Sequence record: PV419677.1 | Source: a phage | DNA length: 64,000 nt | Reading direction: 5' to 3' (one strand) | Part shown: positions 1 to 64,000 of the stretch, piece after piece | Position numbering within the stretch: position 1 is the first letter of the stretch | How the letters are laid out: every line of letters starts with the position of its first letter | Program-made: the position numbers and the translations under genes | Notes under the pieces: generated by a model | What the model was told of the DNA's origin: nothing | Seen by the model: only the letters and a program-made list of their open reading frames with translations | The model's database searches: none

Positions 1-223
1 GTTGTACAACCATAATTTCACGACGACCTTTTGCGTTTGACACGTTCAAGTAGATACCTTTGTTCATGTCTGTTTCTTTATCATATACCGCAATTTTATT
101 GACAGTAAAGATTTTACCACGAATATTTGCAAATGCACATTCAAACGCTTCAGTCAGACCTGCTTCAGCAGCTTGAAGAGCAGACATTTCATATTGTTGG
201 CCAATTTCAAAAGAAGTAATCAT
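1..223 (-). CDS. hypothetical protein, truncated at window edge (gene downstream of dexA)
   Basis: ATG at 221-223 preceded by GAGGA Shine-Dalgarno and the conserved early leader CATCAACTACTGATGAGG; frame stays open to position 1. Confidence 0.4.
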   Translation of the reverse strand, partial: MITSFEIGQQYEMSALQAAEAGLTEAFECAFANIRGKIFTVNKIAVYDKETDMNKGIYLNVSNAKGRREIMVVQ

Positions 224-254
224 TTTGTTATCCTCATCAGTAGTTGATGAGGTG

Positions 255-295
255 ATTATGTCTCTTTCCATTGGCCTTGTACACTACTTTTTATC
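255..295 (-). promoter_or_regulatory. T4-type early sigma70 promoter (-35 TGTACA, -10 CATAAT)
   Basis: minus strand reads AAAAAGTAGTGTACA-N18-CATAAT followed by conserved leader and SD. Confidence 0.5.
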
Positions 296-974
296 GTTTT
301 TTCGGTAAAGATAACGGGTCTGCATCTTCTTCGGAAGGAACTTCATCCAAACCAAGAGCATAGCGCTGGGCATACTTAAGCATCAAAATATCTTTCGCGC
401 AGTCATGCACCGAATCGTGCGCCACAAATCCGTCTAAAGTCCCCTTCGGTAATGGAGTTTCACACATCTTACGGACGAGTGACAGGGCTTCGATTGCTGT
501 TCTGATATCTCGCTGGTTCCAGAATACAACCGGCTCCAGGCCATAGGTATTCAATTCACGCTCGGGAATACCCTCATTGCGCTGTAGGTCACGGATAAGG
601 TCAACAAACAACGGGAAGTCAAAAGACATTCCACGACACCACATAAGGCTTTCGTATTTGTTAATTCCATTACCATTCAGATAATCAATTGCCTGTTGGA
701 TACCGGTCAGAGTATCAACATCTTGCGCAGAAGGAGCCAAGTTAACACGGGCTTCTGCTGATTGCTTTTTCCACCAACCCATGGTTGTTGTATCGAACAG
801 ACGCTTACCTTTTTGGTATTCAAGGCTAAACTTGATACGTTTGCCGCGATTAACCAGGGTTTCGAATGATTCCACAATAACAGGGTCAGATTCGAATGTA
901 ATCAGGGCCAGGTCAATAACGGCTCCCTTCGAGCCGTTTCCCAGAGTTTCAAAGTCAATAATAGCATCAATCAT
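291..974 (-). CDS. dexA: exonuclease A (DEDDh 3'-5' exonuclease)
   Basis: 227 aa; near-colinear with remembered T4 DexA (IIDFETxG N-terminus, CRGMSFDFP, GFVAHDSxHDCAKDI). Confidence 0.9.
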   Translation of the reverse strand: MIDAIIDFETLGNGSKGAVIDLALITFESDPVIVESFETLVNRGKRIKFSLEYQKGKRLFDTTTMGWWKKQSAEARVNLAPSAQDVDTLTGIQQAIDYLNGNGINKYESLMWCRGMSFDFPLFVDLIRDLQRNEGIPERELNTYGLEPVVFWNQRDIRTAIEALSLVRKMCETPLPKGTLDGFVAHDSVHDCAKDILMLKYAQRYALGLDEVPSEEDADPLSLPKKR

Positions 975-1206
975 CGCACATCTCTTTTAATTTTTGAATT
1001 TCACCAGCAACATAGTCGGAGATAAAAATCCCTGGCTCTTCATTGTTAAAATATTCAATCGCGGCCATACGTTTCCGAATAAGATTCAGTTCCAGCAAAA
1101 CGTAATTACCCTGCACGACGATAGTCGGATTATCTTCGAAAAATTCAACCGCGTCCTGAATACCATAGATAAGATTATCTAAATCTTCTTTATGTACTTT
1201 ATACAT
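967..1206 (-). CDS. hypothetical small protein (dda.1 position)
   Basis: ORF trimmed to ATG at 1204-1206 immediately after dda stop at 1199-1201. Confidence 0.45.
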   Translation of the reverse strand: MYKVHKEDLDNLIYGIQDAVEFFEDNPTIVVQGNYVLLELNLIRKRMAAIEYFNNEEPGIFISDYVAGEIQKLKEMCDD

Positions 1207-2527
1207 AATATGCGTCGTACCTCGCTCGTGTGATTCCAACATAAGCCAACTGGCTCGCTAATGAAGCTTCGGCCATATGGATGCATGGAGTATAGATGAA
1301 TGCTTTGTCCACTGAAACGCCTTGGGCCTTGTGGATTGTACTGACCGGAAGAGCACGGACTTTCAAGAAGGTCCTGCGCGCTTTCCAGAAGTCTTTCCAC
1401 TCTGGACGTTTACCAGCGGCTTTCATCTGTTTGTATGTGTCAGCAACTTTCGCCAGATATGCCTGGAATTTTGGTTGCTGGTCTTCTGGTAAAACTTTAA
1501 TGCGGTCAACCTGATATTCTTCATCTTCATCAATTGACTCAACTTCCAGGTCCCAGTAATTAATCACTAACTGGTGCGATTCGCCTTTACAACGGAGAAT
1601 GGTGGAAGTGTATTTGCAATCCTTGATGCGAACCAACTGACCATTATTAAAAATGGTTTCGCTGAATTTCTTACCTTCAAATTCCAGCTCTTTCATGTGC
1701 GGCTCTTGCATAACCAGGACTTCATACGGTAAAAATGCTTTATCCGTTTCATAGAGCTTGCGACGAATAATATTGTTCAGTTTTTCAACTGATTTATTCG
1801 TGTATGCATACATCCTGTTTTCCATCAACATATCAGCATCTTTTACAATACTGAAATAGTTTACCAGGAAATCCTTTAAAGCGGTTTGTGAGGTGAAACC
1901 TTGCACGCCATGACCTTCATACATACAGTCACGGAACCAGCCGCCATTGCGAATTTCTGTCGCCACTTCAATGATAGGAGCATTGCTTCGCATGACCTCA
2001 GTCAGATGAATCTGTTTGAACTTAGGATGCGTAAAGAACGGGCTTATCTTTTGCTGTGTGCTTCCCGGGTCAACTGGCTGCAGCTGGTGCATATCACCAA
2101 TTCCAAGAATAGTGCACCATTTAGGAACAGAGTTAAGAATAATCTTAAACAGAGACCCGTCATACATACTTGCTTCATCACAAACCAGAACATTGCATTT
2201 TGACATGTCAGGCATTTCGCGCTGTTCAAAAACGTTTTGGTCTTCATATGTCGTTGGGTTAATCTTCAAGATACTATGGATTGTATTCGCTGTTTGACCA
2301 GACAATTTAGATAAAACTTTTTTCGCCTGGTGAGTTGGTGCAGCAAGCACAATTCCCATAACTCCATTACGCACTAAGTGGTCAATGACAAATTTTGTCA
2401 GAGTGGTCTTACCTGTGCCAGCTGGACCATTCAGAGTGATACATTCCCCTGAACGTCGCTGAATAGCTTCAGTAATATAATCAAAAGCTTCTTTTTGTCC
2501 TGTGTTCAAGTCTTCAAATTTAATCAT
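1199..2527 (-). CDS. dda: Dda DNA helicase (SF1B)
   Basis: 442 aa; Walker A GPAGTGKTT, Walker B CDEASM; size and position as T4 Dda. Confidence 0.9.
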   Translation of the reverse strand: MIKFEDLNTGQKEAFDYITEAIQRRSGECITLNGPAGTGKTTLTKFVIDHLVRNGVMGIVLAAPTHQAKKVLSKLSGQTANTIHSILKINPTTYEDQNVFEQREMPDMSKCNVLVCDEASMYDGSLFKIILNSVPKWCTILGIGDMHQLQPVDPGSTQQKISPFFTHPKFKQIHLTEVMRSNAPIIEVATEIRNGGWFRDCMYEGHGVQGFTSQTALKDFLVNYFSIVKDADMLMENRMYAYTNKSVEKLNNIIRRKLYETDKAFLPYEVLVMQEPHMKELEFEGKKFSETIFNNGQLVRIKDCKYTSTILRCKGESHQLVINYWDLEVESIDEDEEYQVDRIKVLPEDQQPKFQAYLAKVADTYKQMKAAGKRPEWKDFWKARRTFLKVRALPVSTIHKAQGVSVDKAFIYTPCIHMAEASLASQLAYVGITRARYDAYYV

Positions 2528-2823
2528 GCCAATTTTACTCGCTTAACATATAAAGTATCTAAAATTAATTTCAATTCTCGTGCGTGTTCTTCAGTAGGAA
2601 AAACAGTTTTTGTTTCCCACTTATCAAACCACCATTTTCTAGGTGTGCATACTGTTTCAATACGTCCCATGCGTAAATAGCGCCTTGTAGTATATGAATA
2701 GTTGGCAAGTTCATATTCTGCGCCCACTTTTGTGGTGTATAAGGTAACCTTTCCATCATACTCCAATGGGTGTTCAAAACCATCTTTATCTTTGTGGACC
2801 AGCACATATGCGTAGTACATCAC
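2524..2823 (-). CDS. hypothetical protein
   Basis: 99 aa minus-strand ORF, stop/start overlap with dda. Confidence 0.5.
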   Translation of the reverse strand: MMYYAYVLVHKDKDGFEHPLEYDGKVTLYTTKVGAEYELANYSYTTRRYLRMGRIETVCTPRKWWFDKWETKTVFPTEEHARELKLILDTLYVKRVKLA

Positions 2824-2824
2824 A

Positions 2825-3571
2825 TTAACCTCTAATCAGTTTAAAAATTGACGCGTTCAAAGGCAGACCACGTTTCAGTTTTAATTTACCAATAAAACCA
2901 ATCTTCTCAAAACGCTCAAGACCTTGAATGATTTTATCATAGCAATCAAAAAGCGTTTCAGCATTAGTTAATTTCTTGGTAACTTTCCAGTCATTACCTT
3001 TGAGCAAGACGTTCAATTTAGTAAGCTCATGACCTTCCGCAATACGGGAACCATCAATGCGAGCCTTCAGAGCAACCATTTTTAATTGGTTTTCTTTGGA
3101 CTGCTCTGATTTACTCATTTGAGCATAATGCTTAACGCGATTCTCACGTTTGTGTTGGATGTTCTTGATATGGGTATATGACTTTTTAATCTGTTCCCAT
3201 TTCTCTGCAGACAGATTTAACTTTTCAATCTTCTTGACAGATGGACGAGCAATTTTTACAGCAACATCATCACGACGTTGTTTAAGCTCATCCAGGGACC
3301 AATCAGAACGCATAGTGTTGTATTTCTTTTTAACAGGAATAACATTACCTTTGATATAACCAATGTCATTGTTAAAACGCTCTAATGATAGCTTCTCACC
3401 TTCAATAGAGTTATTAAATGTTTCACCAGAATAAGCACAAACTTTTTGGTCAAGAATGTTAACCAGGTAATTGAAATCCAGGTTAAAGTCCTTGCCACGA
3501 CGTTTAGCAGAAGCTTGAGTGTGTTCCAGGCGACGTTTAACTTTCAGCGTTTTGGTTTTTGATAAAGTCAT
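2825..3571 (-). CDS. hypothetical early protein at the T4 srd position
   Basis: 248 aa basic protein between dda and modA; identity to Srd inferred from position and size only. Confidence 0.4.
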   Translation of the reverse strand: MTLSKTKTLKVKRRLEHTQASAKRRGKDFNLDFNYLVNILDQKVCAYSGETFNNSIEGEKLSLERFNNDIGYIKGNVIPVKKKYNTMRSDWSLDELKQRRDDVAVKIARPSVKKIEKLNLSAEKWEQIKKSYTHIKNIQHKRENRVKHYAQMSKSEQSKENQLKMVALKARIDGSRIAEGHELTKLNVLLKGNDWKVTKKLTNAETLFDCYDKIIQGLERFEKIGFIGKLKLKRGLPLNASIFKLIRG

Positions 3572-3611
3572 GATATTTTTCTCATCTTACGGACGATTTG
3601 GTAACTCAGTA

Positions 3612-3655
3612 TGGATTCATTATACACCATCCATTAGGTGTGTACACTACTTTTT
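3612..3655 (-). promoter_or_regulatory. T4-type early promoter upstream of the srd-position gene
   Basis: minus strand AAAAAGTAGTGTACA-N16-TATAAT then GAATCCATACTGAGTTACC leader. Confidence 0.55.
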
Positions 3656-3706
3656 CGCCTTTAACGCTTTTATTTTTACTGTGTATAATGGTTCTAAGGT
3701 CTTTGG

Positions 3707-4321
3707 TTAGTTCAAAACAGTCAAATGCCAAACAGTATACAGGTTATTCAATGGGTGTGTTTCAATCAAGTCTACGCGGAGCGTAGTCCCAGCGGGAAAC
3801 ATAAACTCATCTTCATCATTAACCAGGTGCAAGTTTGACTTCCTGGTTGCTTCTGGATATGCACCATTGAACTCTTCAGGAGGAGCACCACAAATCATTT
3901 TGAAGATTGCTTCCTGATAGTTATACGCATATGGTGCATTGTTTATGCAGAAAATATTCCTTGTTCCATAGAAACTGTATGATGCGAAATTTCTTGCAAC
4001 CTGCCAGTCCCTGGAAAAACTCATTACACGATTGAATTCAATTGTTGCCCCAACATATCTTAAATCTTCCAGGTATTCCATAGTTTTCTTTGATATACCA
4101 CGGAACAACGCCGCTGGCGGGGCAGTATTCAGATTGTTGCGGATAATCCTGGACAAGTCTTCTTGAATCAGGTCAGGTTTATTTTCCATACACTGCCAGA
4201 GTACTGATTGCTCATTATCTGTATAAAGAGCATCAATCTCCGCTTGACATTGGTTACGAAAAGACTCACTAGAAGCGGCGGTGTCAATAATTCCATTCAA
4301 AACGTCATCAGTGTATAGCAT
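3707..4321 (-). CDS. modA: ADP-ribosyltransferase, ModA-like
   Basis: R-S-E signature (LFRG, SFS, EDEFMFP); about 204 aa after trimming start to ATG at 4319-4321 with SD; position as T4 modA. Confidence 0.65.
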   Translation of the reverse strand: MLYTDDVLNGIIDTAASSESFRNQCQAEIDALYTDNEQSVLWQCMENKPDLIQEDLSRIIRNNLNTAPPAALFRGISKKTMEYLEDLRYVGATIEFNRVMSFSRDWQVARNFASYSFYGTRNIFCINNAPYAYNYQEAIFKMICGAPPEEFNGAYPEATRKSNLHLVNDEDEFMFPAGTTLRVDLIETHPLNNLYTVWHLTVLN

Positions 4322-4352
4322 TTTATTATCCTCATCAGTAGTTGATAGGAAC

Positions 4353-4385
4353 ATCTTAACGTGTCTTATTGTTCTTGTACACAGT
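4353..4385 (-). promoter_or_regulatory. early promoter-like element upstream of modA
   Basis: TGTACA -35, 17-nt spacer, weaker -10 TAAGAT, then conserved CTATCAACTACTGATGAGG leader. Confidence 0.35.
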
Positions 4386-4926
4386 CAAGAACATAATAAT
4401 CATCAATAAATCCAGCATCAACTACCACGAATTTCTGGTCAACTGGAACAAACCATTCAAGCTCGGAATCAATCATGTCCATGTATTCTTCACGCCTTAA
4501 TGTAGCTGCCCGGTCGGAACCAGAAGCTGTATTGAAGAATTCAAGTGGAACATCAAGTGCGATTTTGCGCATCGCATCATGGTAACAAAAAGCTTTGGTC
4601 TGATTCAATCTGACGATAGTCCTAGTCACATATTCCATTGCAGCAAAATCCCTGGCAATACCATAGTCTTCTGTAAAGGAGGTTATCCGTCCAAATTCAA
4701 AAGGTTGCATTGATTCTTTTGCTTCATCTAACAAATCAATCTCTTGCTGGGTTACTCCGCGCCACAAGACTGTATCGGGTATAGACAACCTTGACTTGAT
4801 GATTGAGTTGACATTTGAATGCAAGGTCTTATCAACCTTTGATGTGCGGCATTCAAATAATGAAGCTATCTCCATTTCACTAAATTTTAACTGGTTGGGT
4901 TCGGTATCAGATTTGATGATGTTCAT
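4366..4926 (-). CDS. modB: ADP-ribosyltransferase, ModB-like
   Basis: 186 aa, similar architecture to the adjacent ModA-like gene (LWRG, SFTEDYGIARDF, acidic C-terminal E-x-E region). Confidence 0.6.
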   Translation of the reverse strand: MNIIKSDTEPNQLKFSEMEIASLFECRTSKVDKTLHSNVNSIIKSRLSIPDTVLWRGVTQQEIDLLDEAKESMQPFEFGRITSFTEDYGIARDFAAMEYVTRTIVRLNQTKAFCYHDAMRKIALDVPLEFFNTASGSDRAATLRREEYMDMIDSELEWFVPVDQKFVVVDAGFIDDYYVLDCVQEQ

Positions 4927-4982
4927 AATGGTCTCTCTGTTGTAAGAAAGACCATTATGACATTAGGAGGGGAGTAAGTAAA

Positions 4983-5252
4983 CTACTTAAATACTCCAAG
5001 TGGAACGCCAAAGACTGCAATGTCTACGGCCATACCAATCGGAGATTGATATGATGGAGATTGATATGATGAGTAAGAACTTTTCGATTTTATCGGGGTT
5101 TCGACTTTAATTGTCTCGGATTCAGTCTTAAGCCTTTGTAAACGATTAATTTTTTGTTGCTCGATTTCCTTATGAGCATGTTTACGGTCGATATCCAGCG
5201 CCGATGTGGGAATATTTGTTAACCAGTTCATTGTTTCACCCATGGTGCCCAT
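4983..5252 (-). CDS. hypothetical protein with Ser/Tyr-rich repeat
   Basis: 89 aa; contains SYQSPSYQSP encoded by an exact 15-bp tandem duplication at 5041-5070. Confidence 0.45.
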   Translation of the reverse strand: MGTMGETMNWLTNIPTSALDIDRKHAHKEIEQQKINRLQRLKTESETIKVETPIKSKSSYSSYQSPSYQSPIGMAVDIAVFGVPLGVFK

Positions 5253-5406
5253 GGAGGTGGGTCGTCGTAATATGAGGCCAGGTCGCGTAGAACTTCCAAG
5301 GGGAGGCTAAAACCGTGCTTCTGTATAATCGCATCAAGTTCGTCAACTAGGTCCACACGGGCTTCCGTAGGAGCTTTAGGCTCTTCAAAAAGTTCAAATA
5401 AATCCA

Positions 5407-5889
5407 TTAGTATCCACCGATAGGGCCGTAACCATACATACGAGCGCGCATCTTAGTATCGTGCAGAGCTTCTTCTGTTAAAGTAAAGCGCAGACCAATA
5501 TCAAAGTGTTTCCAAATCTGACGTTCAACTTCAGCAAGGTCTTCAGGTGCAGAAATCAGATATGTGCGACCTTTAAGTCGTTCAGTGGCCATTTTATCTC
5601 TATCTTTATAGAAAATGGTATCTTCGCCATAAAGGTCCGGGTGGCGATAGCCTTTGATGTGTAGAGCTTCGGAAACAGTAAACGGACACCCTTCGGCAAC
5701 ATCAACGTTTTTTCTATGAAATACCTTCAGCATAACGTTTTCTGGCATCGTCAGGTTCATTAATTTTGTTTCCAACTCAGTAACTGAATCCATGCCATTA
5801 TATGGCAAGATAAGACAGGCTGTTGCATCGTAAGGACGTGTCTGTCCAGCGGAATCACGGACATAGAATTCTAATTCATATACTTTCAT
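5407..5889 (-). CDS. hypothetical protein (mrh-region position)
   Basis: 160 aa minus-strand ORF. Confidence 0.5.
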
Positions 5890-6031
5890 AATGATTTCCT
5901 CTTACCGACTAATGGACCATCAGGAACTTTATTTTCCTTGATGTACTTTTCGTTTTCTTCCATCATTTTACTGCCAATTTTCAAAAGCAAATCCAGTGCT
6001 TCTTTTGCTCGGCGTTCAGCATCTTCTTGTG

Positions 6032-6226
6032 TCATGATTTATCTCCGTAGATATCACGCATCAGTTTAAGCGCTGCTCGTTCAGTCTTCTTTTCCTGCAT
6101 GGCTTTAAGCCCGTTAACGGCCCATTCTTCGGCTTCGCGCTGCATTTCTTCCTCGGCTCTGGCCACCCAGGAATCATCAATCCCTGGAGTAACCAACCAA
6201 TCTTTAAGCCAACTTGTAATTCTCAT
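6032..6226 (-). CDS. hypothetical protein
   Basis: 64 aa ORF abutting the next gene. Confidence 0.4.
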
Positions 6227-6568
6227 TTAATCACACGAGCTGGAAGACGAATCACAGCTTCCCGAATCATAGGAGGAATAAGACGAATCACCGGTCCACG
6301 AACTAACTGCGGCGGCGGTGACCACAATCGAAGTAGTATCGATACTACTTTGCGCTTGGGCTCTTTGTTCTTGCAGTCGAGTTAAACGTTTTTGTAAGTC
6401 TTCTTCTGACATTGTAGAATATAGGTCTTTTGATTTCGATTTGACCACTTCTTCCATCATGCCATCACCCATGTAAGCATATTCTCTTAGCTTAACATCC
6501 GGCAGGCTAACCGGAACCACACCCTCGTTTGGTTTGGTCTTGAACAAATTTTTGAGCCAACTAATCAT
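6227..6568 (-). CDS. hypothetical protein with Ser-rich C-terminus
   Basis: 113 aa; C-terminal DSSYSSYDSGSCDSSSSSCD. Confidence 0.45.
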   Translation of the reverse strand: MISWLKNLFKTKPNEGVVPVSLPDVKLREYAYMGDGMMEEVVKSKSKDLYSTMSEEDLQKRLTRLQEQRAQAQSSIDTTSIVVTAAAVSSWTGDSSYSSYDSGSCDSSSSSCD

Positions 6569-6762
6569 AGGAAACCTCGTTTAAATTCAACTTGACCATC
6601 ATCATAACGGATTTCAATATTGAATTCTAAAGAGTCATCGTCATGCATCATGAATGAATGTACGATAACTTCATCAAACACACCCAATCCGTACTTAAAA
6701 TGGACATCATGGGCAATAATTTCATCTAAAGTTTTGTTTGGTTTAATCCAACGGTTTAACAT
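6565..6762 (-). CDS. hypothetical protein
   Basis: 65 aa ORF, stop/start overlap. Confidence 0.4.
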   Translation of the reverse strand: MLNRWIKPNKTLDEIIAHDVHFKYGLGVFDEVIVHSFMMHDDDSLEFNIEIRYDDGQVEFKRGFL

Positions 6763-6838
6763 AGTATTCTCCTCTGTAATTGAAATAATTATACCGCTTC
6801 TATTAAAAGCAAAAAGGGAACCCGAAGGTTCCCTATAA

Positions 6839-7072
6839 TTAAACTACTGGGGTAGGCGTAAACATCGCCGCGTTCTTAGTTCGCCAATCAGCTGCACTAG
6901 ACGCTACGGTGACATAAGCGGCCTTTTCGGAAGGAAAAGTCTGATAGTGTGCATTCGCAATACGATGCTCATTTGAATAGATTTCAAACGGAACAGATAC
7001 TTCAACACCTTTAACTTCTTTACCTTCACCAGCTGGATGCGTAAAGGTTTTGATATTAACGAAACCACCCAT
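6839..7072 (-). CDS. soc: small outer capsid protein Soc
   Basis: 77 aa; VNIKTF...HYQTFPSEKAAY matches remembered T4 Soc. Confidence 0.85.
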   Translation of the reverse strand: MGGFVNIKTFTHPAGEGKEVKGVEVSVPFEIYSNEHRIANAHYQTFPSEKAAYVTVASSAADWRTKNAAMFTPTPVV

Positions 7073-7113
7073 AATTAACTCCTTTGTTGTTTAATTACGG
7101 GTGTATTTATAAC

Positions 7114-7632
7114 TTAATAACCCCGGTCCTGACGAGCGAAGTTTTCAGCATTTTTCAGGTAATACAGTTTAAAGATTTCTTCTGCTGACAGACCAAGACC
7201 ATGGAACATGTTCAGAACAAAGTGCAGGATGTCAATCATCTCAAATTTAATTTCGAGCTGGTCTTCAGGAGACAACTCATCAATACGACGATTACGGAAT
7301 TCAGCATGTTGGGCTTTCCACGGTTTCCAACAACTTGAGGCTGCTTTCTCGCCATTAGACATACCCCCGAGAGAAGTCAGAAGTTCACGGAATTCATCAT
7401 CGACATAATCTTTCTGGTTGCGAAGCCATGCAACAACATCACCTGCAGTAGCCAATTCATCTGGATGTGAGTTATATTCAGGTTTTTCGGTAGCCAGACG
7501 AACTTGCAATGATTTCTGCATATCAAGCATAATCTGCAGCGGGTCAATACCTTTTGTAATTGCATTGTCATAAGCCAGAGCAGCTTTATCAACGCCAGCA
7601 ATCAGTTGTGAACATTCATTAAAATGAGCCAT
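7114..7632 (-). CDS. 56: dCTP pyrophosphatase gp56 (MazG-like)
   Basis: MAHFNEC start at ATG 7630-7632 with AAGGA SD; about 172 aa; position next to soc. Confidence 0.75.
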   Translation of the reverse strand: MAHFNECSQLIAGVDKAALAYDNAITKGIDPLQIMLDMQKSLQVRLATEKPEYNSHPDELATAGDVVAWLRNQKDYVDDEFRELLTSLGGMSNGEKAASSCWKPWKAQHAEFRNRRIDELSPEDQLEIKFEMIDILHFVLNMFHGLGLSAEEIFKLYYLKNAENFARQDRGY

Positions 7633-7671
7633 TATATTTTTCCTTATCAATTCATGTTATTTTGTATGTTA

Positions 7672-7697
7672 ATTATATCATATTGGTTTGAAGCATA
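7672..7697 (-). promoter_or_regulatory. putative MotA-dependent middle promoter upstream of gene 56
   Basis: minus strand TTATGCTTCAAA (MotA-box-like TGCTTCA) 11 nt upstream of TATAAT. Confidence 0.45.
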
Positions 7698-7717
7698 AAT
7701 ACACGGAAGGGGGATAT

Positions 7718-7915
7718 ATGCTCAAACTATCTAGTCTAATTCAAGCCATCAAAGGCAGTCGTAAGCGAACGATTCTGGTCCTTTCGATACTCTGTTTAGT
7801 TCTACTCTGGAACTTCGTTGTTGCCCCTGTTGCATTGACACATGGTGTTATATTACCAGTCATTGCACTCGAATCAGTTGTAGATATTTTACTGGCATTA
7901 ATCGGCCTTATATAG
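7718..7915 (+). CDS. small hydrophobic membrane protein (opposite strand)
   Basis: ATG at 7718 preceded by GGAAGGGGG SD; 65 aa, two predicted TM helices; sits in the 56-61 intergenic gap. Confidence 0.4.
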   Translation: MLKLSSLIQAIKGSRKRTILVLSILCLVLLWNFVVAPVALTHGVILPVIALESVVDILLALIGLI

Positions 7916-7918
7916 ATG

Positions 7919-7940
7919 GAATAATGTGAATATTATTCCA
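7919..7940. terminator. hairpin between convergent gene ends (possible bidirectional terminator)
   Basis: perfect 8-bp inverted repeat GGAATAAT...ATTATTCC. Confidence 0.35.
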
Positions 7941-8033
7941 TCGGATTTGGAAATTAACCAGTAAGAAAGACAAGAAACATCATGGGCTTTTTAGCTCTTG
8001 ATGTTTTTCTGCGGAACTTACCGGAATTCCTTC

Positions 8034-9062
8034 CTAAACTTTTGCGTACTTCGAAAGTCGCATTCTCGCCATCAACCCTTGAGCAACGTTATCGGCCATA
8101 TATGATTCGATTTGTTCAGGGGTTGCGCCCTCCGATTTAACCATCTCATTTATGTCTTTCGTATGCCATGGTGCATTGTCCCAGAACATAACGGCTTCAC
8201 CCGCTTCAACGAGCTTCTTCATACGTTTAATCGTATCCGGATGTCTTGGCTCGTTGTCCATTACCCATACTCGGGTTTCAGCATAAGGAACGGCTTCCAA
8301 TGCTAATGTTCCACCAGTTATCGCAATGCTGTTAGGGATAAACAAACTATCAATCGGACCTTCCATTACCCACACGCGCTTGCGCTCATCAATCTTGTCT
8401 ACGCCATAGACTTTGGAAGCTTCTGGGTGAGCTTTGATTGTGATATATTTTTGTGGTGCATCTTTGCGAAGAGCTCGTCCTTGGAAAGATTCGATTTCTT
8501 TTTTGCCGTTGAAGATAGGAATAACCAAGCGTGGTTCATTCGTTTCATTCTTATACGTCCCAGGATTAACGGAGTTAACTAATGCAGGCCATTTGTTTGT
8601 AAACCATAACCGGTTCCAAACATTGCTCGGAATACACCGACTTTTTACATACTTAACTATCGGATGCTCTTCTGGTAAAGTATCAATTCTTTCACAAAAA
8701 GCAAGCTCTTCAATAACCGGAGTTTTTTCTGGTTCTTTCGGAGCTTCTGCAACTTCATTACGTTGTCGACCGAAGGCATTCTCCTTATACTTCTCAACCA
8801 TATATTCCCGGTGCAAATCCGGCTCAAACTCTTTTATGTATTTGCTTATATGCGTGGAGTAGTCACAGTTAAAACATTTCACGTAAACCGCACCATCAGA
8901 CGGATTGGTATACGCCCAGAATCGAGCCTTGTGCGAATCTTTCTGGGAGTCACCACAAACCTTGCAACGACAGTTTGCCTTAAATGTGCTCCCGGTGACT
9001 TCTCTATAACGTGGTTGATACGATAAAGCTCTGACTGCAAATTCTCTATCAATATATGACAT
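8034..9062 (-). CDS. 61: DNA primase gp61
   Basis: 342 aa; N-terminal zinc ribbon CKVCGDS...CFNC, TOPRIM-like core; size as T4 gp61. Confidence 0.9.
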   Translation of the reverse strand: MSYIDREFAVRALSYQPRYREVTGSTFKANCRCKVCGDSQKDSHKARFWAYTNPSDGAVYVKCFNCDYSTHISKYIKEFEPDLHREYMVEKYKENAFGRQRNEVAEAPKEPEKTPVIEELAFCERIDTLPEEHPIVKYVKSRCIPSNVWNRLWFTNKWPALVNSVNPGTYKNETNEPRLVIPIFNGKKEIESFQGRALRKDAPQKYITIKAHPEASKVYGVDKIDERKRVWVMEGPIDSLFIPNSIAITGGTLALEAVPYAETRVWVMDNEPRHPDTIKRMKKLVEAGEAVMFWDNAPWHTKDINEMVKSEGATPEQIESYMADNVAQGLMARMRLSKYAKV

Positions 9063-9094
9063 AGTTTCCTCATTTCAATGCCCCCGAAGGACCA

Positions 9095-9262
9095 TTATAC
9101 TGTAGGTTTATCGTCTTTATTCTTACGCTTTTTTGATGGGATTTGTTCAGGGCCTTTATTGACAACTGCCCCGGAAGTGGTACCTGTTGCGATATTAGTT
9201 GGGTTTCCACCTGCATCACCGGCAACCATATCTTCGTTGATAAAATCTTTGAATGTTTTCAT
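9095..9262 (-). CDS. small protein with capsid-targeting-like N-terminus
   Basis: ATG 9260-9262 with AAGGGGG SD; 55 aa; N-terminus MKTFKDFINED resembles the T4 internal-protein CTS. Confidence 0.45.
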   Translation of the reverse strand: MKTFKDFINEDMVAGDAGGNPTNIATGTTSGAVVNKGPEQIPSKKRKNKDDKPTV

Positions 9263-9278
9263 AACACCCCCTTTCCGC

Positions 9279-9286
9279 TATTTATA
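9279..9286 (-). promoter_or_regulatory. T4 late promoter-like TATAAATA
   Basis: exact TATAAATA on minus strand about 17 nt upstream of the ATG of the 9095-9262 gene. Confidence 0.4.
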
Positions 9287-9473
9287 CAACGAAGATAGCT
9301 TTATCACCATTTGCATCAGTCACTTCATAAGTGTCTTCATGATACAACGGAATAATCCAGGTAACACCATCATCAGCGATAACATGGATTGCTTCTTGGT
9401 CTTGCGACACGATTTCATATTCTTCAAAAATCTGGAAGACCGAAATCTTAGAGCCCGTACACATTGCAGTCAT
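9282..9473 (-). CDS. hypothetical protein
   Basis: 63 aa acidic ORF. Confidence 0.4.
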   Translation of the reverse strand: MTAMCTGSKISVFQIFEEYEIVSQDQEAIHVIADDGVTWIIPLYHEDTYEVTDANGDKAIFVV

Positions 9474-9474
9474 A

Positions 9475-9843
9475 TTAACCTCGCTTCATGAAAGCATTAA
9501 AAATCTGGTCATCAATATCAGTAGGCGGTTCTTGAGATTTAACCCAGCCAGCATCCAGAATGTCATTTGCTTCAGTAGATAGCATGACCCCAATTTCAGG
9601 ATTTCCGGTTATCCACGCTGCACAATCGCGTACATTCTTTTTATCAAATGGATAGCCACGAGTATCTTCATAAGGCCCATTCATTACCATAAATGAGCGA
9701 GCCTTTATGATAACGCCATCTTTAACAATAATATAACCAATCGCCTGATTATAACGAGGCTCGCGGAATTCATAATGAGCATTACCATCATTATTTTTAA
9801 CTAATTCAAAATTCAGATAAGACAAATCGCTTTGAATATACAT
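9475..9843 (-). CDS. hypothetical protein, paralog A
   Basis: 122 aa; C-terminus DDQIFNAFMKRG shared with next gene. Confidence 0.55.
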   Translation of the reverse strand: MYIQSDLSYLNFELVKNNDGNAHYEFREPRYNQAIGYIIVKDGVIIKARSFMVMNGPYEDTRGYPFDKKNVRDCAAWITGNPEIGVMLSTEANDILDAGWVKSQEPPTDIDDQIFNAFMKRG

Positions 9844-9844
9844 A

Positions 9845-10282
9845 TTAATCTCGCTTCATAAAGGCATTAAAAATTTGGTCGTCAACTGAATATACAGGGG
9901 TTTCCAGAAGTTTCAAAAGACTGTTTTTAATGTACTTACCCGGGATACCCATATTAACAATACTGTCATTCAATTCATTGTTAGGATTGATGTCTTTAAA
10001 TTCAAACCCATCAAATTCAACCTTGTCAGGAATACCATCAGCGAAAAAATAAACCAATTGGTGCATTGTATTGCATGAAAATAATTTAGACTTGACTGCA
10101 ATAAGTTCTTGCCAATGGTTTAATTCTTTGTTAAGAAGCTTATGAGCAAACGTAATTCTATCATCACTATCAACAAGAAAATAACCCAGGTATTGAATTT
10201 CGTCGCTCCAAAACACCCGGTATGCCTGTGCATTTGGATTTTTACAGCGAAGTTTTTTGATAACTAAATTTCTGTTAATCAT
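9845..10282 (-). CDS. hypothetical protein, paralog B
   Basis: start trimmed to ATG 10280-10282; C-terminus DDQIFNAFMKRD. Confidence 0.55.
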   Translation of the reverse strand: MINRNLVIKKLRCKNPNAQAYRVFWSDEIQYLGYFLVDSDDRITFAHKLLNKELNHWQELIAVKSKLFSCNTMHQLVYFFADGIPDKVEFDGFEFKDINPNNELNDSIVNMGIPGKYIKNSLLKLLETPVYSVDDQIFNAFMKRD

Positions 10283-10283
10283 T

Positions 10284-10577
10284 TTATTCACCTGTAACCC
10301 ATTGAACAATTTTGCTATTGTCAAATGAAGCATCGCAATACAGAACATAGTTATACTGCATAACGTCACCAGAAGTCAATTGGTCAGATACTTCTTTAAC
10401 CATATCAGGGTGGTCACGTTTAGTTATGTTCATGATATCAGCATAAATCTGATGTTCAACATCAGTCTGGTCGGCAGTCATAGACCACTCACAAAGGTCT
10501 TTATCAAGTCCAGCAGTAACTGGAGCTGTACCACATGATGCTACGGTAAGAATTGCCGCGATTAATAACTTTTTCAT
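10284..10577 (-). CDS. putative lipoprotein
   Basis: 97 aa; signal peptide with lipobox-like TVASCG. Confidence 0.55.
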   Translation of the reverse strand: MKKLLIAAILTVASCGTAPVTAGLDKDLCEWSMTADQTDVEHQIYADIMNITKRDHPDMVKEVSDQLTSGDVMQYNYVLYCDASFDNSKIVQWVTGE

Positions 10578-10580
10578 TTC

Positions 10581-10640
10581 AATCTCCTCAGTAGTTGATA
10601 GGGATAATATACAGCATTACCCCTTTGTTGTACACTATTT
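10581..10640 (-). promoter_or_regulatory. T4-type early promoter with conserved leader
   Basis: AAAATAGTGTACAA ... TATATTATCCCTATCAACTACTGAGGAG. Confidence 0.45.
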
Positions 10641-10874
10641 TAATGCATCTTCCAGATAAATTTTGCGGAATTTGCGTTTTGTCTGACGAATCTGACGCTT
10701 GGTAGGTTTCACAGGAAATTCGAAGAACTCTACGTATTCTTGTTCATAATCATTGTGGCCGACTGAAAGAACTAGTTCCCAGCTGCTTACGGTGCGTTGG
10801 ATAAACATATTATGCTTACCAAAAGATTTATTCCAAAAAGAACTAGGGGTAGGTTTCATTAATGTGATATTCAT
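10635..10874 (-). CDS. hypothetical protein
   Basis: 79 aa; C-terminal PTKRQIRQTKRKFRKIY motif, also seen in 35232-35465. Confidence 0.45.
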   Translation of the reverse strand: MNITLMKPTPSSFWNKSFGKHNMFIQRTVSSWELVLSVGHNDYEQEYVEFFEFPVKPTKRQIRQTKRKFRKIYLEDALK

Positions 10875-11081
10875 TTAAATTTCCTCAATGCGGCGGGCAT
10901 CATATTCAAAAACTTTATTGTCATTAACAAAGGCTTTAACCAGCGCATTATTCACTTCTGCATACTGCACTGTAACCCATTCAATCATATTTTGGTCACT
11001 AACATCCAGCGCGGTTTCTTTGGTAAACATATTACCATTTTCAAACCAACCAATAAATACTACGTTTTCTAATTTATACAT
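10875..11081 (-). CDS. dmd: Dmd-like small protein (possible antitoxin against RnlA/LsoA-type toxins)
   Basis: 68 aa; VVFIGWF...MFTKE...YAEVNNALVKAF resembles remembered T4 Dmd (gene 61.5); lies in the 61.x cluster. Confidence 0.45.
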   Translation of the reverse strand: MYKLENVVFIGWFENGNMFTKETALDVSDQNMIEWVTVQYAEVNNALVKAFVNDNKVFEYDARRIEEI

Positions 11082-11399
11082 TTAGATTTCCTCGCAGAAG
11101 GCCCAGGCAGCGTGATAAACTGTTGCGCCTTTAGTATCATTTAAACAAACCACGTCAACCGGTGCAATCACACGATAAAGACGGGGTTCTCCTCCATATG
11201 AGCGGGCTGCTCTTCCTGCATAGATACGGGCCAAACCAATATCTTCAGTAAAAAACACACGCCCTAAATTTTTCTTGCGCCCAACTTCTGACAGAACACC
11301 AGTTGCATCAGGAGGGCAAAGCATATTTTGGATTCCAGCATTAGAGCTTGAGCCATGATAATAAACTTTGTATTCCGCCTTGCAATCAATAGTTTTCAT
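11082..11399 (-). CDS. small protein with PARP-like H-G-S motif
   Basis: 105 aa; VYYHGSSSNAGIQNML and GRVFFTED resemble the PARP/H-Y-E ART motifs HGS...AGIL and GKGIYFAD. Confidence 0.35.
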   Translation of the reverse strand: MKTIDCKAEYKVYYHGSSSNAGIQNMLCPPDATGVLSEVGRKKNLGRVFFTEDIGLARIYAGRAARSYGGEPRLYRVIAPVDVVCLNDTKGATVYHAAWAFCEEI

Positions 11400-11438
11400 T
11401 TTATTCTCCAGTAGTTGATAGAGTCATTATAACATAAG

Positions 11439-11460
11439 AAAAAGGGGCTGTAAGCCCCTT
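11439..11460 (-). terminator. intrinsic terminator hairpin
   Basis: minus strand GGGGC-TTACA-GCCCC followed by TTTTT. Confidence 0.55.
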
Positions 11461-11467
11461 TGTTCAC

Positions 11468-11770
11468 TTACGCCAACTCATAGTTGTGCATAGTCAGACA
11501 ACGAATTTTCCCAGTAGTTGGGTGCATAACAGTCACACTAATTGTGTAATCATCACACACGTTAACAAAAGGTTCAGCGATAACATATACTGCCCCACCC
11601 GCCAACAGGTATTCACGAAGAGAGCTGCGAACAGATGAAGGTTGAACATCGCTTTTGAGCTTTATTAATTTACCAGTTTGAATGCCTGATGCGATAAGAG
11701 CAGCACAGTTTTCATCACGGCGAGCGAATTGTCCAAAATAGTAACGATTCATGTCGGTTTGATTAAACAT
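11468..11770 (-). CDS. hypothetical protein
   Basis: 100 aa ORF downstream of gene 41. Confidence 0.5.
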   Translation of the reverse strand: MFNQTDMNRYYFGQFARRDENCAALIASGIQTGKLIKLKSDVQPSSVRSSLREYLLAGGAVYVIAEPFVNVCDDYTISVTVMHPTTGKIRCLTMHNYELA

Positions 11771-11819
11771 ATGGTTTTCCTTTTAACAGTTGGTTTATTG
11801 TGTAACTCAGTATGGAATC

Positions 11820-11856
11820 ATTATGTCCTAAGACAAGGGGCTTGTACACCCCTTTT
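11820..11856 (-). promoter_or_regulatory. T4-type early promoter
   Basis: GGTGTACAA -35, 17-nt spacer, CATAAT -10, then GATTCCATACTGAGTTAC leader. Confidence 0.5.
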
Positions 11857-11866
11857 TAAAAATATT

Positions 11867-13306
11867 TTAAAATTTCATTTGAGCAGCAAGGTCATCCAGG
11901 TCGCTCCTGTTGACCCTGGTTTGTCGATTCATTTCGGCCTGGCGATTCATCTCACCGGTGGCTTCTTTAACCGTAGGGCCTTGTTTAGGAGCCGAATCAT
12001 CATCAACCTCATACCAGCGCTGATTACCTTTCTTAACACCCATCTTGAATTTATTATAGTAGTTCTTATCACCATAACGAGACTTAAGCTGTTTGATTAA
12101 CTGCAGCCCCATTTGAGCGAATTCTTCGGTCTCAACAACACCCAACATAAAGTCAGCCGTGTGAGCAATACCAAAGGATTCTGCAATGTCAGCCATATCA
12201 ATCTCGGCTGCAACGTTAGCGCCCCTGGTTGTCTGCGCTGCAGTCCACAAGACCACATTTTTCTCAACTGCCAACCCACGAAGTTCTTCTGCAACCATCT
12301 TAATCAGACCGTAACTGTTTTCGGTAAACGTTTTCAGTCTTGAGCTTGCACAGATTGCCAGGTAGTCAACAATAATCACATCCGGTACAAACCCTTGCTT
12401 CAGTTTGTATTCGTTCAGTAATGCACGGAAAGTATCCGCATGAGCACCACCAGTTGGATATTGTTTTATCTTCAGAGTCCCAAGAGTCCCGGAAGCACGC
12501 CATTTTTCCATCTTAGCTTTATATTCTGCCCATGATATATGACCTTCATCAATATCATCCAGAGACACATCCAGCAAGTTGGCATCAATACGTTTGGCAC
12601 ATACTTCTTCGGCCATTTCCATGCTTATATAAAGAACGTTATGACCAGTCTGAAGATAGTCAGCCGCTAACGAACAAAGTCCTAGAGATTTCCCGACGTT
12701 TGTCCCGGCCAGTAAAACGTTCTCTGTACCATACTCAACTCCACCCTTCGTGATTTTATTCAGGATGTTAATGCGGAACGGAACCTTTTTCGATTTGTTC
12801 AGATAAGTCTGGAATCGAGCTTCGTAATCGTTTAACCAGTCATGGCCCAGGGCAGAGTCAAAACAGATAGATAATGCATCACGCATGATATCAGGGATAG
12901 CACCAATATCCGGGATTCGTTTATCACGTTTATCTTTCGGAAGTTCGGCATTGCTCTGGATTTCGATAATCCTGGATGTAGCATTGAACATCGCAGACTT
13001 CTGTACATACTTCTCGGTTTCTCTAACCAACCATTCCTGGTCTTCTGGAGTATCGGCCAAGACTCCTAAGAGTTTCTTGGTGCCTTCATATTCAACTTCA
13101 GAAAGGTCAGAACTGTCGAGCGCGATATCAAGTGCAGTCTTAGTTGGCACCGCCTGATATTCTTTTACGTGTTCGTTAATCGTATTAAAAAGGGTCTTCG
13201 CTGGACCCTTTTCAAAATATGTGCTATTCAGATATGGCCAGACTTTAACAAAATATTCCTTGTTAAAGAGCAGCTGGGATAAAATAGTTTCTACCACTTC
13301 CACCAC
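11867..13306 (-). CDS. 41: replicative DNA helicase gp41 (DnaB-like)
   Basis: 479 aa; Walker A GTNVGKS; colinear with remembered T4 gp41. Confidence 0.9.
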   Translation of the reverse strand: MVEVVETILSQLLFNKEYFVKVWPYLNSTYFEKGPAKTLFNTINEHVKEYQAVPTKTALDIALDSSDLSEVEYEGTKKLLGVLADTPEDQEWLVRETEKYVQKSAMFNATSRIIEIQSNAELPKDKRDKRIPDIGAIPDIMRDALSICFDSALGHDWLNDYEARFQTYLNKSKKVPFRINILNKITKGGVEYGTENVLLAGTNVGKSLGLCSLAADYLQTGHNVLYISMEMAEEVCAKRIDANLLDVSLDDIDEGHISWAEYKAKMEKWRASGTLGTLKIKQYPTGGAHADTFRALLNEYKLKQGFVPDVIIVDYLAICASSRLKTFTENSYGLIKMVAEELRGLAVEKNVVLWTAAQTTRGANVAAEIDMADIAESFGIAHTADFMLGVVETEEFAQMGLQLIKQLKSRYGDKNYYNKFKMGVKKGNQRWYEVDDDSAPKQGPTVKEATGEMNRQAEMNRQTRVNRSDLDDLAAQMKF

Positions 13307-13635
13307 CTCTTTTTCATTTTAATCTTATCAATTTCATCTTGTATTTGCATTGTAACACACTTTTCTACATGCACTGCAAGCTCCGCTTTGCGGTCTTCAG
13401 AAGGGGTGCCGAAATCAACTGAAACTTTTCCCGATGGTTCAATTTTAATTCCGGTTACGTACACAATGTGATTGGACCCATCAGGGAGTGATAACAGAAT
13501 TTCCTGCCGTACAGTTCCCATGGATTGCCGGATAATCTCCAAACTTTTTTCGTAGTAAGGTACAGAAGGAGCCTTAGCTCCCTCCGCATCTTTCTCGAAA
13601 TTATCTAAATCAGATAAATCGATATCATTCATCAA
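13291..13635 (-). CDS. hypothetical protein at the gene 40 position
   Basis: 114 aa between uvsX and 41; called by position only. Confidence 0.4.
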   Translation of the reverse strand: MMNDIDLSDLDNFEKDAEGAKAPSVPYYEKSLEIIRQSMGTVRQEILLSLPDGSNHIVYVTGIKIEPSGKVSVDFGTPSEDRKAELAVHVEKCVTMQIQDEIDKIKMKKRWWKW

Positions 13636-14803
13636 GGTCTTCCATCATATCTAAATCGTTTTCGATATCTGCCGCAGATGGTTTTGCCTTACCTTCGGGA
13701 GCAGAGTATTTTTCAACCTTGGAGGCAATAAGCGCATCAACCTCGGCGTCAACAACAGCATTGCTATCGATTGCACCCAGCTGGTAATGTCGTTTGATTG
13801 CATCACGGAAAGGTTCGTGCTTGAACAACGGACCCCAGAATTCGGTACAGTTAGTATCTTTTGCACGCCATGATTTTTCTTCGCGGACCATTTCACCGGT
13901 CTCAACATCAAGATATTCACGGTTATACCAACCAACTTTCGGTTTCACCACAAATCCGATTTCCATTGCCATATCAAGCAGGCCAGAATACGGGTCAATA
14001 CCCCCATCGAATTTTACATCAATGAAGAATTTACTTTTCTCTTTGACCATACGAGATTTTTCGGCGTTCAGAACAAATTGGAAACCTTCAAGTTCTTTAC
14101 CGGTTTCTTTAATCTGGCGTTTGCCGATAATGAATACGGTGTCCGCAGAATACATAACACCTGTACCACCGGTCATAACGGTTTTGCTGTACATCTCAAT
14201 CGTCTCGATTGTATGGTTAACCGCGACACAAGGAATATCCTTGATACTAAAATATGGGGTAACAATACGGAACAGAGATTTCAGGGATTTAGCACGAGTC
14301 ATATCACCAACGACTTTTTCGTTCATCGCATCTTCTGTTTCTTTTTTCGACGCCATGTTACCGATTGAGTCAATAAAGATAATGACTTTTTCACCGCGCT
14401 CAATTGCTTCAAGCTGGTTAACCATATCAACTTTCAATTGTTCAACCGACTGGATTGGTGTGTGGATAACACGCTCCGGGTCTACTTTCATTGCACGCAG
14501 ATAGGCCTCTGTGATACCAAATTCTGAATCGTAGAACAAACAGATTGCGTCGGGGTATTTGTTCATATATGCAGAGACCATCGTTAAACCCATATTGGAT
14601 TTAAAGTGTTTTGACGGACCAGCAAAAATAGTCAAACCTGACTGCATACCACCATCTAGTGCACCGCTGATTGCAATGTTCAGCATCGGGATTTTTGTAC
14701 GAACTACATCTTTATCATTAAAGAACTTGGACTTGGTAAGAGTCGCGGTCATTTTGGATGTAGAAGCTTTAATCAAACGGGATTTCAAATCTGCAATAGA
14801 CAT
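13625..14803 (-). CDS. uvsX: UvsX recombinase (RecA-like)
   Basis: 392 aa; near-colinear with remembered T4 UvsX (KSRLIKASTSK, GPSKxFKSN). Confidence 0.9.
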   Translation of the reverse strand: MSIADLKSRLIKASTSKMTATLTKSKFFNDKDVVRTKIPMLNIAISGALDGGMQSGLTIFAGPSKHFKSNMGLTMVSAYMNKYPDAICLFYDSEFGITEAYLRAMKVDPERVIHTPIQSVEQLKVDMVNQLEAIERGEKVIIFIDSIGNMASKKETEDAMNEKVVGDMTRAKSLKSLFRIVTPYFSIKDIPCVAVNHTIETIEMYSKTVMTGGTGVMYSADTVFIIGKRQIKETGKELEGFQFVLNAEKSRMVKEKSKFFIDVKFDGGIDPYSGLLDMAMEIGFVVKPKVGWYNREYLDVETGEMVREEKSWRAKDTNCTEFWGPLFKHEPFRDAIKRHYQLGAIDSNAVVDAEVDALIASKVEKYSAPEGKAKPSAADIENDLDMMEDLDE

Positions 14804-14888
14804 TCATTTTTTCCATAGGCACCATTATATTTTTCTCACAGGTTTAAGATAGGATAATTATATCACTGTATTTTTAGAGCAATTAATG

Positions 14889-15419
14889 TTAGTTAATACC
14901 TTGGCGTGCTTTCTCTTTAGCTACACATTTATTAATATAGCTCAGACGGTTTTGAGCAGAACGCTGATACATATCACGATACTCATTAGCTTTTGGAGAA
15001 CCAGCCTCTGCTGCCTGATAAGCTTCCGCGCGCATGATGTTTATCTGCATATTGATGTATGACATGCAGACCTGTGAAATCTGGTTAACAGTATCCAGGT
15101 CATTTTGGCGCTTGGTTTCTGCTTCCAGTTTAGCAATGATTTCGTCATGCTTCGCAGCTTGTTCGCGTTTGTACTCAATTTCACGTTGAGCATATTTCGC
15201 GCAGTTATTTCCACATTGATTGTTGTCGCGTTTGTAGATAAGTCCAGTACCACCTTTGAAATCAAAGGAACCATTATGCACCTGACGGTCTGCAGCAATT
15301 CGCGCTTTACCAATCTCATTGGCATTAACAACATCGCCCTGGTAAGCACAACCAGATAGCAGCATAACAGCTGCGATAGCTAACTTTTTCATTGTATTTT
15401 CCTCAATTAAAACATTCAT
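14889..15419 (-). CDS. putative lipoprotein
   Basis: 176 aa; signal peptide ending LSGC; occupies the slot where T4 carries beta-gt and 42. Confidence 0.5.
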   Translation of the reverse strand: MNVLIEENTMKKLAIAAVMLLSGCAYQGDVVNANEIGKARIAADRQVHNGSFDFKGGTGLIYKRDNNQCGNNCAKYAQREIEYKREQAAKHDEIIAKLEAETKRQNDLDTVNQISQVCMSYINMQINIMRAEAYQAAEAGSPKANEYRDMYQRSAQNRLSYINKCVAKEKARQGIN

Positions 15420-15542
15420 AGCGGGCTTGGAGTCCCAAAAATATCCAACCCAAAATTAAAGTTGGAGTCATATGTGGAGTCATTATTGCCCAATAGATTG
15501 ACATACTAAAAAATGCAATCAGTACAATAATTGTAATTATCT

Positions 15543-15785
15543 TCATTTGGTTTCCTTGATGATAATTACATGTGCATTTGATTTACGCTCAGCAACGAGT
15601 GCCCAGATAAATGCAATAAACCATCCGACCATTGTCCAACCTAACAGGAGGTTAACAAAGAAGATTCCGCAATTACTTTTGGTTCCTCGCAGTAGCGCGA
15701 TAATCCACGGCAGAAAATATGCCAGTGCAGCCAGGAAGAAAGAACCAGCACCAAGAACAACAGTACCTGCAATTAATGTTTCCAT
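15543..15785 (-). CDS. imm: superinfection immunity protein Imm-like
   Basis: 80 aa two-TM protein with NLLLGWTxVGW...IWAL motif; position upstream of gene 43. Confidence 0.6.
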   Translation of the reverse strand: METLIAGTVVLGAGSFFLAALAYFLPWIIALLRGTKSNCGIFFVNLLLGWTMVGWFIAFIWALVAERKSNAHVIIIKETK

Positions 15786-15857
15786 TTTAATATCCTTAAT
15801 TTAATCATCAGTAGTTGATGGAGTAATCATACGGCAATCCTTTGCTGTTGTAAACAC

Positions 15858-17267
15858 TTAAAAATCAAACATATCAAAAAGAGATGCTTTTTTCTCGTAA
15901 TCAACCTTAGCTGCTTCAGAGAACCCTGTTAACGGTTTGACAAAAGTCTTCTGGAACAGTGTGTTGTAGTCCATCCACTGCAAGACTTGGTCACGGATTT
16001 CAATCGGGAGTTCAATCCCAGATGGCCATGCAATCACGGTTTCACCAAACGGGTTGCCGACTTTAAGAGGAAGTACATACACCTTTTCCCCTTCCATGAT
16101 TTGTGGAACAGTCTTCAGACCTTTAGTTGCACGCATATATGCAAGCACACCTTTGATATGAGCCGGGCACTTAAATCCAGGGAAACCACCCTCATTATAT
16201 TTCTGAATGTTGTTAACCGATGATACACCTGCGATGGTCATGTAGTTAAGCTCATTAAATTCCTTATTGAATTCCTTGAAGTATGTCTGCAGAGATTCTT
16301 CACCTTCTTGCAGCATGCGACGGATACATTCTTTCAGAGCTTTCTGACATGCTTTTGGTGTGCTCGACTTTTGAGTTTCCAGACCCATGATTTTCAGTTT
16401 CGGAACAGCATATCGTGTGCCTTCCATATCGTACACATTCAGAGCATAACGCTTCTTCGCTGTCCAGAATCCACCAACACCTTTAGAACCAAGCGGAGGA
16501 CATGCAATCGCTTCACGGTCCATAAACATAAGGTGCTGTTTGTTGTTCATGTATTCAGCCAGTTCACGGAAAGCTTTATCGATTGCCGGTTCCAGACGGT
16601 CTTTCGCAAACTTGTCCATGAAGTCAACCAGGTGGTTTGTATCGCGGAATTTCGATTCGCCACCAACCTTTTTAATCAGGTTATCGCACTGGATATAAAT
16701 GGAGTCAGTATCGCCATAGAATACATATGTTTCACCACTTGTACCACAAACACTATCAAAATATTCGTTAACTTTACGCTCAATCCACTGCAATGCAAGT
16801 TGTCCGAAAGATGTAATCGCGGTTGCATTTCGCAGGTCAAAGTAACGGAACCAGATATTTCCCACAATTTTGTTCAGTTGAAGTCGTTAATTTCAACCCG
16901 GAATTATATCCAGCTGCATGTTGCCATGCAGAGCAGACTATATCATCATCTTTCGATGCCATGCGCTTCCAGCCACTTGGCTGTACTCCTTTCGGATAGT
17001 CGTTGCACGTTCCTATAATAGGCTTCGCTCAGGATTGTCTCATAGAGATGTCCCCTGAATTCACATGGTTTAAAGTGCGCCGGAATACTTGGTTAACGCA
17101 CCATAACAACTGTTGATAAGCAATTTGCGGTTAATCTGTGCAGTATTTGCCGCAATTTCTGCCATTTGCGAATTATGCAAATGACTTTCCAAATCCGCCC
17201 TTGATAATGTTTTTAAATATGCAATTTGCGAATCATCAAAATCTATATTATAATCAATATTCATCAT
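15858..17267 (-). CDS. 43: DNA polymerase C-terminal subunit gp43B, two exons: join(15858..16864, 17096..17267) if the intron is spliced
   Basis: exon 1 encodes motif B KLLINSCYGAL, exon 2 encodes GNIWFRY... and motif C YGDTDS; both in the same frame, separated by 231 nt with stops. Confidence 0.75.
16865..17095 (-). other. putative ORF-less group I intron in gene 43
   Basis: exon ends in U pairing with G of an internal GCGCAC guide; R-like CAACGACUAU and S-like GAUAUAGUC can form P7; GNRA hairpin CUGCAUG-GCAA-CAUGCAG; last nucleotide G. Confidence 0.6.
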
Positions 17268-18082
17268 TTATTCCTACAGTTATCAAAATGCCAACGTTTC
17301 ATGCCTGCTAATATACCTTCTTTTCCACAATGTGGACAAACTGCTTTAACCTCTTTTGCTTGTTTCCAATATTCCTTTCTGGCATCAGAAATAGCTTGAT
17401 TGTGTTCATCTGAATTTTTGTGTCCCAATCTGGTTTTAACGATATCTGGATTTTTAGCAACACGTTCTTTCATAAACTCAGATTTCGCTGCACGCATTTC
17501 TGGTGTCCAGGCATCGGAGCATTTTTGTTTGTGGTCGTCGGATATAGTTCCATTTTTCAGCACAGACTCATTGTTCTTATAATGTTCAATTAAACTTTGT
17601 GAACGTTTTTGACAAGTTTCTACCGAGTGTTTTGTTCCAGTATTTTTAATTGAGGCGATTTTAAAATTATCAATTGAAATTTTATTGTAATAATCTGGAT
17701 TTTGGGCCCGGGTATATTTGATACTATCGGAAACCTTTTTGGCAACTACTGGATTATGCATCGCATTTGGTAAATTTAAAGAATTGACATAATCCCACCC
17801 ACCTTTACCACCTGGGGTTAAATTATATGTGTCAGTACGTGTGATAAATTCATTATCAACTAATTTGGCTTCAAGTGCATATGCATCATCTTCGTTATCA
17901 AATTCAGCAATGATTGATTTGACCAGGTTATGCTTGCCATATTTTTCTTTCGCAGCTTTCACAATGGGACCCGAACCCAGATAATCATCCAACAAATTAT
18001 AAGATTCACATTTATGAACTCCAATGTAAATCTTATCGTTCACTAAATTTTTAATTTGATAAACAGTGTATACATTTTTCAT
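17264..18082 (-). CDS. GIY-YIG homing endonuclease (seg-like) inserted in gene 43
   Basis: 272 aa; N-terminal VYQIKNLVNDKIYIG, NLTPGGKGG; C-terminal zinc finger CPHCGKEGILAGMKRWHFDNC; own SD AAGGAG. Confidence 0.7.
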   Translation of the reverse strand: MKNVYTVYQIKNLVNDKIYIGVHKCESYNLLDDYLGSGPIVKAAKEKYGKHNLVKSIIAEFDNEDDAYALEAKLVDNEFITRTDTYNLTPGGKGGWDYVNSLNLPNAMHNPVVAKKVSDSIKYTRAQNPDYYNKISIDNFKIASIKNTGTKHSVETCQKRSQSLIEHYKNNESVLKNGTISDDHKQKCSDAWTPEMRAAKSEFMKERVAKNPDIVKTRLGHKNSDEHNQAISDARKEYWKQAKEVKAVCPHCGKEGILAGMKRWHFDNCRNK

Positions 18083-18104
18083 AATGTCTCCTTAATTTAA
18101 AAAT

Positions 18105-18138
18105 ATTTTAGCGCGCTTCCTTGCGCTTGTACAACTTA
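18105..18138 (-). promoter_or_regulatory. promoter-like element upstream of the gene-43 HEG
   Basis: TTGTACAA -35, 18-nt spacer, TAAAAT -10. Confidence 0.35.
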
Positions 18139-19659
18139 AAGATGGTTTAAAAGGTCTTTAATCAATTCACTATTACGTTGTGCCGCCAACATCTTTTTCT
18201 TTTCGGTTTTTCGTTGATTAAAAACTTTCTCAACTTCTGTCGGAATAATACCTGCAACATCTTTAAAATACATCATGCCATTTGGAGCACAACTAAATGT
18301 ATCAGATGGACGGTCAGCAGTTCCTGCGATGTATTCATACATCGGCGCAGGAGCAAATGAACCGGCAATCGTTTCTGGACTGATGTTAATCTGTCGGATG
18401 ATGCTCGGATACAGAGATGTCAAGTCACAGCTCATAACGTATTTGTATGCGTTCGGAATCGGTTCCTTAACAAATGCACCAGGGAATGATTGACGAACAT
18501 GCGATTTGGTTTCCGGAATGACTTTGTTTTGAGTCTTCAGGCTGTTAAAGATAATCGCATCCCAAGTTTTGATTGGGCTGAATACAGACTGAATCTGCAT
18601 TTTTGCGTAATAACCCATTGACTGGCTAAGGTTAATAAACTGGCGCTTACGGTCAATCTGTACAACACGATAAACATCGATGATGTTATAAGAAATATAC
18701 CGTTGGTGATTTGATTCACGCAGTTTAGAAATCGGACCATCATACGGGAGTTTACCAACACCCAGCTCAGATTCCGCAACATAATCCAACGAATAAGACG
18801 GTTGGTTTGTGAAGCTGAACTTTTTATACAGGTCCAGATAATCCAGAACAGAGATACCCAGAATCTGAATGATTTCTTGTTCTTCACCAAAGCCGTTGTT
18901 AATTACTTTAACTTTTGTACGACGATGTGGGCTCAGACGTTTTGCTGTGGCTTCACCAAATACATTTTTAAGGCGGTTGTAGATATACGGAATATCAAAC
19001 TTCTCGATGTTCCAACCAGTTAACATAACCGGAGTTTTCTCGTTCCAGAATACCAAATACTGCTGGAGCATTTCTTCTTCTGAATCGAAAGCCATATAAA
19101 CAATTTTTTCCAGGATTTCTTCAGGGACTTCATCGCCGCCATCTTCTTGCAGCTTGGCAGCAATATCAATAGACCATTGCTCCACAGTGGCGTATGGTGA
19201 GCTCAAAAGGTCAAAGACATAGAATTTATCGTCTACCGAATCATAGTGCGTCAGGGCATCAATAGGGTGACGTGCTTCAGACGGCTCAGGGAACCCATCC
19301 GGAGATGTCACCTCGATATCGAAGTTAGCCACACGGATTTTACTTGAATCGTATTTGATTTCGTGTGGATAACGGTCGGACAAGTATGCGAGTTTAAAGT
19401 CATCCATACCCATAGCTTCGAGACCCATGTCATTCATTCGCTTCATCCACTGGGATGCATCACGCATGGAATCGAATTCTTTTTTCACACAACCTTTATT
19501 ATAGATGTCTGTATACTTTGCAGCCTGGTCTTCGCGAGCATGCATAAACAAGCATGGAGCATAAGGGATTTCACGAACACGTTCATGACCATTCTTGTCA
19601 ATGTATCGTTCAAGCAGATTGTCACCGATTTGTTCGATAGTTAAATAAAATTCTTGCAT
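18136..19659 (-). CDS. 43: DNA polymerase N-terminal subunit gp43A (N-terminal and 3'-5' exonuclease region)
   Basis: 507 aa; N-terminus MQEFYLTIEQIGDNLLERYID matches remembered T4 gp43; ends in-frame with stop before the HEG. Confidence 0.9.
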   Translation of the reverse strand: MQEFYLTIEQIGDNLLERYIDKNGHERVREIPYAPCLFMHAREDQAAKYTDIYNKGCVKKEFDSMRDASQWMKRMNDMGLEAMGMDDFKLAYLSDRYPHEIKYDSSKIRVANFDIEVTSPDGFPEPSEARHPIDALTHYDSVDDKFYVFDLLSSPYATVEQWSIDIAAKLQEDGGDEVPEEILEKIVYMAFDSEEEMLQQYLVFWNEKTPVMLTGWNIEKFDIPYIYNRLKNVFGEATAKRLSPHRRTKVKVINNGFGEEQEIIQILGISVLDYLDLYKKFSFTNQPSYSLDYVAESELGVGKLPYDGPISKLRESNHQRYISYNIIDVYRVVQIDRKRQFINLSQSMGYYAKMQIQSVFSPIKTWDAIIFNSLKTQNKVIPETKSHVRQSFPGAFVKEPIPNAYKYVMSCDLTSLYPSIIRQINISPETIAGSFAPAPMYEYIAGTADRPSDTFSCAPNGMMYFKDVAGIIPTEVEKVFNQRKTEKKKMLAAQRNSELIKDLLNHL

Positions 19660-19720
19660 TTGGTTTCCTTTATAGTCGAGTGATTGACTTTTGTTTTATG
19701 ACTTGATGTTATTATACTAC

Positions 19721-19741
19721 AAAAGGGACCGAAGTCCCTTT
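19721..19741 (-). terminator. intrinsic terminator hairpin
   Basis: minus strand GGGAC-TTCG-GTCCC followed by TTTTG. Confidence 0.5.
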
Positions 19742-19744
19742 GCT

Positions 19745-19972
19745 TTAAATTTCTATTGTACGTCGTTCGATGGTTGGATTACCCTTTTCATCTTTAGTTC
19801 TAACCATAGCCTGGAAGACTCTCTGTCCAGGATGCAATAATTTCTTGAGTTCCTTTTGAAATTCTATTTGAAGTTCTTCGGAAAGGTCAAAAATAGTTTG
19901 ATTTGGGGAAAGTCCATATATTTCTTTAAGGCGTTCGCATGTTTCAATTTCATGCTTCATATCAATTACCAA
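19745..19972 (-). CDS. hypothetical protein
   Basis: 75 aa ORF between regA and 43. Confidence 0.4.
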   Translation of the reverse strand: MVIDMKHEIETCERLKEIYGLSPNQTIFDLSEELQIEFQKELKKLLHPGQRVFQAMVRTKDEKGNPTIERRTIEI

Positions 19973-20330
19973 TTGTGTATTTGGCTACAAGCTTCCAGTC
20001 GTCTTTTTGTTTAAAGGAGATAACACGGAAGTTGTTTGTTACTGCGAACAATTCATTATGCTCTTCTTCTTTGATAGTGATTAAGCCCCAGTCTTCGAGC
20101 AGTTGAGCAATGGAATCACGGCGCTGATAGTCTTCACCATCAATATCCACCTGGCGACCATCCATGCGCAGCATTTCTTTGAAGTGAACAATATAATAAC
20201 GGCCTTGCTTCTGGAGGATGTGGCAGCTCTGGTACAGCACACGGTCTTTATTATTTGCGATGCCCATACGGGTCAGAGTTTCTTTAACTTTCAGGAAGTC
20301 TTCAGGTTGCTTTAATGTAATTTCAATCAT
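19962..20330 (-). CDS. regA: translational repressor RegA
   Basis: 122 aa; MIEITLKxPEDFLKVKETLTRMGIANNKD matches remembered T4 RegA. Confidence 0.9.
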   Translation of the reverse strand: MIEITLKQPEDFLKVKETLTRMGIANNKDRVLYQSCHILQKQGRYYIVHFKEMLRMDGRQVDIDGEDYQRRDSIAQLLEDWGLITIKEEEHNELFAVTNNFRVISFKQKDDWKLVAKYTIGN

Positions 20331-20331
20331 T

Positions 20332-20910
20332 TTACCATTCCAATATTTGTTTTTTAATTTCTTTTTGTTCTTTCACATTACTGGTAACGGTCTTTAAGAA
20401 TTCATCCGTCACCAGACCTTTTGTCTTTTTCAAAACATCTTTAAGACTACCTTTGGCTTTCAATGTTTCCATATACATCAAAGCATCATCTGCATTAATT
20501 GTATAATATTTCATTAAAAGCTTTAACACAAGCTGGACGCTGACTACATCCGGCTCAGCCTTCGCCCATTTACCATAACGCTTGCCTTGCGGAACTGCAT
20601 GCAGCAAATAATTATAATGCTGTTGGTCTGTTAACCCGGAACCGATTAAGTTCATCACGTTTACCTGCATGATGCAATCGACATGTTGGCTCAACGCGTT
20701 TTCCAACCAGAATTTATTGTAGTTTTCCGATTGAATCAGGTTCCGTGGTTTTTTGCTAACGGTTATGTCATTAAGAATCGCAAACAATTCATTTTCTGCT
20801 TTCTCTTTGTATGAATCGGACAATTCCTGAATTTTGTTAAAGTCGCGTGATTTCCACGCAACCTCATGTTCGTTTAATTGAACGTCATCACCAAAGAGAC
20901 TTACAGCCAT
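20332..20910 (-). CDS. 62: clamp loader small subunit gp62
   Basis: 192 aa; colinear with remembered T4 gp62 (GKRYGKWAK, LKGLVTDEFLK). Confidence 0.8.
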   Translation of the reverse strand: MAVSLFGDDVQLNEHEVAWKSRDFNKIQELSDSYKEKAENELFAILNDITVSKKPRNLIQSENYNKFWLENALSQHVDCIMQVNVMNLIGSGLTDQQHYNYLLHAVPQGKRYGKWAKAEPDVVSVQLVLKLLMKYYTINADDALMYMETLKAKGSLKDVLKKTKGLVTDEFLKTVTSNVKEQKEIKKQILEW

Positions 20911-21878
20911 TTCATTTCCCCAGCCAGTTGAGCAAACAGATAAGTCAAGTGAACTTCGGTATTGGCCGCAATGCCATGGTACTGATTATTCTCACCTACA
21001 ATCTCATACATGCGGATGATACTTGCACCAGTCAGTTTGCCATACATTTCATCAGCCAGCTTTGCAATGAAGCTTGAATAATCATTTGCATGCTTAGGAG
21101 CCAGACCACGGAGAACTTTAAAGTTACGGTCCTTAAGGGCATCAATCACATCATCAATTGGCGTGCGATTGTTTGTCACGATACTCAGAATACCAGAATC
21201 GATAACACCCTTTGCAGAGTAACGGTCAAGCTCGTTAATTGTCTTACGCAGGTCCGGGAAGTTATGCTTAACCAGAGCAGCAACAACTTTCAGGTCTTCG
21301 ATTTCAACGCCTTCGTTTTTACATATCGCAACCGCACGATGAATCATCTCTTTCATCATAGTAGTCTGGTCAGCTGGAGTTGCTTCACCAAACTTAATTA
21401 CGCGACAACGAGACTGCAACGGAGTAATGATGCCATCGATATTGTTCGCGGTCATAATGATTGAACAGTTGCTCGAATAAGCTTCCATAAAGCTACGGAG
21501 GTGTCGTTGTGATTCTGCCAGACCTGCACGGTCGAACTCATCGATAACAATTACCTTACGGCGACCTTCGATTGATTTGGATGATGCAAAGCGAGTCAAT
21601 TCATTACGCACAAAGTCAATTCGGCAATCGGAGCCGTTAACAAACAGCATATCAGAATTCGTATCTGCGCACATAGCTTTTGCAACTGTTGTCTTACCAG
21701 TACCAGGGGAACTACTGACCAGAATCAAGTTAGGAATCAAACCTTTTTTAACAATCGCCTCTAATGTTTCTTTATCGTGAGCCGGGAGAATACACTCTGA
21801 TAATGTACCTGGGCGGTATTTTTGTTCCCACATGAAGTCGGATTCGTTGACTGTCAAACCGTTAATTACTGTTGCCAT
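20901..21878 (-). CDS. 44: clamp loader large subunit gp44 (AAA+)
   Basis: Walker A SPGTGKTT, DEFDR Walker B; start trimmed to an internal Met. Confidence 0.9.
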   Translation of the reverse strand: MATVINGLTVNESDFMWEQKYRPGTLSECILPAHDKETLEAIVKKGLIPNLILVSSSPGTGKTTVAKAMCADTNSDMLFVNGSDCRIDFVRNELTRFASSKSIEGRRKVIVIDEFDRAGLAESQRHLRSFMEAYSSNCSIIMTANNIDGIITPLQSRCRVIKFGEATPADQTTMMKEMIHRAVAICKNEGVEIEDLKVVAALVKHNFPDLRKTINELDRYSAKGVIDSGILSIVTNNRTPIDDVIDALKDRNFKVLRGLAPKHANDYSSFIAKLADEMYGKLTGASIIRMYEIVGENNQYHGIAANTEVHLTYLFAQLAGEMKWL

Positions 21879-22439
21879 TATTATTTTCCTCATTAAATTT
21901 TTTAACTATTTTATTCAATTCATTGGCTGAATAATTATACCCATAGTTCCGCAAAAGCGTACTGAACTTACCGCGCTTTGGTTTATCCAGCTCTATCCAA
22001 ATTTTTAACAGTTCATCATAGTGATTCCAAACTTCAGAACGCTGCCATAACGAACAATTCAATTTATGTGTTTTACTAAATGTTCGAGATACACCAGTAC
22101 GTGATTCAGACATTTGTCTACGAGTTTCTTCTGTATGAAAATCAACTCCACCATTACCGCCTGGATGAACATTAACACATTTATTTCCATATTCAATAAG
22201 ACCTTTGGCAACAATCAAAGATTCATAGTGTTTAGCTTCTTTGAAAGTTTTTACTTCTTTAATAATTTTTGTATCGAATAACCAAAGCCCAGGAATTAAA
22301 TCATTTTCTTTTCGACAAGCTTTAATAAACGTTCCACTGCCGTGATATTCTTCACCGGTCAAACGATGTCTACCAAAATAATGATAAACATCGTTTGATG
22401 CAGTATTTGTTATTTTTGTATGATAACAAATGTATGACA
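21862..22439 (-). CDS. GIY-YIG homing endonuclease (seg-like) between genes 45 and 44
   Basis: start at ATG 22437-22439 with GGAG SD; SYICY...VYHYFG, YHGSG and NVHPGGNGG motifs shared with the gene-43 HEG. Confidence 0.55.
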
Positions 22440-22471
22440 TTTTATTCTCCATGGGGCCGAAGCCCCATTTA

Positions 22472-23167
22472 TTAATCTTGGAATTCGTGGCTAGAGCCTT
22501 GTTCCATCGCAATCACATAGCTTGCTTGTGTGCCTTCAAACTTCGTAGCAAATTTATCATCTTTCGCCCAAAGCATAACACGGTAATCAGCCGGAATCAT
22601 TTTCATGTTCAGTTTGTTAATGATAAATTTAAACGCTGCATCGCCTTCGTAGTCGCCACATACCAGGGAATACAATGGACGTGCTAATTCTTTATCTTCG
22701 AGCTGGTTATAACCATGGATAACAATCTTACCGTCTTTGTTGGTGATTGCAAAGGTGTCCAGAGACAAACCACCAGCCACACGCAGAAGCTGCTGCAGGT
22801 CACTACCTTTCAGGTCGAAAATAACCTTAGCTACCGGGAAAGGAATCTTTTTAGCAGGGAACACGATAGTGCTCGGGTCTGCAGCTGGCCAGTGAATCGT
22901 TGAACGTTGGTCTTTGATAATGATGTTTGATGCGTCTTCAGCCAGAGATACTTCAGCTTGGTCAGTTACCAGGCCCAGGATACTTAAGAAGCCGTTCAGG
23001 TCATAAATCGCAGCTTCAAAGTCAATTGTATCATTGATTTCGGCTTCGCCATATGACGCTCCAGTTACGGAACGAGTCAGGATGGTATTACCTGGCTTAA
23101 GCATAATGCCAGAGTAAATGGAAGTAAAGTTTTTCAATACCGCGATTGTGTCCTTTGAGAATTTCAT
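22472..23167 (-). CDS. 45: sliding clamp gp45
   Basis: 231 aa; MKFSKDT...LKNF...GIMLK colinear with remembered T4 gp45. Confidence 0.9.
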   Translation of the reverse strand: MKFSKDTIAVLKNFTSIYSGIMLKPGNTILTRSVTGASYGEAEINDTIDFEAAIYDLNGFLSILGLVTDQAEVSLAEDASNIIIKDQRSTIHWPAADPSTIVFPAKKIPFPVAKVIFDLKGSDLQQLLRVAGGLSLDTFAITNKDGKIVIHGYNQLEDKELARPLYSLVCGDYEGDAAFKFIINKLNMKMIPADYRVMLWAKDDKFATKFEGTQASYVIAMEQGSSHEFQD

Positions 23168-23232
23168 GTAATTACCTTTTATTCAATATTCAGTTAATGA
23201 GAATTAATTATACAACGTTTATTAACGTGCAG

Positions 23233-23658
23233 TTAAGCAATAACTGTCATTTGTTTGCGGATAGCTTCCGGAAGAGATTCAATATACTCTGGAAGTTGCG
23301 CAGCAATAATAGAACCAGCTTGCACCAGATGGTCGTCAGAGTTAACGCAATAATCATCTTCAAGACGTTCGGAACCGTCACGGTCGATAACCAGTTTAGC
23401 ACCAGCAGCCAGTGAATCGTTGTAGTGATTGCGCATCAGTTCAATCCACTTATCAGATACATCAGCATCGATAACACCATACAACATGAATTTAACTTCT
23501 TGAGGAAGTGATTTCAAACGGGTGGCAGATACTTCATCACACGCCAGGACCCAGGATTTACGGATGCGGTTTTGGTTATGTGGGTTAGCGTCAGTGCGGA
23601 TGGTTTTAACTTGGATATCTTTAGCAGTTACGTTGTTCATAATATTCTCTCTATTCAA
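23233..23658 (-). CDS. hypothetical protein at the rpbA position
   Basis: 141 aa between 45 and 46; called by position only. Confidence 0.35.
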   Translation of the reverse strand: MNRENIMNNVTAKDIQVKTIRTDANPHNQNRIRKSWVLACDEVSATRLKSLPQEVKFMLYGVIDADVSDKWIELMRNHYNDSLAAGAKLVIDRDGSERLEDDYCVNSDDHLVQAGSIIAAQLPEYIESLPEAIRKQMTVIA

Positions 23659-23895
23659 TTCAATTAATCAAAGTATTCATATGCGAACCAGGCATTGTGT
23701 CTGTTCGCGATTATTTTAACATATTCTTCACCGAAAGCGTTTTGCAAGTCACGTTCAGTGACAAGGTGTTCATCTTTCGAAAAGGTATTAACTAACACAT
23801 ACCGTTTAATTTCAGGGACAGCCAGTAAATGCTGCCCGGTTAAAAAATTGCTCATAAATAATATTATCCGTTGCAGTATCAAACAAGGGTCTGAT

Positions 23896-24612
23896 ATGAA
23901 TTATAACATCATTTACCAAAAGCTTATTAGCAGAGCATTGAATCGCAAATTAACCACATACTCTGAAAGCCATCACATTATACCCCGTTGTATGGGTGGG
24001 GCTGACGACGCTTCAAATCTTGTTGATTTAACTCCCGAGGAACATTTCGTTTGCCATCAACTGTTGGTCAAAATGCATCCAAATAACGCTTCTTTGGTCT
24101 ATGCCGCGCGCATGATGACAGTTTCTGCACCAAATGCCGACAGAAGCAAAAATAAATTATTTGGATGGCTTCGTCGTAAAAACTTGGAAGCTCAACAAAA
24201 TAAAATTTTCTCCGATGAAACCAGAAAGAAAATGTCAGAATCCGCCAAATTAAAACCGAGAGTCGAATGTCCACACTGTGGAAAAACCGGTCTCGCTGGC
24301 AATATGAATCGTTGGCATTTTGATAACTGTTCCAAAGGTCCAAACAAGGTTGTTCATACTATTCCGGAAAAGCAAAAGCAAAAAATTTCAGTAGGTTTAA
24401 AACAAGCTAAACATGAAATTTTAAATTGTGAATTTTGCGGGCTTGAAGGTAAAAAGTGTGTTATATCCACTCACCGACAATTCTGCAAATCCAATCCAAA
24501 CCGGAAGAAAAAGGTGGACCCCAAAATTCAGTGTCCACACTGTAATGTAGTCAGTACGCCAGCTAATATGAAACGTTGGCATTTTGATAACTGCAAAATG
24601 AAGCCTCAATAA
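23896..24612 (+). CDS. HNH homing endonuclease with three C-terminal zinc-finger repeats
   Basis: start trimmed to ATG 23896; HHIIPRCMGGADDASNLVDLTPEEHFVCH; three copies of a CPHCGK...RWHFDNC-type module; only large plus-strand gene in the region. Confidence 0.7.
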   Translation: MNYNIIYQKLISRALNRKLTTYSESHHIIPRCMGGADDASNLVDLTPEEHFVCHQLLVKMHPNNASLVYAARMMTVSAPNADRSKNKLFGWLRRKNLEAQQNKIFSDETRKKMSESAKLKPRVECPHCGKTGLAGNMNRWHFDNCSKGPNKVVHTIPEKQKQKISVGLKQAKHEILNCEFCGLEGKKCVISTHRQFCKSNPNRKKKVDPKIQCPHCNVVSTPANMKRWHFDNCKMKPQ

Positions 24613-24617
24613 GAGGC

Positions 24618-26312
24618 TCATTCCAGAACAGTAAATCGACCGACTTTTTTCATTTGAAGATGCTGTCCATATGCTTCTGGGTCATGGTCTCGGTGACTGA
24701 TGATAAACACGTTTTGACCTTCCAATTTATTGATAATTGCCTGGATAGCTTTGATGCCTTCGGCGTCAGTGGCTGAATCCATGACCTCATCCAGAATCAA
24801 CGTACTAATTTGCACACCAGATACTTTCGCAGCAATATCGCGCCATGTAAACAGCAATGCAATATCTATACGAGCTTTTTCACCCTGGCTAAATGATGCA
24901 TAGCTAAAGTCTTCACGTCCACGAGATTTAATCGTTTCGTTGAACTCTTCATCTAACGTAAAGCTATAATCAGCTTCCATAACTTTAAGATAAGCGTTTA
25001 TCTGCTTATTAAAGATAGGAATATATTTCTTAATAATCGCGCCCTTAATACCAGAATCTTTCAACATATCCGTTAGGATACCACGTTGATATTTTTCCAT
25101 CACAAGGTCGGATTTCTGTTTGACTATTTTATCAAGCTGGTCTTGGAGCATTTTAATGTCTGCTGCATGGTCAATGAATTCCGACTTGGCTTGCTCGATT
25201 AATGCTTTAACCTTTTTAGCTTTTTCGACAGTCTGGACTAAGGTTTGTTTCTTAGTTTGAATGTCTTGAGCTATTGTACGCTGGTTTTGTCTTGCCTTGG
25301 TATACGCATCAAATTGCTCCTGAACAACATTCTGGCGAGCTTTATGCTTATCAGCCGAAGCATTACATTCTTCAATCTTTGACTCAATCCTGGCGACAAT
25401 AGGGTCTCCTGGATGCAACTGACTGGCACAGGTCTGACAACAACCACCTTTCTCGTACAGACCAACAACCTTTCGATAATCGTCAATCTTCGACTTAATC
25501 AGGAATGATTCTTGCTTTAACTTCGTGAGTTCATGCTCAGGGTCTTCTCCCAAGATTATCTCGGTCAGTCTTGTCGTTGCTTCTTCGATAGTTGTCTTGA
25601 TTCCACGTGCTTCTGTGGCAAGTTCATCATACATCGTTTGCAGTCGCAACAGATTATCGCCTGACAATTTTCTTTGACGGTCTTCGTTGTCCTGATAGAT
25701 TTTAATCTGTTGAACAATACCATCATGCTGCACATCCATCACCTGGATTTGGCTATTGACTTCGCGGATAAGAGATTTGTTCAACTTATCCATATCGGCC
25801 AGTACAGAAACCTCTAAAAGGTCTTCGACAAGCTTTCTTCTGGCAGGAGTGGATAGGCCCATAAAAGGGGTATATCCAGCTGTGCCGAGTACGACAATTT
25901 GTTTGAAACTGGCGTATGACATTCCGATAAGCTGTTCAAATTCCGCTTGGAAGTCTTTACTGCTGGCAGATTCATCAAGACGTTTACCGCCACAAGAGAT
26001 TTCAAAAACATTGGGTTTTTGCCCGCGTTTGATATAGTATTCTTTTCCATCATATTCCATCCACAATTCAACGAGCATATCTTTTTTGTTGCTCGAGTTA
26101 ATCAGCTGACCTTTCTTTACATCACGGAAAGGCTTACCGAACATAGCAAAGGTAACCGCTTCAAGGAACGTAGATTTACCTGCGCCATTCTTGCCGGTGA
26201 CCAGAGTTTTCTGAACTTTATCCAGTTCAACAGTAATCGGTTGAGCACCAACCGACATAATATTTTTATAGATAACTTTCTTAAGCTTAAAAGTCTTCAT
26301 CGTAATAAGCAT
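24618..26312 (-). CDS. 46: recombination nuclease subunit gp46 (SbcC/Rad50-like ATPase)
   Basis: 564 aa; Walker A GKNGAGKST, long coiled-coil, C-terminal signature and Walker B. Confidence 0.9.
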   Translation of the reverse strand: MLITMKTFKLKKVIYKNIMSVGAQPITVELDKVQKTLVTGKNGAGKSTFLEAVTFAMFGKPFRDVKKGQLINSSNKKDMLVELWMEYDGKEYYIKRGQKPNVFEISCGGKRLDESASSKDFQAEFEQLIGMSYASFKQIVVLGTAGYTPFMGLSTPARRKLVEDLLEVSVLADMDKLNKSLIREVNSQIQVMDVQHDGIVQQIKIYQDNEDRQRKLSGDNLLRLQTMYDELATEARGIKTTIEEATTRLTEIILGEDPEHELTKLKQESFLIKSKIDDYRKVVGLYEKGGCCQTCASQLHPGDPIVARIESKIEECNASADKHKARQNVVQEQFDAYTKARQNQRTIAQDIQTKKQTLVQTVEKAKKVKALIEQAKSEFIDHAADIKMLQDQLDKIVKQKSDLVMEKYQRGILTDMLKDSGIKGAIIKKYIPIFNKQINAYLKVMEADYSFTLDEEFNETIKSRGREDFSYASFSQGEKARIDIALLFTWRDIAAKVSGVQISTLILDEVMDSATDAEGIKAIQAIINKLEGQNVFIISHRDHDPEAYGQHLQMKKVGRFTVLE

Positions 26313-26550
26313 CCTTGATGCATGATTCAGCCATATGAATTAATGTCTCTGGAGTATCATCTTCCATTACATTAAAACTAAATTCTACGGCCCAATCGGT
26401 GACTACATAGACTTTGATAAGTTGACCGGTTTCCCGGTCAGTGATAGCTTCAAACCAATACTTAATAGTATTTGGTTGATTATCGTCGTCAACCACATCA
26501 CATTCGCGGATATGTTCAAGCCCCGCTTCATTAAAATCATAAAGTCTCAC
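26287..26550 (-). CDS. hypothetical protein
   Basis: 87 aa acidic ORF between 46 and 47. Confidence 0.4.
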   Translation of the reverse strand: MRLYDFNEAGLEHIRECDVVDDDNQPNTIKYWFEAITDRETGQLIKVYVVTDWAVEFSFNVMEDDTPETLIHMAESCIKDAYYDEDF

Positions 26551-27593
26551 GGTTGCACCTCAAGATATAATTTGTTGGCCAATGCTTTAAGAGCTTTTGA
26601 TTCTTTCTCATTGGTGTCAGGTAATGCATCAATATATTCTGCCATCATATCAGTTAAGCGTTTTATGTCTAACTCTTCTTCGGAGTCAGTCGTATCAACA
26701 CTGTTATCAACCTTATTGACAACACGCAATTCATGTACACGCTTTTCTAATTCAGATTCGAACTTGGTCAGGTCTTTATCGACTTTTTCTACAATAACAC
26801 GGACTGATAAGTCTTTGAAGTCGTCGTAGTTAATAGTTTCGTTTGGATAGAAAATCTTCCGATGCCAGGTGGTTTCATTCGGAATAAATTTCATCTCTTC
26901 GGTTTCTGTATCAAATTCCCAGAATCCGCGCGGGTCATTCTCATCACCTGCTGTTAATGTCCATGGTGTCCCGATGTACTTAACGTTTGCAGCTTCTGAA
27001 ATGGTATGAAAGTGACCAGACCAAACTTGCTTGTACTTCTTAAGGAAATCAGGCTCAAGCCCGTGGGATTTCAATCCTTTATAGAAATAAAACCCGGTTA
27101 ATTCCCAGTGACCGATGCAATATTCAGCCCCAGAAGTTTTGATGTGTTGATGAATGTCAGTTGCGTTCTCGTCGCACATCCATGGAATCATATCAATCTG
27201 GCAACCGTCAAAATCAACAGTCGTTGGCTTATCATAGATTTTAACATGGTCATACTTATTCAGGAGTTCAGTGATAGCATTAGGATGAATCTTATTCTTC
27301 AGATTCATGTCATGGTTCCCGACTATCGTGTGCATAGTAATTCCTGCTTCACGAAGGAGTTCCATAATCTCACGGCTGAATTCCATTGTCTTATGCGTTA
27401 CGGCCTTACGGACGTCAAAAATATCACCATATTGAATCCAGACTTTAATCCCATTCGCTTTGGAATATGCAATCGCCTGTAAAATACCATCGCGTTGAAT
27501 GTTTTGAGCCCATGGGTCGTCAGCTTTGACACCCAAGTGCCAATCACCTAAATTTAAAATTTTCATAAGCCAAGCGCCGTTATCGCAGTGCAA
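26547..27593 (-). CDS. 47: recombination nuclease subunit gp47 (SbcD/Mre11-like)
   Basis: 348 aa; phosphoesterase motifs GDWHLG, GDIFD, GNHD. Confidence 0.9.
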   Translation of the reverse strand: MHCDNGAWLMKILNLGDWHLGVKADDPWAQNIQRDGILQAIAYSKANGIKVWIQYGDIFDVRKAVTHKTMEFSREIMELLREAGITMHTIVGNHDMNLKNKIHPNAITELLNKYDHVKIYDKPTTVDFDGCQIDMIPWMCDENATDIHQHIKTSGAEYCIGHWELTGFYFYKGLKSHGLEPDFLKKYKQVWSGHFHTISEAANVKYIGTPWTLTAGDENDPRGFWEFDTETEEMKFIPNETTWHRKIFYPNETINYDDFKDLSVRVIVEKVDKDLTKFESELEKRVHELRVVNKVDNSVDTTDSEEELDIKRLTDMMAEYIDALPDTNEKESKALKALANKLYLEVQP

Positions 27594-27749
27594 AATAAAA
27601 TTATTGAAATGAACCCGTCAGGAGTAGAAAAGAATCCTATCCAACAAGCTCGTGTGAATGTGTAGAATGCCATGAATAACACGACATATCCTAAAAATAA
27701 TTCCATATGTTCTCCTCAGTTGGTTCATTTTATCATCCCGAATATAAAG

Positions 27750-27776
27750 CAAAAAGGAAGCACTAGGCTTCCTTTC
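27750..27776 (-). terminator. intrinsic terminator hairpin
   Basis: minus strand AGGAAGC-CTAGT-GCTTCCT followed by TTTTTG. Confidence 0.45.
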
Positions 27777-28017
27777 CAATTAATACACCGTACAGAGGTT
27801 CGTGAGAAGACCTGAACTTGATAGGCTTATAGGTAATAGTACCTTCATTTTCTGCTTTAATGCGAGCGGCTTCAAATTGAAGTATCATCTCATTTTTGTC
27901 AGATTTAATCTTATCAAAATCCGTCGAATTCGTCATTCATAAAACCTCTTAAACTTTTTCGTATTCGTCATGCATAAGCTTAAAAATCCGGGTGTTCGTC
28001 TTCAAAGCAACCGATAT

Positions 28018-28218
28018 TCATCGCTGCCACCATTTCTTAAGTTGATGTGAATCCACCCAAACCTTGGCCACGGGCTCAATCTGAAAAATACCATCAGAAT
28101 ACTGCCCAACCATTTTATATTCGGTTTCAGTCTGCTTGATACAGATATTACCATATGAGCGAAGTCTGAAAGCGGCTCCAACAAGAAGCCGTTTAAAAGG
28201 TTTATTTACTAATGCCAT
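28018..28218 (-). CDS. hypothetical protein
   Basis: 66 aa ORF, ATG at 28216-28218 next to upstream stop. Confidence 0.4.
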   Translation of the reverse strand: MALVNKPFKRLLVGAAFRLRSYGNICIKQTETEYKMVGQYSDGIFQIEPVAKVWVDSHQLKKWWQR

Positions 28219-28513
28219 TTACGATTTCCCAAATTTGTTTGCGAGTAGTTTCCCACATCAACTTAATCAGGTCTTCCGTAACTGGTTGGCGGTAAATTCC
28301 ACGCAGTTTAACTAAAGCATATTTGTATGCTTCAAAATTGTTTTCCAGCACTGCCCCTTGAGCATGCTTATTCAGTCGTGCAATTTCACGAGCATTCTTT
28401 TTCAGAATCTTTGCTGCTTGACTCTGTGCTTCGAGTGCGTTCGCTTCTTCGAGACGTTCCTGTGCTTCTTCAATCTGCTTATCGGTCAGTTGAGAAATAT
28501 CTGGAGCTTGCAT
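28202..28513 (-). CDS. hypothetical protein
   Basis: 103 aa ORF. Confidence 0.45.
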   Translation of the reverse strand: MQAPDISQLTDKQIEEAQERLEEANALEAQSQAAKILKKNAREIARLNKHAQGAVLENNFEAYKYALVKLRGIYRQPVTEDLIKLMWETTRKQIWEIVNGISK

Positions 28514-28514
28514 A

Positions 28515-28766
28515 TTAATCCTTGGGAGTTAACTCAATTGTAAAATATAGATTAGCATTATCCACATGATAACGGTAATCAACGTTATTATCCGGTGAAG
28601 TAAATTCCAGATTCCGGACGTTTAAAGGGTCGATATCAATTGGAAGACCTTTTATGTCTCGCAGATAAAGTTTAATGAAATATGGGAGCGCAGTAAAGTC
28701 TTCCTCGATTTTATCTAAAAAATCGGTAATATCAAATTGATGTTCCATATAAAAAATCCAAATCAC
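28515..28766 (-). CDS. hypothetical protein
   Basis: 83 aa ORF. Confidence 0.45.
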
Positions 28767-29289
28767 CTTCTTTATCTTTGGCGCTCTTATCAGACCCTGG
28801 CGCTTTAACTAAAGAGGATTCGTACTGTGTCATTTTGTCATAGATGTCCTGGATAAATGTTTCATCAGCCAGAGCCACCATATCGTCGTCACGTGAATCA
28901 TACACGTTGTGAACGAAGTAGCTATATTTCTTTGCCATTTCTTTACGTTCTTTTTTGATACGCTGAACGAAAGCATTGAAGCAAGCCATTGTTATGTAAG
29001 CATGTGGATTATCGTATTTTGTTTCGTCGAAGTTATGAAGACCTTTTATTGCGGCCTCAATTCCGTCTGCAATCATTTCTTGCTTCCAGGATTGGGTATA
29101 TCCGGAGAAGTTGAAACGTTTGCTAAGACCTTCGGCTATAAGCATAATTGCCAGACCAATAACATCGTTCTGGCGAATAATTTTATTCGGGTCGGTGTTC
29201 GCATTCAGCTTCTGTTTCCACTCCGAAATAGCTTTCAGAAGCTCTTTATTATTTACATAGTTATTCTTGGTTAATTTAATTTCGTTCAT
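28732..29289 (-). CDS. 55: late sigma factor gp55
   Basis: 185 aa; NYVNNKELL...[38 protein letters not shown] matches remembered T4 gp55. Confidence 0.85.
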
Positions 29290-29337
29290 ATCGCCTCACT
29301 TAGTATATTAATATTATATCGTCCTTGATATAAAGCG

Positions 29338-29604
29338 TTAGCGAAGTAAACAGTAAGCCTGGAAGACCTTCTCCATAATTGCCTTAAATTCGTGGATGTC
29401 AATATAAGGGATAACCTCCGCATCACTAATGAATTCCATCAAACGGTCATGCTCGTTGCGGTATTGTCCTTCATTCAGCATACCGATATGGGACTCCCAA
29501 GAGCCATACCCTTCTGCATGCGGGAAGAATGTTATTTTCATGAATTCATCCACCCAAAATGTTCCCAGGTCCTGGATGGATATCATTGTATGATTGATGT
29601 GCAT
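29338..29604 (-). CDS. hypothetical protein
   Basis: 88 aa ORF. Confidence 0.4.
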   Translation of the reverse strand: MHINHTMISIQDLGTFWVDEFMKITFFPHAEGYGSWESHIGMLNEGQYRNEHDRLMEFISDAEVIPYIDIHEFKAIMEKVFQAYCLLR

Positions 29605-29870
29605 CAGTATACCATCTGGGCAGCTTCTAAAACATCATCAAGCTTATCAAACTGGTCAACATAATCAATCCCACCAACTTCATCTTTAGCATACAACCAA
29701 TACTGATGGAATTCATATTCAATAATAAAGTGGTCGCCTTCAATCTGGAGGACACCAACATCATTAAATTGAACTGCATAACCCGTCAAGCGGACATCAT
29801 TCAGGAGTTCTTCTTTCATAGTAATCATTTCCAGGTTTTTCTCATAATGAGAGAGTTTAATTTTAATCAT
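29604..29870 (-). CDS. hypothetical protein
   Basis: 88 aa ORF. Confidence 0.4.
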   Translation of the reverse strand: MIKIKLSHYEKNLEMITMKEELLNDVRLTGYAVQFNDVGVLQIEGDHFIIEYEFHQYWLYAKDEVGGIDYVDQFDKLDDVLEAAQMVY

Positions 29871-30126
29871 TTAAGTAGTCCAGGAATTCGTCTAATGTCA
29901 TGCCTTCCGCCCAAGCTTCCCAAGCATCGATTTTGGTGTACTTGGTTTTAGTACACATAGGATAGATTCTGAATTCATATCCCATTGAAATGAAATAATT
30001 TAAAGTCCTTTGTAAATAGTAACCTTGACTAATTTTATGAGCTCGGCGAATTCCATTAGCATACGTATGTTTGTATGATACTATTACCGCAACACCTTCA
30101 GGTAATTCAATAGCAGGACACATCAT
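29863..30126 (-). CDS. hypothetical protein
   Basis: 87 aa ORF. Confidence 0.4.
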   Translation of the reverse strand: MMCPAIELPEGVAVIVSYKHTYANGIRRAHKISQGYYLQRTLNYFISMGYEFRIYPMCTKTKYTKIDAWEAWAEGMTLDEFLDYLND

Positions 30127-30449
30127 TTCGCACCCTTAATAATTTTCAGGTCAACAAAACCTTTCTTGCGCTGGGACTTCATACGCTTGATAGCTTTATC
30201 AGAAACTTCTTTGTTTTCACGCAGAAGCGGCAGACCAAACGCTACTACATCAAATTCATTCAGGATATACTGGACAAGGCTTTCACGAATACGCGCTTTA
30301 CCCATTGTCTGACCTTCTGCAATAATCAGTTTCTGTACATCGCCTTCCCACTGGTCCAGAATCTCAGGGGTAACAAAACCAGATTTCATCAGAGTGTTAA
30401 CTTTAGCAAATGCGAAATTAGCGATGATGTTAGTGATAGATGCAGTCAT
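30123..30449 (-). CDS. hypothetical protein
   Basis: 108 aa ORF. Confidence 0.45.
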   Translation of the reverse strand: MTASITNIIANFAFAKVNTLMKSGFVTPEILDQWEGDVQKLIIAEGQTMGKARIRESLVQYILNEFDVVAFGLPLLRENKEVSDKAIKRMKSQRKKGFVDLKIIKGAK

Positions 30450-30521
30450 GATATATTCCTCAGTCTCATTAAATTAAAATTTTATTATCCTGGGGTCATT
30501 ATACCATGACCCCGTTGGTTT

Positions 30522-30812
30522 TTACTGCGCTTTAGCGCCTTTCCAGCCTTCATACATCATTGCAACGGACAAAAGCAGTGCGCCTTCGCATGCTGCGTAC
30601 TTATTATTCCAAAACCAGTTCAGAAAAACTTCATCCTCAATGCCAGAGTGTTTCATGTTCTGAAAAAATTTGGCACGTTCTTCTGCAATACGTTGTGACA
30701 ATTTAGATTGTGGATTCATATTTTCCTCAGCTATAGTAATAACAGATATTAGCTTTACGTTTGGCTGTTCGATGTGAAGTATTGTAATCCGGTTCGTCAT
30801 CCATGTAAACAT
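30522..30812 (-). CDS. hypothetical protein
   Basis: 96 aa ORF; overlaps the next ORF, start uncertain. Confidence 0.35.
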   Translation of the reverse strand: MFTWMTNRITILHIEQPNVKLISVITIAEENMNPQSKLSQRIAEERAKFFQNMKHSGIEDEVFLNWFWNNKYAACEGALLLSVAMMYEGWKGAKAQ

Positions 30813-31020
30813 CCTTTTTCAGCTTTCTCACTTCCCCGCGAGCAATTCGGTTCTGTTCGTTTTTAACTTCAGAAGAAATACCACCCATACGCTTCCATTT
30901 GTCTGAACGGAAGATATTTTCTTCAACTAAATCCTGACTTACGCCGTCTGGTGCTTTACGACGTCCGGAATAATAAAAATCTTTTACAGACAATTCTTTG
31001 CGACGAATAGTTTTACCCAT
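30727..31020 (-). CDS. hypothetical protein
   Basis: 97 aa basic ORF. Confidence 0.35.
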   Translation of the reverse strand: MGKTIRRKELSVKDFYYSGRRKAPDGVSQDLVEENIFRSDKWKRMGGISSEVKNEQNRIARGEVRKLKKDVYMDDEPDYNTSHRTAKRKANICYYYS

Positions 31021-31022
31021 AG

Positions 31023-31277
31023 TTACCTCAACAGTTTGTATCCAATAAGATTTTTAATGTACTGGATATCTTTGACATCCAAATCCAACTTAAGGTCTTT
31101 CAGACGGTCACCCAGGGTCAAAAAGGTTACATGCTTCCAATTCTTCACTGGGCAGCAATAAGTCTTAGGACCATTTGCAATTTCAATATTCTTATCAGTG
31201 ACGGTGAGAAAAATTAGGCGCTCATCATCCAGATTAAGGGTAATGATATTTTTCATTGAGTGTAATTTCAGGTTCAT
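31023..31277 (-). CDS. hypothetical protein
   Basis: 84 aa ORF. Confidence 0.4.
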   Translation of the reverse strand: MNLKLHSMKNIITLNLDDERLIFLTVTDKNIEIANGPKTYCCPVKNWKHVTFLTLGDRLKDLKLDLDVKDIQYIKNLIGYKLLR

Positions 31278-31528
31278 AATTTAATTTCCTTAGCTATCGA
31301 ACAAAACACTCCACGGTCACAAATCATTTTAATACCAAGGTCAATTATGGTATACCACACATCCAGGCTAGATATTTCAGTTACTAAAACAGCTTTGCCG
31401 TTGATTGAATAATACTGGTTGACTTTAATTTCTTTATCATTGATAGTCATTTTGTTTTCCTCATCAGTAGTTGATGGGATAATGATACACCGTTCAAAGG
31501 GGCTTGTACACCCCTTTTTAATCTTCAA
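31274..31528 (-). CDS. hypothetical protein
   Basis: 84 aa ORF preceded by an early promoter/leader motif at 31451-31510. Confidence 0.45.
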   Translation of the reverse strand: MKIKKGCTSPFERCIIIPSTTDEENKMTINDKEIKVNQYYSINGKAVLVTEISSLDVWYTIIDLGIKMICDRGVFCSIAKEIKL

Positions 31529-31835
31529 TTAAGTCCTGGTCATACCCCAGGGATATCAGTTTTGTTTTAAAGGCAGGAATATTTGTCATTTTTTCATCAT
31601 TGACAAAAATCACTGGGTAACGAATGTTAAGGGTAGGATATCCAGCACGCTTAGCCAAAGACACGATTAAAGGTCTGTCATAAGCGATTTCAGAGCCTTG
31701 TTTGTTAAGGACTGAATAGAATGTATAAGGAAGGTTTAAGGAGCCCAGAAGGCTCCTGACGTGCATACAACCAGGGCATCGACCGACTTCTTCGGGGATA
31801 CCATAGATTTCAATCTTAGTCGAGTTTTGGCCCAC
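31518..31835 (-). CDS. glutaredoxin/thioredoxin-like redoxin (NrdH-like)
   Basis: 105 aa; CxxC motif CPGC near N-terminus; upstream of nrdG/nrdD. Confidence 0.5.
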   Translation of the reverse strand: MGQNSTKIEIYGIPEEVGRCPGCMHVRSLLGSLNLPYTFYSVLNKQGSEIAYDRPLIVSLAKRAGYPTLNIRYPVIFVNDEKMTNIPAFKTKLISLGYDQDLIED

Positions 31836-32115
31836 AGGAAATCACTCCTTGGTAGTTCCAGGTTTTAATAACTTCTTCATCGTTGGCGGTTGCATACGGG
31901 ACATAAATCTGAATAAGGAAACCTGTGTCATCGAAAGAGAAATAAACCGTCGGTTTGATTCCATGAATCTCAGATAGAGCATAGATATCTTTAAGGTCTT
32001 CTTCTTTATCAGCAAAGAATTTCGGGTCCAAGTCACAGTCATGGAAGTACCATTCATCACCGAACTTGTCCCACGCGGTCCAATTAGTAGCTACATATTC
32101 TTCAAAACGTTTCAT
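31816..32115 (-). CDS. hypothetical protein
   Basis: 99 aa ORF. Confidence 0.4.
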   Translation of the reverse strand: MKRFEEYVATNWTAWDKFGDEWYFHDCDLDPKFFADKEEDLKDIYALSEIHGIKPTVYFSFDDTGFLIQIYVPYATANDEEVIKTWNYQGVISCGPKLD

Positions 32116-32351
32116 TCTTTCACCTTCATCATTTTTGCAATGGTACTATGAATAGTCTGGATTCTTTTGTTGAATTCAGAGCTTTCGAGGCCAGGATTGG
32201 TGCTTAACCAACCGATAATAACAAACAGTAAACCAAACGGGATAGCCAGAATAAGCAGACAAACGATGAACAACACAAGCATTATGTTTGCCAGAATATC
32301 TGCTGTAGCATTACGAAATTTATTCATATTTACCCTTAATTGATTAACCAA
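32112..32351 (-). CDS. small membrane protein
   Basis: 79 aa with two hydrophobic helices. Confidence 0.4.
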   Translation of the reverse strand: MVNQLRVNMNKFRNATADILANIMLVLFIVCLLILAIPFGLLFVIIGWLSTNPGLESSEFNKRIQTIHSTIAKMMKVKE

Positions 32352-32441
32352 GCATTGATAAACACTAAACTATACTGCGAATAAAATTCTGGACCAAAAT
32401 GAAAAATCATATCATTTATAGTATCCATAATGTAATTCAAT

Positions 32442-32912
32442 TTAATCATGTTTCCACACCCCATCGGTATTTGACCAAAGTCGCTGATTATCTGACCCTC
32501 GCCACAGTTTTTTGGTCGGAAGATTTTTCTCATACTTCCCATCAATAATAACATCAACATATTTAAGCATTTCTAGTTGTTTAATATCTTCAAACTTATA
32601 TCCTGTCCACAACCAAATGCTTTTATTGGGATAAAGATTTTTAATAGTTTGAACCACAGAGTGAATAACATCTCGGTTATCAGGATAGAGAGGGTCTCCT
32701 CCGGTTATAGTTAATCCTTCTATATAATCATTATTCAAACATTCAATTAATTGTTCTAGTGTTTCGCCAGTGAATGGAATACCATTTCTAGCGTTCCATG
32801 TTGATTTATTATAACACCCTTCGCATTTATGCAAACAACCTGTAACGAAAAGAACGACCCTGCATCCAGGGCCATTCACAAAATCGCAAGGATAAAATCT
32901 ATCATAATTCAT
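32442..32912 (-). CDS. nrdG: anaerobic ribonucleotide reductase activating protein NrdG (radical SAM)
   Basis: 156 aa; cysteine cluster CLHKCEGC. Confidence 0.85.
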   Translation of the reverse strand: MNYDRFYPCDFVNGPGCRVVLFVTGCLHKCEGCYNKSTWNARNGIPFTGETLEQLIECLNNDYIEGLTITGGDPLYPDNRDVIHSVVQTIKNLYPNKSIWLWTGYKFEDIKQLEMLKYVDVIIDGKYEKNLPTKKLWRGSDNQRLWSNTDGVWKHD

Positions 32913-34726
32913 TGGTGTTTAACCCTATGCATGATTTCTTTATTTTTGCCGAGATTAAATCCGCGTTCGTTCGGATTTCCCAAATAACCACAAGTTCTTC
33001 TTATTGTGTTCATCTTTTTAGGATCAGTTTCTCCACAAATAGAACAAACAAATCCGTTTTCAGTAGGAGTCATTTCATGGGTACTTCCACACGTAAAACA
33101 TTTATCTACTGGCATATTAACACCAAAATAATCTAAATGTTGTGCAGCATAATCCCATACAGCCTCAAGACCTTTTAAGTTATTTTTCATATCAGGAAGT
33201 TCAACATAAGAAATGTGACCACCTGTTGCAATGAAATGATATGGTGCTTCGCGAGAAATCTTTTCAAACGGGGTGATATTTTCTTCTACTGAAATATGGA
33301 AACTATTAGTGTACCAGCCTTTATCAGTAACATCCTTTACATTTCCATATTTTTCAGTATCAAGTTTACAGAAGCGATAACAAAGGTTTTCAGCAGGTGT
33401 AGAATACAAACTAAAAGCAAAACCGGTTCTTTCAGTCCACTGCTTAAGACGAGCATTCATTTTAGTTAAAATTTCTTGCCCAATATCACGACCGGCAAGA
33501 ATATTCAATTCGTGAATACCAATGTATCCCAAAGACACTGAACTTCTACCGTTTTTAAATAACTCAATTATATCATCATCAGGTTTAAGACGAACCCCGA
33601 ACGCACCTTCTTGGTAAAGAATAGGAGCAACAGTCGCTTTAACTCCTTTTAAAGAACTAATTCTACACATCAAAGCTTCAAAACATAAATCCATTCGCTC
33701 ATTGAACAATTCGATAAATTTCTGTTCATTGAACTGTGTTCCAATATAAGAATCTAATGCAATACGAGGAAGATTCAGTGTTACAACACCAAGATTATTA
33801 CGTCCATCAAGAATTTCATTACCAGTCGAATCTTTCCATACGCCCAAGAAACTACGACAACCCATTGGAGAAACAGGAATAGATGAACCGGTGATAGCTT
33901 TATTATTCTTAACTGAAATAATATCAGGATACATTCTTTTGCTTGCACACTCTAGAGCAAGCTGCTTAATATCATAGTTCGGGTCGTCTTTATAAAGATT
34001 AACACCTTCTTCAACGAACATAACAAGTTTAGGGAAAATAGGAGTTATCCCATCGCGACCAAGACCTTTGATACGATTTTTCAGAATTGCTTTCTGAATC
34101 ATTCGTTCAGTCCAGTCAGTTCCCGTACCAAATGTAATGGTTACAAAAGGCGTTTGTCCGTTTGAACTAAAGAGAGTATTTACTTCGTATTCATAAGCTT
34201 GGAATGCATCGTATACGTCTTTTTCTGTTTTAGATTGGGCATAATTCAATGCATCAGTGATTTGCCATTTTTCTGCGTCTTCAATATGTTTTGCGTATGT
34301 ACGTTTAACATAAGGAGAAAATACTTTATCTACATTCGCAAAAGTCGTTCCGCCATATTGATGGGAAGCAACCTGTGCAGTAATTTGTGCCATAATTGCA
34401 GTAGCAACACTGATTGATTTAGGAGTTTCAATCTGTGCATTACCGAGCTTAAACCCGTTCTCAAGCATTCCTTTTAAATCTACTAAACAACAATTAGTAA
34501 ATGGAAGAGCAGGGGAATAATCAATATCATGGAAATGGATAATTCCGCTTTCATGCGCTTTCATAATAAAAGATGGGACCATATTTTTGGCAATGTGTTT
34601 AGACACAATACCAGCCATAAGGTCACGTTGAGTTGGAAAAACACGAGAATCTTTATTAGCATTCTCGTTTAAAAGGTCTTTATTAGTTTTATGAATCAAT
34701 CCTTCAATTTCGTTTTCAATTGTCAT
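32909..34726 (-). CDS. nrdD: anaerobic ribonucleoside-triphosphate reductase NrdD
   Basis: 605 aa continuous ORF; C-terminal glycyl-radical motif RRTCGYLG; zinc ribbon CxxC...CxxC. Confidence 0.9.
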   Translation of the reverse strand: MTIENEIEGLIHKTNKDLLNENANKDSRVFPTQRDLMAGIVSKHIAKNMVPSFIMKAHESGIIHFHDIDYSPALPFTNCCLVDLKGMLENGFKLGNAQIETPKSISVATAIMAQITAQVASHQYGGTTFANVDKVFSPYVKRTYAKHIEDAEKWQITDALNYAQSKTEKDVYDAFQAYEYEVNTLFSSNGQTPFVTITFGTGTDWTERMIQKAILKNRIKGLGRDGITPIFPKLVMFVEEGVNLYKDDPNYDIKQLALECASKRMYPDIISVKNNKAITGSSIPVSPMGCRSFLGVWKDSTGNEILDGRNNLGVVTLNLPRIALDSYIGTQFNEQKFIELFNERMDLCFEALMCRISSLKGVKATVAPILYQEGAFGVRLKPDDDIIELFKNGRSSVSLGYIGIHELNILAGRDIGQEILTKMNARLKQWTERTGFAFSLYSTPAENLCYRFCKLDTEKYGNVKDVTDKGWYTNSFHISVEENITPFEKISREAPYHFIATGGHISYVELPDMKNNLKGLEAVWDYAAQHLDYFGVNMPVDKCFTCGSTHEMTPTENGFVCSICGETDPKKMNTIRRTCGYLGNPNERGFNLGKNKEIMHRVKHQ

Positions 34727-35196
34727 TTTAAACTCTTTCTAAGCTGCTTCTTAAATGAAGCCATTAATTGTGTTTTGGTGTCAGATTCATTATAAGTCAT
34801 ACCATTCAAAAGCATTTCCCGAATCATTTCTTCTTTTCCCAGACGACCGAACTCTTTGGCTTTGTCTGTTACAAAATTGGGGTGAATATTGTTTTCGGTA
34901 TAATCAGATTTCAGATAGACAAGCAAACTCTCTAACCATTCCAGGTAGTCAACATCACGACCTTTCAGACCCGAGCGGCTGAACTTATGCTTCATTTGCC
35001 CTTCTGTCCCATTGCACAGATTGCATAGTAACCCGCGAACCTTACCAGCTTTTGGCCCGTTCAATTCGTGGTCATGGTCAAGATGATTGGCCTGAACATC
35101 GGAGTCCAAATCACGGTGGCAAATTGGACACTTACCAGCTTGTGCATCATAAAGTTTTTGTTTTTCTTCTTTGTATAATTTGCCAGTCAACAACAT
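34723..35196 (-). CDS. 49: endonuclease VII gp49 (Holliday junction resolvase)
   Basis: 157 aa; CPICHRDLD...HLDHDH...CNLCNG zinc-binding N-terminus. Confidence 0.8.
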   Translation of the reverse strand: MLLTGKLYKEEKQKLYDAQAGKCPICHRDLDSDVQANHLDHDHELNGPKAGKVRGLLCNLCNGTEGQMKHKFSRSGLKGRDVDYLEWLESLLVYLKSDYTENNIHPNFVTDKAKEFGRLGKEEMIREMLLNGMTYNESDTKTQLMASFKKQLRKSLK

Positions 35197-35231
35197 AATA
35201 AACCCTTACCATTATTAGATAAGGGTATTTA

Positions 35232-35465
35232 TTATTTTTCGAATGTACTATAAAACGAGCGATGCAATCGTTTAAATTGACGAATCATCTTTTTGGTAGG
35301 TCGAGTATACAATCCTACACAGGTGGCCATAAACTGGTCGGTAGGACTTCCTTTGATAAGAAGTTTCCAGACCTTAGTGCCATTTAGTTTTTCAGTATAA
35401 ATCAGTTCAGTTTTCATAGTAAAACCCAAACTCCATATCGATGAAATCATTGTTTGAAGGTTCAT
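35232..35465 (-). CDS. hypothetical protein
   Basis: 77 aa; PTKKMIRQFKRLHRSFY motif shared with 10635-10874. Confidence 0.4.
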   Translation of the reverse strand: MNLQTMISSIWSLGFTMKTELIYTEKLNGTKVWKLLIKGSPTDQFMATCVGLYTRPTKKMIRQFKRLHRSFYSTFEK

Positions 35466-35539
35466 TATACTCTATTTCGGAATCGTTGTAAACAGGTTCC
35501 TCTGGCTCGGTAGTTTTCCACCGAGCGACATACCATGGC

Positions 35540-35848
35540 TTAACGGTCACACCACCAACTACTTACTTCAAAATCAGGTTCACCGTGTTCCCAGTACCAA
35601 GGACCGACTGGGTGCCAATCGCCATGTTCATCTTCTTCGTATTCTTCAGATTCGAGCCCAACGTATTGCCATTGGACTTCATAAGCAGTGCCACCGATTA
35701 CAACAGTGTTCTCGCCATATGGATGGGCTACAGCAAAGTCTATACCTTCTGCTTTGGCTAACCAAACCATATATTCGTATAGCTTATATTCCAGGTCATC
35801 TTCGGTGCCATCACCTAGAAAAATGGTTTGTTCGTTTAATTCAATCAT
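35540..35848 (-). CDS. hypothetical acidic protein
   Basis: 102 aa ORF. Confidence 0.45.
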   Translation of the reverse strand: MIELNEQTIFLGDGTEDDLEYKLYEYMVWLAKAEGIDFAVAHPYGENTVVIGGTAYEVQWQYVGLESEEYEEDEHGDWHPVGPWYWEHGEPDFEVSSWWCDR

Positions 35849-36033
35849 AATTCCACCATAAATTCAAATAGCTGGTCACGTACACAAGTATCAGTCCAAC
35901 CCCATTTGTTGGCTTCTTCTTTTAACCAATCCGGGAGATTTGTCAATACGGTTTCTTTACTAGGCGCGGGAGTATCAAACTCTCTCGTCAACTCTCTTGC
36001 GCAGGTTTTATAGGCCATATCAAATTCAGTCAT
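35845..36033 (-). CDS. hypothetical protein
   Basis: 62 aa ORF. Confidence 0.35.
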   Translation of the reverse strand: MTEFDMAYKTCARELTREFDTPAPSKETVLTNLPDWLKEEANKWGWTDTCVRDQLFEFMVEL

Positions 36034-36187
36034 TTAAAGTTCCAGAATGAAGCACCAACCAGAAATAAAGGCCAACAAATCATAGATGTCAGCCACCAAC
36101 AAAAGTCACCGGAGTCATCCAATTTAGCTAGGGTCTTAGCATAACCAATACCGATGATAAGATACAAAACAACCAACGATAATTCAA

Positions 36188-36451
36188 TCATTTGAAGTAT
36201 GCTCGCAGTTGGTCGAAGCCACCAATATGACTTCCGTCGGGGGCAAATACTTGCGGCATGGTCAAACCAATTTGGGATTCGCGGCCAAGCGCAGCCAGGA
36301 GTTGGGCAATCTTCTCATCATCAAACACACCTTTTTCTGGCATAACGTTGATGAACTCGTAAGGTTGTTTTTTAACATCCAAAAAACGTTTTGCATTATC
36401 GCAGAATACACAGCGATGAATAGATGAATCATAACCATATACTTTAAACAT
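36188..36451 (-). CDS. nrdC: glutaredoxin NrdC
   Basis: 87 aa; MFKVYGYDS...CVFCDNAK...MPQVFAPDGSHIGGFDQL matches remembered T4 NrdC. Confidence 0.85.
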   Translation of the reverse strand: MFKVYGYDSSIHRCVFCDNAKRFLDVKKQPYEFINVMPEKGVFDDEKIAQLLAALGRESQIGLTMPQVFAPDGSHIGGFDQLRAYFK

Positions 36452-36452
36452 A

Positions 36453-36710
36453 TTATTCCTTAATTCCTAATACTTGTTTGAAGGTCTCAGTATAATCGGG
36501 GTATTGACCGGTTTGTTCTTTATGTTTGACCATAATACCATAAACTCCTGAACGCATATTATTATATGAACGAGTTAAAGCAGATTTCAATACTGAATAA
36601 CTATCCGGAAGTTTACCGTGTTCTTTATAATAGGCCAGAGTTAATTCACGGACCGCCTTATCAGCAGTCTCAAGATATTCTTTACGCTTTGCCATTTTCG
36701 TCTCGCTCAA
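36453..36710 (-). CDS. hypothetical protein
   Basis: 85 aa ORF. Confidence 0.4.
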
Positions 36711-37026
36711 ATTTGTGTTTACAATGTCTGCATTTGTAACGAAGAGTACTAGTCTGCCAATGGACTAACTGGACCTGTTCAGTTCCGCATTCTGGACAGT
36801 TAGGAACGCTCTTAGAAGCACGTTCACGGCGGCGAACCATAGCCATTACCATATCCCAATCAGGAACCTGACTATAATCATCACAGCCATGAATCTTTCC
36901 TAACTGCACAAGGTCAACGCCCTCAGCGTTTTCAATAAATTTTAAAAGACCTTTATTAAACCCCGCCCCGGGTGTCCATTCTGGAAATGCAGTTTCTGCA
37001 ATATCTTCAGCTAAACGTTGTTTCAT
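36682..37026 (-). CDS. zinc-ribbon protein
   Basis: 114 aa; CPECG...CRHCKH. Confidence 0.45.
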
Positions 37027-38012
37027 TTCAGCAGCTCCAGAGCCTGTTCCAGTTTATCCAGACGATTAGTTGATTCTTCCCAAAATCGCTTGGCTTTGGT
37101 ATAGTCTTCAGTTGCCTTTTTATTAACAGCAAGAGCTTTATTATACGCTGTTTCCAGGGCAACAATTTCAGGCGCTTTTTGTTCCACTGACTCATTATTC
37201 AGATTATCAATCAGGTCTTCAAGGGTGGTTTCTTGCGGAGCGTTCATAATTTCCTCACTTTTCTTTTTATGGATTTCTGCAATAGTTGGTTGCTTTGCAC
37301 ATTTAACTTCACGCAATGTCACCACAATTTTCCAACCTTTCCAACCATGAGTACTGGTGATAGGGTCTACTTTAATTTTTTCAACAGTGCGCATATAATT
37401 AAGGGCACACTGCAGCTGATGAACAAGAACACATGCAACATCAAGATACTTTTTGACATTTTCTGGGGTAGCCACCGGCGTAAAGAATTCATACTTAACT
37501 GCAATAATTACCTGGTTTTCACCAGACTCTTTAACATTTATCATGTGCTCAGCCAAATGGGAGATAGTGCGAAAATCACCGCCCATCAATTTTGTCGCTG
37601 ATTTTATGATAGACATTTTGTTATCTCTGAATTCACGAGCCCAACAATTTGCGAATTCAGAAACAGTATAGCCTTGCTTATCAAGGTAGTATTTTTCAAC
37701 ATCACCAAACCAATGATATCCAATTGTACCTTTACCGCGTCTGGATTCAACGCCAAACTTATTAAGAAGGTCTTTATTAACCAGGTATGCCAGGACTCGG
37801 GAACCTTTAAAAGTTTTCTTGATATCATCATTACCGGCACGACTCGCAATAGTTGCAATGTCTTTCTTGAAGCGACCAGATGCAACAATCGTCGAGTCAA
37901 TCTGATTTAACCAGTAATTGATAATTAAAAGGATAGCCGATTCGCCTATCAATGGTTTTACTTTTGTGTCGATAGTTGCGTTAAAGGCCTGGATATATTC
38001 ATTACGTGTCAT
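37023..38012 (-). CDS. hypothetical protein
   Basis: 329 aa ORF. Confidence 0.5.
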   Translation of the reverse strand: MTRNEYIQAFNATIDTKVKPLIGESAILLIINYWLNQIDSTIVASGRFKKDIATIASRAGNDDIKKTFKGSRVLAYLVNKDLLNKFGVESRRGKGTIGYHWFGDVEKYYLDKQGYTVSEFANCWAREFRDNKMSIIKSATKLMGGDFRTISHLAEHMINVKESGENQVIIAVKYEFFTPVATPENVKKYLDVACVLVHQLQCALNYMRTVEKIKVDPITSTHGWKGWKIVVTLREVKCAKQPTIAEIHKKKSEEIMNAPQETTLEDLIDNLNNESVEQKAPEIVALETAYNKALAVNKKATEDYTKAKRFWEESTNRLDKLEQALELLK

Positions 38013-38070
38013 AGTGTTCTCCTCATAAAGTAGGAATTCATTATACTCCCTCCATCCTTGGAAGTAAACA

Positions 38071-38976
38071 TTATTTTAATGCTAAAATCGCCGCCTGCAA
38101 TTTATTGCGTTGCGTTTCCATATTCTTGATGCGATTCAGAACATCCTGAATACCCTTTTTCTCATCTTCAATCAGACCGTTTAAGCGGTTGACTGATTCC
38201 TGGATAGCATCAGCATGATAACTCTCAATAGGCTTCATTGGTGGGTTAAAGATTTCAAGAGAGCTATCCGGTTGGACTTTCCATTTGTACATGTTTTTAA
38301 CGTCCACTGGCGAAATTTTAGCCTGGTCGTAAGATTTAAACTGACCTGTAACTGCTGGGTTATATGTCGCAGTAGGGATATGTTCTGCCATTTCTGGTTC
38401 CTTTTTCTCTTGATAAGGTGCATAAGACAAAAGATATTCTTTAGTTAATTTAATATCAATGACTATAGTTTTAAGGAATTTTTCCGTTTGGTGGATATAA
38501 TTTGTATCTTCTTCAAACGTGTATGCTTCAACAGCATGGCGCATATAAAACAGCGCGATACCCATAACCTCTTTAAAGGTATCACAAAGAACAACGTCGC
38601 CCTTGGTGGTTGGTTTGAACTTAATCTGTATACCATCATTCTTGATATTGATAATCAAGTTACTGGAGTTAAAATTATAGTTCTTGATGTTAACCGGAGC
38701 TTTACGAATACGAAGTCCAGCTGCCAGGATTTCCTTGATGCTCTTACGAACTGTGGCACCAAACAAAAACGCCGGGCGGCGGCAGTAATCATTCAGAGAG
38801 TTAATTCTTACAATACGTTGTCCATACCCCTGGGTGGCAGAACCTGATTTGATTTTGCCAAAGTTGACCAGAGAATTCATCGCGATAAGACGGGTTGCAC
38901 GTCCTTCACGCTGTTCAAATCGAGAATATTCTTTACGTGTTTTAATGTTCATATCAAAGTCCAAATAATTTTTCAT
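38071..38976 (-). CDS. hypothetical protein
   Basis: 301 aa ORF. Confidence 0.5.
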   Translation of the reverse strand: MKNYLDFDMNIKTRKEYSRFEQREGRATRLIAMNSLVNFGKIKSGSATQGYGQRIVRINSLNDYCRRPAFLFGATVRKSIKEILAAGLRIRKAPVNIKNYNFNSSNLIINIKNDGIQIKFKPTTKGDVVLCDTFKEVMGIALFYMRHAVEAYTFEEDTNYIHQTEKFLKTIVIDIKLTKEYLLSYAPYQEKKEPEMAEHIPTATYNPAVTGQFKSYDQAKISPVDVKNMYKWKVQPDSSLEIFNPPMKPIESYHADAIQESVNRLNGLIEDEKKGIQDVLNRIKNMETQRNKLQAAILALK

Positions 38977-39154
38977 AGAGTTTAGCTAAAGGCCAAGTCA
39001 CAATAGAAACTATTCCAAATAAAGCAAGCACCGGCCAAATAAAGGTAGCGAATACTGCTTCGCCACCTGAGCTAATTTCCATATGATTTCGACCAATCAG
39101 AACAGTAATAAATCCTATCACGAGATAAGCAAGAATAAAACCAATAATTTCCAT
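38954..39154 (-). CDS. small membrane protein
   Basis: 66 aa, two hydrophobic helices. Confidence 0.4.
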   Translation of the reverse strand: MEIIGFILAYLVIGFITVLIGRNHMEISSGGEAVFATFIWPVLALFGIVSIVTWPLAKLYEKLFGL

Positions 39155-39156
39155 GA

Positions 39157-40002
39157 TTAATCCTTAAGAAGATTTAAGATATCGATATATTTCTGACGTT
39201 CAGCCTTGGCCTTAGCATTCAGACCAGAGAGTCGGAAAATCTCATCATCTTGTTGTTGAATTGTAACATTCAAGCAAGTAAGCAAATTGCTAAAATACTC
39301 GATTTGAGCTTGATGTTTCTCATTGCTGCGCACTGGAACAGGTTCCATTTTAGGAGCTTGCTCTGAAGGCTCCTCAGCCTGGTCTTTAATTTTATAAAGT
39401 TTAATACGCTGACCCACTCCAGTTTCGGCATCACCAAAACTAAGAACGCCGTGCTGTTCTAATTCAGACAGGGCCAAGCGGAGATGGAACTTCCAGTTGT
39501 CATATTGACAACCACTAAAAGTTGAAATGGTATACTCATTTTCATTTCCGGGGTGGTTAACAATATTAAAGATAATCCAATCACCTGAACCGTTAGTCTT
39601 AAATGTCATTTGTTTATCAAGACCTTTTGCAAGACGAGCACCAAGGGCCAGTAGACGACGTTGATTAGTATTAAGGTCTTTAACAACTTCGCCAAATGAC
39701 ATCGCCGGGATTAAACGACCATAAAGGTCGTAGCCTTTGTTATAATTTTTAAGAATAATTTTGGCATTAGCACGAGACAACATACCTGTTTTACGAAGAG
39801 TTTTCATGACTCGGTCTTCTAAGGTAAACGAACCTTTAGTCTTGTCAAAGATTTTAGTGAAGTCATCTTTAACAGTACAAACATTGAACTTGTCCCACAT
39901 CATATATAGGACCTTTTCAACCACTTCTTTAGTGCTTGGAATACTGTTAAATTTAACAACTTTTTTAACTTCAGAACGAATTTCATTAATTGCTTGTGAC
40001 AT
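39157..40002 (-). CDS. hypothetical protein
   Basis: 281 aa ORF. Confidence 0.5.
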   Translation of the reverse strand: MSQAINEIRSEVKKVVKFNSIPSTKEVVEKVLYMMWDKFNVCTVKDDFTKIFDKTKGSFTLEDRVMKTLRKTGMLSRANAKIILKNYNKGYDLYGRLIPAMSFGEVVKDLNTNQRRLLALGARLAKGLDKQMTFKTNGSGDWIIFNIVNHPGNENEYTISTFSGCQYDNWKFHLRLALSELEQHGVLSFGDAETGVGQRIKLYKIKDQAEEPSEQAPKMEPVPVRSNEKHQAQIEYFSNLLTCLNVTIQQQDDEIFRLSGLNAKAKAERQKYIDILNLLKD

Positions 40003-40065
40003 AATAATTTCCTCAATAGATTAATCAAAGGTCAGAACCATTATACCATCCTTGGTATAAAGCGT

Positions 40066-40656
40066 TTATGCGAGAACCGTCTTTAAACGCTCTTCAAACT
40101 TCTGAAGGAGTACCTGGCGCTCTGCTCTTTGTTTGGTATAGGTTTCAATACGCTCTGAAGTGAGATTGTATTGTTCATTAACTGATTCCCTCATGAATTC
40201 AGGAATCTCTTTACATGCTTTGATTTCATTGAACTTATCAAGCACCGCTTGTTGTTCAGCAATCAGACCATCATAATATTGGATATCTGATTTGATGTTT
40301 TGTACATCAGATTCAGTTGGCATGTTTTTCTTCGCTCTTGCTGCTTGATACTCAGCATTAGTCTCTCTTGACCAGAATAAAGAACGGTTTTTATTGGTGT
40401 TTTTATACACATCAACAATACCAACTGAATCAACAGTCACAATCCAGTTCCAGGCGTTTTTATAAGTTTGACCACCTGATACTGTAATCTCACCAGCACA
40501 AGCAACATCATTAAAGAACTTGCTTTGTGCTTCTGATTTAAAATTACCATTATTGTAATTAATCAGGTTAAAGATTGATTTGGCTTCCATTTTATTCTCC
40601 AGTATTTGGTAACTCAGTATGGGAACATTATACGCCCATCCCCATACCATGTACAC
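40066..40656 (-). CDS. hypothetical protein
   Basis: 196 aa ORF; early promoter/leader motif upstream at 40600-40660; start may be internal. Confidence 0.45.
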   Translation of the reverse strand: MYMVWGWAYNVPILSYQILENKMEAKSIFNLINYNNGNFKSEAQSKFFNDVACAGEITVSGGQTYKNAWNWIVTVDSVGIVDVYKNTNKNRSLFWSRETNAEYQAARAKKNMPTESDVQNIKSDIQYYDGLIAEQQAVLDKFNEIKACKEIPEFMRESVNEQYNLTSERIETYTKQRAERQVLLQKFEERLKTVLA

Positions 40657-40658
40657 AT

Positions 40659-40961
40659 TTAATTAAAAGTTCTTTCAGTATTTTCACCACTGAACCAGAC
40701 GCTCTTAACGGCTTGCTGGGCGCGATGGAGCTGCTCTGCCATATAAACACCAAGGGCCTCAGCTTTACGCGTTCTGTGAGCTTCTGCGGCGACCATTTGC
40801 AGCTTATCCATCATGATAAGAGCTTTGCATTTCTCCTTCAGAGCATATCGCTTCTTCTCTTCTGGAGTTTTGACCATTCCTCTTAACTTGTGCATTTTCA
40901 ACTTAAAATGGTCAGCAGATTTCAGACATGCCTCAATCATGTCAAGTTCATACTTTTTCAT
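40659..40961 (-). CDS. hypothetical protein
   Basis: 100 aa ORF. Confidence 0.45.
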   Translation of the reverse strand: MKKYELDMIEACLKSADHFKLKMHKLRGMVKTPEEKKRYALKEKCKALIMMDKLQMVAAEAHRTRKAEALGVYMAEQLHRAQQAVKSVWFSGENTERTFN

Positions 40962-40967
40962 AATTCC

Positions 40968-41174
40968 TCACTTGCGACGACGTTTTGGTAATGGTTTAGG
41001 GAAGAACATTGCTTTACCGGCAGGGGTCAAAGTCACACGCAAAGCATTACCAATACCAAGGGATGCTTTAACCAGACCTTTGGCTTTTAACTCACCAAAT
41101 GCTTGACGTTGTTCAGGGTCACGAGTGTTAACCATCAGACCTTTTTCACCAGCAGCTTTGATTAATTCTAACAT
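40968..41174 (-). CDS. hypothetical basic protein
   Basis: 68 aa ORF downstream of promoter 41216-41252. Confidence 0.45.
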   Translation of the reverse strand: MLELIKAAGEKGLMVNTRDPEQRQAFGELKAKGLVKASLGIGNALRVTLTPAGKAMFFPKPLPKRRRK

Positions 41175-41215
41175 TTTATTCTCCGTTTGTTTATTTGGTA
41201 ACTCAGTATGGAATC

Positions 41216-41252
41216 ATTATGCATCATGACCATCTGGTTGTACACTACTTTT
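41216..41252 (-). promoter_or_regulatory. T4-type early promoter
   Basis: AAAAAGTAGTGTACAA, 17-nt spacer, CATAAT, then GATTCCATACTGAGTTACC leader. Confidence 0.55.
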
Positions 41253-41260
41253 TAAAATAA

Positions 41261-41285
41261 AAAAGGACCCCGAAGGGTCCTTAGA
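41261..41285 (-). terminator. intrinsic terminator (UUCG tetraloop hairpin)
   Basis: minus strand GGACCC-TTCG-GGGTCC followed by TTTTT, directly after the 41288-42328 gene. Confidence 0.6.
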
Positions 41286-41287
41286 AT

Positions 41288-42328
41288 TTAACGATAATAG
41301 GAATTGTGGTTGTCAAGATATACCTCCTCAACAAACTTGTCCCAGAACTTCATGTCCACCTTCGCAGGCATACCATTCTTAGCAGCCTGGATGGCCAGAA
41401 CTTCAACTAAATCGACAGTATCTTCAAGAAGTTCTTGAACTTCTTTAAATGGTAATTCACCAGCTTTAATCAGCTTAATGATAGAGGCTTCACGCAATGG
41501 GAATACCAAGTCACCTGTTTGGTAGATTTCCATCAATTGATACCCTGCACGATATGCATGGCTCAGTGCTTTCCAGTCAATACCTTCATTAGCTTCAGCC
41601 TTACGAGCACGTTCACCATATTCGGCGTCGAGTTTATCCAGAGATTGCTTGAGCTCGATTAATGATAGAGTAGTTTGGTATTTACGACCGAGGACAGTAT
41701 AGAACGTTTGAGGACCTGTTTTCTCATGGTTATGAAATACCCATTCGCAGAACTCGTTTTCAGGGAGTCGATGTTTGATATCTTCTACCTTAGTGCGACG
41801 TTGCTTAGTCGAACCGTCTTCTTGATAATCAACCCACTGTTCAGGAATCTGATTAACGATTGCCAGTACACCACGCAGTGCAGCCAATCGAGAACCTTTA
41901 ACACCATATTTGGAAGCTTGCTTACGGACATACCCCAAATAGGCTTTCATGTTAGTTGTATAGAACCGCGAACGGTTGTCTTGAATAAACTTCCATACAT
42001 CTGGTAAATCGGATTTGACTACCAGGTCAGCCGGTGTGTGAATCATATCCAGAGCAACGGTTTCGCCTTCAGCAGCCAGTTTAAAGAAATATTTCAGACT
42101 ATAAAGTTCATGGTCAACATCATCTTTTGTATTTTTGGTAGCCGTGTTATTCGTGTTCAGGTTGGTATGGTTCATCGCGGTTCCGAGCAGGATATCTCGC
42201 GGATGAGGAACAAAGATTTCTTTAAAATCGACATCAGATTCCGGAGTACTTGTTCCATAAAGGTGGGAGCCAAAATATCCCTTCATAACAGTTCTCATTT
42301 TTTGTCCTCGAAGTGGATTACAGGGCAC
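41288..42328 (-). CDS. predicted nucleotidyltransferase (Pol-beta superfamily motif)
   Basis: 346 aa; N-terminal GSHLYGTSTPESDVD fits the GS-x9-13-DxD NTase signature. Confidence 0.45.
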   Translation of the reverse strand: MPCNPLRGQKMRTVMKGYFGSHLYGTSTPESDVDFKEIFVPHPRDILLGTAMNHTNLNTNNTATKNTKDDVDHELYSLKYFFKLAAEGETVALDMIHTPADLVVKSDLPDVWKFIQDNRSRFYTTNMKAYLGYVRKQASKYGVKGSRLAALRGVLAIVNQIPEQWVDYQEDGSTKQRRTKVEDIKHRLPENEFCEWVFHNHEKTGPQTFYTVLGRKYQTTLSLIELKQSLDKLDAEYGERARKAEANEGIDWKALSHAYRAGYQLMEIYQTGDLVFPLREASIIKLIKAGELPFKEVQELLEDTVDLVEVLAIQAAKNGMPAKVDMKFWDKFVEEVYLDNHNSYYR

Positions 42329-42747
42329 ATCTTAGATTTACGAGCTTTAATGTATTGAATAACGATGTTTTCTTTAGTTTCCTTTCCTTCACGTTTGGCT
42401 AGAATACGTTGCCATTCCTTTTCTTCTTTACGTAAATCATACCAGGACCATAAATTCATTAGACCATACATTAAACCAAATGCTACCGCCAGAATAAGAG
42501 CCAGTGTAGCTAGTCCTAAAATAAACCCTAAACCTAAACCAACCGGGGTACTTAATACAAAGAAATGCTCTAATACACCAGCCCCCGCGACAGTGAATCC
42601 AAAAACCACACTACCGATAAAAATGGCACAAACAAAACAGGCCCAAACCATTTTCCAAAAGTAAGCACACAATGAGTGTGGACGAGAATGGCGGTCATAA
42701 AATTTATCGTGGAAACGAGCATGCCAAGAGTTTGCATTGATAATCAT
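42295..42747 (-). CDS. membrane protein
   Basis: 150 aa, multiple hydrophobic helices. Confidence 0.45.
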   Translation of the reverse strand: MIINANSWHARFHDKFYDRHSRPHSLCAYFWKMVWACFVCAIFIGSVVFGFTVAGAGVLEHFFVLSTPVGLGLGFILGLATLALILAVAFGLMYGLMNLWSWYDLRKEEKEWQRILAKREGKETKENIVIQYIKARKSKMCPVIHFEDKK

Positions 42748-42757
42748 AATATTTTCC

Positions 42758-43318
42758 TTAAGAGTTCATAGTTGGGATAACAGAGTTCAGATAAGAGACT
42801 AAAACTTTTAGCTCGTCTTTAGTAAATACGACTTCACTTTCACCGTCATGTCTTTGGACAATGGACAACAAGTCACGACCGTTATGTTGAACAACAGTCA
42901 GTTCAGTATTATAATTCAATTCCTCTTCATCGCCTTCAAACGTTTCACTAGAACGAATCAGTGCATCTTGACCTGGGACTTTCCATTCAACTTCTGGTTT
43001 ACATTCTTCCTGGAAGAGTTTGAAAATACAATCAAAGAATTTATCAGAATCGCTAATGCTCAGGCATTCTATACCATTTTCCAGATTAAACCCATTTTCA
43101 TTTTTATAGATATAAGCGTATAGCTCATCGTTAATATCGACAGGAGCACTATGACGACCGTTAAGATATTCATCTTTATCCAAAACCATTAAATCATAAA
43201 GTGGTTTAATATCAGCGATAGTCAGTACGATTTTATCGTCTTCTTGACAAAGCTCAATTGCGTTATTAACTACTTCAGCGGTCAGTTCGCCAAACAATTC
43301 AGTTGTTTCAATAATCAT
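42758..43318 (-). CDS. hypothetical acidic protein
   Basis: 186 aa ORF. Confidence 0.5.
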   Translation of the reverse strand: MIIETTELFGELTAEVVNNAIELCQEDDKIVLTIADIKPLYDLMVLDKDEYLNGRHSAPVDINDELYAYIYKNENGFNLENGIECLSISDSDKFFDCIFKLFQEECKPEVEWKVPGQDALIRSSETFEGDEEELNYNTELTVVQHNGRDLLSIVQRHDGESEVVFTKDELKVLVSYLNSVIPTMNS

Positions 43319-43328
43319 TTTCTGTTCC

Positions 43329-43601
43329 TCAACGGTTATGTTTTAAAATACTATAAAGCTCTTCGACTTGGTCTGCATTCAGACAAATCATATCATTTTC
43401 TTGCTGGATTGTGATTCCACCTTTTTCTTCCCAATCTTTAACAAAGATGTCATCGTCGGATTCTTCATCATCTGCTAAAAGGACAATAATACCATCTTCA
43501 GAATTACCACTCGGGTCATATAACATTACAGTTTCCTCGCTAACCATGAAAAGAATAAACCAATTAAAACAGGTCCTACAGCCATTGTTAACCAAGCCCA
43601 A
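43329..43601 (-). CDS. hypothetical protein
   Basis: 90 aa ORF. Confidence 0.4.
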   Translation of the reverse strand: MGLVNNGCRTCFNWFILFMVSEETVMLYDPSGNSEDGIIVLLADDEESDDDIFVKDWEEKGGITIQQENDMICLNADQVEELYSILKHNR

Positions 43602-43617
43602 GGTTCAAGATAGTAAA

Positions 43618-43875
43618 TCATCTCATGCTCCTGTGCCAACAATTTCGTGGCTCACGTTTAAAAATTTCATCATGCATTGATTGACAACCAACACAATATA
43701 TCACACCTTTAATCGCTTGTCTCCGCGCTTCAGGAATTTTTTCGTCGCAGTCAAAACAGAATTCAGCAGACTCCCTTTCAACTGCAACTTGTGCTCTCGC
43801 ATGGGTGATAGCGGCTTGGACAACCGCTTCCATCTCTAACTGTTCAGCACCATCTTTTGCAAATCCAACAGCCAT
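43618..43875 (-). CDS. DksA/TraR-type C4 zinc-finger protein
   Basis: 85 aa; CFDCDEKIPEARRQAIKGVIYCVGCQ (CxxC-x17-CxxC). Confidence 0.5.
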   Translation of the reverse strand: MAVGFAKDGAEQLEMEAVVQAAITHARAQVAVERESAEFCFDCDEKIPEARRQAIKGVIYCVGCQSMHDEIFKREPRNCWHRSMR

Positions 43876-44057
43876 TATTCTTTCAACTCATTAAGATACT
43901 CAACCAATGCTGCTTTAGAATTCGCTAAATCTCGTTTACACTGCTCTATTCCGGAATATGAATAGCCTTCACAATGTTCAACAGCCAATTCATAAGAGTT
44001 AATTTCAACATCACGAGCGAGTTTGATAATTTTTTCAATCTGTTCAGTAGTTAACAT
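43875..44057 (-). CDS. hypothetical protein
   Basis: 60 aa ORF. Confidence 0.35.
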   Translation of the reverse strand: MLTTEQIEKIIKLARDVEINSYELAVEHCEGYSYSGIEQCKRDLANSKAALVEYLNELKE

Positions 44058-44061
44058 AATA

Positions 44062-44298
44062 TCACCAGTATTTTTTGATGGTAGAAATTAATTCTTGGAT
44101 TTGAGTGGTCTTCAGCTTACACCCACACCCCCTTAAGGTGTCTTTAAGGAGCCATGGCTCCTTGAGCTCGTCCTTTTCCATGCGGATTCTATATCCGCGG
44201 TAATCAGCAAATATGCTTCCGTCATCAAATATCTTAATTTCAAGAATATGATTATTGGTTTCATATTCCAATGAAACCATGGTATTTGTAAGTTTCAT
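44062..44298 (-). CDS. hypothetical protein
   Basis: 78 aa ORF. Confidence 0.4.
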   Translation of the reverse strand: MKLTNTMVSLEYETNNHILEIKIFDDGSIFADYRGYRIRMEKDELKEPWLLKDTLRGCGCKLKTTQIQELISTIKKYW

Positions 44299-44501
44299 TA
44301 TTCCACCACATATGATAATGAGAAAATTGCTGATGAAAGATGAGTAGCATCTTCTTCACACAGTTCAAATGGAGCTTTCTGTAAGAGTTCAACCACTTCT
44401 TCATCAGTGGCACTGTCCATAAAGATTGCATAATCATTAAGATAGATAACAACCTCATCACCAGTATTAACTGCATTAATCTTGATATTTTTAATTCTCA
44501 T
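44298..44501 (-). CDS. hypothetical protein
   Basis: 67 aa ORF. Confidence 0.4.
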   Translation of the reverse strand: MRIKNIKINAVNTGDEVVIYLNDYAIFMDSATDEEVVELLQKAPFELCEEDATHLSSAIFSLSYVVE

Positions 44502-44569
44502 TGTGTTCTCCTCAGTAGTTGATGGGATAATAGTACACCCTTTTTATGAGGATGTAAACCCCTTAATGA

Positions 44570-44599
44570 AAAAAGGTCCACCCGAAGGCAGACCTTTTG
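44570..44599 (-). terminator. intrinsic terminator hairpin
   Basis: minus strand GGTCTGCC-TTCG-GGTGGACC followed by TTTTT. Confidence 0.5.
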
Positions 44600-44601
44600 A
44601 A

Positions 44602-44985
44602 TTACTCTAATGTTAACAGATACTTAGTCTGAAAGAAAACTCCAACGATATCGTCCAGAGTCGATTGAATAGCCTTAGGTACAACTTTATAGACTCTTTC
44701 CGAGCTTTTAATCATTTCATCTAAAAACAAAATTGTATCTTTCGGCAAGTCCGAGGCGGACGGTAATGCAGCTTTGTATTGTTTCCCGCTGTAACCTAAC
44801 CATTGCTCACTGAACTGGTCGAGTGGACCTTGGATTTCTGTGAAGTAGAAATCATAAGCTTTATGGCGGGCGTAACTTTTGGTTTCAAGATGGGCGGACT
44901 TAAAATAAGCCAAAGAGACTAACAACCACCCAATATATGAATCCACCTCAGACCCACGACCCGTTACGAAATCATCAAATTTCAT
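44602..44985 (-). CDS. hypothetical protein (rI.1 position)
   Basis: 127 aa ORF downstream of rI. Confidence 0.45.
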   Translation of the reverse strand: MKFDDFVTGRGSEVDSYIGWLLVSLAYFKSAHLETKSYARHKAYDFYFTEIQGPLDQFSEQWLGYSGKQYKAALPSASDLPKDTILFLDEMIKSSERVYKVVPKAIQSTLDDIVGVFFQTKYLLTLE

Positions 44986-45268
44986 CTTCCAATTTTACCT
45001 TCATTAATTTAGCGTACTCGACTGCAGCAGCCCGGCCATCAATTTGACATGTGATTTCATTTACACATTGACTCTTATTGTTCCATTCAGTTTTAATAAA
45101 AGCCCAAAATTGTTCGGACTGCTCGACGCTGGGTTCTTTGAATTGCGAATAGATTTGCATCGCACTATCTGCATACTGGGTAAATTTACCATCTGTAGCA
45201 GAGGACATATTTGGGCCTAAACAGCCCATTAGTAATAGACTTAGAGAAAGTCCTCGAATAAGGTCCAT
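44975..45268 (-). CDS. rI: lysis inhibition regulator RI-like
   Basis: 97 aa; signal-anchor N-terminus; SVEQSEQFW and C-terminal AYARxMxxKLE resemble remembered T4 RI; located next to tk. Confidence 0.6.
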   Translation of the reverse strand: MDLIRGLSLSLLLMGCLGPNMSSATDGKFTQYADSAMQIYSQFKEPSVEQSEQFWAFIKTEWNNKSQCVNEITCQIDGRAAAVEYAKLMKVKLEDEI

Positions 45269-45340
45269 AAGGACTCCTATTGTTGGTCATGATTACGCTT
45301 TGCAGCCTTAACATAGCGGAATACTAGTTAGTAACTGTAT

Positions 45341-45616
45341 TTATAGACGTTTAAAATTAAAGCAGTACTCTGAAAATAAACCTGCAAAATTACGTTCAAC
45401 CCAGACCCGTTGTTTTGGGCTAGTGACCATTGACAAATAGTATGCTTGTTGCAGGCTTATTCCATTTTTATTAGGACACTCTTTGTTGAACGAGTGATAG
45501 GTACTTGCAACGATTTCGACTTCGCGCTCATACCTTTCCTGGTCCTGCTGCATAGGAACAAAAACCAAAACCAGGAATATCAAAATAGAGATATACGTCC
45601 AAACCTTGTATACCAT
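45341..45616 (-). CDS. small membrane-anchored protein
   Basis: 91 aa; N-terminal hydrophobic helix. Confidence 0.4.
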   Translation of the reverse strand: MVYKVWTYISILIFLVLVFVPMQQDQERYEREVEIVASTYHSFNKECPNKNGISLQQAYYLSMVTSPKQRVWVERNFAGLFSEYCFNFKRL

Positions 45617-45623
45617 GCGAACC

Positions 45624-46196
45624 TCAGCTTGTTAATTCGAGCCAATGTTTTCTGCACAAAGATACGTACGATTCATTCCCACCGACCAATACTTGCTCGC
45701 CGTCCTTTACAGCAGCACCGTCGATTACTCGAGCGGTCATGGTTGCTTTCCGGCCGCAATGGCAGACGCCCTTTAATTCAACCAGTTTATCCGAAATAGC
45801 CAGAAGTCTGGCTGAACCGGGAAATAATTGACCCCGAAAATCTGTTCTTAACCCGTAACACATAACGGGGATATTGTAATTATCGACCACTTGAGCTAAC
45901 TGGTCAATTTGCTCTGGTAACAAAAATTGAGCTTCATCGACCAGGACACAATGGATATCCTTTTGAGACTCGGCCCATTTATAGAATTCAAACAGGTTCA
46001 TGTCGGCCGTTACCAGGTTTGCTTCCTGGCTAATACCGATGCGTGATTTAATTTCAGATTCCGAGTCCCGATTATCAATAACAGGTTTTAGCAAAAGCAC
46101 ACTCATTCCACGCTCTTTATAGGAATAAGCTGCAGTCAGCAATGAAGCTGTTTTGCCTGCATTCATTGCTGCGTAATGATAAATTAAACTCGCCAT
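45624..46196 (-). CDS. tk: thymidine kinase
   Basis: 190 aa; P-loop YAAMNAGKT, conserved C-terminal cysteines; colinear with remembered T4 Tk. Confidence 0.9.
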   Translation of the reverse strand: MASLIYHYAAMNAGKTASLLTAAYSYKERGMSVLLLKPVIDNRDSESEIKSRIGISQEANLVTADMNLFEFYKWAESQKDIHCVLVDEAQFLLPEQIDQLAQVVDNYNIPVMCYGLRTDFRGQLFPGSARLLAISDKLVELKGVCHCGRKATMTARVIDGAAVKDGEQVLVGGNESYVSLCRKHWLELTS

Positions 46197-46205
46197 ATCA
46201 CCTTC

Positions 46206-46391
46206 TTAAAGCGTATTCACATAAGCTATTAATTCGTTTTCTTTCTCGTCAAATCGACTAGCAAATTCTTCCAGATGGTCGGCATCTATTGGGCCATATT
46301 CATCGTAAAAAGCGTTTGCTTCGGCATGCTCTTCCAAAAGCTCATGGATGAGCTCAAACAATCTACTTTTCTGACTAATACTTAAACTCAT
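46206..46391 (-). CDS. hypothetical acidic protein
   Basis: 61 aa ORF. Confidence 0.35.
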   Translation of the reverse strand: MSLSISQKSRLFELIHELLEEHAEANAFYDEYGPIDADHLEEFASRFDEKENELIAYVNTL

Positions 46392-46594
46392 TTCGGTTCA
46401 CCATATCGCACAAATTTAGGATGTTCGCAATAACCAGAATGAAAACCTTCACCCTTATGATTAGAACATCCTTTATTAGAACAGTACCACCAGTAATCAT
46501 ATTCGCAATTCATTTCATCATTGCATAAAGCTGCGATTACTGGCCATTCGCATTTTTCACATTTGGCCGTTTTAAGAATTCGGGCTTGGCTCAT
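46388..46594 (-). CDS. cysteine-rich small protein
   Basis: 68 aa, 9 cysteines. Confidence 0.4.
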   Translation of the reverse strand: MSQARILKTAKCEKCEWPVIAALCNDEMNCEYDYWWYCSNKGCSNHKGEGFHSGYCEHPKFVRYGEPK

Positions 46595-47045
46595 AATCCA
46601 CCACTATTAAATCAATGTCAGGAGTAAACATATCAATTAATTTAGAAACCTTTTCCCAATCTCCACCTGCAATACCACAACCAATACGCGGAATATAAAT
46701 TACCGGTTTAAACAAAAGGGTTTCTGCTTGTAGATTTAATTCTATCATACAATTTACTAAAGCACCATAATCAAGATTAGGGCCCGGTTCATATTGGGTG
46801 TACAAATTATAACACATACCAAACCCATTGGGCTTATGTTTAAAAACAATAGACATATCACCGAGTTTTTCTCTGGAACCGTATTCAGTAGTGGTTTTAT
46901 CTATTTCTAAAACTTTTGGATAAGCCTTCGCCAACTGTCCGGCAACACCAGAACCCATTGTGTGGAAGCAGTTACAACCATGGGCAATAATATTACCTTG
47001 AAGAAAGAGGGCGACGATATCGCCCTTAATATACTGGGTAATCAT
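46572..47045 (-). CDS. macro domain protein (TARG1/OARD1-like)
   Basis: 157 aa; IKGDIVALF...HGCNCFHTMGSGVAG and PRIGCGIAGGDWEKV resemble the TARG1 motifs CRMGAGIA and PRIGCGLDRLQWENV. Confidence 0.55.
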   Translation of the reverse strand: MITQYIKGDIVALFLQGNIIAHGCNCFHTMGSGVAGQLAKAYPKVLEIDKTTTEYGSREKLGDMSIVFKHKPNGFGMCYNLYTQYEPGPNLDYGALVNCMIELNLQAETLLFKPVIYIPRIGCGIAGGDWEKVSKLIDMFTPDIDLIVVDYEPSPNS

Positions 47046-47401
47046 TTAGAGTTCAATCCTCTATTATATGAATCCACTAACCTGTCAACCATACTGGTGC
47101 AGGCCGCCTTATATTTTGCACTTGACAGAATGCAATCCATTTCAAATAATTTCTTTTCATATTTGTTGGATAATACATTCTTTTTCAAAAGCGTATGTTC
47201 AACATCATTTTGGCCATCTTTATAGGCTGCAGTGAGCTTGGCACTGAACTGGATTACACAATCCACATTGCTTGCTGCGCAATAATCTTTGGCCGTCCTC
47301 GTTGCATATTCTATGATGCTGTTGTTGTCGTCGCTCTGTACTGAAGCTATTCCTCCCATGCTGAATACTAACCCTATGGCTAAAGTGATAACTCTTACCA
47401 T
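47042..47401 (-). CDS. secreted/periplasmic protein
   Basis: 119 aa; N-terminal signal peptide, several cysteines. Confidence 0.45.
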   Translation of the reverse strand: MVRVITLAIGLVFSMGGIASVQSDDNNSIIEYATRTAKDYCAASNVDCVIQFSAKLTAAYKDGQNDVEHTLLKKNVLSNKYEKKLFEMDCILSSAKYKAACTSMVDRLVDSYNRGLNSK

Positions 47402-47403
47402 TT

Positions 47404-47946
47404 TTAATCCACCGTTTTTAATAGGCCTCGTGATTTCAAGTAGTTAGCTTTTTCTAGGACCTGTGAAGCATACGTATTACCAGCTTTCACATTCCACCCT
47501 GCGTTATATGATGATAGTGTTTTTCTTATATCCCCCTTATGAATATTCAACCAGTATGAAAGCTCAATATAAGCCCAGCGTGCACTGTTCTCTCTCTTGC
47601 TTATCATCTTGATTATTTCTTTATCTGTCATTGTCCACCCAACCTGTTTCACTCGTTCGCGTACGGTTGGAAGATAATTTTGGAATATACCATATGCATG
47701 ATGCTTATCTTTATTTAATCCAGTATTAATCCCAGCAGAACTCTCCTGCCAGGTTAAACCAGCCATGATATATCCCAAACCATTATGTTGGTGCGGATTT
47801 TCTTTGTACTTACCATTTTTCTGGAATTGTTCTCCAAACGCATAAGCATATTGGAGGTTTTCCATTTGTTCATTACTGAAAGTAGGCTCTACGCTATGGG
47901 CAGACATACTAACTGTCAATAGTAAGGTGGCGATTACTTTTTTCAT
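47404..47946 (-). CDS. secreted lytic transglycosylase-like (SLT domain) protein
   Basis: 180 aa; signal peptide; LTWQESSAG...AYGIFQ resembles the SLT catalytic E-S...GLMQ region. Confidence 0.5.
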   Translation of the reverse strand: MKKVIATLLLTVSMSAHSVEPTFSNEQMENLQYAYAFGEQFQKNGKYKENPHQHNGLGYIMAGLTWQESSAGINTGLNKDKHHAYGIFQNYLPTVRERVKQVGWTMTDKEIIKMISKRENSARWAYIELSYWLNIHKGDIRKTLSSYNAGWNVKAGNTYASQVLEKANYLKSRGLLKTVD

Positions 47947-47956
47947 GAATTCCCCA

Positions 47957-48415
47957 TTAGATATAAATCACTTTTGTGCTAATTTTTCCTTCCAGACGAT
48001 TAGAGTTAACAAACGCCATACGACAACACATGGTCGGAGACTTCCCAGGAATAGCGGGGTTAACTGTCATTCCTAACCACAGGTTCTTGTCTGTGATTTC
48101 CAGACGAAGTGGACGGTAGTTCACATTCGGGTCAATTTGTGCTTCAACTTCCGGGAGTGGTTTCATTTCCAGGAATTCAACGATTTCTTTTACATGTGGT
48201 GTGATTTTTCCAAACAAGTCAAAAACATATTGTTCATCAATTTCACGTTGGATTGCACGGTCCAACAGGTGCGGACTGTACTTAATGAAGAATGCTTCAA
48301 GGCCTGCTTCTTTACAAGCCTTGTTGATAGCATTATTAATTTTGAGGAACTCCGTTTCAAAAATGCGACGAAGTTTATTGCGGCGAATGTAAACACTTGA
48401 ATCGATAGTAGTCAT
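47957..48415 (-). CDS. hypothetical protein
   Basis: start trimmed to ATG 48413-48415 with AAGGAG SD; early promoter-like motif at 48425-48480. Confidence 0.45.
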   Translation of the reverse strand: MTTIDSSVYIRRNKLRRIFETEFLKINNAINKACKEAGLEAFFIKYSPHLLDRAIQREIDEQYVFDLFGKITPHVKEIVEFLEMKPLPEVEAQIDPNVNYRPLRLEITDKNLWLGMTVNPAIPGKSPTMCCRMAFVNSNRLEGKISTKVIYI

Positions 48416-48471
48416 GATTATCTCCTTTTGTTTGATGGGATAATCATAACTCATTTCAATCTGCTTGTACA

Positions 48472-49051
<580 letters not shown>

Positions 49052-49055
<4 letters not shown>

Positions 49056-49285
49056 TTCACTTCCTCGCCAGTTGCGATATCATATTCCACCAAACGAATG
49101 CCGTCAGTCCAACCTTGCACGGAGATATAAGTAGTTGGATAAATCATTTCTTTACCATTCCACTGACCGCCATTCCAGACTTCCAGAAAGTCTTGTTCAC
49201 CGGGTCCATTAAACCATTCAACAAATCTTTTCAGAGCTGCGTCAGAACCTTCAATAGTCAATTTAGACATATTTTTTCCAGTCAC
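49052..49285 (-). CDS. hypothetical protein
   Basis: 77 aa ORF. Confidence 0.4.
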
Positions 49286-49562
49286 TAATTAATCGCACAT
49301 CCTGGTCATAGGTCAGGAGGCTACGAGTTATAATACCCTTACACGGTCCAGAAATAAATTCCAGAGTAAAGTAAGGAACCAACTTCATCAAGCGAATACT
49401 CGGAGCAGTGCAACGAAATCTGGACCCAATAAAAGGTCCAGACAAAAACACATACTCAAAGAAATTAGCTTTATTAAAGATTTCATAATTCTTTACGAAA
49501 TCCTCAGACCGAACCTTTGGGCTAAAATAGATTTGGTCAAAAAGCTCTTCATGGGTCATCAT
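49263..49562 (-). CDS. hypothetical protein
   Basis: 99 aa ORF. Confidence 0.4.
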   Translation of the reverse strand: MMTHEELFDQIYFSPKVRSEDFVKNYEIFNKANFFEYVFLSGPFIGSRFRCTAPSIRLMKLVPYFTLEFISGPCKGIITRSLLTYDQDVRLISDWKKYV

Positions 49563-50101
49563 TGCATTCCTATCACAAAGAACAGAGGACGTGTGGTTTG
49601 ATTGGTTTCTTCACATGATGCACGACAACAATGTTGCACTACCTTTATATGAGCATCATAAATCTTATCCATATCAGGCGTTTTAACAGGCTCATCAATT
49701 ATATACAGAACCCGTGAAAGTGATAATCCACGGAATTTGCATGCAGTGTTACCAATAAAACTACGAACAGAATCAGTGTACAAACGGTACTTAATACTTT
49801 CTGTATGGTTATTAAAATATTCCTTTCGGATTGCAGTAGCCGAAACATTAGCATACGCGGCGCAATTAGACAAAATAATTACAGTCCCACCACCTGCGAG
49901 CCAATCAGACGCAAAAATGGATACTGCCCTTGTTTTACCAGATTGGCGTCCACCATCAAGTTTTAGGGTGCAGTATTCTTTAAACAGGGTTTGTGAATCG
50001 GGTACATAAAACCCACTATTACAAATGTGTTCTACTCTAGCATCAGAATGGTTTGCAAAAGCATTCATCAGGGATAGATAACTACCGGTTAAAAATTTCA
50101 T
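49559..50101 (-). CDS. small P-loop NTPase
   Basis: 180 aa; Walker A GGRQSGKT, Walker B-like LYIIDEP. Confidence 0.45.
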   Translation of the reverse strand: MKFLTGSYLSLMNAFANHSDARVEHICNSGFYVPDSQTLFKEYCTLKLDGGRQSGKTRAVSIFASDWLAGGGTVIILSNCAAYANVSATAIRKEYFNNHTESIKYRLYTDSVRSFIGNTACKFRGLSLSRVLYIIDEPVKTPDMDKIYDAHIKVVQHCCRASCEETNQTTRPLFFVIGMQ

Positions 50102-50244
50102 AGTTGTCTCTTAGTTGTGGGGCCGTTCCTTGGCGCATCATTCATCCCTTCCTGCATTTACCCATTACCGCACTCGGGCTCGACCTTATTACAGGTTGGC
50201 GGGAGTCCCTCAGGATTGAGGTCCAGGTTGCTCCCATTTAATTA

Positions 50245-50508
50245 TTACGCTTTACCGCCAGAAACAATACCAAAGGTATCAAAATCCCATTCAATATTGT
50301 CAACATCAACTTTCTTACCAGCAACCACGAATGCGATTTCGCGGCGTTTTGCATAGGTAACAATTTCTTTACCATCGCCGCCAAAGAAAGAATAACCATT
50401 GCGCTTCATGGTGCCAAAGTCTTCAGCATCACCAGCGAAGGCGCGGACTTTAAAAGCACCGGTAGGAGCTTTAGCAGATTCAGTAATAAATTCTTGATAA
50501 GTTTTCAT
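50245..50508 (-). CDS. internal protein (IPII-like) with capsid targeting sequence
   Basis: start trimmed to ATG 50506-50508; MKTYQEFITE CTS; GDAEDF...KRNGYSF shared with 61805-62104. Confidence 0.6.
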   Translation of the reverse strand: MKTYQEFITESAKAPTGAFKVRAFAGDAEDFGTMKRNGYSFFGGDGKEIVTYAKRREIAFVVAGKKVDVDNIEWDFDTFGIVSGGKA

Positions 50509-50556
50509 TTTATATTCCATTGTTTGGTTGATAAAATCATTATACAACCTTTTTAG

Positions 50557-50973
50557 TTAAGCGTACACAGCTTTCCCATAGTATTTGTACCAGGTAGGCT
50601 TTTGAGAAATTTTCTCATTCAGTCTGGCTTGACTGATTTCAATTGACCAGATTGATGGTTGATAATCATTTTTCCATTCATCAGGAATATCACTTAAATC
50701 TTGGGTAGAAATATCTTTTATGTTAAACCCTCGCTTTAAACATTCTGCAATAAGTTCTTGATGACGGTTTTTAAGGAACAAAAGTTTATCATAAAAGAAG
50801 GTAACATGACCAGTCCCTAAAAGAAAAGATGATGGAATTTTAAAGTCAGAAACCTTTTTACCATTTTGCACATGCTTACGAACAGCGCCAAAAACGCGAG
50901 GAAGTTCACGATATTCAGCCATAAGATGTTGGTCAGCAAGTTCAGATACCAGGGTTAAATTAATGCGAGTCAT
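50557..50973 (-). CDS. denV: endonuclease V (pyrimidine dimer DNA glycosylase) DenV
   Basis: 138 aa; [34 protein letters not shown] matches remembered T4 DenV. Confidence 0.9.
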
Positions 50974-51028
50974 GTTTGTTCTCCGTAGTTGATAGGGTCA
51001 TTATAACCCTATCATTTGGAGATGTACA

Positions 51029-51517
51029 CTAATATGCGTCAAAAGTTCCGGTACGGAACGTTTCTATAACTCGTTTGGCTCGGTTCGGAGTCTGGACTTT
51101 ATACCATCTTGAGTCCGCCAGTTCCTTAGCAGCCGCTTCCCATGATTTAGCCTTCAGAAGTCGCATACCCTTAGGAAAACCAGCAACACCAGCAACACCC
51201 ATCTGGAATACCATATTAATGAGTGCACAACGACGAACTTCATCAAGTACATCATAAACAGGTTTTAAGACAGGGTGTCTCAAGATTCCGGCTTTAGCTT
51301 TTTCGACCGAACGATTAAACAATGTTTCAGCTTCGTGTTGGGTTATACGGCCATTACAGACACGACCCATGAGCTTGTCGAGCTCGGCGCGAGCGACATC
51401 TTTAGATGGGTTCTTAGTTATCAGTTGCCCGATACCAATGGTCCAATAGCCTTCAGTATCTTTATACAAATCCAACTTACAACCTTCATCTATGCGTAAC
51501 ATTTCGAATATATTCAT
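51029..51517 (-). CDS. e: lysozyme (gene e endolysin)
   Basis: 162 aa; [12 protein letters not shown]...[13 protein letters not shown] matches remembered T4 lysozyme. Confidence 0.9.
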
Positions 51518-51543
51518 AATACCCCCTTATATAGGGGTATTTA

Positions 51544-52077
51544 TTATCCGAAAATTTGAGTCATTACCTTGTACATCGATTTACCCATCACATACTGCCA
51601 TTGACTCGGTTTAATCAAAGCAAATGCATCGAACTCTGGAACCGAACTACCATCCGGAAAGGTATGATAGGCAGAGCATTTACTATGTCTGAACTGCTCA
51701 TGCTCGACCGGAACCGTGTACAAAAACAGGTGAAGGTTTTTATTATCTGAATAACGGAACTCACCCAGGTCCTTTAAGAATGCTGGGTCATATTGGGTAA
51801 ACCCAGTTTCTTCTTCGCATTCACGGATAGCAGCTTCAATCGGGGATTCACATGCTTCAACATGACCCTTAGGGATGTCCCATTTGTGCGCAGGCATACC
51901 TGGTTTACGAGAACCGGTAACACGACCCATGAACAACTCTTTATCTTCAGTCATGAAAATAATGCCAGCAGATAATTCTTTCACCTTGTTTTTCTTACTC
52001 ATCGTCGCGCTTCCAAGATTTTTTAAAGATTTCGGCCATAATAGTTTCAACGCATGTTTCTGTTGATGGGCTTTCAC
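51544..52077 (-). CDS. nudE: Nudix hydrolase NudE-like
   Basis: 177 aa; Nudix box GHVEACESPIEAAIRECEEETGF. Confidence 0.75.
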   Translation of the reverse strand: MKAHQQKHALKLLWPKSLKNLGSATMSKKNKVKELSAGIIFMTEDKELFMGRVTGSRKPGMPAHKWDIPKGHVEACESPIEAAIRECEEETGFTQYDPAFLKDLGEFRYSDNKNLHLFLYTVPVEHEQFRHSKCSAYHTFPDGSSVPEFDAFALIKPSQWQYVMGKSMYKVMTQIFG

Positions 52078-52231
52078 TATCAGTTATTCGAACCATATAG
52101 TCGGAAATTGGTCGGAACATATCCAAGTCAGTTTCTAAATCATCTTTGATTTTCTCTTCTGATGTACCTGTATCATAGGAATACAGATAAGAATCACACG
52201 ACTCTGATTTAATATAAATTGCAATACTCAT
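51995..52231 (-). CDS. hypothetical acidic protein
   Basis: 78 aa ORF; start uncertain (overlap with nudE). Confidence 0.35.
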   Translation of the reverse strand: MSIAIYIKSESCDSYLYSYDTGTSEEKIKDDLETDLDMFRPISDYMVRITDSESPSTETCVETIMAEIFKKSWKRDDE

Positions 52232-52815
52232 TTACGGCATTCCTCAATAAAAGAGTTCAATGTATTTTTCTTGGCGATATCGTCGTATACCTTTTTAACT
52301 TTAGAAATACGAAAAGGTACTTCAATAACCATAGTCCATAAAAGTGATGCAATAAGTCCAACAGCAGCAGAAGAAACGCACGCGCCCATTACAGCTACAG
52401 GTGCTTCATTTTTACCTGTCAGGAAAAACCACAGGATTGGTAAAAATAAGATTCCAGCCCATGCATAAAATCTGGAACAAATTAACTTATCAAATTCATC
52501 TTTCCAGGTACGAAATCCATATTTCTTGCTATAAGAAATTAATGGGTCTGGTGTCTGTTCTTTGAGTGGTTCTGGTTGATGCCCATTAATGATGTATCCC
52601 ATTTTATATTCCTTAATTAAAAGCTCTTTCATATGACGATTGCATCGCGACCAATCAACATTTTCAACCTTGATTCCTTCATCACCATCATCAAGGTTTG
52701 CCCAATATTTTTTGGTAATCATAAATTCATCTCTTGATACAATTATACCTGCATTTTCTGCCCGCCGGATGAAGTTTACATCAACACCCATACAGCCAGG
52801 TTCATAAAGGGCCAT
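52228..52815 (-). CDS. membrane protein with C-terminal FIEECRK motif
   Basis: 195 aa; TM segments in C-terminal half. Confidence 0.45.
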   Translation of the reverse strand: MALYEPGCMGVDVNFIRRAENAGIIVSRDEFMITKKYWANLDDGDEGIKVENVDWSRCNRHMKELLIKEYKMGYIINGHQPEPLKEQTPDPLISYSKKYGFRTWKDEFDKLICSRFYAWAGILFLPILWFFLTGKNEAPVAVMGACVSSAAVGLIASLLWTMVIEVPFRISKVKKVYDDIAKKNTLNSFIEECRK

Positions 52816-53558
52816 TACCAGCCCTCCATGGGGAATTCCAGATATACTTGAGCATTAACGCGGATTTCATTTGTAATCTTTTTAACACGGTCGGTATTAC
52901 GAGACACACGACCAAACCAGCGCCAGCCGTTACTTACTGCGCGGGAACCTGTATGCCATGTCTGCCAATCAAACTGGAGCAACGTGCGGTCAGGAGCATC
53001 CCACTTAGTTAATTCATTGGACTCAATTTTTTCCAGAACTTCTTTATGCCACTGTCGATAGATAAGTTCACCATCAGGAATCTGACTAAATTGCGCAGTT
53101 CCTGTTGCAAAATAAGTAGGACACACATCAGCGTTAACAAGACCAAGAATATGTTCAGAATGGTAACGAGGATTATCATAATCAGGTTGTCCTGCGGTAA
53201 TAAAGTGTCGACCAACCGGAATATCTGGGCGTGGTACATCATCATGGTGATAACCTGGGATAGCAGGATACCAACCAGGCATCAGCATATGAACCCGGGA
53301 ATCAAATACAACCTGGTCAGTGTTCCAATCATCCGGCAGACTCATGATAAAGCTACGAGTAATAGGACCGCCATTGTCAAAAGCGAAAGCCAATGAGCTG
53401 TTGAAGAACATAGTTTCGTTTTTGATTTTATCATTAGAAATTTTACCAGCGAAACTACCTACTGCATGAGCTTGGGAATTAAAAGTTTTTGGACCGTTCA
53501 TAATATTTTCCTCATTGATTGTGGGACCATTGTGTCGTAGTCCCACTTGGATATACAC
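52815..53558 (-). CDS. hypothetical protein
   Basis: 247 aa ORF. Confidence 0.5.
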   Translation of the reverse strand: MYIQVGLRHNGPTINEENIMNGPKTFNSQAHAVGSFAGKISNDKIKNETMFFNSSLAFAFDNGGPITRSFIMSLPDDWNTDQVVFDSRVHMLMPGWYPAIPGYHHDDVPRPDIPVGRHFITAGQPDYDNPRYHSEHILGLVNADVCPTYFATGTAQFSQIPDGELIYRQWHKEVLEKIESNELTKWDAPDRTLLQFDWQTWHTGSRAVSNGWRWFGRVSRNTDRVKKITNEIRVNAQVYLEFPMEGW

Positions 53559-53560
53559 AA

Positions 53561-54541
53561 TTATTTTTCGAAAGGACGAATTAAATGTTGGTTAGCCTTG
53601 AAACGTTTAACATAGTCTTCGTGACCCAGGGTGTTGTACATATTAACCACTTCCTGGTAATGTTCCCAGGCATACTCGCGGAACCATCCAGAAGTAATGG
53701 AGGTACAGACTTTTTCTAGTGCAATATGGAAGCTCACGGATGGAGAAATATTGAACTCATTAGGAACCTGCGAACGCTCCAGAGCAAGTACACATGCTTC
53801 TTCATAAACCCCAGCCAGTTTAATAATCTCAGGGAGTGCTTCAAATTTTTCACGCGAGGTCATAACTTCTGAATTATCCTTCATATAGAACTTATATGCA
53901 GGCTTATCAGCAAGCGCCACGGCCTCGTGGATGGAGTCATGGTCAAGGGTATAGATTGTATCATTAAAGAAAGCTTTCTTATCCACGTCTAGTTTAGGGT
54001 GGCTATATGACAATGTTTCTGCCTGGCGCTGCAGCATGATTTTATGCAGTTCGTCATTAAGAACAACCCCCTTATTGCGAAGGTAATTAATATGACTCAT
54101 GGTCTTCAGGAAGAATGGATTGTTCTTCAGGTAACGATGAGACAATTTAATTGCCAGACAAATATCAGGAGTCGCCCAATAGAAACCAGATAGACGGTCT
54201 TTCTGAATATTTGCCTTCGCATATTTGAGTAAACGATAACTGGAGGTAAAATCTTCCTCTTGTAGCTCATCAGTCAGCTCACGAACACTTGTCAATGCGC
54301 GGACGATGTACGCTTCAAAATAGGTTTCTTTACCATTGTGCATACATTTAAAAGCTTGAACATCTGGGTTATCCACATGCACATGTTGTCCCATCATCTG
54401 GGTTTTAAAGCTATTCCAGGAGCCCTGGTCAGCGATAAAGTCCCAATCAGAGTTTTCAATTTTCTGACTTTCAATCAGACCAGCGTTATGTAATGCACGA
54501 GAACCAATAACTAACATCATAATATTTTCCTCAAATAACAC
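53561..54541 (-). CDS. hypothetical protein
   Basis: 326 aa ORF. Confidence 0.5.
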   Translation of the reverse strand: MLFEENIMMLVIGSRALHNAGLIESQKIENSDWDFIADQGSWNSFKTQMMGQHVHVDNPDVQAFKCMHNGKETYFEAYIVRALTSVRELTDELQEEDFTSSYRLLKYAKANIQKDRLSGFYWATPDICLAIKLSHRYLKNNPFFLKTMSHINYLRNKGVVLNDELHKIMLQRQAETLSYSHPKLDVDKKAFFNDTIYTLDHDSIHEAVALADKPAYKFYMKDNSEVMTSREKFEALPEIIKLAGVYEEACVLALERSQVPNEFNISPSVSFHIALEKVCTSITSGWFREYAWEHYQEVVNMYNTLGHEDYVKRFKANQHLIRPFEK

Positions 54542-54772
54542 TTAAATTTCAGCAGCAGAGATATTAGATTCATCTATCATCTCAGAGGCGGACCCCTTAA
54601 CGATAGGAACCAATTTGCCATAGAGGTCTTCATTGTAAGGGTCGTTGATACAGTGTGCATCTTCAAAACAAACACCGTAATCAGACTTCTTATAAACGAG
54701 ACCGTAAATCTTTGTAAACTTAGCACGACTAATTTTTACAGGCTCATCAGTCATTGGGGCGTAATACCACAT
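54542..54772 (-). CDS. hypothetical protein
   Basis: 76 aa ORF. Confidence 0.4.
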   Translation of the reverse strand: MWYYAPMTDEPVKISRAKFTKIYGLVYKKSDYGVCFEDAHCINDPYNEDLYGKLVPIVKGSASEMIDESNISAAEI

Positions 54773-54875
54773 AATGTTTTCCTCATTAGTTGACGAAATA
54801 ATGATACTACATTTCTTTAGGCTTGTACACTAAATTTCTGCACATAAGTCCTCCTACCACATCCGTGTGGCTAAA

Positions 54876-55103
54876 TTATTTTCCCAACGAAATACGAGTA
54901 GGTTTTTTGCCAAAATATTCTTCATAAGAACCATCTAAACGACCTGCTTTAGACCGACAATATGAATCATACTTTTTATAATAGGTCAACTCGGTATTAT
55001 AACGTGGGTGTCTATCAGCCATAATAATACTTAACGGCCAACCTTTGGCATAATCGCGAAGACCATTTATTTTACGAATGTATCTTTTCTTTAATTTTAG
55101 CAT
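54876..55103 (-). CDS. hypothetical basic protein
   Basis: 75 aa ORF. Confidence 0.4.
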   Translation of the reverse strand: MLKLKKRYIRKINGLRDYAKGWPLSIIMADRHPRYNTELTYYKKYDSYCRSKAGRLDGSYEEYFGKKPTRISLGK

Positions 55104-55321
55104 GAGCTCGGGTACCAGATTTTACCATCGGAGCGAGCAACGAAGGTACGACCAGCTTCTTCACCATAACAAGAGCTATTCAGCCAATCTTCAAGACGAA
55201 CTTCACCGTCGTAATCATCTAGCTCAACACCAAAATCTTGAGCGTTAGCCATATCTTTTACTTTCTTATACAGCGCAGCCAGTTCAAGAGCTGCTTTTTC
55301 CAATTCATTAATATTAGACAT
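55097..55321 (-). CDS. W-x-SS-C C-terminal family member 1
   Basis: 74 aa; ends KIWYPSSC; internal WLNSSCYGEE. Confidence 0.5.
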   Translation of the reverse strand: MSNINELEKAALELAALYKKVKDMANAQDFGVELDDYDGEVRLEDWLNSSCYGEEAGRTFVARSDGKIWYPSSC

Positions 55322-55330
55322 TTTTATTCC

Positions 55331-55561
55331 TTAGCAAGACATAGAGGAGTTAAACCAGAAACCCTGGCCATCATTGATGCCATAATCACTGCGAATCCAG
55401 TCATATTCTTCATATTCTTCGCTAGAAGCCGGAATATAACGTTGGAAACGGTCTGCGGCGTGTAAATTAAAAATTTCACCGGTTTTATCGGCTAACTGCT
55501 CACCTTCACAGATTAGTGCACGGATTTGGTCTTCAATTTCTTTAACAGTTTTAGTAGTCAT
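55331..55561 (-). CDS. W-x-SS-x-C C-terminal family member 2
   Basis: 76 aa; ends FWFNSSMSC. Confidence 0.5.
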   Translation of the reverse strand: MTTKTVKEIEDQIRALICEGEQLADKTGEIFNLHAADRFQRYIPASSEEYEEYDWIRSDYGINDGQGFWFNSSMSC

Positions 55562-55570
55562 TTTATAACC

Positions 55571-55783
55571 TTAGCATTCATAAGAGGAGGACACCCAAGA
55601 GGTACCGCTAATAGTAATACAACCATTATAAAGCGTAATATGTTGTTCCAGATTACGCTGACCGTCAATATAGATATCAGCTTCTTCGCGTTCTTCTTTG
55701 CAAATCTGGATAACGTTTTCAATAGCTGCCGCGGCAGTACGGATTGCACAATCTAATTCACGAGACATATAATTCCTTAACAT
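55571..55783 (-). CDS. WVSSS-x-EC C-terminal family member 3
   Basis: 70 aa; ends SWVSSSYEC. Confidence 0.5.
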   Translation of the reverse strand: MLRNYMSRELDCAIRTAAAAIENVIQICKEEREEADIYIDGQRNLEQHITLYNGCITISGTSWVSSSYEC

Positions 55784-56058
55784 TCAGAAGAGGAGGACAC
55801 CCAACCGCCATTTTCTAGGTCGGTTGTGTAGTCATGAGTATTAACAATAGCCCATTCAGGATGACCATCTTCTTCCCAATGAGCAAGGTCAGCTTTCAAG
55901 GCGCCAGGAGAATAATAGTCACCGCCCATACCGCGAGCAGGGTATATATTAAAATGAGTCTCATATTTGTCTGCAATTTCCTCAGCACGGCGAATGGCTT
56001 CATGGATTTCTTTTACTGCGGCCAGAAGCTCTGGTTGGTTATGGTTATCATTCATCAT
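55777..56058 (-). CDS. WVSSS-x-EC C-terminal family member 4
   Basis: start trimmed to ATG 56056-56058 (GAGG SD), 1 nt after upstream stop; ends GGWVSSSSEC. Confidence 0.5.
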   Translation of the reverse strand: MMNDNHNQPELLAAVKEIHEAIRRAEEIADKYETHFNIYPARGMGGDYYSPGALKADLAHWEEDGHPEWAIVNTHDYTTDLENGGWVSSSSEC

Positions 56059-56059
56059 A

Positions 56060-56350
56060 TTAGCACACCTCAGAAGAGGAAACCCATGCACCAACAGTAA
56101 CAACACCGTTTTCAACTCGCCCGCCGTTGTTTTCAATATGGTGAGCAAACCATTCAGAACATTCATAACCAACTGGATGATATGTACGGCCGGTGCCATA
56201 ATCGCCAGTGCTGAATTCAATACCGTACTTGTCGGCAATTTCTTCACATTTGGATTCGATGGTGTCTACTTTACTCAACAGGTCATAGATGGCTTTTTCT
56301 GCAGATTTCTCGTCGGTGTATCCAGGGATTTCAATTTCAATTTTATTCAT
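56060..56350 (-). CDS. WVSSS-x-EC C-terminal family member 5
   Basis: 96 aa; ends GAWVSSSEVC. Confidence 0.5.
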   Translation of the reverse strand: MNKIEIEIPGYTDEKSAEKAIYDLLSKVDTIESKCEEIADKYGIEFSTGDYGTGRTYHPVGYECSEWFAHHIENNGGRVENGVVTVGAWVSSSEVC

Positions 56351-56700
56351 GATTTACATTCCTTAATAAAGGTTTCAAGGTCATTACGTTTTGTTTTGTC
56401 TAGGAACTTATTATACTCAGCCATTGCCAAAGCGTATCTCTTCCGGCTAGGAGCATTCACGGCGTTTGTATGACAGATATCATACACAACAGGGATAAAA
56501 TAAGCCACAACAGCCGGAGCGATTATCATAAAGAACCCCATCTCAATAGGCATGACTCCCTCGATTGCAGCCATAACCGTGGTCATTACCAGACCAACCA
56601 AACCACCGAGCATGGCGGTGACAATTCCCAATAATAAATTGCCGCCAATATCATATTCAGCCAATTGATAAACATGTGATGCAAGACTAGGCCGTTCCAT
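56347..56700 (-). CDS. membrane protein with C-terminal FIKECKS motif
   Basis: start trimmed to ATG 56698-56700 with AAGGAGG SD; two TM helices. Confidence 0.45.
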   Translation of the reverse strand: MERPSLASHVYQLAEYDIGGNLLLGIVTAMLGGLVGLVMTTVMAAIEGVMPIEMGFFMIIAPAVVAYFIPVVYDICHTNAVNAPSRKRYALAMAEYNKFLDKTKRNDLETFIKECKS

Positions 56701-57046
56701 TACGAACCTCCTTAATAAATTCTTCGGCACATTTAATTTTGTGCTCTTCTTGTAGGGAAACACATTTTTGTTCCCACTCTTTAACTCGCCCACGATATCC
56801 TTTATTCATATGATTTTGATGCCACGCATTTATCAATATCATACTCAGGACCGTAATAAAAGGAGCTGCGATTATTAGCGCCCAGGCAACTCCAACACTA
56901 ATGATATCCATATCCCCACAAAGCACCATCATTATAACCCCAACGATGCACATGGACAAAGCTCCAAATGGAGGCATAAGGTCTTTATCAATCTTGTCTG
57001 CGTATACAAATTTTTCTGGTTTACTTGGCAGATATAACGTTCGCAT
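56687..57046 (-). CDS. membrane protein with C-terminal EEFIKEV motif
   Basis: start trimmed to ATG 57044-57046 with AAGGGG SD; two TM helices. Confidence 0.45.
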   Translation of the reverse strand: MRTLYLPSKPEKFVYADKIDKDLMPPFGALSMCIVGVIMMVLCGDMDIISVGVAWALIIAAPFITVLSMILINAWHQNHMNKGYRGRVKEWEQKCVSLQEEHKIKCAEEFIKEVRNGTA

Positions 57047-57593
57047 TTTGAACCCCTTTAGCATATTCACGACATTCAGCAATAAAACGATTAAGCTTAC
57101 GTTTCCGTTTACGACTCTCTAATGTATACTCAGCCGCCAAATCAAGAAGCTCATCTTTATCATAATTTTTAATATCAGTATAAGCTGGGCGGCGGTCAAC
57201 CATTCCAAATACATCGCCATTCTCTAGCGCCACATAACATACTAAATGGTAATCATCATCGGCCACATTAAGAAGTACGCAATCGTTGCTCTCGTTTAAA
57301 GCATACACTGAATAACGTAGTCCAGCGAATTCTGCTTGTTGGATACTCAGATTTACATCAATAATTTCCAAGGCATCTGCAAAAGAAAGGTCTTCAGCTA
57401 AAGCAAAAATAAAAGGCAATTTTGTAGTATCGCCGCGGCTAGTTGTTCTTCTTAAGAAATCATTGGAATAACCCAGGTCACCACGGATTCTATAAAGAAC
57501 TGTGTTAGTTTCAGTGGCAAGACCGCTCCCACCAAACCAATCTACATTTGATATAAGGTCAGTATATAAGCTCATAATATTCTCCTCTCCCAA
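57021..57593 (-). CDS. hypothetical protein with C-terminal RFIAECREY motif
   Basis: 190 aa ORF. Confidence 0.45.
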   Translation of the reverse strand: MGEENIMSLYTDLISNVDWFGGSGLATETNTVLYRIRGDLGYSNDFLRRTTSRGDTTKLPFIFALAEDLSFADALEIIDVNLSIQQAEFAGLRYSVYALNESNDCVLLNVADDDYHLVCYVALENGDVFGMVDRRPAYTDIKNYDKDELLDLAAEYTLESRKRKRKLNRFIAECREYAKGVQNANVISAK

Positions 57594-57617
57594 TTAGGGG
57601 GCAAAGCCCCCTTTATC

Positions 57618-58211
57618 TTACTTAAGTGAATTGATGTATTCTTCAATGTCAGCGGACGTGGTATCCACACCAACCTGTGGGCCTTTGAAGGTTTCAACAC
57701 GCATCAGGGTGTCTTCAATATCAATCTTAGTCAATGCAGCGATTTCAACAACATCATCTGCAGTCGCAATACCCAGGGCAGATACCTTACGGGTTTCGCG
57801 GATGTATTCCAGTTTAACAGCTAGTTCCTGACGAGAATCATCCAGCTCTTTAACTTTCAATTTAATTTCATTACGCATTTCAACATAATCATCGGCCTTC
57901 TTACGAAGTTGTTTAGCAGTGCGGCGATACAGGAGACCCAGTTTAGCATGGACCTGGACATCCGCACCATCAGCAATCAGTTTGCGGATTTCACGCTCTT
58001 TTGAAGCGGCGAGTTGGTCTTTTTCATCGGCCAACGCACGAATGCGTTTTTCTTCATTAACAGACTTAACGTGGGCGGTCTGGAGCTCAGTAATCTTGTC
58101 AATCAGGGTAGAAGCCGCTTGAGTATATTGGTCTTCAATAGACAGGTTTTTTGCCATTGCAGTACCCAGTTTGGAGCGGATGAATTCAACAAGTTTCTTT
58201 AAAGTATTCAT
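57618..58211 (-). CDS. coiled-coil protein (possibly PspA/IM30-like)
   Basis: 197 aa, heptad-rich alpha-helical sequence; family assignment weak. Confidence 0.35.
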
Positions 58212-58286
58212 GGTATTTCCTTCAGTTGGTTAATGTTTTATTATCCAGGGAACATACTATCATGTTCCCAGAGGTATGTAAACATT

Positions 58287-58715
58287 TTATTTCATTTTTG
58301 CGAGGCAGATTTCATTGGCTTCCCATTGAGCTTGCTTAATAATAGCTTTTGATACAGGAACCTTTTGGCCATAAGTTTTTGACGTTGAGAGAACAATATA
58401 TTTGTTTGTCTCATTATGACAACCCCATGATTTTTCGCCATGAGTACCTTTAACTACAGCTGACACCTCAACAGAACAACCATCAGCTCCAATCTTGGTA
58501 TCCACAATCCATTCATTTCGCTTAATTGCTTCTTCCAATGTTGCCGCTTCCGCCATCCAGTGCGTTTCAGGGTCTATTTGTTCAATCTCACGAGTTAACG
58601 CAACTCCCAAGTCTTTTGCATATTTTTGTTGTTCAGGAGTTAATGAGTCATATAACTTTTTCATTTCTTTATCTTCAATATTCATAATATTTTCCTCAAG
58701 GGGCTTTCGCCCCAT
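58287..58715 (-). CDS. hypothetical protein
   Basis: 142 aa ORF; GC hairpin immediately upstream of its SD. Confidence 0.45.
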   Translation of the reverse strand: MGRKPLEENIMNIEDKEMKKLYDSLTPEQQKYAKDLGVALTREIEQIDPETHWMAEAATLEEAIKRNEWIVDTKIGADGCSVEVSAVVKGTHGEKSWGCHNETNKYIVLSTSKTYGQKVPVSKAIIKQAQWEANEICLAKMK

Positions 58716-58719
58716 TCAT

Positions 58720-59052
58720 TTAGATTTTGTTTTCCTGCACACCATAATAAAGTTCATCAGACACAATATCCAGGATGCGGCGAACATATTCATCATGGTA
58801 TTGGCAGTCAAAATCAAATGCAACAGTAGTTTCCGCTTTGCGAGTGAATTTAACTTGCACATTCAGGTGATTAACAACGTTAGTTAATTTATCAGTAAAG
58901 AACTCTTTTGCTACCGCCTGTTGGACTTGCACTTTAAACTTGGTGTTACGAATCATATTTTCAGCAGATGCGAAATTACCAGTTTTATCAAAGTCAACAA
59001 GTGCCAGGTTGATGATGAATTTCATTTTATTCTCCAGTGTTTTATTGTGCAA
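58720..59052 (-). CDS. hypothetical protein
   Basis: 110 aa ORF downstream of promoter 59066-59100. Confidence 0.45.
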   Translation of the reverse strand: MHNKTLENKMKFIINLALVDFDKTGNFASAENMIRNTKFKVQVQQAVAKEFFTDKLTNVVNHLNVQVKFTRKAETTVAFDFDCQYHDEYVRRILDIVSDELYYGVQENKI

Positions 59053-59065
59053 CTCAGTATGGAAT

Positions 59066-59100
59066 CATTATGCCTTAAAGCAGGGGGCTTGTATACCCCC
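59066..59100 (-). promoter_or_regulatory. T4-type early promoter
   Basis: TGTATA -35, CATAAT -10, GATTCCATACTGAGTTGC leader. Confidence 0.45.
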
Positions 59101-59107
59101 TTTTTAA

Positions 59108-59602
59108 TTAAATTTCAAATTCTTTGCGGAAGTTGGAAGCATAAGACTGAACTGATGCTTTGTTGAATCCAAACTCACGCACAATCATATCAATAACAGC
59201 TCTGCGAGCAGCACCATTAGACATATTAACAGTTTTGAACATATCATAGCATAAATCTTTGTTGCTCATACCGGAGCGTTTAGGTGCCTTACGTTCAGCT
59301 TTTGGTTCAGTCTTAGGAGTAGGTTTAACTTCTGGTTTAACCTGTCCATCATTCAGACCTTTAAAAATTTTACCTGCCAGTGTTGCCAGTTTAGCAGCTT
59401 CGCCACGAGTGATACCAAATACTGCCGGGTTAAATGAAATACCTTCAGCTGTCAGACGTTTGAAGAACATACGTGCAGCGGATTGTGCTTCAGCTTCAGA
59501 AGAGTTGTTTAATGCCAGTTTAACATACTTAACCAATTTTGAAGTTTTCATTTTATTATCCCGTTTGTTTATTTGGTAACTCAGTATGGGATAATTATAC
59601 AC
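59108..59602 (-). CDS. hypothetical protein, paralog pair member
   Basis: 164 aa; C-terminal GAARRAVIDMIV...QSYASNFRK shared with 59635-60141. Confidence 0.5.
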   Translation of the reverse strand: MYNYPILSYQINKRDNKMKTSKLVKYVKLALNNSSEAEAQSAARMFFKRLTAEGISFNPAVFGITRGEAAKLATLAGKIFKGLNDGQVKPEVKPTPKTEPKAERKAPKRSGMSNKDLCYDMFKTVNMSNGAARRAVIDMIVREFGFNKASVQSYASNFRKEFEI

Positions 59603-59634
59603 TATCCCACCTGGAAGTAAAACACTTTTCTCAA

Positions 59635-60141
59635 TTATTTTTGAGCTTTGCGGAAGTTGGAAGCATAAGACTGAACAACAGTCTTTTTGATATCATGGGT
59701 GTTAACCAGAACATCAATCAGAGCGCGACGAGCTGCACCATCTGCCATATCAATTTCTGCAAATGCCTGGAAGCAAATGTCACGAGCATTACCAGATTTG
59801 GACCGGATTTTTTCTTCTTTAACTTCTTCAATTGGGAATTCAATCATTTCAGCTTGGATTAATTCAATGATAGATTCTTTTGACTGTTTGGTGTTTACCT
59901 TCAGTTCAGAATTAAGGGACTTGGCAATGGCAACAATCTGGGTTGAAGTCAGATGAATAAGTGCATCTTCACGAATGCAGATTTCACATACTTCGTCAGC
60001 AACCATTTTGTTGGTGATGCGGGTAACAGAGAATGCAGAGGTCAGGGTCAGGAAGTTCATTTTATTTCTCCAAAGTTTTGTTTGATTCAGTGTGTAACTC
60101 AGTATGGAATCATTATGCACCCGGTCAATTCGGATGTACAC
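59635..60141 (-). CDS. hypothetical protein, paralog pair member
   Basis: 168 aa; C-terminal GAARRALIDVLV...QSYASNFRK. Confidence 0.5.
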   Translation of the reverse strand: MYIRIDRVHNDSILSYTLNQTKLWRNKMNFLTLTSAFSVTRITNKMVADEVCEICIREDALIHLTSTQIVAIAKSLNSELKVNTKQSKESIIELIQAEMIEFPIEEVKEEKIRSKSGNARDICFQAFAEIDMADGAARRALIDVLVNTHDIKKTVVQSYASNFRKAQK

Positions 60142-60148
60142 TACTTTT
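60112..60148 (-). promoter_or_regulatory. T4-type early promoter
   Basis: AAAAAGTAGTGTACA, 17-nt spacer, CATAAT, GATTCCATACTGAGTTACAC leader. Confidence 0.55.
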
Positions 60149-60188
60149 TGAAGAAAATTTCAAATTTATTCGGGGTATAAAAAAGCCC

Positions 60189-60217
60189 CAACCTTTCGGA
60201 AGGGGCTATGCCTTGCG
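60189..60217 (-). terminator. intrinsic terminator downstream of the tRNA region
   Basis: minus strand AGCCCC...GGGGCT hairpin followed by TTTTTT. Confidence 0.5.
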
Positions 60218-60269
60218 GCAACCTTGTCGGGGTTCCACCTGCTAAGGCAAGTGTTTGTACGAAACGCCG

Positions 60270-60360
60270 GGATTTGAACCCGGTTATTAAGTAGTTGACG
60301 CTACTCAATATTTTTAAAAGGCCATATCTCGACCATATCCGAACGTTCCGTCAAAAACGC
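60270..60360 (-). ncRNA. tRNA-like element (acceptor stem and T-arm only)
   Basis: 7-bp acceptor-like stem CGGAACG/CGTTTCG and T-arm CCGGG-TTCAAAT-CCCGG, but no canonical D or anticodon arm; internal 9-bp hairpin. Confidence 0.35.
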
Positions 60361-60599
60361 TGCTCGGCTTACGGCAAAGATATTCCCTCGAATCGATAAT
60401 TCTGTGCGCCGTTTCAGCTGTGATATAAGGGGACATCAACAAATCGTAAAGATTTATTAATGCCAGTCCTTAAACAGGGAACTTCAGTCCGACGACTTAC
60501 CGGTAGCGACCCGGTTTCTTGTTTGTTGCGCCGGTGAATGCTGATAATCAGTCTTCATACGACGGCTTGACTATATAATAGTCTTCATTTGGTATCCCG

Positions 60600-60674
60600 C
60601 CCTGGGATCGAACCAGGACCGCAAACTTAGAAGGATCGTATGCTATCCATTACACCAGCGGGACATAGTTGGTG
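60600..60674 (-). tRNA. tRNA-Arg (anticodon UCU)
   Basis: hand-folded cloverleaf: acceptor GTCCCGC/GCGGGAT, anticodon loop CTTCTAA, T-loop TTCGATC, encoded CCA. Confidence 0.75.
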
Positions 60675-60679
60675 ACCCA

Positions 60680-60756
60680 GACCAGATTTGAACTGGTAAC
60701 CTTTCCCTTATGAGGGGACTGCTGCTAACCATTGAGCTACAGGGCCTTAATTCTAT
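60680..60756 (-). tRNA. tRNA with anticodon CAU (Ile2 or Met type)
   Basis: hand-folded: acceptor GGCCCTG/CTGGGTC, anticodon loop CTCATAA, T-arm ACCAG-TTCAAAT-CTGGT, encoded CCA. Confidence 0.65.
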
Positions 60757-60845
60757 TATGAAAGGTTCTTTGAGGGAAGAACCTTTGGTAATAGAGGGTA
60801 CTTAATAATGATATAGTAATAATATCACATAATTCTTAAAGCATA

Positions 60846-61274
60846 TCAACCTTCATCAACAATAGTATGTGTATTGGCATTGACAATCTGCCACCAGTCA
60901 AAACGGTTGAAACCATAACAAGGCTTATTCTCGTTTTCTTTAATGATAACACGCAGTTCATCTTCGGTCGCAGCCTTTGCGATTAAGTCAGCATAACCGC
61001 CGCGAGGATAATAGTTATCACCTGCAAAAAGCAAAAAATTTGTTTTGATATTCTTGAATTCTTCAAGAGTAATAACTGTTCCACCAGGTTGAACAATATC
61101 TACATAACTATACCCTAATTTTTGAGCTTCATCTACCGCTTCAAGCAGGGTGTCATGTGCCCGCCCAATTTGACAATCTGGTTTTTCAGATGGATTTGCC
61201 TGATAATCCGCATACACTTTATACATTTTACTCACCTTTAGAGATTTTATCCATAACGAAAGAGATTGAACCAA
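60846..61274 (-). CDS. hypothetical protein
   Basis: 142 aa ORF. Confidence 0.5.
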   Translation of the reverse strand: MVQSLSLWIKSLKVSKMYKVYADYQANPSEKPDCQIGRAHDTLLEAVDEAQKLGYSYVDIVQPGGTVITLEEFKNIKTNFLLFAGDNYYPRGGYADLIAKAATEDELRVIIKENENKPCYGFNRFDWWQIVNANTHTIVDEG

Positions 61275-61413
61275 TTAAAAATGCAACTACTAAAGAGATT
61301 ATATTCTCAGAAGTTGAAAGCATATTCAACATAAAGCCAGCAAACATGCTAAAACCAAAAGCGGTAACAGCAACAAGGGCAGTAACATTTCTAATTAATT
61401 CACAACGTTTCAT
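61228..61413 (-). CDS. small membrane protein
   Basis: 61 aa, two hydrophobic helices. Confidence 0.35.
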   Translation of the reverse strand: MKRCELIRNVTALVAVTAFGFSMFAGFMLNMLSTSENIISLVVAFLIGSISFVMDKISKGE

Positions 61414-61470
61414 TTTATTCTCCTCAGTAGTTGATGGGATAATTATAATGCAGTTATCCCATCACGTACA

Positions 61471-61749
61471 CTAAATTTTTGTATATTGTCCAGCTTTAAC
61501 TTTTTTCAGTTCACGAGGGCTTACCGCATAAGTGAATGGAGCATTCCAGGAAGAACTGACTTTGTAACCTTTAGTCAACATCATTGCTGAAACTTTCTTG
61601 TTATCAGGACCGTTTTCGCCTTTAACAAGAAACAACTCAAATGCGCCACCATCAACCGGTTTGGCCTTAACCATCAGATGTCCTTTCAGGTCTTCCAGCA
61701 TGTCCGGGTGACTAATTGATTCGTTAATAAATTCTTGATAAGTTTTCAT
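61471..61749 (-). CDS. internal protein (IPI-like) with capsid targeting sequence
   Basis: 92 aa; N-terminal MKTYQEFINE; early promoter/leader motif upstream. Confidence 0.6.
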   Translation of the reverse strand: MKTYQEFINESISHPDMLEDLKGHLMVKAKPVDGGAFELFLVKGENGPDNKKVSAMMLTKGYKVSSSWNAPFTYAVSPRELKKVKAGQYTKI

Positions 61750-61804
61750 TAGTAGCTCCAGTAGTTGATGGGATAATTATACTGCAACTATCCCATCACG
61801 TACA

Positions 61805-62104
61805 TTACATTTTTGAACCACGAATTACGCCATAAGCGGCGAAGTCGTCAGTGATATTTTTAGGAGTGTTTTTACCCGTTTCAATGAAAGCAATGCTTGA
61901 TTTCTGACTAAAAGAGGTAATTTTGTTATAGTTAGAGTCAAGGAAGGTATAACCATTTTTACGCAGCTGGTCAAAGTCTTCAGCATCGCCTTTACCTTTG
62001 AAGTCAACCCATTTGTAGGTGTTTTTCTTCTGAAGGCCCAGAGGCCAGGTTTTTGCTTCCGCCAGGTAATTGTTTTCTACCAAAAATTCATGGAGCGTTT
62101 GCAT
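61805..62104 (-). CDS. internal protein-like (CTS variant)
   Basis: 99 aa; MQTLHEFLVEN; GDAEDF...RKNGYTF shared with 50245-50508. Confidence 0.55.
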   Translation of the reverse strand: MQTLHEFLVENNYLAEAKTWPLGLQKKNTYKWVDFKGKGDAEDFDQLRKNGYTFLDSNYNKITSFSQKSSIAFIETGKNTPKNITDDFAAYGVIRGSKM

Positions 62105-62112
62105 TTGAAATC

Positions 62113-62385
62113 CTATTTTAGATAAATTGCGTATTTTTTATAACCAGCTGTCTCATGACGGAGACCCTTGTCATTGGCAAAACGCTCAATGTTATTAATT
62201 TGGTTCTGGTCAAGTTCTGAAATGTCAAACGCGAAAAAGTTGCGTTTGTTGCCAATTGTTATATGGTCAGTTAAGTCAATGCTATACAGGTGATTGATAT
62301 TGTCAATCATAGCTTTGACTGCTTTACTAATTTTTACTTCTTCATTCAGTTGTGACTCGTTGAAAAATTCATTGAAAGTTTTCAT
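62113..62385 (-). CDS. internal protein-like (CTS)
   Basis: 90 aa; MKTFNEFFNES. Confidence 0.55.
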   Translation of the reverse strand: MKTFNEFFNESQLNEEVKISKAVKAMIDNINHLYSIDLTDHITIGNKRNFFAFDISELDQNQINNIERFANDKGLRHETAGYKKYAIYLK

Positions 62386-62393
62386 AAGAAACC

Positions 62394-62726
62394 TTATTTA
62401 TAAAGTTTTGCCAGTTCTTTACGTCCGCGAGCAGACATAATAAATTGTTCATCGCCAATTTTAAAATAAGCCATACCGCCGTCAACAGCGATACCAATTT
62501 CTTTAGTACCTTCTTTGCCTTTCCACTTGCCACCAGATTTCAGGACAGCTTCAACTGCAGCTTTGGAATATTTGGACGTTTGAAAACGTTCATTACCAAT
62601 CTGAAAGAAAACACCATCTGCATTTTTGGTTAAACCAAATTTCAGAGAGCCTTCACTATCATCAATTGATTTGGTCTCATTGATGGCGGATTCGGCTAAA
62701 AACTCGTTGTAAGTTTTGATGTTCAT
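62394..62726 (-). CDS. internal protein-like (CTS)
   Basis: start trimmed to ATG 62724-62726 (GGAG SD); MNIKTYNEFLAES. Confidence 0.55.
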   Translation of the reverse strand: MNIKTYNEFLAESAINETKSIDDSEGSLKFGLTKNADGVFFQIGNERFQTSKYSKAAVEAVLKSGGKWKGKEGTKEIGIAVDGGMAYFKIGDEQFIMSARGRKELAKLYK

Positions 62727-62789
62727 ATTAACTCCATTGTTCATTCGTTGGTGTAGGAACATAATACTGCACCTACACTTATTTGTACA

Positions 62790-63480
<691 letters not shown>

Positions 63481-63481
<1 letters not shown>

Positions 63482-64000
63482 TATATTACCTTATTAATTT
63501 TATCAAAAAGTTCTTCGAGTGTGCCATTGTTTTTAATAACAATGTCACTAGCTAGTGGTGGAAGTCCAGCTTCCGTAATGTGTGTATCAGTAGAATGATT
63601 TGCTTCATCGCGTTCTACAAAGATTATTGTAGCACCCATCGCCCGAAGCGAATCAAGTTCGTTCTTTTGACGAACATCTGGGACAACGTAATATTTATAT
63701 CCAGAATAGAGGTTGTCAAGATAATCGCACGCAAAAGTTTTAATCCAAAACATGCTGTCGAACTCTGTACAAACGATGTCAGTTCCAAGGGTCTGCATGA
63801 AACGTCTAACTGTCCAGGGCTCAACATTATTTAGTGTGTGAAATTCAATGATTTTACGAACCATATCTGGATTCGGAAGGTCAAGATTGTATTGTTGTTT
63901 CAACCATTCAAGAGCATCAACCAGAAGAATATAAGCTTCGGTGTTGTTCATTATCAAGGTTTTTTCACGGTCATAACCTTGTCCATCAAAATTTTCCAGG
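63481..64000 (-). CDS. 1: dNMP kinase gp1, partial (5' end beyond window)
   Basis: C-terminal region WxVRRxMQxLGTD...DTHITEAGLP matches remembered T4 gp1; frame open upstream of the listed Met to the window edge. Confidence 0.75.

Follow-up and report, generated by a model that had tools for sequence, protein, structure and literature searches.

The Pnkp/Rnl1 pathway of phage T4 was the first RNA-repair system to be discovered. RloC-type nucleases excise a nucleotide after cutting tRNA, and this type of damage raises the question of whether a trimmed tRNA can be repaired to a working form. Burroughs and Aravind coined the name 'RlaP' for the protein family PF10127 because of its link with RNA ligases. 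They predicted that RlaP puts back nucleotides that damaged RNA has lost, such as the wobble base removed by RloC, before the RNA is ligated, a prediction cited and restated for jumbo phages (PMC7824862).

A preprint of December 2025 by Carruthers, Fatma and Huang reports that RlaPs from Pseudomonas add one or two NMPs to the 3'-OH ends of RNA (PMC12776372). This addition is known for PfRlaP and PaRlaP only, and Mn2+ is preferred (PMC12776372). The two enzymes label E. coli RNAs of rRNA, tRNA and fragment size as well as single-stranded RNAs, use all four NTPs, favour the 5' half of a cleaved-tRNA mimic, and act on neither DNA nor proteins, with E. coli proteins left unlabelled (PMC12776372). 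When RlaP acted before ligation by T4 RNA ligase 1, aminoacylation was partially rescued for a tRNA lacking one anticodon-loop nucleotide (PMC12776372). The same study places T4 NrdC.11 in cluster 5 of its PF10127 similarity network, with its function given as unknown, whereas PfRlaP and PaRlaP fall in cluster 1a (PMC12776372). The papers we found on 'nrdC.11' carry no functional data. T4 survives loss of the block from nrdC.11 to mobD.3, and under laboratory conditions it can do without its nrdC.11.

Here we analyse an nrdC.11 gene on the minus strand of a 64,000-nucleotide stretch of phage DNA (sequence record PV419677.1), called the window below. The gene is already known: it has been catalogued, and its family has been published together with a prediction of function. 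Since the biochemistry of a member has been published as well, no new kind of element comes from the window. The sole mildly new point is the placement of the phage protein in a long RlaP branch, and the analysis also has practical value in a corrected start codon and in exposing a widespread misannotation.

Results

Identity, start codon and annotation of the gene

Across 1.9 kb around the gene, the window is 92-95% identical to several phages of the SP18/VR20 group (Gaprivervirus), and the gene is almost certainly nrdC.11 of a T4-like phage of this type. The encoded protein is 99% identical to deposited proteins of TH55 and UPEC07, 92.6% identical to SP18 nrdC.11 and about 82% identical to T-even orthologs, and the vibriophage KVP40 homolog, also named nrdC.11, retains about 30% identity. 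Altogether 1,522 phage records carry a homolog. The orthologs of T4, SP18, VR20 and JS98, at 82-93% identity, have the same length as the studied gene and lie, like it, in the interval from mobD to nrdC.9; the lineage studied here differs from the T4 type in having no nrdC.10 nearby, which is not material.

The sequence-only reading described a 346-aa protein at 41288-42328, which is the length of the minus-strand open reading frame when counted from a GTG. The reading frame stands, but its start is probably the ATG at 42298, giving 336 aa, and not the GTG at 42328. We prefer the ATG because a Shine-Dalgarno-like GAGGA precedes it, because it forms an overlapping ATGA with the upstream gene's stop codon (both read from the sequence), because 336 aa is the length of nearly all deposited orthologs, including the VR20 RefSeq CDS, and because residue 1 then pairs with residue 1 of bacterial homologs in the alignment. 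The codons between 42299 and 42328 are thus probably not translated as part of NrdC.11. The SP18 RefSeq entry starts at the next Met, giving 332 aa. Coordinates are collected in Table 1.

Table 1. Features of the nrdC.11 locus, in window positions; residues are numbered from the ATG.
Feature	Position	Strand	Evidence and remarks
Intrinsic terminator	41253..41282	-	8-bp GC-rich stem, UUCG tetraloop, U-tract
nrdC.11 coding sequence (probable)	41288..42298	-	336 aa plus TAA stop (41288..41290); ORF, ATG context and deposited orthologs
C-terminal helical domain, residues 213-335	41294..41662	-	HEPN-like / NTase-substrate-binding-like bundle in the model; invariant Y227, G228, R230, D241, W242, K243, S246, H247, R250
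Beta-rich insertion, residues 154-208	41675..41839	-	Long RlaP branch; absent in short RlaP model (AF2 secondary structure compared)
First helical segment, residues 99-148	41855..42004	-	Invariant patch Y123, Q127, Y131-G132, K134-G135, R137
Pol-beta NTase alpha/beta core, residues 1-95	42014..42298	-	Predicted beta1, GS-helix, beta2, helix, two strands, two helices, strand
D84, further conserved acidic residue, helix 80-85	42047..42049	-	D in 70/73, E in 3/73; aligns to invariant E104 of short RlaPs
D62, candidate third catalytic carboxylate, strand 61-67	42113..42115	-	D in 69/73, E in 4/73; aligns to invariant D82 of short RlaPs
D22-V-D24, predicted metal-binding DxD, strand beta2 (model strand 23-30)	42227..42235	-	Invariant in 73/73; aligns to D49/D51 of short RlaPs
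G10-S11, hG[GS] motif (F9-G10-S11, after strand beta1)	42266..42271	-	Invariant in 73/73; aligns to G37-S38 of short RlaPs
Ten-codon extension upstream from GTG	42299..42328	-	Inside upstream gene; homologs begin at ATG
Shine-Dalgarno-like GAGGA	42305..42309	-	6 nt before ATG; read from sequence
Membrane-protein gene, 150 aa (PHROG 944)	42295..42747	-	Upstream; translationally coupled to nrdC.11 by ATGA overlap

RefSeq already labels the protein a nucleotidyltransferase. Many GenBank and UniRef entries instead say 'thioredoxin', and others 'HNH homing endonuclease' or 'ArsR family regulator', names for which the Pfam scan gives no support. As the scan shows nothing thioredoxin-like, 'thioredoxin' looks like a spill-over from the neighbouring nrdC gene or from the gene name nrdC.11.

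In the annotation of Acinetobacter phage vB_ApiM_fHyAci03 the ortholog (locus L004, 3992..5023) is divided into two same-frame CDSs, 3992-4426 and 4448-5023, although tblastn gives a single alignment. The division suggests an internal stop codon, and the gene may be split or a pseudogene.

Family membership and active site

The sequence-only reading assigned the protein to the nucleotidyltransferase superfamily on a GS...D-x-D signature in the string GSHLYGTSTPESDVDFKEIFV, which is present at the N-terminus of NrdC.11. The signature holds: G10, S11, D22 and D24 are invariant in 73/73 aligned homologs that range from 28 to 96% identity to NrdC.11. This invariance, together with a score of 48.2 bits against the Pfam RlaP model (PF10127; gathering score 23), argues that the motif is not a chance occurrence. 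Loss of the catalytic acidic residues on alignment, which would have spoken against the assignment, is not seen; D22 and D24 never vary, and every one of the 73 homologs has an acidic residue at positions 62 and 84, as well as at 64 (E or D in 73/73). In the structural model a beta-strand carries D62, which is where the third carboxylate is canonically found, and D84 lies in a helix. Further invariant residues are found in the helical part of the protein (Table 1).

The match to PF10127 spans only model positions 25-142 of 249 and is thus not full-length. PHROG 388, 'nucleotidyltransferase', matches end to end (E = 4e-131), and all listed homologs carry a precomputed PF10127 label. A search of 1.84 billion representative proteins returned 3,211 clusters with E <= 0.001, of which 827 reach E <= 1e-30; of the best 150, nearly all are about 300-360 aa long and match most of the query length. 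The RlaP score, the PHROG 388 match and the Pol-beta core in the model support the superfamily assignment, and it is close to certain from these comparisons that NrdC.11 is a Pol-beta/RlaP-family enzyme with an intact predicted active site.

The NCBIfam search returned only a sub-threshold match to MntA (15.8 bits against a cutoff of 60) that covers residues 8-25, the generic GS...D motif. PADLOC returned no significant model, its only hit being PDC-S09 (E = 0.004, residues 9-25), and no Pfam model for Mab-21, SMODS/CD-NTase or OAS matched at E <= 1.

Predicted structure

The AlphaFold2 model of NrdC.11 is a confident one, with a mean pLDDT of 89.6 and a pTM of 0.75. Structure prediction and a fold search, the check put forward with the sequence-only reading, recover the alpha/beta fold of nucleotidyltransferases. 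That reading had likened the fold to minimal NTases, OAS and cGAS/CD-NTases. The Pol-beta core is indeed there; the closest matches, however, are HalB, 3c18 and kanamycin nucleotidyltransferase, and no cGAS, OAS or CD-NTase chains are among the top PDB fold matches of the model. Many nucleotidyltransferases of phages and giant viruses match the model in a viral structure library. Searches of the PDB by sequence, with the single sequence and with a 73-sequence profile, returned nothing meaningful, and the PfRlaP crystal structure was not among the PDB matches by sequence or by fold.

These matches are distant. HalB (PDB 9dbh) belongs to the Hailong defence system, in which it has the HalA channel as its partner and makes poly-dA from a protein primer; it shares 13% identity with NrdC.11 over only 135 aligned residues. 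The kanamycin nucleotidyltransferase ANT(4') and the NTase-like protein 3c18 share 7-12% identity, with global TM-scores of only 0.25-0.28; enzymes of the ANT(4') and 3c18 type have small-molecule substrates.

A divergent long branch of RlaP

The characterised RlaPs appear to be of a canonical short type, and in the comparisons below the short paralog of bacterial Pnkp/Hen1 operons stands in for PfRlaP. The Pfam RlaP model matches this short protein with 244 bits over positions 1-247 of 249, whereas on every long-type protein tested it covers the N-terminal half only, with 24-49 bits. Profile alignment of long against short RlaPs by hhalign is confined to the NTase core (98 columns, E = 0.034), and the C-terminal halves do not align. 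In AlphaFold models the core elements of the two types follow the same order, while the long type lacks the N-terminal helix and carries the beta-rich insertion at 154-208. A helical C-terminal domain is structurally present despite the partial Pfam match, and we therefore place NrdC.11 in a divergent 'long' branch of RlaP and not outside the family. With PfRlaP and PaRlaP it shares the Pfam family, a core of GS, DxD and third Asp, and an N-terminal NTase domain followed by a helical domain. The Pseudomonas enzymes differ in being encoded in rtcB-rlaP-rtcA operons, whereas nrdC.11 here lies outside any ligase operon.

Long RlaPs also occur in bacteria. Those in metagenomic loci L006-L009 are 34-36% identical to NrdC.11 over the whole length (E about 1e-60) and have the same invariant residues. 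The order of genes in the bacterial loci is small ORF, long RlaP, short RlaP, Hen1, Pnkp; Hen1-Pnkp is found in all four loci, and RtcB is nearby in three of them. In bacteria the long RlaP thus has another setting than the phage protein: its gene is part of a repair operon, forms a tandem with that of a short RlaP and follows a gene for a protein of 107-120 aa. That long and short RlaPs stand in tandem suggests that the two types are not redundant and have different jobs.

The tandem arrangement in Pnkp/Hen1 operons can be seen at 7678..9828 of L006 and 7642..9799 of L009. The 107-120-aa protein before the tandem has no Pfam match and is 64% identical between these two loci; neither the window nor KVP40 or Cr30 has a counterpart of it.

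Neighbourhood and transcription

The nrdC.11 gene is the last of a tight run of genes on the same strand (gaps of -4 to 100 nt), with a gap of 113 nt after it. Its neighbours are nrdC.x and mobD.x genes, as they are in SP18 and VR20, which agrees with the nrdC.x-type surroundings noted at first reading. The strong UUCG terminator that the same reading placed after the gene is borne out. The hairpin begins 6 nt past the TAA stop and reads AAGGACCC-UUCG-GGGUCCUU followed by a U-run (41282..41253 (-)); its 8 bp include 5 GC pairs, and its folding energy of -14.2 kcal/mol lies at z = -3.3 relative to shuffled sequences. A strict regular-expression search of the minus strand from 41150 to 45300 found no MotA-box, T4 early-like or late promoters, and sigma-70-like sites near nrdC.11 occur in a chance-level number.

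The upstream gene for a predicted membrane protein is context only and not a conserved partner of nrdC.11. One Acinetobacter phage has a homolog of this protein, 26% identical, two genes ahead of its nrdC.11 ortholog, and at least one T-even record (RB10) has mobD at this place; in KVP40, Cr30 and the bacterial loci the upstream neighbour is different and the PHROG 944 protein is absent from that side.

Downstream, in the minus-strand interval 39157..41174 of the window, nrdC.11 is followed by a 68-aa ORF (PHROG 6001), nrdC.9, nrdC.8 and nrdC.6, and the lineage has no nrdC.10. The latter gene encodes a P-loop NTPase according to an Acinetobacter phage annotation, and fHyAci03 has an NrdC.10-like gene at the third place downstream of its nucleotidyltransferase gene.

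No RNA-ligase or repair genes are adjacent to nrdC.11 in the window. The close relative VR20 carries pseT and rnlA about 86 kb from its nrdC.11; such distant placement of partners is usual for T4 early genes. In one environmental phage contig, genes for a T4-type Pnkp and an RNA ligase lie no more than 7 kb from the long RlaP gene, and two other phage-like contigs have no repair genes within that distance.

Discussion

The identity of the gene, its family, its fold, the conservation of its catalytic residues and the genomic association of its subfamily with RNA-repair genes are shown here. Judging from homology, NrdC.11 is likely to add nucleotides to RNA 3' ends, and we infer that the phage protein would have the same activity as the distant RlaPs. 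We consider it reasonably probable that NrdC.11 is an active RlaP enzyme that adds one or two untemplated nucleotides to RNA 3'-OH ends, chiefly those of trimmed tRNA 5' halves, before repair by Pnkp and Rnl1. The best-supported physiological substrate would be a tRNA that a nuclease has trimmed and that then passes to Pnkp/Rnl1. In such a pathway, a host RloC-type anticodon nuclease would cut a tRNA in the anticodon loop and then trim it, NrdC.11 would add one or two untemplated nucleotides to the 3'-OH of the 5' half, and phage Pnkp (pseT) and RNA ligase 1 (rnlA) would rebuild a full-length tRNA, with some of the product functional. If NrdC.11 restores the missing nucleotide, it would be an added step in a classic phage-host arms race and would explain why nrdC.11 is retained in more than 1,500 sequenced phages. 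Counting against this role are the restriction of the Pfam match to the N-terminal half of long-type proteins, a profile alignment limited to the 98 core columns, the tandem occurrence of long and short forms in bacteria, which suggests different jobs, the position of nrdC.11 away from pseT and rnlA, and the dispensability of the T4 ortholog.

The rivals to this role fall in plausibility from other roles at RNA 3' ends, through nucleotidylylation of a protein or small molecule and HalB- or CD-NTase-like synthesis, to an inactive relic. The enzyme could act on RNA 3' ends with another target, such as trimmed tRNA 3' CCA ends, acceptor-stem damage, or host or phage RNAs whose stability is altered by tailing. 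PfRlaP and PaRlaP label many RNA classes with all four NTPs, which points to a loose specificity (PMC12776372), two tRNAs are encoded in the window, and the long branch has a C-terminal domain of its own and a beta insertion, features that might make it specific for other RNAs. The bacterial relatives of this subfamily nevertheless keep company with the break-repair enzymes Pnkp and Hen1 (and RtcB), and the 5' half of a cleaved-tRNA mimic is what the family enzyme favours (PMC12776372), so we give another RNA target some weight while thinking it unlikely. Those genomic partners, being RNA-repair enzymes, also argue against nucleotidylylation of a protein or small molecule, be it AMPylation of a HEPN-type RNase toxin, as by MntA on HepT, or modification of a defence signal. 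MntA itself matches with only 15.8 bits (cutoff 60) over residues 8-25, PADLOC offers no significant model, and RlaPs left E. coli proteins unlabelled (PMC12776372); such a target is improbable.

Synthesis of an oligonucleotide or nucleotide signal by a HalB-, CD-NTase- or OAS-like enzyme, for example an oligo-dA that keeps a host Hailong channel closed, is more improbable still. The likeness to HalB was examined because a membrane-protein gene is translationally coupled upstream. The similarity is limited to the shared NTase core, however, and no CD-NTase, SMODS, Mab-21 or OAS model matches; the membrane protein, which has no PADLOC match, is a member of PHROG 944, a phage family, and is not paired with the homologs of NrdC.11 in KVP40, Cr30 or the bacterial loci examined. 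A Hailong-like pairing is rejected on the absence of a HalA-like match (PADLOC 2.0.0, which may lack Hailong models), the PHROG 944 membership and the changing neighbour. That the protein is catalytically dead or a purely structural relic is hardly credible. The dispensability of the gene in T4 and the annotation of the Acinetobacter phage ortholog as two same-frame CDSs would fit such a relic, but the motif residues are invariant across 28-96% identity and full length is kept in 827 representative clusters at E <= 1e-30.

The preferred reading, nucleotide addition to trimmed tRNA halves, admits a bolder version. The long type's missing N-terminal helix, its beta-rich insertion, its own conserved C-terminal domain and its tandem occurrence with the short type led us to ask whether NrdC.11-type RlaPs are functionally distinct from short ones and are the specific enzymes that let T4-like phages undo wobble-nucleotide excision of the RloC type. 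We regard this as a speculative and rather doubtful idea. If true, it would add a further round to the arms race between PrrC and Pnkp-Rnl1, possibly with a selectivity for substrate or nucleotide that PfRlaP lacks.

Other elements of the window

Rfam identifies two tRNA genes on the minus strand of the window (60593..60664 and 60673..60746); VR20 annotates tRNA-Arg(TCT) and tRNA-Met(CAT) at a comparable position of its collinear region. Elsewhere, within 15858..19659 (-), a group I intron (Rfam RF00028, 81.4 bits over the full-length model; core at 16914..17127) divides the family-B DNA polymerase gene, gene 43, into exon ORFs at 18136..19659 and 15858..16865. Between these exon ORFs lies a 272-aa GIY-YIG ORF (17264..18082), probably a homing endonuclease. 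The closest relatives align only up to the exon edge of gene 43, and the insertion is thus absent in them; phages G2285, PSD2002 and TH15 share part of it.

What the first reader, a model, noticed from the sequence alone, without database searches (positions are those of the whole stretch)
46572..47045. TARG1-like macro domain alongside R-S-E ADP-ribosyltransferases
The macro domain protein (HGCNC...MGSGVAG and PRIGCGIAGG motifs) is a candidate ADP-ribose eraser in a genome that also encodes ModA/ModB-like writers at 3707-4926. It could reverse host or phage ADP-ribosylation, including defence-system ADP-ribosylation.
Basis: partly seen in the sequence, partly recalled or inferred. Interest (0 to 1): 0.45.

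Follow-up and report, generated by a model that had tools for sequence, protein, structure and literature searches.

The report
T-even phage Tk.4/AdfM macrodomain ortholog
This gene is the counterpart, in a T4-like phage, of T4 tk.4 (AdfM), an ADP-ribose-removing enzyme already shown genetically to protect T4 from the bacterial DarTG2 defence that ADP-ribosylates DNA, so it is real but ordinary.

Summary
Window 46572-47045 (-) is an intact 157-aa ORF with a macro domain (Pfam PF01661, 35 bits against a cut-off of 22). The AlphaFold2 model has pLDDT 94.5. Its nearest solved folds are BT1257, DarG, Poa1p and TARG1. The quoted motifs are present, and two Mod-type R-S-EXE ADP-ribosyltransferases lie at 3707-4926.

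The window is a Gaprivervirus-like T-even phage (96% nucleotide identity to SP18). The gene is the syntenic ortholog of T4 tk.4 (56% identity, same regB-vs.1-vs-tk.4-tk.3-tk.2-tk order). A 2025 preprint showed that a T4 tk.4 knockout becomes sensitive to DarTG2 and named the gene adfM.

The active site is not TARG1- or DarG-type. The catalytic Lys is replaced by an invariant Gln (Q84), and TARG1 Asp125 by Ala. SCO6735 has the same pattern; its Gln85 is essential, and it cleaves thymidine-linked ADP-ribose on DNA.

The most likely function is reversal of DarT2 ADP-ribosylation of phage ssDNA. No evidence supports an eraser role for the phage's own Mod enzymes. Tk.4-like macro domains occur in 2765 phage records, but Mod-like enzymes in only 1013.

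Verdict: already known, low interest.

The parts
46572..47045 (-). tk.4 / adfM ortholog: a 157-aa stand-alone macro domain protein
   Evidence: ORF. Pfam Macro at 35 bits against a cut-off of 22. 56% identity over 153 aa to T4 Tk.4, E 1e-68. Same gene order as T4 and SP18. AlphaFold2 pLDDT 94.5.
46968..46982 (-). H22-G-C-N25-C motif. N25 is the conserved active-site Asn, equivalent to PhiKZ AdfM N23 and SCO6735 N27. H22 is equivalent to Poa1p H23.
   Evidence: H22 and N25 are invariant in 76 homologs. The Poa1p H23A and S30A mutant chains align to H22 and T29. N23A reduces PhiKZ AdfM activity. SCO6735 N27S nearly abolishes activity.
46938..46958 (-). M30-G-S-G-V-A-G36, the first glycine-rich ADP-ribose (phosphate) binding loop
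   Evidence: G31, G33 and A35 are invariant or nearly so. The loop aligns with VMGKGIA of DarG and MGAGIA of TARG1.
46794..46808 (-). N80-L-Y-T-Q84. Q84 sits at the position of the catalytic Lys of TARG1 (K84) and DarG (K80), the same substitution as Gln85 in SCO6735.
   Evidence: The profile alignment to TARG1 pairs 'lYtQ' with 'LITK', and BT1257 also has Q there. Q84 is invariant in 76 phage and metagenome homologs and in 80 of 80 bacterial relatives. Gln85 of SCO6735 is essential (PMC9411070).
46662..46691 (-). P119-R-I-G-C-G-I-A-G-G128, the second glycine-rich loop. A126 sits at the position of TARG1 D125.
   Evidence: Nearly identical to SCO6735 PRIGCGLAGG and BT1257 PRIGCGLAGG. TARG1 has PRIGCGLDRL at this site.

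Best explanation
The gene is the ortholog of phage T4 tk.4, recently named adfM (anti-DarT factor, macrodomain). It sits in the tk-vs-regB block of small genes, all on the minus strand.

When the host carries a DarTG2 toxin-antitoxin system, infection frees DarT2. DarT2 ADP-ribosylates thymidines in TNTC motifs of single-stranded phage DNA and blocks replication. The macro domain binds the ADP-ribose through its two glycine-rich loops and hydrolyses the thymidine-ribose bond, restoring normal DNA.

The chemistry is probably that proposed for SCO6735 rather than for DarG or TARG1. There is no catalytic lysine. Instead Gln84, held in place by Asn25, positions the distal ribose for attack by water.

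Shown here: the ORF, the fold, the class, the residue pattern and orthology with T4 tk.4. Shown elsewhere: the DarTG2 sensitivity of the T4 tk.4 knockout, and DNA de-ADP-ribosylation by the Gln-type enzyme SCO6735. Inferred: that this protein, and T4 Tk.4 itself, act enzymatically on thymidine-ADP-ribose in DNA.
For: Orthology: 56% identity over 153 aa to T4 Tk.4 with no gaps, and the same gene order regB-vs.1-vs-tk.4-tk.3-tk.2-tk-rI as T4 and SP18.

T4 phenotype: tk.4 was the single significant hit when a T4 transposon library was grown on a DarTG2 host, and a clean knockout is sensitised.

Active site: N25, Q84 and the PRIGCGIAGG loop match SCO6735 and BT1257. In SCO6735, Gln85-to-Ala abolishes activity, N27S nearly abolishes it, the enzyme cleaves DarT-made dT-ADP-ribose on DNA, and it protects cells from DarT (PMC9411070; PMC12879935).

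An unrelated phage macrodomain, PhiKZ gp104, removes DarT2 marks in vitro, so the strategy itself is established.
Against: No biochemical assay exists for T4 Tk.4 or for this protein. The preprint says only that enzymatic removal 'seems likely'.

The DarG catalytic lysine is absent.

The loop after Q84 is short and non-basic (QYEPGPNLDY) in T-even copies. Bacterial relatives have a longer basic loop, and in SCO6735 the Lys89 of that loop matters for activity on DNA.

Identity to T4 Tk.4 is 56%, so specificity could differ.

The DarTG2 phenotype comes from a preprint and one DarTG2 system, under special conditions (M9 glucose, 30 C).
Confidence: 0.75

Rival explanations
1. The protein counters DarTG2 mainly by binding and blocking DarT2, acting as a stoichiometric antitoxin mimic. 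Hydrolysis would be dispensable or secondary.
For: Catalytically dead SCO6735 Q85A, DarG K80A and TARG1 K84A all still inhibit DarT in vitro, and SCO6735 does so most strongly. ICP1 AdfB counters DarT through direct interaction. The DNA-facing loop of the T-even copies is short and non-basic.
Against: H22, N25, Q84 and both glycine loops are invariant across phage, metagenome and bacterial relatives. That conservation points to selection on the ADP-ribose site, not on a DarT-binding surface. The protein lacks the C-terminal DarT-binding domain of DarG (157 aa; NCBIfam DarG 31.5 bits against a cut-off of 250).
Confidence: 0.1
2. It is a small-molecule ADP-ribose metabolite enzyme, as the old 'A1pp phosphatase' annotation implies. 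Possible substrates are ADP-ribose-1''-phosphate (as for Poa1p), O-acetyl-ADP-ribose, or an ADP-ribose-derived immune signal.
For: Sequence similarity to yeast Poa1p (E 1.7e-9). The equivalents of Poa1p residues H23 and S30 are H22 and T29. T4 and PHROG annotations say 'phosphatase'. Iyer and colleagues argue that many viral macro domains may act on soluble ADP-ribose derivatives.
Against: In T4 the gene's only known conditional phenotype is against DarTG2, a system that modifies DNA. From general knowledge, no source of ADP-ribose-1''-phosphate is known in T-even infection.
Confidence: 0.07
3. It is the eraser for the phage's own writers (Alt, ModA, ModB). It would remove ADP-ribose or RNA-linked ADP-ribose from host proteins and so tune the takeover programme.
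For: ModA- and ModB-like ADP-ribosyltransferases are encoded in the same genome at 3707-4926. SCO6735 and TARG1 also act on some protein substrates.
Against: The Mod genes are 42 kb away in a separate gene cluster. The macro family occurs in about 1750 more phage records than Mod-like proteins do, including whole phage groups where the ModA search found no Mod-like match. From general knowledge, Mod and Alt modify arginine, a linkage removed by ARH/DraG-type enzymes and not by TARG1-class macro domains. No such phenotype is reported for T4 tk.4.
Confidence: 0.04

Closest known systems
Phage T4 Tk.4 = AdfM (anti-DarT factor macrodomain; bioRxiv 10.1101/2025.11.20.689424)
   Same: 56% identical over the full length with no gaps. 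Same position between vs and tk.3. Same H-G-C-N-C, Y-T-Q and P-R-I-G-x-G motifs.
   Different: The second glycine loop differs: GCGIAGG here, GAGIGKG in T4. The copy here is closer to the SCO6735/BT1257 consensus. No phenotype has been measured for this phage.
Streptomyces coelicolor SCO6735 (PDB 5E3B) and Bacteroides BT1257 (2FG1/2AFC): Gln-type ALC1/TARG1-like macrodomains
   Different: Only about 27-31% identity. The loop after the Gln is shorter and lacks the basic residues found in bacterial relatives, such as SCO6735 Lys89. This one is phage-encoded and used as a counter-defence.
DarG (DarG2) antitoxin macrodomain (PDB 5M31, 5M3I, 7OMU)
   Different: DarG has the FPTK catalytic lysine and a C-terminal DarT-binding domain, and it is encoded next to DarT. 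None of these holds here.
PhiKZ gp104, also named AdfM (Cell Rep 2026, PMC13309987)
   Same: A phage stand-alone macro domain that counters DarTG2. Its in vitro removal of DarT2 marks from DNA has been shown.
   Different: It belongs to a different subclade. gp104 is Lys-type and close to DarG (E 9e-25 to Mtb DarG). It is only marginally similar to this protein (BLASTP E 1e-3 over short segments). The two 'AdfM' proteins are therefore probably independent acquisitions.
Human TARG1/OARD1 (PDB 4J5R)
   Same: Top Foldseek hit (E 7e-10, TM 0.73-0.82). TARG1 also reverses thymidine-linked ADP-ribose on DNA.
   Different: The TARG1 catalytic dyad K84/D125 corresponds to Q84/A126 here.

Membership tests
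Macro domain superfamily (Pfam PF01661) | Profile match above the curated gathering score | tested here: met
   35 bits against a cut-off of 22, covering profile positions 2-117 of 118
Macro domain superfamily (Pfam PF01661) | Three-layer alpha/beta macro fold with two glycine-rich ADP-ribose-binding loops | tested here: met
ALC1/TARG1-like macrodomain class (TARG1, DarG, SCO6735, BT1257, Poa1p) | Closest structural and sequence neighbours are members of this class, separated from other macro classes | tested here: met
TARG1 proper | Catalytic Lys84/Asp125 dyad | tested here: not met
   The profile alignment puts Q84 opposite K84 and A126 opposite D125
DarG (DarG2) antitoxin | Catalytic Lys (Taq K80) in the FPTK motif | tested here: not met
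   The sequence is LYTQ in place of FPTK
DarG (DarG2) antitoxin | C-terminal DarT-binding domain, adjacency to darT, and NCBIfam equivalog score | tested here: not met
   The protein is 157 aa. NF048014 gives 31.5 bits against a cut-off of 250, matching only model positions 3-149 of 338. The flanking genes are vs and tk.3.
Gln-type subgroup (SCO6735/BT1257-like) | Gln at the catalytic-Lys position, Asn that positions it, and the PRIGCGxAGG loop | tested here: met
   Q84 and N25 are invariant in 76 homologs and in 80 of 80 bacterial relatives. Loop identity to SCO6735 and BT1257 is shown. The roles of these residues come from PMC9411070.
Gln-type subgroup (SCO6735/BT1257-like) | Hydrolysis of thymidine-linked ADP-ribose on ssDNA | not testable with these tools
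   Needs a gel-shift or AMP-Glo assay on a DarT2-modified oligonucleotide
T4 Tk.4/AdfM orthologous group | Full-length similarity and conserved genomic position | tested here: met
   56% identity over 153 aa, E 1e-68. The order regB-vs.1-vs-tk.4-tk.3-tk.2-tk is shared.
T4 Tk.4/AdfM orthologous group | Required for growth on DarTG2-carrying hosts | not testable with these tools
   Shown only for T4
Poa1p-type ADP-ribose-1''-phosphate phosphatase | Residues H23 and S30 that were probed by mutation in Poa1p, and Appr1p phosphatase activity | tested here: inconclusive
   H22 aligns with H23 and T29 with S30. Activity cannot be tested here. H22 is also conserved in TARG1, so it does not discriminate.

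The most novel reading that the evidence does not exclude
The T-even clade of Gln-type macrodomains has a characteristically short, non-basic loop after the catalytic Gln. It may not be a dedicated DarT2 antidote. It could be a broader eraser that also removes other nucleic-acid or protein ADP-ribose marks, for example uracil-linked RNA ADP-ribosylation or marks from defence transferases not yet described. In that case its origin would be the stand-alone bacterial 'immunity-like' macro proteins rather than a captured DarG antitoxin.
Probability: 0.15. Interest if true: 0.5.

Novelty: already known. Interest (0 to 1): 0.15.

Why it matters
It matters little beyond annotation. The gene should be labelled as the tk.4/adfM ortholog, a probable anti-DarTG2 DNA ADP-ribosylglycohydrolase, rather than 'phosphatase' or 'hypothetical protein'.

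Two small points may interest specialists. First, T4-type AdfM belongs to the lysine-less, Gln-type branch exemplified by SCO6735. The other protein named AdfM, PhiKZ gp104, is a lysine-type DarG relative. Phages therefore appear to have recruited two different macrodomain lineages against the same toxin. Second, the closest bacterial relatives are stand-alone genes with no DarT next to them. That argues against simple capture of a DarG antitoxin.

Tried and rejected
1. The promoter and terminator scan of 45300-49300 was uninformative: 11 promoter-like sites against 11.7 expected by shuffling. No statement about transcription is made from it.

2. MAFFT alignment of seven distant macrodomains placed a gap at the catalytic position. 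I therefore relied on the HMMER profile alignments and on the published structure-based alignment.

3. I could not print a full alignment to SCO6735. Only the C-terminal loop segment was recovered, so the Q84/Gln85 equivalence rests on the shared alignment to TARG1 K84 and BT1257 Q plus the paper's statement.

4. tblastn with one P. aeruginosa DarT2 sequence against 80 bacterial loci found nothing (best E 0.67). There was no positive control, because only one genome scan was allowed, so divergent DarT genes could have been missed. A Pfam scan of 110 immediate neighbours showed no recurrent partner, but only the 25 commonest of 121 families were listed.

5. I rejected filing the protein as TARG1 or DarG, because the defining catalytic residues and domain architecture are not met.

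6. I rejected the Mod-eraser framing on distribution and linkage chemistry.

7. The papers on CmdTAC, NADAR (AdfN) and ICP1 AdfB contain nothing about tk.4.

Full report
**Observation.** The window carries an ATG-to-TAA ORF of 157 aa at 46572-47045 on the minus strand. I checked them against the DNA.

- Pfam's Macro model matches above its curated threshold (35 against 22 bits, almost the whole profile).
- PHROG 335 matches at E 9.5e-71.
- tblastn finds relatives in 2765 of 50,697 phage records.
- An AlphaFold2 model built on 76 homologs is confident (mean pLDDT 94.5, pTM 0.89).
- Foldseek places it with TARG1, Poa1p, BT1257 and DarG (E 7e-10 to 3e-8).

So 'TARG1-like macro domain' is an accurate description of the fold class. 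The ORFs at 3707-4354 and 4366-4926 match the phage RNA-polymerase ADP-ribosylase family (PHROG 832, E 1e-38 and 7e-28). They are annotated modA and modB in SP18 and other near-identical phages. They show R, S-x-[ST] and E-x-E motifs.

**Genomic identity.** The window is a T-even phage. The 4 kb around the gene is 96% identical to Shigella phage SP18 (Gaprivervirus, Tevenvirinae) and its relatives. The protein is 100% identical to one encoded by Shigella phage fPSFA.

The local gene order is regB (47957-48472), vs.1 (47404-47946), vs (47042-47401), the macro gene, a small zinc-binding ORF (46388-46594), tk.2 (46206-46391), tk (45624-46196) and rI. All are on the minus strand. This is the order in T4, where the gene in that position is tk.4, and in SP18. 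The protein is 56% identical to T4 Tk.4 over 153 residues without a gap (E 1e-68). It is therefore the tk.4 ortholog. Its start codon overlaps the stop of vs (ATGA). Its last 23 bases overlap the next ORF, as is usual in these tightly packed T-even gene blocks.

**What is known about tk.4.** A 2025 preprint on transposon mapping of phage gene essentiality (HIDEN-SEQ, bioRxiv 10.1101/2025.11.20.689424) grew a T4 insertion library on E. coli expressing DarTG2. It found tk.4 as the single significant hit. A clean knockout became sensitive to DarTG2. The authors named the gene adfM (anti-DarT factor macrodomain) and noted its structural similarity to the M. tuberculosis DarG macrodomain. They proposed, without an assay, that it removes ADP-ribose from DNA.

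DarT2 ADP-ribosylates thymidine in TNTC motifs of single-stranded DNA, and DarG2 macrodomains reverse this. T4's other antidote, the NADAR protein AdfN (gene 30.3), deals with the guanine-specific DarT1. A separate study gave the same name, AdfM, to PhiKZ gp104. It showed in vitro that gp104 removes DarT2 marks from an oligonucleotide, with reduced activity in the N23A mutant.

**Active site and likely chemistry.** This is where the gene differs from the proteins it is usually compared with.

- HMMER profile alignment of the family against the PDB pairs the family's invariant L-Y-T-Q84 with TARG1's L-I-T-K84, and G-x-G-I-A126-G-G with TARG1's G-C-G-L-D125-R-L. BT1257 also has Gln at the first site. 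Both residues of the TARG1 catalytic dyad are therefore absent, as is the single catalytic lysine of DarG (FPTK).
- Q84, N25 and H22 are invariant in 76 phage and metagenome homologs.
- Q84 is present in 80 of 80 bacterial relatives, which were retrieved with patterns that did not include it.
- The second glycine loop, PRIGCGIAGGDW, is almost identical to PRIGCGLAGGTW of Streptomyces SCO6735 and PRIGCGLAGGKW of BT1257.

Hlousek-Kasun and colleagues (PMC9411070) showed that SCO6735 has Gln85 at the lysine position. Gln85-to-Ala abolishes activity, and Asn27 (our N25) holds Gln85 in place; N27S nearly abolishes activity. The enzyme cleaves DarT-made thymidine-ADP-ribose on DNA and protects cells from DarT. 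They proposed a water-mediated mechanism in which Gln positions the distal ribose. SCO6735's activity on synthetic dT-ADP-ribose substrates was confirmed later.

The simplest reading is that the T-even Tk.4 family works like SCO6735: a lysine-less, Gln-type DNA ADP-ribosylglycohydrolase. This step is inferred, not shown.

**Relation to DarG and to the other AdfM.** PhiKZ gp104 is a close, lysine-type relative of DarG (E 9e-25 to Mtb DarG). It is barely similar to the protein here (BLASTP E 1e-3 over short segments). The NCBIfam DarG equivalog model scores only 31.5 bits against a cut-off of 250 and matches only the macro half.

I fetched 80 bacterial genome loci encoding relatives of the T-even protein (33-44% identity).

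- All are stand-alone ORFs, with a median length of 154 aa.
- A tblastn search with a DarT2 sequence taken from PMC13309987 found nothing (best E 0.67).
- A Pfam scan of 110 immediate neighbours found 121 different families, none in more than five loci. NADAR was next door in two loci.

There are caveats: one DarT query, no positive control, and crude ORF calling. With those in mind, this suggests that T4-type AdfM descends from, or is shared with, the stand-alone SCO6735/BT1257-like lineage rather than a DarT-linked antitoxin. It also suggests that phages recruited two macrodomain lineages against DarT2.

**The Mod connection.** Nothing supports a writer-eraser pairing with ModA/ModB.

- The genes are 42 kb apart in different clusters.
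- ModA-like proteins are detectable in 1013 phage records, almost all phages of Enterobacterales.
- Tk.4-like macro domains occur in 2765 records, including Pseudomonas, Vibrio, Acinetobacter and Aeromonas phages and Felix-O1-like Salmonella phages.
- From general knowledge of the field, Alt, ModA and ModB make arginine-linked ADP-ribose, which ARH/DraG-type hydrolases remove and TARG1-class macro domains do not.

This rival is not excluded biochemically, but it is unlikely.

**Other rivals.**

- *Phosphatase.* The historical 'A1pp phosphatase' label reflects similarity to Poa1p (E 1.7e-9). The equivalents of Poa1p H23 and S30 are H22 and T29. H22 is also present in TARG1, and no source of ADP-ribose-1''-phosphate is known in T-even infection.
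- *Non-catalytic block of DarT2.* This is plausible as a contribution, because dead SCO6735, DarG and TARG1 all inhibit DarT in vitro. The strict conservation of the ADP-ribose site argues that catalysis is selected.

**Points against, or unexplained.**

- In T-even copies the loop following Q84 is short and non-basic (Q-[YF]-x-P-G-P-N-x-D-Y). Bacterial relatives carry a loop three or more residues longer and rich in Arg/Lys. In SCO6735 a lysine in that loop matters for DNA activity.
- The protein is acidic (calculated pI 5.1). So is PhiKZ gp104 (5.05), which does act on DNA.
- The T4 phenotype comes from a preprint, one DarTG2 system and special growth conditions.

**Verdict.** The finding is real and its cautious interpretation is largely right, but the gene is the ortholog of an already characterised T4 anti-defence gene. 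Novelty: already known. Interest: low (0.15). The residual points of interest are the lysine-less active site, the non-orthology of the two proteins named AdfM, and the absence of a direct enzymatic assay for the T4-type family.

Noticed in passing
window 46794-46808 (Q84 region); PhiKZ gp104 sequence from PMC13309987: Two phage proteins in the literature share the name AdfM but belong to different macrodomain subclades. T4 Tk.4 and this protein are Gln-type (LYTQ) and closest to BT1257 and SCO6735. PhiKZ gp104 is Lys-type (FPTK), with E 9e-25 to Mtb DarG. The two are only marginally similar to each other (BLASTP E 1e-3).
   Followed up: partly
loci L003-L082 (bacterial genomes), match at about 4001-4460 in most: Bacterial relatives of the T-even macro protein are stand-alone ORFs of about 150 aa. 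Gln is conserved at the catalytic position in 80 of 80. No DarT2 was detectable nearby and there is no recurrent neighbour. A NADAR gene is adjacent in 2 loci.
   Followed up: partly
window 46779-46793 (residues 85-89) compared with L003-L082: The loop after the catalytic Gln is short and non-basic in T-even copies (QYEPGPNLDY). In bacterial relatives it is three or more residues longer and rich in Arg/Lys (for example QFHWRGRGPKVDY). The equivalent loop of SCO6735 carries a Lys important for DNA activity.
   Followed up: partly
window 46388-46594 (-): Only one small zinc-binding ORF (PF23895, E 1.4e-29) lies between tk.2 and tk.4. SP18 has two small ORFs there (gp111 and tk.3). This is an indel of about 210 bp, and it explains the two-piece megablast alignments.
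   Followed up: no
window 47042-47401 (-): The vs gene (valyl-tRNA synthetase modifier, PHROG 1256) ends in an ATGA overlap with the tk.4 start. The same preprint reports that T4 vs is the most strongly depleted gene in minimal medium.
   Followed up: no
window 3707-4354 and 4366-4926 (-): There are two paralogous Mod-type ADP-ribosyltransferases with R / S-x-[ST] / E-x-E motifs. Database records disagree on which is modA and which is modB: the 215-aa protein is 'modA' in SP18 but 'modB' in EAWsc9, and its best T4 match is modB.
   Followed up: partly
window 47404-47946 (-): The Vs.1 homolog (PHROG 600, function unknown) has no Pfam hit. It begins with a hydrophobic, signal-peptide-like N-terminus, and one related record annotates it as a lytic transglycosylase (SLT) domain protein.
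   Followed up: no

Follow-up and report, generated by a model that had tools for sequence, protein, structure and literature searches.

The window analyzed here, a 64,000-nt stretch of DNA from a T4-like phage (sequence record PV419677.1), contains a tandem array of five small, consecutive paralogs (p1–p5), as an earlier note on this DNA had proposed; all five ORFs are on the minus strand and together they span positions 55097–56350 (Table 1). The C-terminal ends that were listed in that note are present in these ORFs, and p5 has an extra, internal copy (DWLNSSC), which is followed by YGEEAGRTF and then by the C-terminal end IWYPSSC. The proposed size range of 70–96 aa stands at its upper end; p3 is called here at 65 aa, with its start placed at MSRELD based on an AAGGA site 5 nt upstream and on the SP18 annotation, while a start at an upstream ATG (55783) would lengthen it to 70 aa. 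The dN/dS values of 0.10–0.29 relative to the SP18 orthologs, along with matches to PHROG families at E-values from 4e-10 to 3e-36, show that p1–p5 are real genes under purifying selection. All five products are acidic (pI 4.3–4.6).

Table 1. Genes of the small-protein array and of the downstream nucleotidyltransferase (NTase) region, with positions counted in the window, E-values of PHROG and family HMM matches, and dN/dS relative to SP18 orthologs.
Gene	Positions	Strand	Length (aa)	Features	PHROG match (E)	Family HMM (E)	dN/dS
p1	56060-56350	minus	96	ends AWVSSSEVC; 'GDYG.G.TYHP' subtype	phrog_899 (2e-21)	2e-24	0.10
p2	55777-56058	minus	93	MMNDN...GWVSSSSEC; canonical 'ARGMGGDYYSPG' subtype	phrog_899 (1e-19)		0.29
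p3	55571-55768	minus	65	from MSRELD; ends SWVSSSYEC	phrog_4882 (3e-36)	5e-5	
p4	55331-55561	minus	76	ends FWFNSSMSC; 'EEYIP' subtype	phrog_899 (6e-15)	1e-19	
p5	55097-55321	minus	74	double-motif subtype	phrog_899 (4e-10)	0.01 (weak)	
Intervening gene	54876-55103	minus	75	between array and NTase			
Intervening gene	54542-54772	minus	76	between array and NTase			
NTase	53561-54520	minus	319	DUF7277+DUF7275; from MMLVIGS; predicted MenT/AbiEii/ANT-class fold			

The five genes belong to an uncharacterized, phage-only family that PHROGs splits in two, with p3 assigned to phrog_4882 and the other four to phrog_899. Both groups are annotated there as "unknown function", and neither entry records the common tail, the shared architecture or the linkage to an NTase gene. 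The earlier note had not recognized this family, and our searches agree: p1–p5 had nothing significant in Pfam, NCBIfam, PADLOC or PDB sequence searches, the two PHROGs being their sole matches. A word-index search with a single sequence returned only close orthologs, and no publication on the small proteins or on the NTase turned up when the literature was searched by DUF, PHROG and Pfam identifiers or for MenT-like enzymes of phages. A family HMM built in this analysis recovers all five paralogs, and the family profile gave approximately 39 true matches of 72–115 aa among 1.8 billion representative proteins, all of which have the family helix, the YGMGGTYYP motif and a G.W.SSS..C end. Two other hits (P0009 and P0025) were long repeat proteins and were dropped as spurious.

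The description of these proteins as having divergent bodies holds only in part, since most members have a common N-terminal helix (EAExIADxxG..F) and a YGMGGTYYP hairpin, so that the family architecture consists of the helix, the hairpin and a W-x-S-S-S-x-x-C tail. An AF2 model of p2 (pLDDT 90.2, pTM 0.78) has a compact, confident body with a prominent N-terminal helix and low confidence at the last three residues, which are therefore probably flexible. Overall, these are small acidic alpha/beta proteins. The double-motif subtype represented by p5 is also kept in Klebsiella-type, Phapecoctavirus-type and Pseudomonas phage loci.

The W-x-SSS-x-x-C motif that had been seen at the C-termini of the array is conserved across the family, far above chance expectation. 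Among 122 non-identical homologs the Trp, Ser(-5) and Cys(-1) are invariant (122/122 each) and Ser(-4) is present in 116, and in 145 of 147 homologs the protein ends with the Cys. The tails of p1–p4 fit W-x-[SAP]-S-S-x-x-C with a terminal Cys, and that of p5 is shortened to W-Y-P-S-S-C in addition to its internal copy.

The caveat raised with the motif was that it might be a mere by-product of a conserved RBS/terminator DNA repeat; a recombination repeat at the gene junctions would be another such DNA element. A 27-nt stretch is indeed common to p2 and p3 with two mismatches, TG[CT]-TAA-GG occurs at all junctions, and in phage vB_EcoM_RZ, where p4 has been precisely deleted, we located the deletion junction and found that this natural deletion breaks exactly at a gene junction. 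However, the 27-nt repeat had been placed at each gene end, and with up to three mismatches allowed it is confined to the ends of p2 and p3; similarity at the remaining gene ends is 63–70%, and the end of p5 falls outside the repeat family. The suggestion that the repeat embeds a GAGG Shine-Dalgarno sequence for the next gene was also mistaken, as the GAGG is on the non-coding strand and the coding strand reads CCUCC there. For p3, p4 and p5 the ribosome-binding site is instead the TAAGGA/TAAGGT that spans the stop codon, and the GAGGTG within the E-V codons of p1 serves p2 only. Furthermore, the tail serines are encoded by TCT, TCC, TCA and TCG as well as AGC and AGT, the tail Val by all four of its codons and the tail Cys by both TGC and TGT. 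The use of both TCN and AGY codons for the tail serines indicates that selection acts on the protein and not on a DNA repeat. The motif survives in unrelated phages without DNA similarity, next to other downstream sequence and also before TGA and TAG stops, and the low dN/dS values likewise argue against a DNA origin. The codon evidence rules out a repeat or RBS artefact, to which we assign a negligible probability.

The NTase gene is situated approximately 0.55 kb downstream of the array, beyond the region considered in the earlier note. MenT/AbiEii-class NTases are known as abortive-infection effectors and as bacterial toxins, which extend the 3' ends of tRNAs and thereby block translation. 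In the phage enzyme D25-x-D27, K125 and D193/D195 are invariant among 38 sequences, and the residue at position -2 from the first Asp varies (N23 in the window protein). Based on the T-x-D-x-D spacing, we take this position to correspond to T39, the phosphoacceptor of MenT1. Sequence searches matched the NTase to neither DUF1814/AbiEii nor any model in PADLOC, and it has a further conserved domain, which is helical and contains invariant His and Cys. Among 80 loci anchored on the NTase, the two intervening genes of 76 and 75 aa (phrog_3723 and phrog_7065) recur in just 12 and 6, respectively; they are lineage-specific inserts outside the conserved module.

These 80 loci were anchored on a DUF7275 protein with 39–97% identity, and in at least 74 of them (70 positive by HMM and 4 by inspection) one to five family members immediately precede the DUF7277+DUF7275 gene on the same strand. 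Family HMM matches elsewhere in these loci number at most one per locus, and ten other window neighbors, used as a control, recur in only 4–31 of the 80. The linkage was also apparent from the family side, in 24 loci picked out by a degenerate DNA pattern that encodes YGMGGTYY: wherever the locus reaches far enough, a same-strand DUF7275 gene is just downstream, except in L022, where an insertion puts that gene 1.6 kb off (it is visible, on the same contig, in L078). In addition, the pair is present in all five loci (5/5) of the genome collection. The NTase gene often follows the last family gene at a distance of -12 to +60 nt, suggesting co-translation. The linkage of array and NTase gene is near-obligatory and is a new finding.

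The NTase is present in 732 phage records and 175 IMG/VR stretches, and p1 alone in 398 records. Outside the Straboviridae the module is found in Phapecoctavirus ukendt, Otagovirus UNO-G1W1 and jumbo-phage contigs of 355–389 kb, and bacterial genomes are essentially devoid of it, with only five MAG contigs among 185,579 species genomes. The array region is hyperplastic and is missing at the syntenic site in T4, and in phage ukendt a vs.4/Acb2-like gene is situated inside the array. Approximately 5 of 85 NTase loci have no family member and an apparently intact NTase, which means that the enzyme can persist alone. In Stenotrophomonas, Streptomyces and Gordonia phages, where the DUF7275 proteins are more distant, the small genes upstream lack the tail motif.

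Since the family is almost always just upstream of the NTase, the two probably work as one functional module, and we consider this likely. Against this, synteny in phage accessory regions can come from shared regulation instead of a shared pathway. The small proteins might, for example, be independent anti-defense or host-takeover proteins, such as small-molecule sponges or nucleic-acid mimics, with the NTase adjacent merely because both belong to a common early-gene accessory island. Their small size, acidity and early-region location, the hyperplasia of a region that T4 does not have and the vs.4/Acb2-like gene of phage ukendt are all in keeping with such a role, and the glycine-rich YGMGG loop together with the Ser-rich tail could conceivably make a ligand pocket. 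Yet the adjacency outlasts the replacement of every other neighbor (at least 74 of 80 loci vs. 4–31 of 80 for the controls), neither gene order nor orientation varies, and the genes are often contiguous, which makes independence of the two unlikely in our opinion.

We infer that the small proteins are cognate partners of the NTase, either MenA-like regulators or acceptor substrates, and that they contact the enzyme physically. In its full form, which gives both the tail a role and the enzyme a substrate and to which we attach a probability of about 0.45, this explanation holds that the paralogs act with the downstream NTase and that the invariant tail is the common recognition handle of a MenA-like regulator or pseudo-substrate. 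The Trp-x-Ser-Ser-Ser-x-x-Cys-COOH tail would enable one enzyme to recognize one to five diverged partners, with the Trp anchoring the last beta-strand and the Ser-Ser and free C-terminal Cys extending into the NTase active site. Positioned there, the small protein would regulate the enzyme or mimic its substrate, its tail blocking the cavity that binds the tRNA 3' end in MenT toxins and/or a tail serine accepting phosphate or a nucleotide.

This explanation draws on MenA1, a 68-aa protein encoded upstream of MenT1 that neutralizes it, and on MenT active sites, in which a Ser or Thr adjacent to the bound nucleotide can be phosphorylated (PMC10435456, PMC11375011). The N-terminal helix of MenA1 is the part that triggers auto-phosphorylation of MenT1 (PMC11375011), and the p2 model resembles MenA1 in having a prominent N-terminal helix. 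The low pI of the paralogs would fit the electropositive cavity described for MenT1. The invariant DxD motif, Lys and Asp of the phage NTase may be the counterparts of the catalytic residues of MenA1-MenT1, MenAT and AbiE, and as in MenAT and AbiE one or more small putative partner genes are immediately upstream; any toxicity of the phage NTase is putative. Unlike MenAT and AbiE, however, the phage enzyme gave no sequence hit to DUF1814/AbiEii or PADLOC models and has the additional helical domain, and the module resides in the genomes of lytic phages, not in bacterial chromosomes. There are also up to five phage paralogs, each with the invariant W-x-SSS-x-x-C, a tail that is not known from any MenA or AbiEi protein. 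One to five deeply conserved subtypes per enzyme would be unusual for antitoxins and suggest a separate role for each paralog.

A related possibility, which we regard as less probable than the regulator explanation, is that the small proteins are effectors that are switched on or off when the NTase covalently modifies their common tail, through nucleotidylylation or phosphorylation of the Ser-Ser or through chemistry at the terminal Cys; the tail would then be a modification site and not an inhibitor. The residues that never vary across the family are nucleophiles (Ser, Ser and Cys) on a probably flexible end, and the tail is conserved on diverged bodies, with a single NTase for several paralogs. 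MenT-fold active sites are able to transfer phosphate to Ser/Thr (PMC11375011). Additionally, the putative phosphoacceptor position (N23) is not conserved in the phage enzyme, so that an acceptor supplied in trans is conceivable, albeit that the mapping of N23 to T39 of MenT1 is derived from sequence spacing and not from superposition. Also weighing against covalent modification, none of the known MenT/AbiEii/ANT-class enzymes modifies another protein. The more specific proposal of a phage-specific modification in trans by a MenT-fold NTase, at the Ser-Ser or terminal Cys of up to five effector paralogs, is doubtful.

A precedent for small proteins as substrates is provided by the HEPN-MNT type VII toxin-antitoxin systems, in which an NTase of the pol-beta superfamily AMPylates a small partner that is the covalent acceptor. 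The phage NTase is similarly paired with a small protein. It differs from the minimal NTases of those systems in its length of 319 aa and its second domain, and the candidate acceptors are Ser or Cys, not Tyr; to our knowledge, the known pol-beta-fold protein nucleotidylyltransferases (GlnE, GlnD, MNT and DrrA) target tyrosine, not serine. The phage partner also has no HEPN domain based on a Pfam scan, and the Rx4-6H motif is not conserved in the family alignment. The identity of HEPN partner was rejected for these reasons, as was that of a Phd/YefM antitoxin, since significant structural similarity of the small protein to that fold was looked for and not found.

We also rejected an identity as RiPP-like precursors, in which a C-terminal core peptide would be modified and then set free as a small bioactive peptide. 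A conserved, Ser/Cys-rich C-terminus on small proteins encoded beside an enzyme gene gives the general appearance of such a system, but the predicted body is compact (pLDDT 90) and has conserved motifs of its own, the tail has only approximately three variable positions, and a Pfam search of the neighbors found no YcaO, radical-SAM, lanthipeptide, protease or exporter genes. We therefore consider this explanation highly improbable.

Several hundred sequenced phages carry the module, among them many therapeutic-candidate T4-like phages, Phapecoctavirus and jumbo phages, and its every component is annotated as "hypothetical". A function for it would cover two large DUFs (DUF7275 and DUF7277) and two PHROGs. 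It may represent viral control of a MenT/AbiEii-class enzyme, for host shut-off or for repair of tRNA ends near phage tRNA genes, a counter-measure against host NTase toxins, or a new protein-tail chemistry. If tail modification were to prove true, this would be the first MenT/AbiEii-class enzyme to act on a protein tail instead of a tRNA 3' end, and the NTase would be a master switch of host-takeover or anti-defense effectors across hundreds of phages of the T4-like, rV5-like and jumbo types.

The array can also be compared to the T4 internal proteins IPI, IPII and IPIII, which are polymorphic small accessory proteins of T-even phages that have a common capsid-targeting sequence on diverged bodies and whose genes are shuffled as cassettes. 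In the window family the signal is C-terminal instead of N-terminal, the prohead-protease L-x-E site is absent from the paralogs, and the linkage is to an NTase and not to head assembly. Shared by the two, however, are a short conserved terminal signal and cassette-like behavior, as illustrated by the loss of p4 as a unit in phage RZ.

The five small genes of the array belong to a real, widespread, phage-restricted protein family that is linked, almost obligatorily and in fixed orientation, to a single enzyme gene, which encodes a protein with DUF7277 and DUF7275 domains. The earlier note had placed five consecutive ORFs here, and this was confirmed, with exact coordinates, on the minus strand (p1-p5, see table below). 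All five proteins are acidic (pI 4.3-4.6), and their dN/dS values against the SP18 orthologs (0.10-0.29) mark them as genuine coding genes under purifying selection. That note had not recognized the family, and the only matches we obtained were to phrog_899 (four paralogs) and phrog_4882 (one), both of unknown function; sequence searches of Pfam, NCBIfam, PADLOC and the PDB with the paralogs gave no match.

Coordinates of the array, its partner gene and related loci
Feature	Locus	Coordinates	Strand	Length	C-terminus
p1	window	56060-56350	-	96 aa	AWVSSSEVC
p2	window	55777-56058	-	93 aa	GWVSSSSEC
p3	window	55571-55768	-	65 aa	SWVSSSYEC
p4	window	55331-55561	-	76 aa	FWFNSSMSC
p5 (double motif)	window	55097-55321	-	74 aa	IWYPSSC
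DUF7277+DUF7275 gene	window	53561-54520	-	319 aa	
phrog_2330 and phrog_2604 genes	window	56347-57082	-		
tRNA-Arg(TCT) and tRNA-Met(CAT) genes	window	60590-60746	-		
Rejected ORF, GTG start	window	55777-56247	-	156 aa	
Rejected ORF	window	55967-56473	+	168 aa	
p4 deletion, compared regions	L002 (vB_EcoM_RZ); window	4490-4580; 55290-55620			
Double-motif p5 subtype	L006; L012; L059; L099	5770-5991; 6570-6833; 4700-4954; 4357-4677			
Longer variant	L113 (Pseudomonas phage UNO-G1W1); L016; L032	2748-3173; 647-1066; 3386-3934		~140 aa	GWN[VI]
No upstream family member	L085	4962-5930			
vs.4/Acb2-like gene within array	L114 (Escherichia phage ukendt MN850565)	2429-4445			

The window derives from a T4-like phage. 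Over the 2-kb array region, all of whose genes lie on the minus strand, it matches Shigella phage fPSFA at 100% identity and JS98/SP18/TH55-type phages (Gaprivervirus/Dhakavirus, Straboviridae) at 86-94%. Annotated relatives carry this region between e.2 and e.3/e.4, with all its genes labeled "hypothetical"; in T4, e.2 adjoins e.3, so the entire block is absent at the syntenic position. Directly upstream of p1, two overlapping genes (phrog_2330 and phrog_2604, e.3/e.4-like in relatives) encode small predicted membrane proteins, and the stop of the first overlaps the p1 start; as these genes recur in just 9/80 and 4/80 enzyme loci, they are outside the conserved module. Two further long ORFs that overlap p1 and p2 were rejected as artefacts of mechanical ORF listing; one is on the plus strand, and the other is p2 extended upstream to a GTG within p1.

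When 1.8 billion representative proteins were searched with a profile built from the five paralogs, ~39 genuine relatives emerged (72-115 aa); two long repeat proteins among the matches were discarded. The bodies, described in the earlier note as divergent, do diverge into subtypes, but the relatives reveal a common architecture: an N-terminal amphipathic helix ending EAExIADxxGxxF, a hairpin with (A/D)YGMGGTYYP, a variable acidic linker and the C-terminal end G-x-W-x-S-S-S-x-x-C. The AlphaFold2 model of p2, built with a 44-sequence alignment, is confident (pLDDT 90.2, pTM 0.78; low for the last three residues) and predicts a long helix (9-32), a beta-hairpin (35-38, 46-49) bearing the GMGG loop, a subtype-specific helical insert after it, and a third strand (84-87) containing the invariant Trp.

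We gathered 149 non-identical members from more than 100 loci. For 147 of them the flanking DNA was sufficient for the gene end to be read, and 145 of the 147 end in Cys; the 122 members with W-6-C spacing all have W, Ser(-5) and the final Cys, and Ser(-4) is present in 116 of these. By the earlier note's own test, its finding would fall if this motif were a mere by-product of RBS or repeat DNA. Across homologs the tail serines are encoded by TCT, TCC, TCA and TCG plus AGC and AGT, Val(-7) by all four of its codons, and Cys by both TGC and TGT; this variation leads us to reject the DNA-artefact reading, and the tail is a protein feature constrained at the amino-acid level. A RiPP-precursor reading was likewise rejected. 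The DNA repeat itself did not hold up as described: the 27-mer claimed for each gene end is found, allowing up to three mismatches, at the p2 and p3 ends only, the remaining ends are merely 63-70% similar, with that of p5 outside the repeat family, and the supposed embedded GAGG SD falls on the non-coding strand, where the mRNA reads CCUCC. The RBSs of p3, p4 and p5 are TAAGGA/TAAGGT overlapping the preceding stop codon, and GAGGTG, formed by p1 Glu-Val codons, is used by p2 only. In the longer variant Cys is not C-terminal; an internal W-E-[AS]-S-G-[GS]-C is followed by ~15 residues.

Distant homologs, viewed in their contigs, were each time followed by a ~310-aa DUF7277+DUF7275 protein. The gene for this protein is also present in the window (Pfam E=9e-76 and 3e-27), with two small, lineage-specific genes lying between it and p5. 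The linkage was tested both ways, from the family by a DNA pattern and from the enzyme with DUF7275 as anchor. A degenerate pattern for YGMGGTYY identified 24 IMG/VR loci, among them jumbo-phage contigs (355-389 kb) as well as contigs of 26-60 kb; those with enough flank have 1-5 tandem members and then DUF7275 on the same strand, except for one locus (L022) in which an insertion separates them. In 80 DUF7275-anchored IMG/VR loci (39-97% identity), an HMM detected same-strand family members upstream in 70, with at most one match per locus elsewhere. Inspection recovered four further loci with divergent tails (L059, L079, L098, L099), and members are truly absent from about five, one with a frameshifted enzyme. 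The enzyme gene often begins within -12 to +60 nt of the end of the last family gene. One-genome-per-species data (185,579 species) held only five DUF7275 loci, all on MAG contigs and all with family members directly upstream. Outside the Straboviridae, Phapecoctavirus ukendt has three members and Otagovirus UNO-G1W1 also carries the module.

Ten other window neighbors of the array were found again in just 4-31 of the 80 DUF7275-anchored loci, so background synteny does not explain the link; this control also weakens the reading of the small proteins as independent anti-defence proteins that are simply carried along with the enzyme. In ukendt a vs.4/Acb2-like gene, of an anti-CBASS sponge family, lies between family members just upstream of the enzyme gene, a weak guilt-by-association hint that the array sits in an anti-defence island.

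Among the loci lacking an upstream member (L085, L054, L081, L082, L104), L085 has its enzyme ORF split by a frameshift, and L054 instead has short upstream stretches that look non-coding or tRNA-like. In Stenotrophomonas, Streptomyces and Gordonia phages, the small genes upstream of distant DUF7275 genes lack the motif.

The enzyme has >2,000 homologs, none informatively named. Invariant in their alignment are G6-S7, D25-x-D27, E69, K125, H128-R129, H174, D193-H194-D195, H198, E240-E241, C243, E248-R249 and the KVCTSITSGWFRE block. From this alignment and an AlphaFold2 model (pLDDT 91.9, pTM 0.85), the protein is predicted to be a MenT/AbiEii/ANT-class nucleotidyltransferase with an extra conserved helical domain; no match to these families was found at the sequence level. 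MenT toxins are known from published work to extend tRNA acceptor ends; MenT1 has an upstream-encoded partner of 68 aa, MenA1, that neutralizes it (PMC10435456), and MenA antitoxins induce phosphorylation of Ser/Thr in the MenT active site (PMC11375011). The equivalent phosphoacceptor position, mapped by T-x-D-x-D spacing and not by superposition, varies among the phage enzymes and is N23 in the window protein.

We propose that the small proteins are cognate partners of the nucleotidyltransferase and that their common tail may be its recognition element, which would explain how at least five ancient body subtypes coexist with an unchanging W...SS...C-COOH. Gene order, size, acidity and the MenT precedent favor a MenA-like regulator or pseudo-substrate of the enzyme, while the chemistry of the invariant residues and the presence of several paralogs per enzyme favor covalent acceptor substrates. 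That the module is a new protein-tail modification system we consider unlikely, at perhaps one chance in five. Its closest likeness is to MenAT/AbiE-type pairs; however, it falls outside the "bacterial TA" definition, and its phage-only distribution, paralog arrays and invariant Cys-terminal tail are without counterpart there. We found no description of either family in the searchable literature. The comparative-genomic pattern is solid, surprising and directly testable.

Subtypes p1-p5 are recognizable in Escherichia, Klebsiella-type, Phapecoctavirus-type and Pseudomonas phage loci, and their order differs between genera: p1-p2-p3-p4-p5 in the window versus p1-p2-p5-p4-p3 in Klebsiella-type loci. 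Gene ends share the junction TG[CT]-TAA-GG, and it is within this 8-nt sequence (TGC-TAA-GG) that the deletion in phage vB_EcoM_RZ, which removes precisely p4, has its breakpoint. The array thus behaves as cassettes, and the p4 loss indicates that a whole unit was deleted when gene ends recombined. The p5 subtype has two copies of the tail motif, one as W-x-[NS]-S-[SD]-C just before a YGE..G..F segment (DWLNSSC and YGEEAGRTF in the window) and one at the C-terminus. This arrangement is kept in very distant phages and suggests a spatial or functional connection between the tail motif and the YG..G loop.

Two tRNA genes lie ~4.3 kb upstream of the array, a distant DUF7275 gene of Gordonia phage Abscondus is ~1.3 kb from a tRNA cluster, and another, in Streptomyces phage Blueeyedbeauty, is near an RNA ligase gene; such neighbors are possible hints of a tRNA-related enzyme activity.

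Follow-up and report, generated by a model that had tools for sequence, protein, structure and literature searches.

An ortholog of T4 species 1 RNA (rnaC) at the end of a phage tRNA transcription unit, and the four-way-junction fold indicated by its homologs

The minus-strand interval 60395-60259 of the window (the whole 64,000-nucleotide stretch of phage DNA analysed here, sequence record PV419677.1) is most probably the rnaC gene of a T4-like phage, the last gene of its transcription unit, encoding a four-way-junction RNA with the topology of a tRNA; we put the probability of this reading at about 85%. In every respect that can be tested the segment is a member of the T4 rnaC family. The preliminary description of the segment 60270-60360 had suggested an analogue of the T4 stable RNAs of species 1/2; this proved right and can be stated more strongly, the RNA being an ortholog of T4 species 1 RNA, with 133 of 137 positions identical in a pairwise alignment (97%) and the same synteny. 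In a blastn comparison with NC_000866, 100% of the query was covered at 97.4% identity, with rnaC annotated under the match, and the sequence is present in 750 phage records. A covariance model built from homologs (R1) gives a single match in the window, 60255-60395 on the minus strand (162 bits, E ~1e-34), and every helix of the family (terminal acceptor stem, T-arm, long arm, 9-bp hairpin and loop-loop pairing) is present in the window sequence. The full 137-nt RNA (60395-60259) has an MFE z-score of -4.5, with 1 of 200 shuffles folding as well.

Over 60150-60800 the sequence matches Shigella phage fPSFA at 100% identity and hundreds of T4-like phages, T4, T6 and RB69 among them, at 94-97% (T4 itself ~95% across the region). 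Judged by its sequence, the phage is a member of the T4 group (Tevenvirinae). The gene order on the minus strand is tRNA(CAU), tRNA-Arg, rnaD, rnaC, terminator. The elements of the unit, in the direction of transcription, are:

60670..60746, minus strand: tRNA with anticodon CAU (ARAGORN; Rfam tRNA 53.9 bits; CCA end encoded)
60590..60664, minus strand: tRNA-Arg (UCU) (ARAGORN; Rfam 48.8 bits; CCA end encoded; 75/75 identical to T4 tRNA-Arg)
60521..60589, minus strand: variable spacer of ~69 nt between tRNA-Arg and rnaD (66 nt missing in T4; holds ATGAAGACT twice and the palindrome GACTATTATATAGTC)
60402..60520, minus strand: core of the rnaD (species 2 RNA) ortholog (X03016 and HM137666 annotation, alignment; fold z = -2.9)
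60259..60395, minus strand: rnaC (species 1 RNA) ortholog (137 nt by T4 annotation; aligns to X03016 species 1 RNA, 4741-4877)
60207-60258, minus strand: non-coding 3' trailer from rnaC to the terminator (60207..60254 if the ACAA tail is left out; fold z = -3.5; a 7-bp hairpin and smaller ones)
60179..60206, minus strand: intrinsic terminator (hairpin 60206-60185, U tract 60184-60179; aligns to the 'pot. terminator' of X03016)

The T4 records X03016 and HM137666 list tRNA-Arg, species 2 RNA (rnaD), species 1 RNA (rnaC) and a terminator on one strand, and comparison of their feature tables with the alignment places rnaC of the window likewise after tRNA-Arg and rnaD, before the terminator and on the same strand. 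In T4 the primary transcript crosses the tRNA cluster and stops after species I RNA; the eight tRNAs and the species I and II RNAs all derive from it (PMC2330249). RNAC is a late RNA in T4, which accumulates late in infection as seen by northern blot (PMC9697503). The function of species 1 RNA was called unknown in a 2010 review and in papers from 2022 and 2025. The tRNA(CAU) gene of the window is the counterpart of the T4 tRNA-Ile gene; T4 records list tRNA-Ile or tRNA-Met under the match. Cleavage by RNase III and self-cleavage of the precursor also belong to the background on species 1 RNA and carry no weight as evidence here.

The preliminary description had placed its segment next to the two tRNA genes, which is incorrect, as rnaD and the spacer, ~195 nt together, lie in between. 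Its guess that 60361-60599 may hold further structured RNA was borne out, since this stretch comprises 35 nt from the 5' end of rnaC, a 6-nt spacer, the rnaD core and the ~69-nt spacer after tRNA-Arg. Within rnaD, conservation is seen in the first 45 nt (5') and the last 25 nt (3'), around an exchangeable centre that occurs in three unrelated versions (12 homologs, T4-type phages). Its 3' end reads ...GCGCACAG in the window and ...GCGCACCA in T4; the ending CACCA is found only in T4, with CACAG in the window and CACCG or CACCU elsewhere. The final 30 nt of the variable spacer recur in the homologous locus L043, and other phages carry unrelated sequence or an ORF at this place; in related phages the ORF has ~115 codons (RB69ORF150c-like). 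At 60590-60746 (minus strand) the two tRNA genes have no segB between them; T4 has eight tRNAs and segB, and the layout of the window resembles that of RB69.

The trailer and the terminator are 94-97% identical to those of T4, RB69, VR7 and PaulHMueller. The trailer is as conserved as rnaC and may be part of a processing signal or a separate 3'-derived small RNA. The terminator, which folds as a hairpin and is annotated as a terminator in G4507, was missed by a simple scan because its stem is interrupted. Just downstream of it lie two adjacent minus-strand ORFs, 59108-59602 (164 codons) and 59635-60141 (168 codons), with the common C-terminal motif GAARRA.ID..V...VQSYASNFRK; they look like tandem paralogs. 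The two-ORF region has a 95% identical copy in VR7, is ~40% identical to RB69 and barely aligns to the short T4 stretch compared. Elsewhere in the window a group I catalytic intron is found at 16914-17127 on the minus strand (Rfam RF00028, 81 bits).

The structure was derived from 33 distinct homologs of at least 11 phage genera. In the window it comprises the following elements, from the 5' end:

60389..60395, minus strand: P1 5' strand, CGAUUCG (pairs with 60266-60260; covaries)
60319..60388, minus strand: P2, long arm at the D-arm position, ~70 nt (covariation; MFE fold recovers P2a and P2b)
60388-86 with 60321-19, minus strand: P2a
60383-73 with 60334-24, minus strand: P2b
60367-63 with 60343-39, minus strand: P2c
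60359-56 with 60347-44, minus strand: P2d
60355-48, minus strand: P2 apical loop
60349..60354, minus strand: kissing half 1, UUGACG in the P2 apical loop (complementary to 60300-60295 in 33/33 distinct homologs)
60286..60309, minus strand: P3, 9-bp hairpin at the anticodon-arm position (9/9 pairs with both-side changes; 93.6% of cells paired)
60300-60295, minus strand: kissing half 2, CGUCAA, the P3 loop (exact complement of UUGACG)
60267..60283, minus strand: T-arm (5-bp stem, loop UUCAAAU; UUCGAAU in T4)
60255..60266, minus strand: P1 3' strand and tail (CGUUUCG 60266-60260, invariant discriminator U 60259, then ACAA)

In a MAFFT alignment of 15 sequences, 92.0% of cells pair as against 85.2% with shuffled partners and 36-44% with slid partners, and both sides have changed in 17 pairs. 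In the model-aligned set of 33 sequences 91.5% of cells pair (79.6% shuffled), with both-side changes in 32 of 50 pairs, a nested count that is inflated by the fitting of the alignments (A5 and A6) to the nested structure; because the sequences are related, the shuffle controls should not be read as probabilities. The bases invariant across the 33 sequences cluster in the junction (G7 A8 G9 G10, C76, A111 A112 C113), the T-loop and the kissing loops, the discriminator U, and the CA two bases on.

The segment first singled out, 60270-60360, is a real feature with wrong limits: the alignment puts rnaC on 60395-60259, so the segment amounts to the 3' two-thirds of the gene and falls ~10 nt short at its 3' end, where the 3' half of the T-stem and the acceptor strand, to 60260, are cut off. 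Taken alone, these 91 nt show no folding advantage over shuffled sequence (z = -0.89; 40/200 shuffles as good). The canonical T-arm described there is present (CCGGG 60283-60279, loop TTCAAAT 60278-60272, CCCGG 60271-60267) and covaries, and so is the 9-bp hairpin (60309-60301 with 60294-60286, loop CGTCAA), which covaries as well. The description did not recognize a cloverleaf core; a junction core does exist, in the form of a four-way junction with a long arm at the D-arm position. Two copies of GATATGG were correctly noted, at 60339-60333 and 60328-60322, but both lie 5' of the hairpin and do not flank it. As a meaningful repeat the duplication was rejected: its copies stand in different structural contexts, and the repeat is lost in other genera.

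For the 3' strand CGUUUCG, covariation is seen with the true 5' terminus of the RNA (60395-60389) and not with the internal CGGAACG. At pair 3 of P1 all T4-type sequences (14) have A-U and all others (19) G-C, and the pair is broken in none; pair 2 is G-C, A-U or G-U. Overall P1 is only 73% paired, because 31 of the 33 sequences carry two U.U mismatches. In Tegunavirus these mismatches are replaced by U-A and C-G, and the stem is fully paired. The T-arm is paired in 99.4% of cells and two of its pairs have double changes (33 sequences): pair 3 of the stem is U-A in 17, G-C in 13 and A-U in 1, and pair 2 is C-G in 31 and U-A in 2. Erwinia phage Virsaitis27 (L003:706-845) has a 6-nt T-loop, UGCAUC, in place of the usual 7-nt UUCGAAU, with all other helices intact; either a sequencing error or a variant that is tolerated could explain this. 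No homolog departs from C and A at 60257-60256, and the 3' tail is CCA-like (ACA in T4-type phages, CCA in Marfavirus, UCA in Tegunavirus). The mature RNA may end in GUA, in GUAC or in the CCA-like NCA.

In the long arm, the strands of P2b are AUAUCUUUGCC (5') and GGUCGAGAUAU, the latter with the second GATATGG copy in it, and both sides have changed in 10 of the 11 pairs. P2c and P2d are 98-100% paired, the type B central domains included. The arm exists in two unrelated versions, each of which ends in a hairpin that presents UUGNNG. Type A (T4-like) occurs in T4-type phages, Tegunavirus and many Karamvirus and Moonvirus, and type B in Marfavirus, Gelderlandvirus, Kanagawavirus and some Karamvirus and Moonvirus. 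The kissing helix formed by this tip with the P3 loop is absent from the covariance model and nevertheless pairs without exception (100% of cells), A-U being exchanged for G-C and C-G for U-A; the compensatory variants are UUGAUG/CAUCAA in Tegunavirus and UUGGCG/CGCCAA in Marfavirus. As the covariation concerns two positions in two or three clades, it represents few independent events. From the comparison of the homologs the loop-loop pairing is likely to be real.

The genera from which rnaC homologs were collected are Tequatrovirus, Mosigvirus, Gaprivervirus, Karamvirus, Moonvirus, Winklervirus, Kagamiyamavirus, Tegunavirus, Gelderlandvirus, Kanagawavirus and Marfavirus, to which one unclassified Citrobacter phage is added. 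In Moonvirus, Karamvirus, Kagamiyamavirus and Gelderlandvirus rnaC sits between two tRNA genes and takes up all the space there except for spacers of ~6-7 nt, as in Met-rnaC-Gly (Moon), Trp-rnaC-Gly (Pet-CM3-4, CW742, Melville) and Phe-rnaC-Trp (EcS1), an arrangement to be expected if the tRNA processing machinery matures the RNA. Genera in which both neighbour genes differ have retained rnaC; it is also kept in the window phage and RB69, with two nearby tRNA genes each, and in VR7, where none is annotated within ~700 nt. Among T4, RB69, VR7, PaulHMueller and the window phage, rnaD, rnaC and the trailer constitute an island of 86-97% identity, the flanks of which are ~40% identical or unalignable in most comparisons, with the exception of VR7 (95-99% downstream of the terminator).

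Pattern scans of IMG/VR recovered known isolates and a few metagenomic copies, and no structural class besides the PEi20-like L035 and the CW742-like L036; the loci L030-33, L037, L039 and L048 were discarded as chance matches. The scan of a single metagenome gave one more Marfavirus-type copy. In bacterial and archaeal genomes the pattern matched 26 times, as against ~35 matches expected by chance, with 0 confirmed by the model and no sign of the family. In public records the rnaC segment is often misread: ARAGORN calls part of it tRNA-Lys(ttt) or tRNA-Stop(tta) in L023:750-843 (Escherichia phage G4507) and L044:980-1073, two variants in which one A of the linker is missing, the GenBank record of G4507 enters it as a tRNA-Lys gene, and many other records have a 'hypothetical protein' over it or leave it blank.

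A degenerate tRNA or tRNA pseudogene, as the preliminary description had considered, would take CGGAACG/CGTTTCG as its acceptor stem, the 9-bp hairpin as a long variable arm and CUUUUAA as a Lys-like anticodon loop. The 7-bp complementarity on which this relies (60350-60344 with 60266-60260) does exist, and is 88-90% paired across homologs, but covariation does not support it as a stem: in 30 homologs it shows zero compensatory changes and is paired in 88.0% of cells as against 90.5% with shuffled partners, its pair 3 is A.C in many genera, and three of its pairs are lost in Tegunavirus. CGGAACG is in fact part of the P2 apical loop plus the 3' strand of P2d. This stem would destroy both P2d and the kissing pairing, which covary. 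The tRNA-Lys(ttt) and tRNA-Stop(tta) calls in L023 and L044, like the tRNA-Lys entry of one GenBank record, speak for a tRNA; however, the ARAGORN calls in these 1-nt deletion variants are false positives that use the non-covarying stem. In the window itself, where a tRNA finder and Infernal on the minus strand had been proposed as the check, ARAGORN and the Rfam tRNA model give no match at the segment, nor does any curated Rfam family in the interval, even at the permissive threshold (E up to 10). The UUUU run is not conserved (UUUG, UUAC, UUCU and UUAU occur), and T4 annotation starts species 1 RNA 45 nt farther upstream. We consider a degenerate tRNA very improbable.

The same complementarity might have a role beside P1, with which it competes: both acceptor pairings could be used, the one with CGGAACG in the precursor or in an alternative conformer, as a processing or folding switch. 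In T4-type sequences the internal pairing is thermodynamically stronger than P1, and in CW742 it is perfectly Watson-Crick. The replacement of G.U by A.C at pair 3 keeps the wobble geometry, G.U and A.C being isosteric wobble pairs, and partial complementarity persists even with type B central domains. Against these points, the internal pairing is impossible in Tegunavirus, it does not covary, and shared ancestry can explain the co-occurrence; a switch seems improbable. Conservation at a level other than RNA, that is, of a small protein or of a DNA signal (a homing or recombination site, or a -35-like box in TTGACG), is hardly credible. ORFs of 34-55 codons do overlap the gene and several GenBank records have a 'hypothetical protein' there, and the homing endonuclease SegB, which targets the tRNA region of T4-like phages (PMC2330249), could homogenise T4-type sequences. 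However, the variation tracks base pairs and not codons, many of the pairs are G.U, which is possible on this strand only, the gene is kept where both neighbours differ, and the RNA is experimentally known in T4. The homologs are 140-144 nt long with 1- and 2-nt indels, which excludes a protein-coding reading.

In the rnaC fold with P1 as the acceptor stem, the likely loop-loop pairing closes the body of the RNA and leaves no free anticodon-like loop. An acceptor/T-arm minihelix suffices for recognition by RNase P. That of rnaC would make the RNA a substrate of the host RNase P, with a predicted cut 5' of C60395; such processing would fit the conserved minihelix and the flush placement between tRNA genes. 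The minihelix may also engage the host enzymes that trim tRNA 3' ends, as for the neighbouring tRNAs, and its recognition by tRNA enzymes would explain the flush placement of rnaC in other genera. The closed, largely double-stranded body would in turn explain the stability of the RNA.

As for function, rnaC may, speculatively, be a tRNA mimic without a decoding role, its partner being a factor that recognises the acceptor/T-arm shape; candidates are host or phage enzymes that process, modify or target tRNAs. The suggestion stems from the masking of the loop at the anticodon position and from the small number of conserved bases free for antisense pairing; as nearly all conserved bases outside helices sit in the junction, the T-loop or the kissing loops, antisense action is not expected. 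That rnaC would serve as a decoy or sink for such a factor is a doubtful speculation, which we rate as rather less probable than its opposite. The CUUUUAA linker was considered as a mimic of the tRNA-Lys anticodon loop (a decoy for an anticodon nuclease) and rejected: the run is not conserved outside T4-type phages. Whether rnaC is a conserved tRNA mimic with a new fold, the loop at its anticodon position being permanently masked by 6-bp kissing with the tip of an expanded arm at the D position, is in our estimate an even bet. At least 11 genera preserve the kissing architecture, despite the wholesale replacement of the long arm in some cases.

Finding rnaC here is a rediscovery, as T4 annotation has included the gene since the 1980s, and its identification here leaves the knowledge of this genome unchanged. 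What may be new is the covariation-backed architecture, above all its exchangeable arm and its loop-loop pairing; the accessible literature, a body that does not extend to the original species 1 RNA papers of the 1970s-80s, gave no account of this fold. The gene is mislabelled as tRNA-Lys, tRNA-Stop or hypothetical protein, or left blank, in hundreds of phage records, and the comparative structure would support a proper covariance model for annotation. It also provides testable mutants (terminal acceptor stem, exchangeable long arm, loop-loop pairing). A fold that is both real and new would define a further class of structured RNA, and mutants of the kissing loops would then be a handle on the 50-year-old question of the role of species 1 RNA.

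In comparison with known RNAs, Rfam has no rnaC family and gives no gathering-level match in the interval, Y RNA-like and other tRNA-like families included; its sole sub-threshold match there is isrK on the opposite strand (16 bits, threshold 50). Among canonical tRNAs ARAGORN finds only the two upstream ones, and RF00005 has no further match in 60100-60800 at E up to 10. The likeness of rnaC to canonical tRNA (RF00005, especially class II) lies in a 7-bp acceptor stem formed from the two ends, an abutting T-arm (loop UUCRAAU), one discriminator base with an NCA/CCA-like tail after it, a four-way junction and a site inside tRNA gene arrays. Unlike a canonical tRNA, rnaC has no tRNA-sized D-arm or anticodon arm; an arm of ~70 nt occupies the D position, and at the anticodon position stands a 9-bp stem whose 6-nt loop is engaged in intramolecular pairing. 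The tRNA-like domain of tmRNA and the minimal minihelix substrates of RNase P resemble rnaC in having an acceptor/T-arm minihelix on a large non-tRNA body. Neither ARAGORN nor Rfam finds a tmRNA, and rnaC differs from it in that it lacks the G3.U70 alanine identity pair (pair 3:70 is A-U here and G-C elsewhere) and a tag reading frame, and in that its body is a closed hairpin system and not a ring of pseudoknots.

The co-transcribed rnaD (T4 species 2) is of similar size to rnaC and has equally conserved ends and an exchangeable central module, but it has no T-arm, shares no sequence similarity with rnaC and is not matched by model R1; it was found in T4-type phages alone, as against at least 11 genera for rnaC. 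The closest relative is T4 rnaC, which is the same gene as the window copy, of the same strand and length and with the same neighbours (tRNA-Arg, rnaD and terminator). The two differ by four substitutions, two of which are a G to A change in the T-loop (UUCAAAU here, UUCGAAU in T4) and a G for A in the internal loop between P2a and P2b, and the unit of the window phage differs from that of T4 in having only two tRNA genes upstream, no segB and a 66-nt spacer before rnaD.
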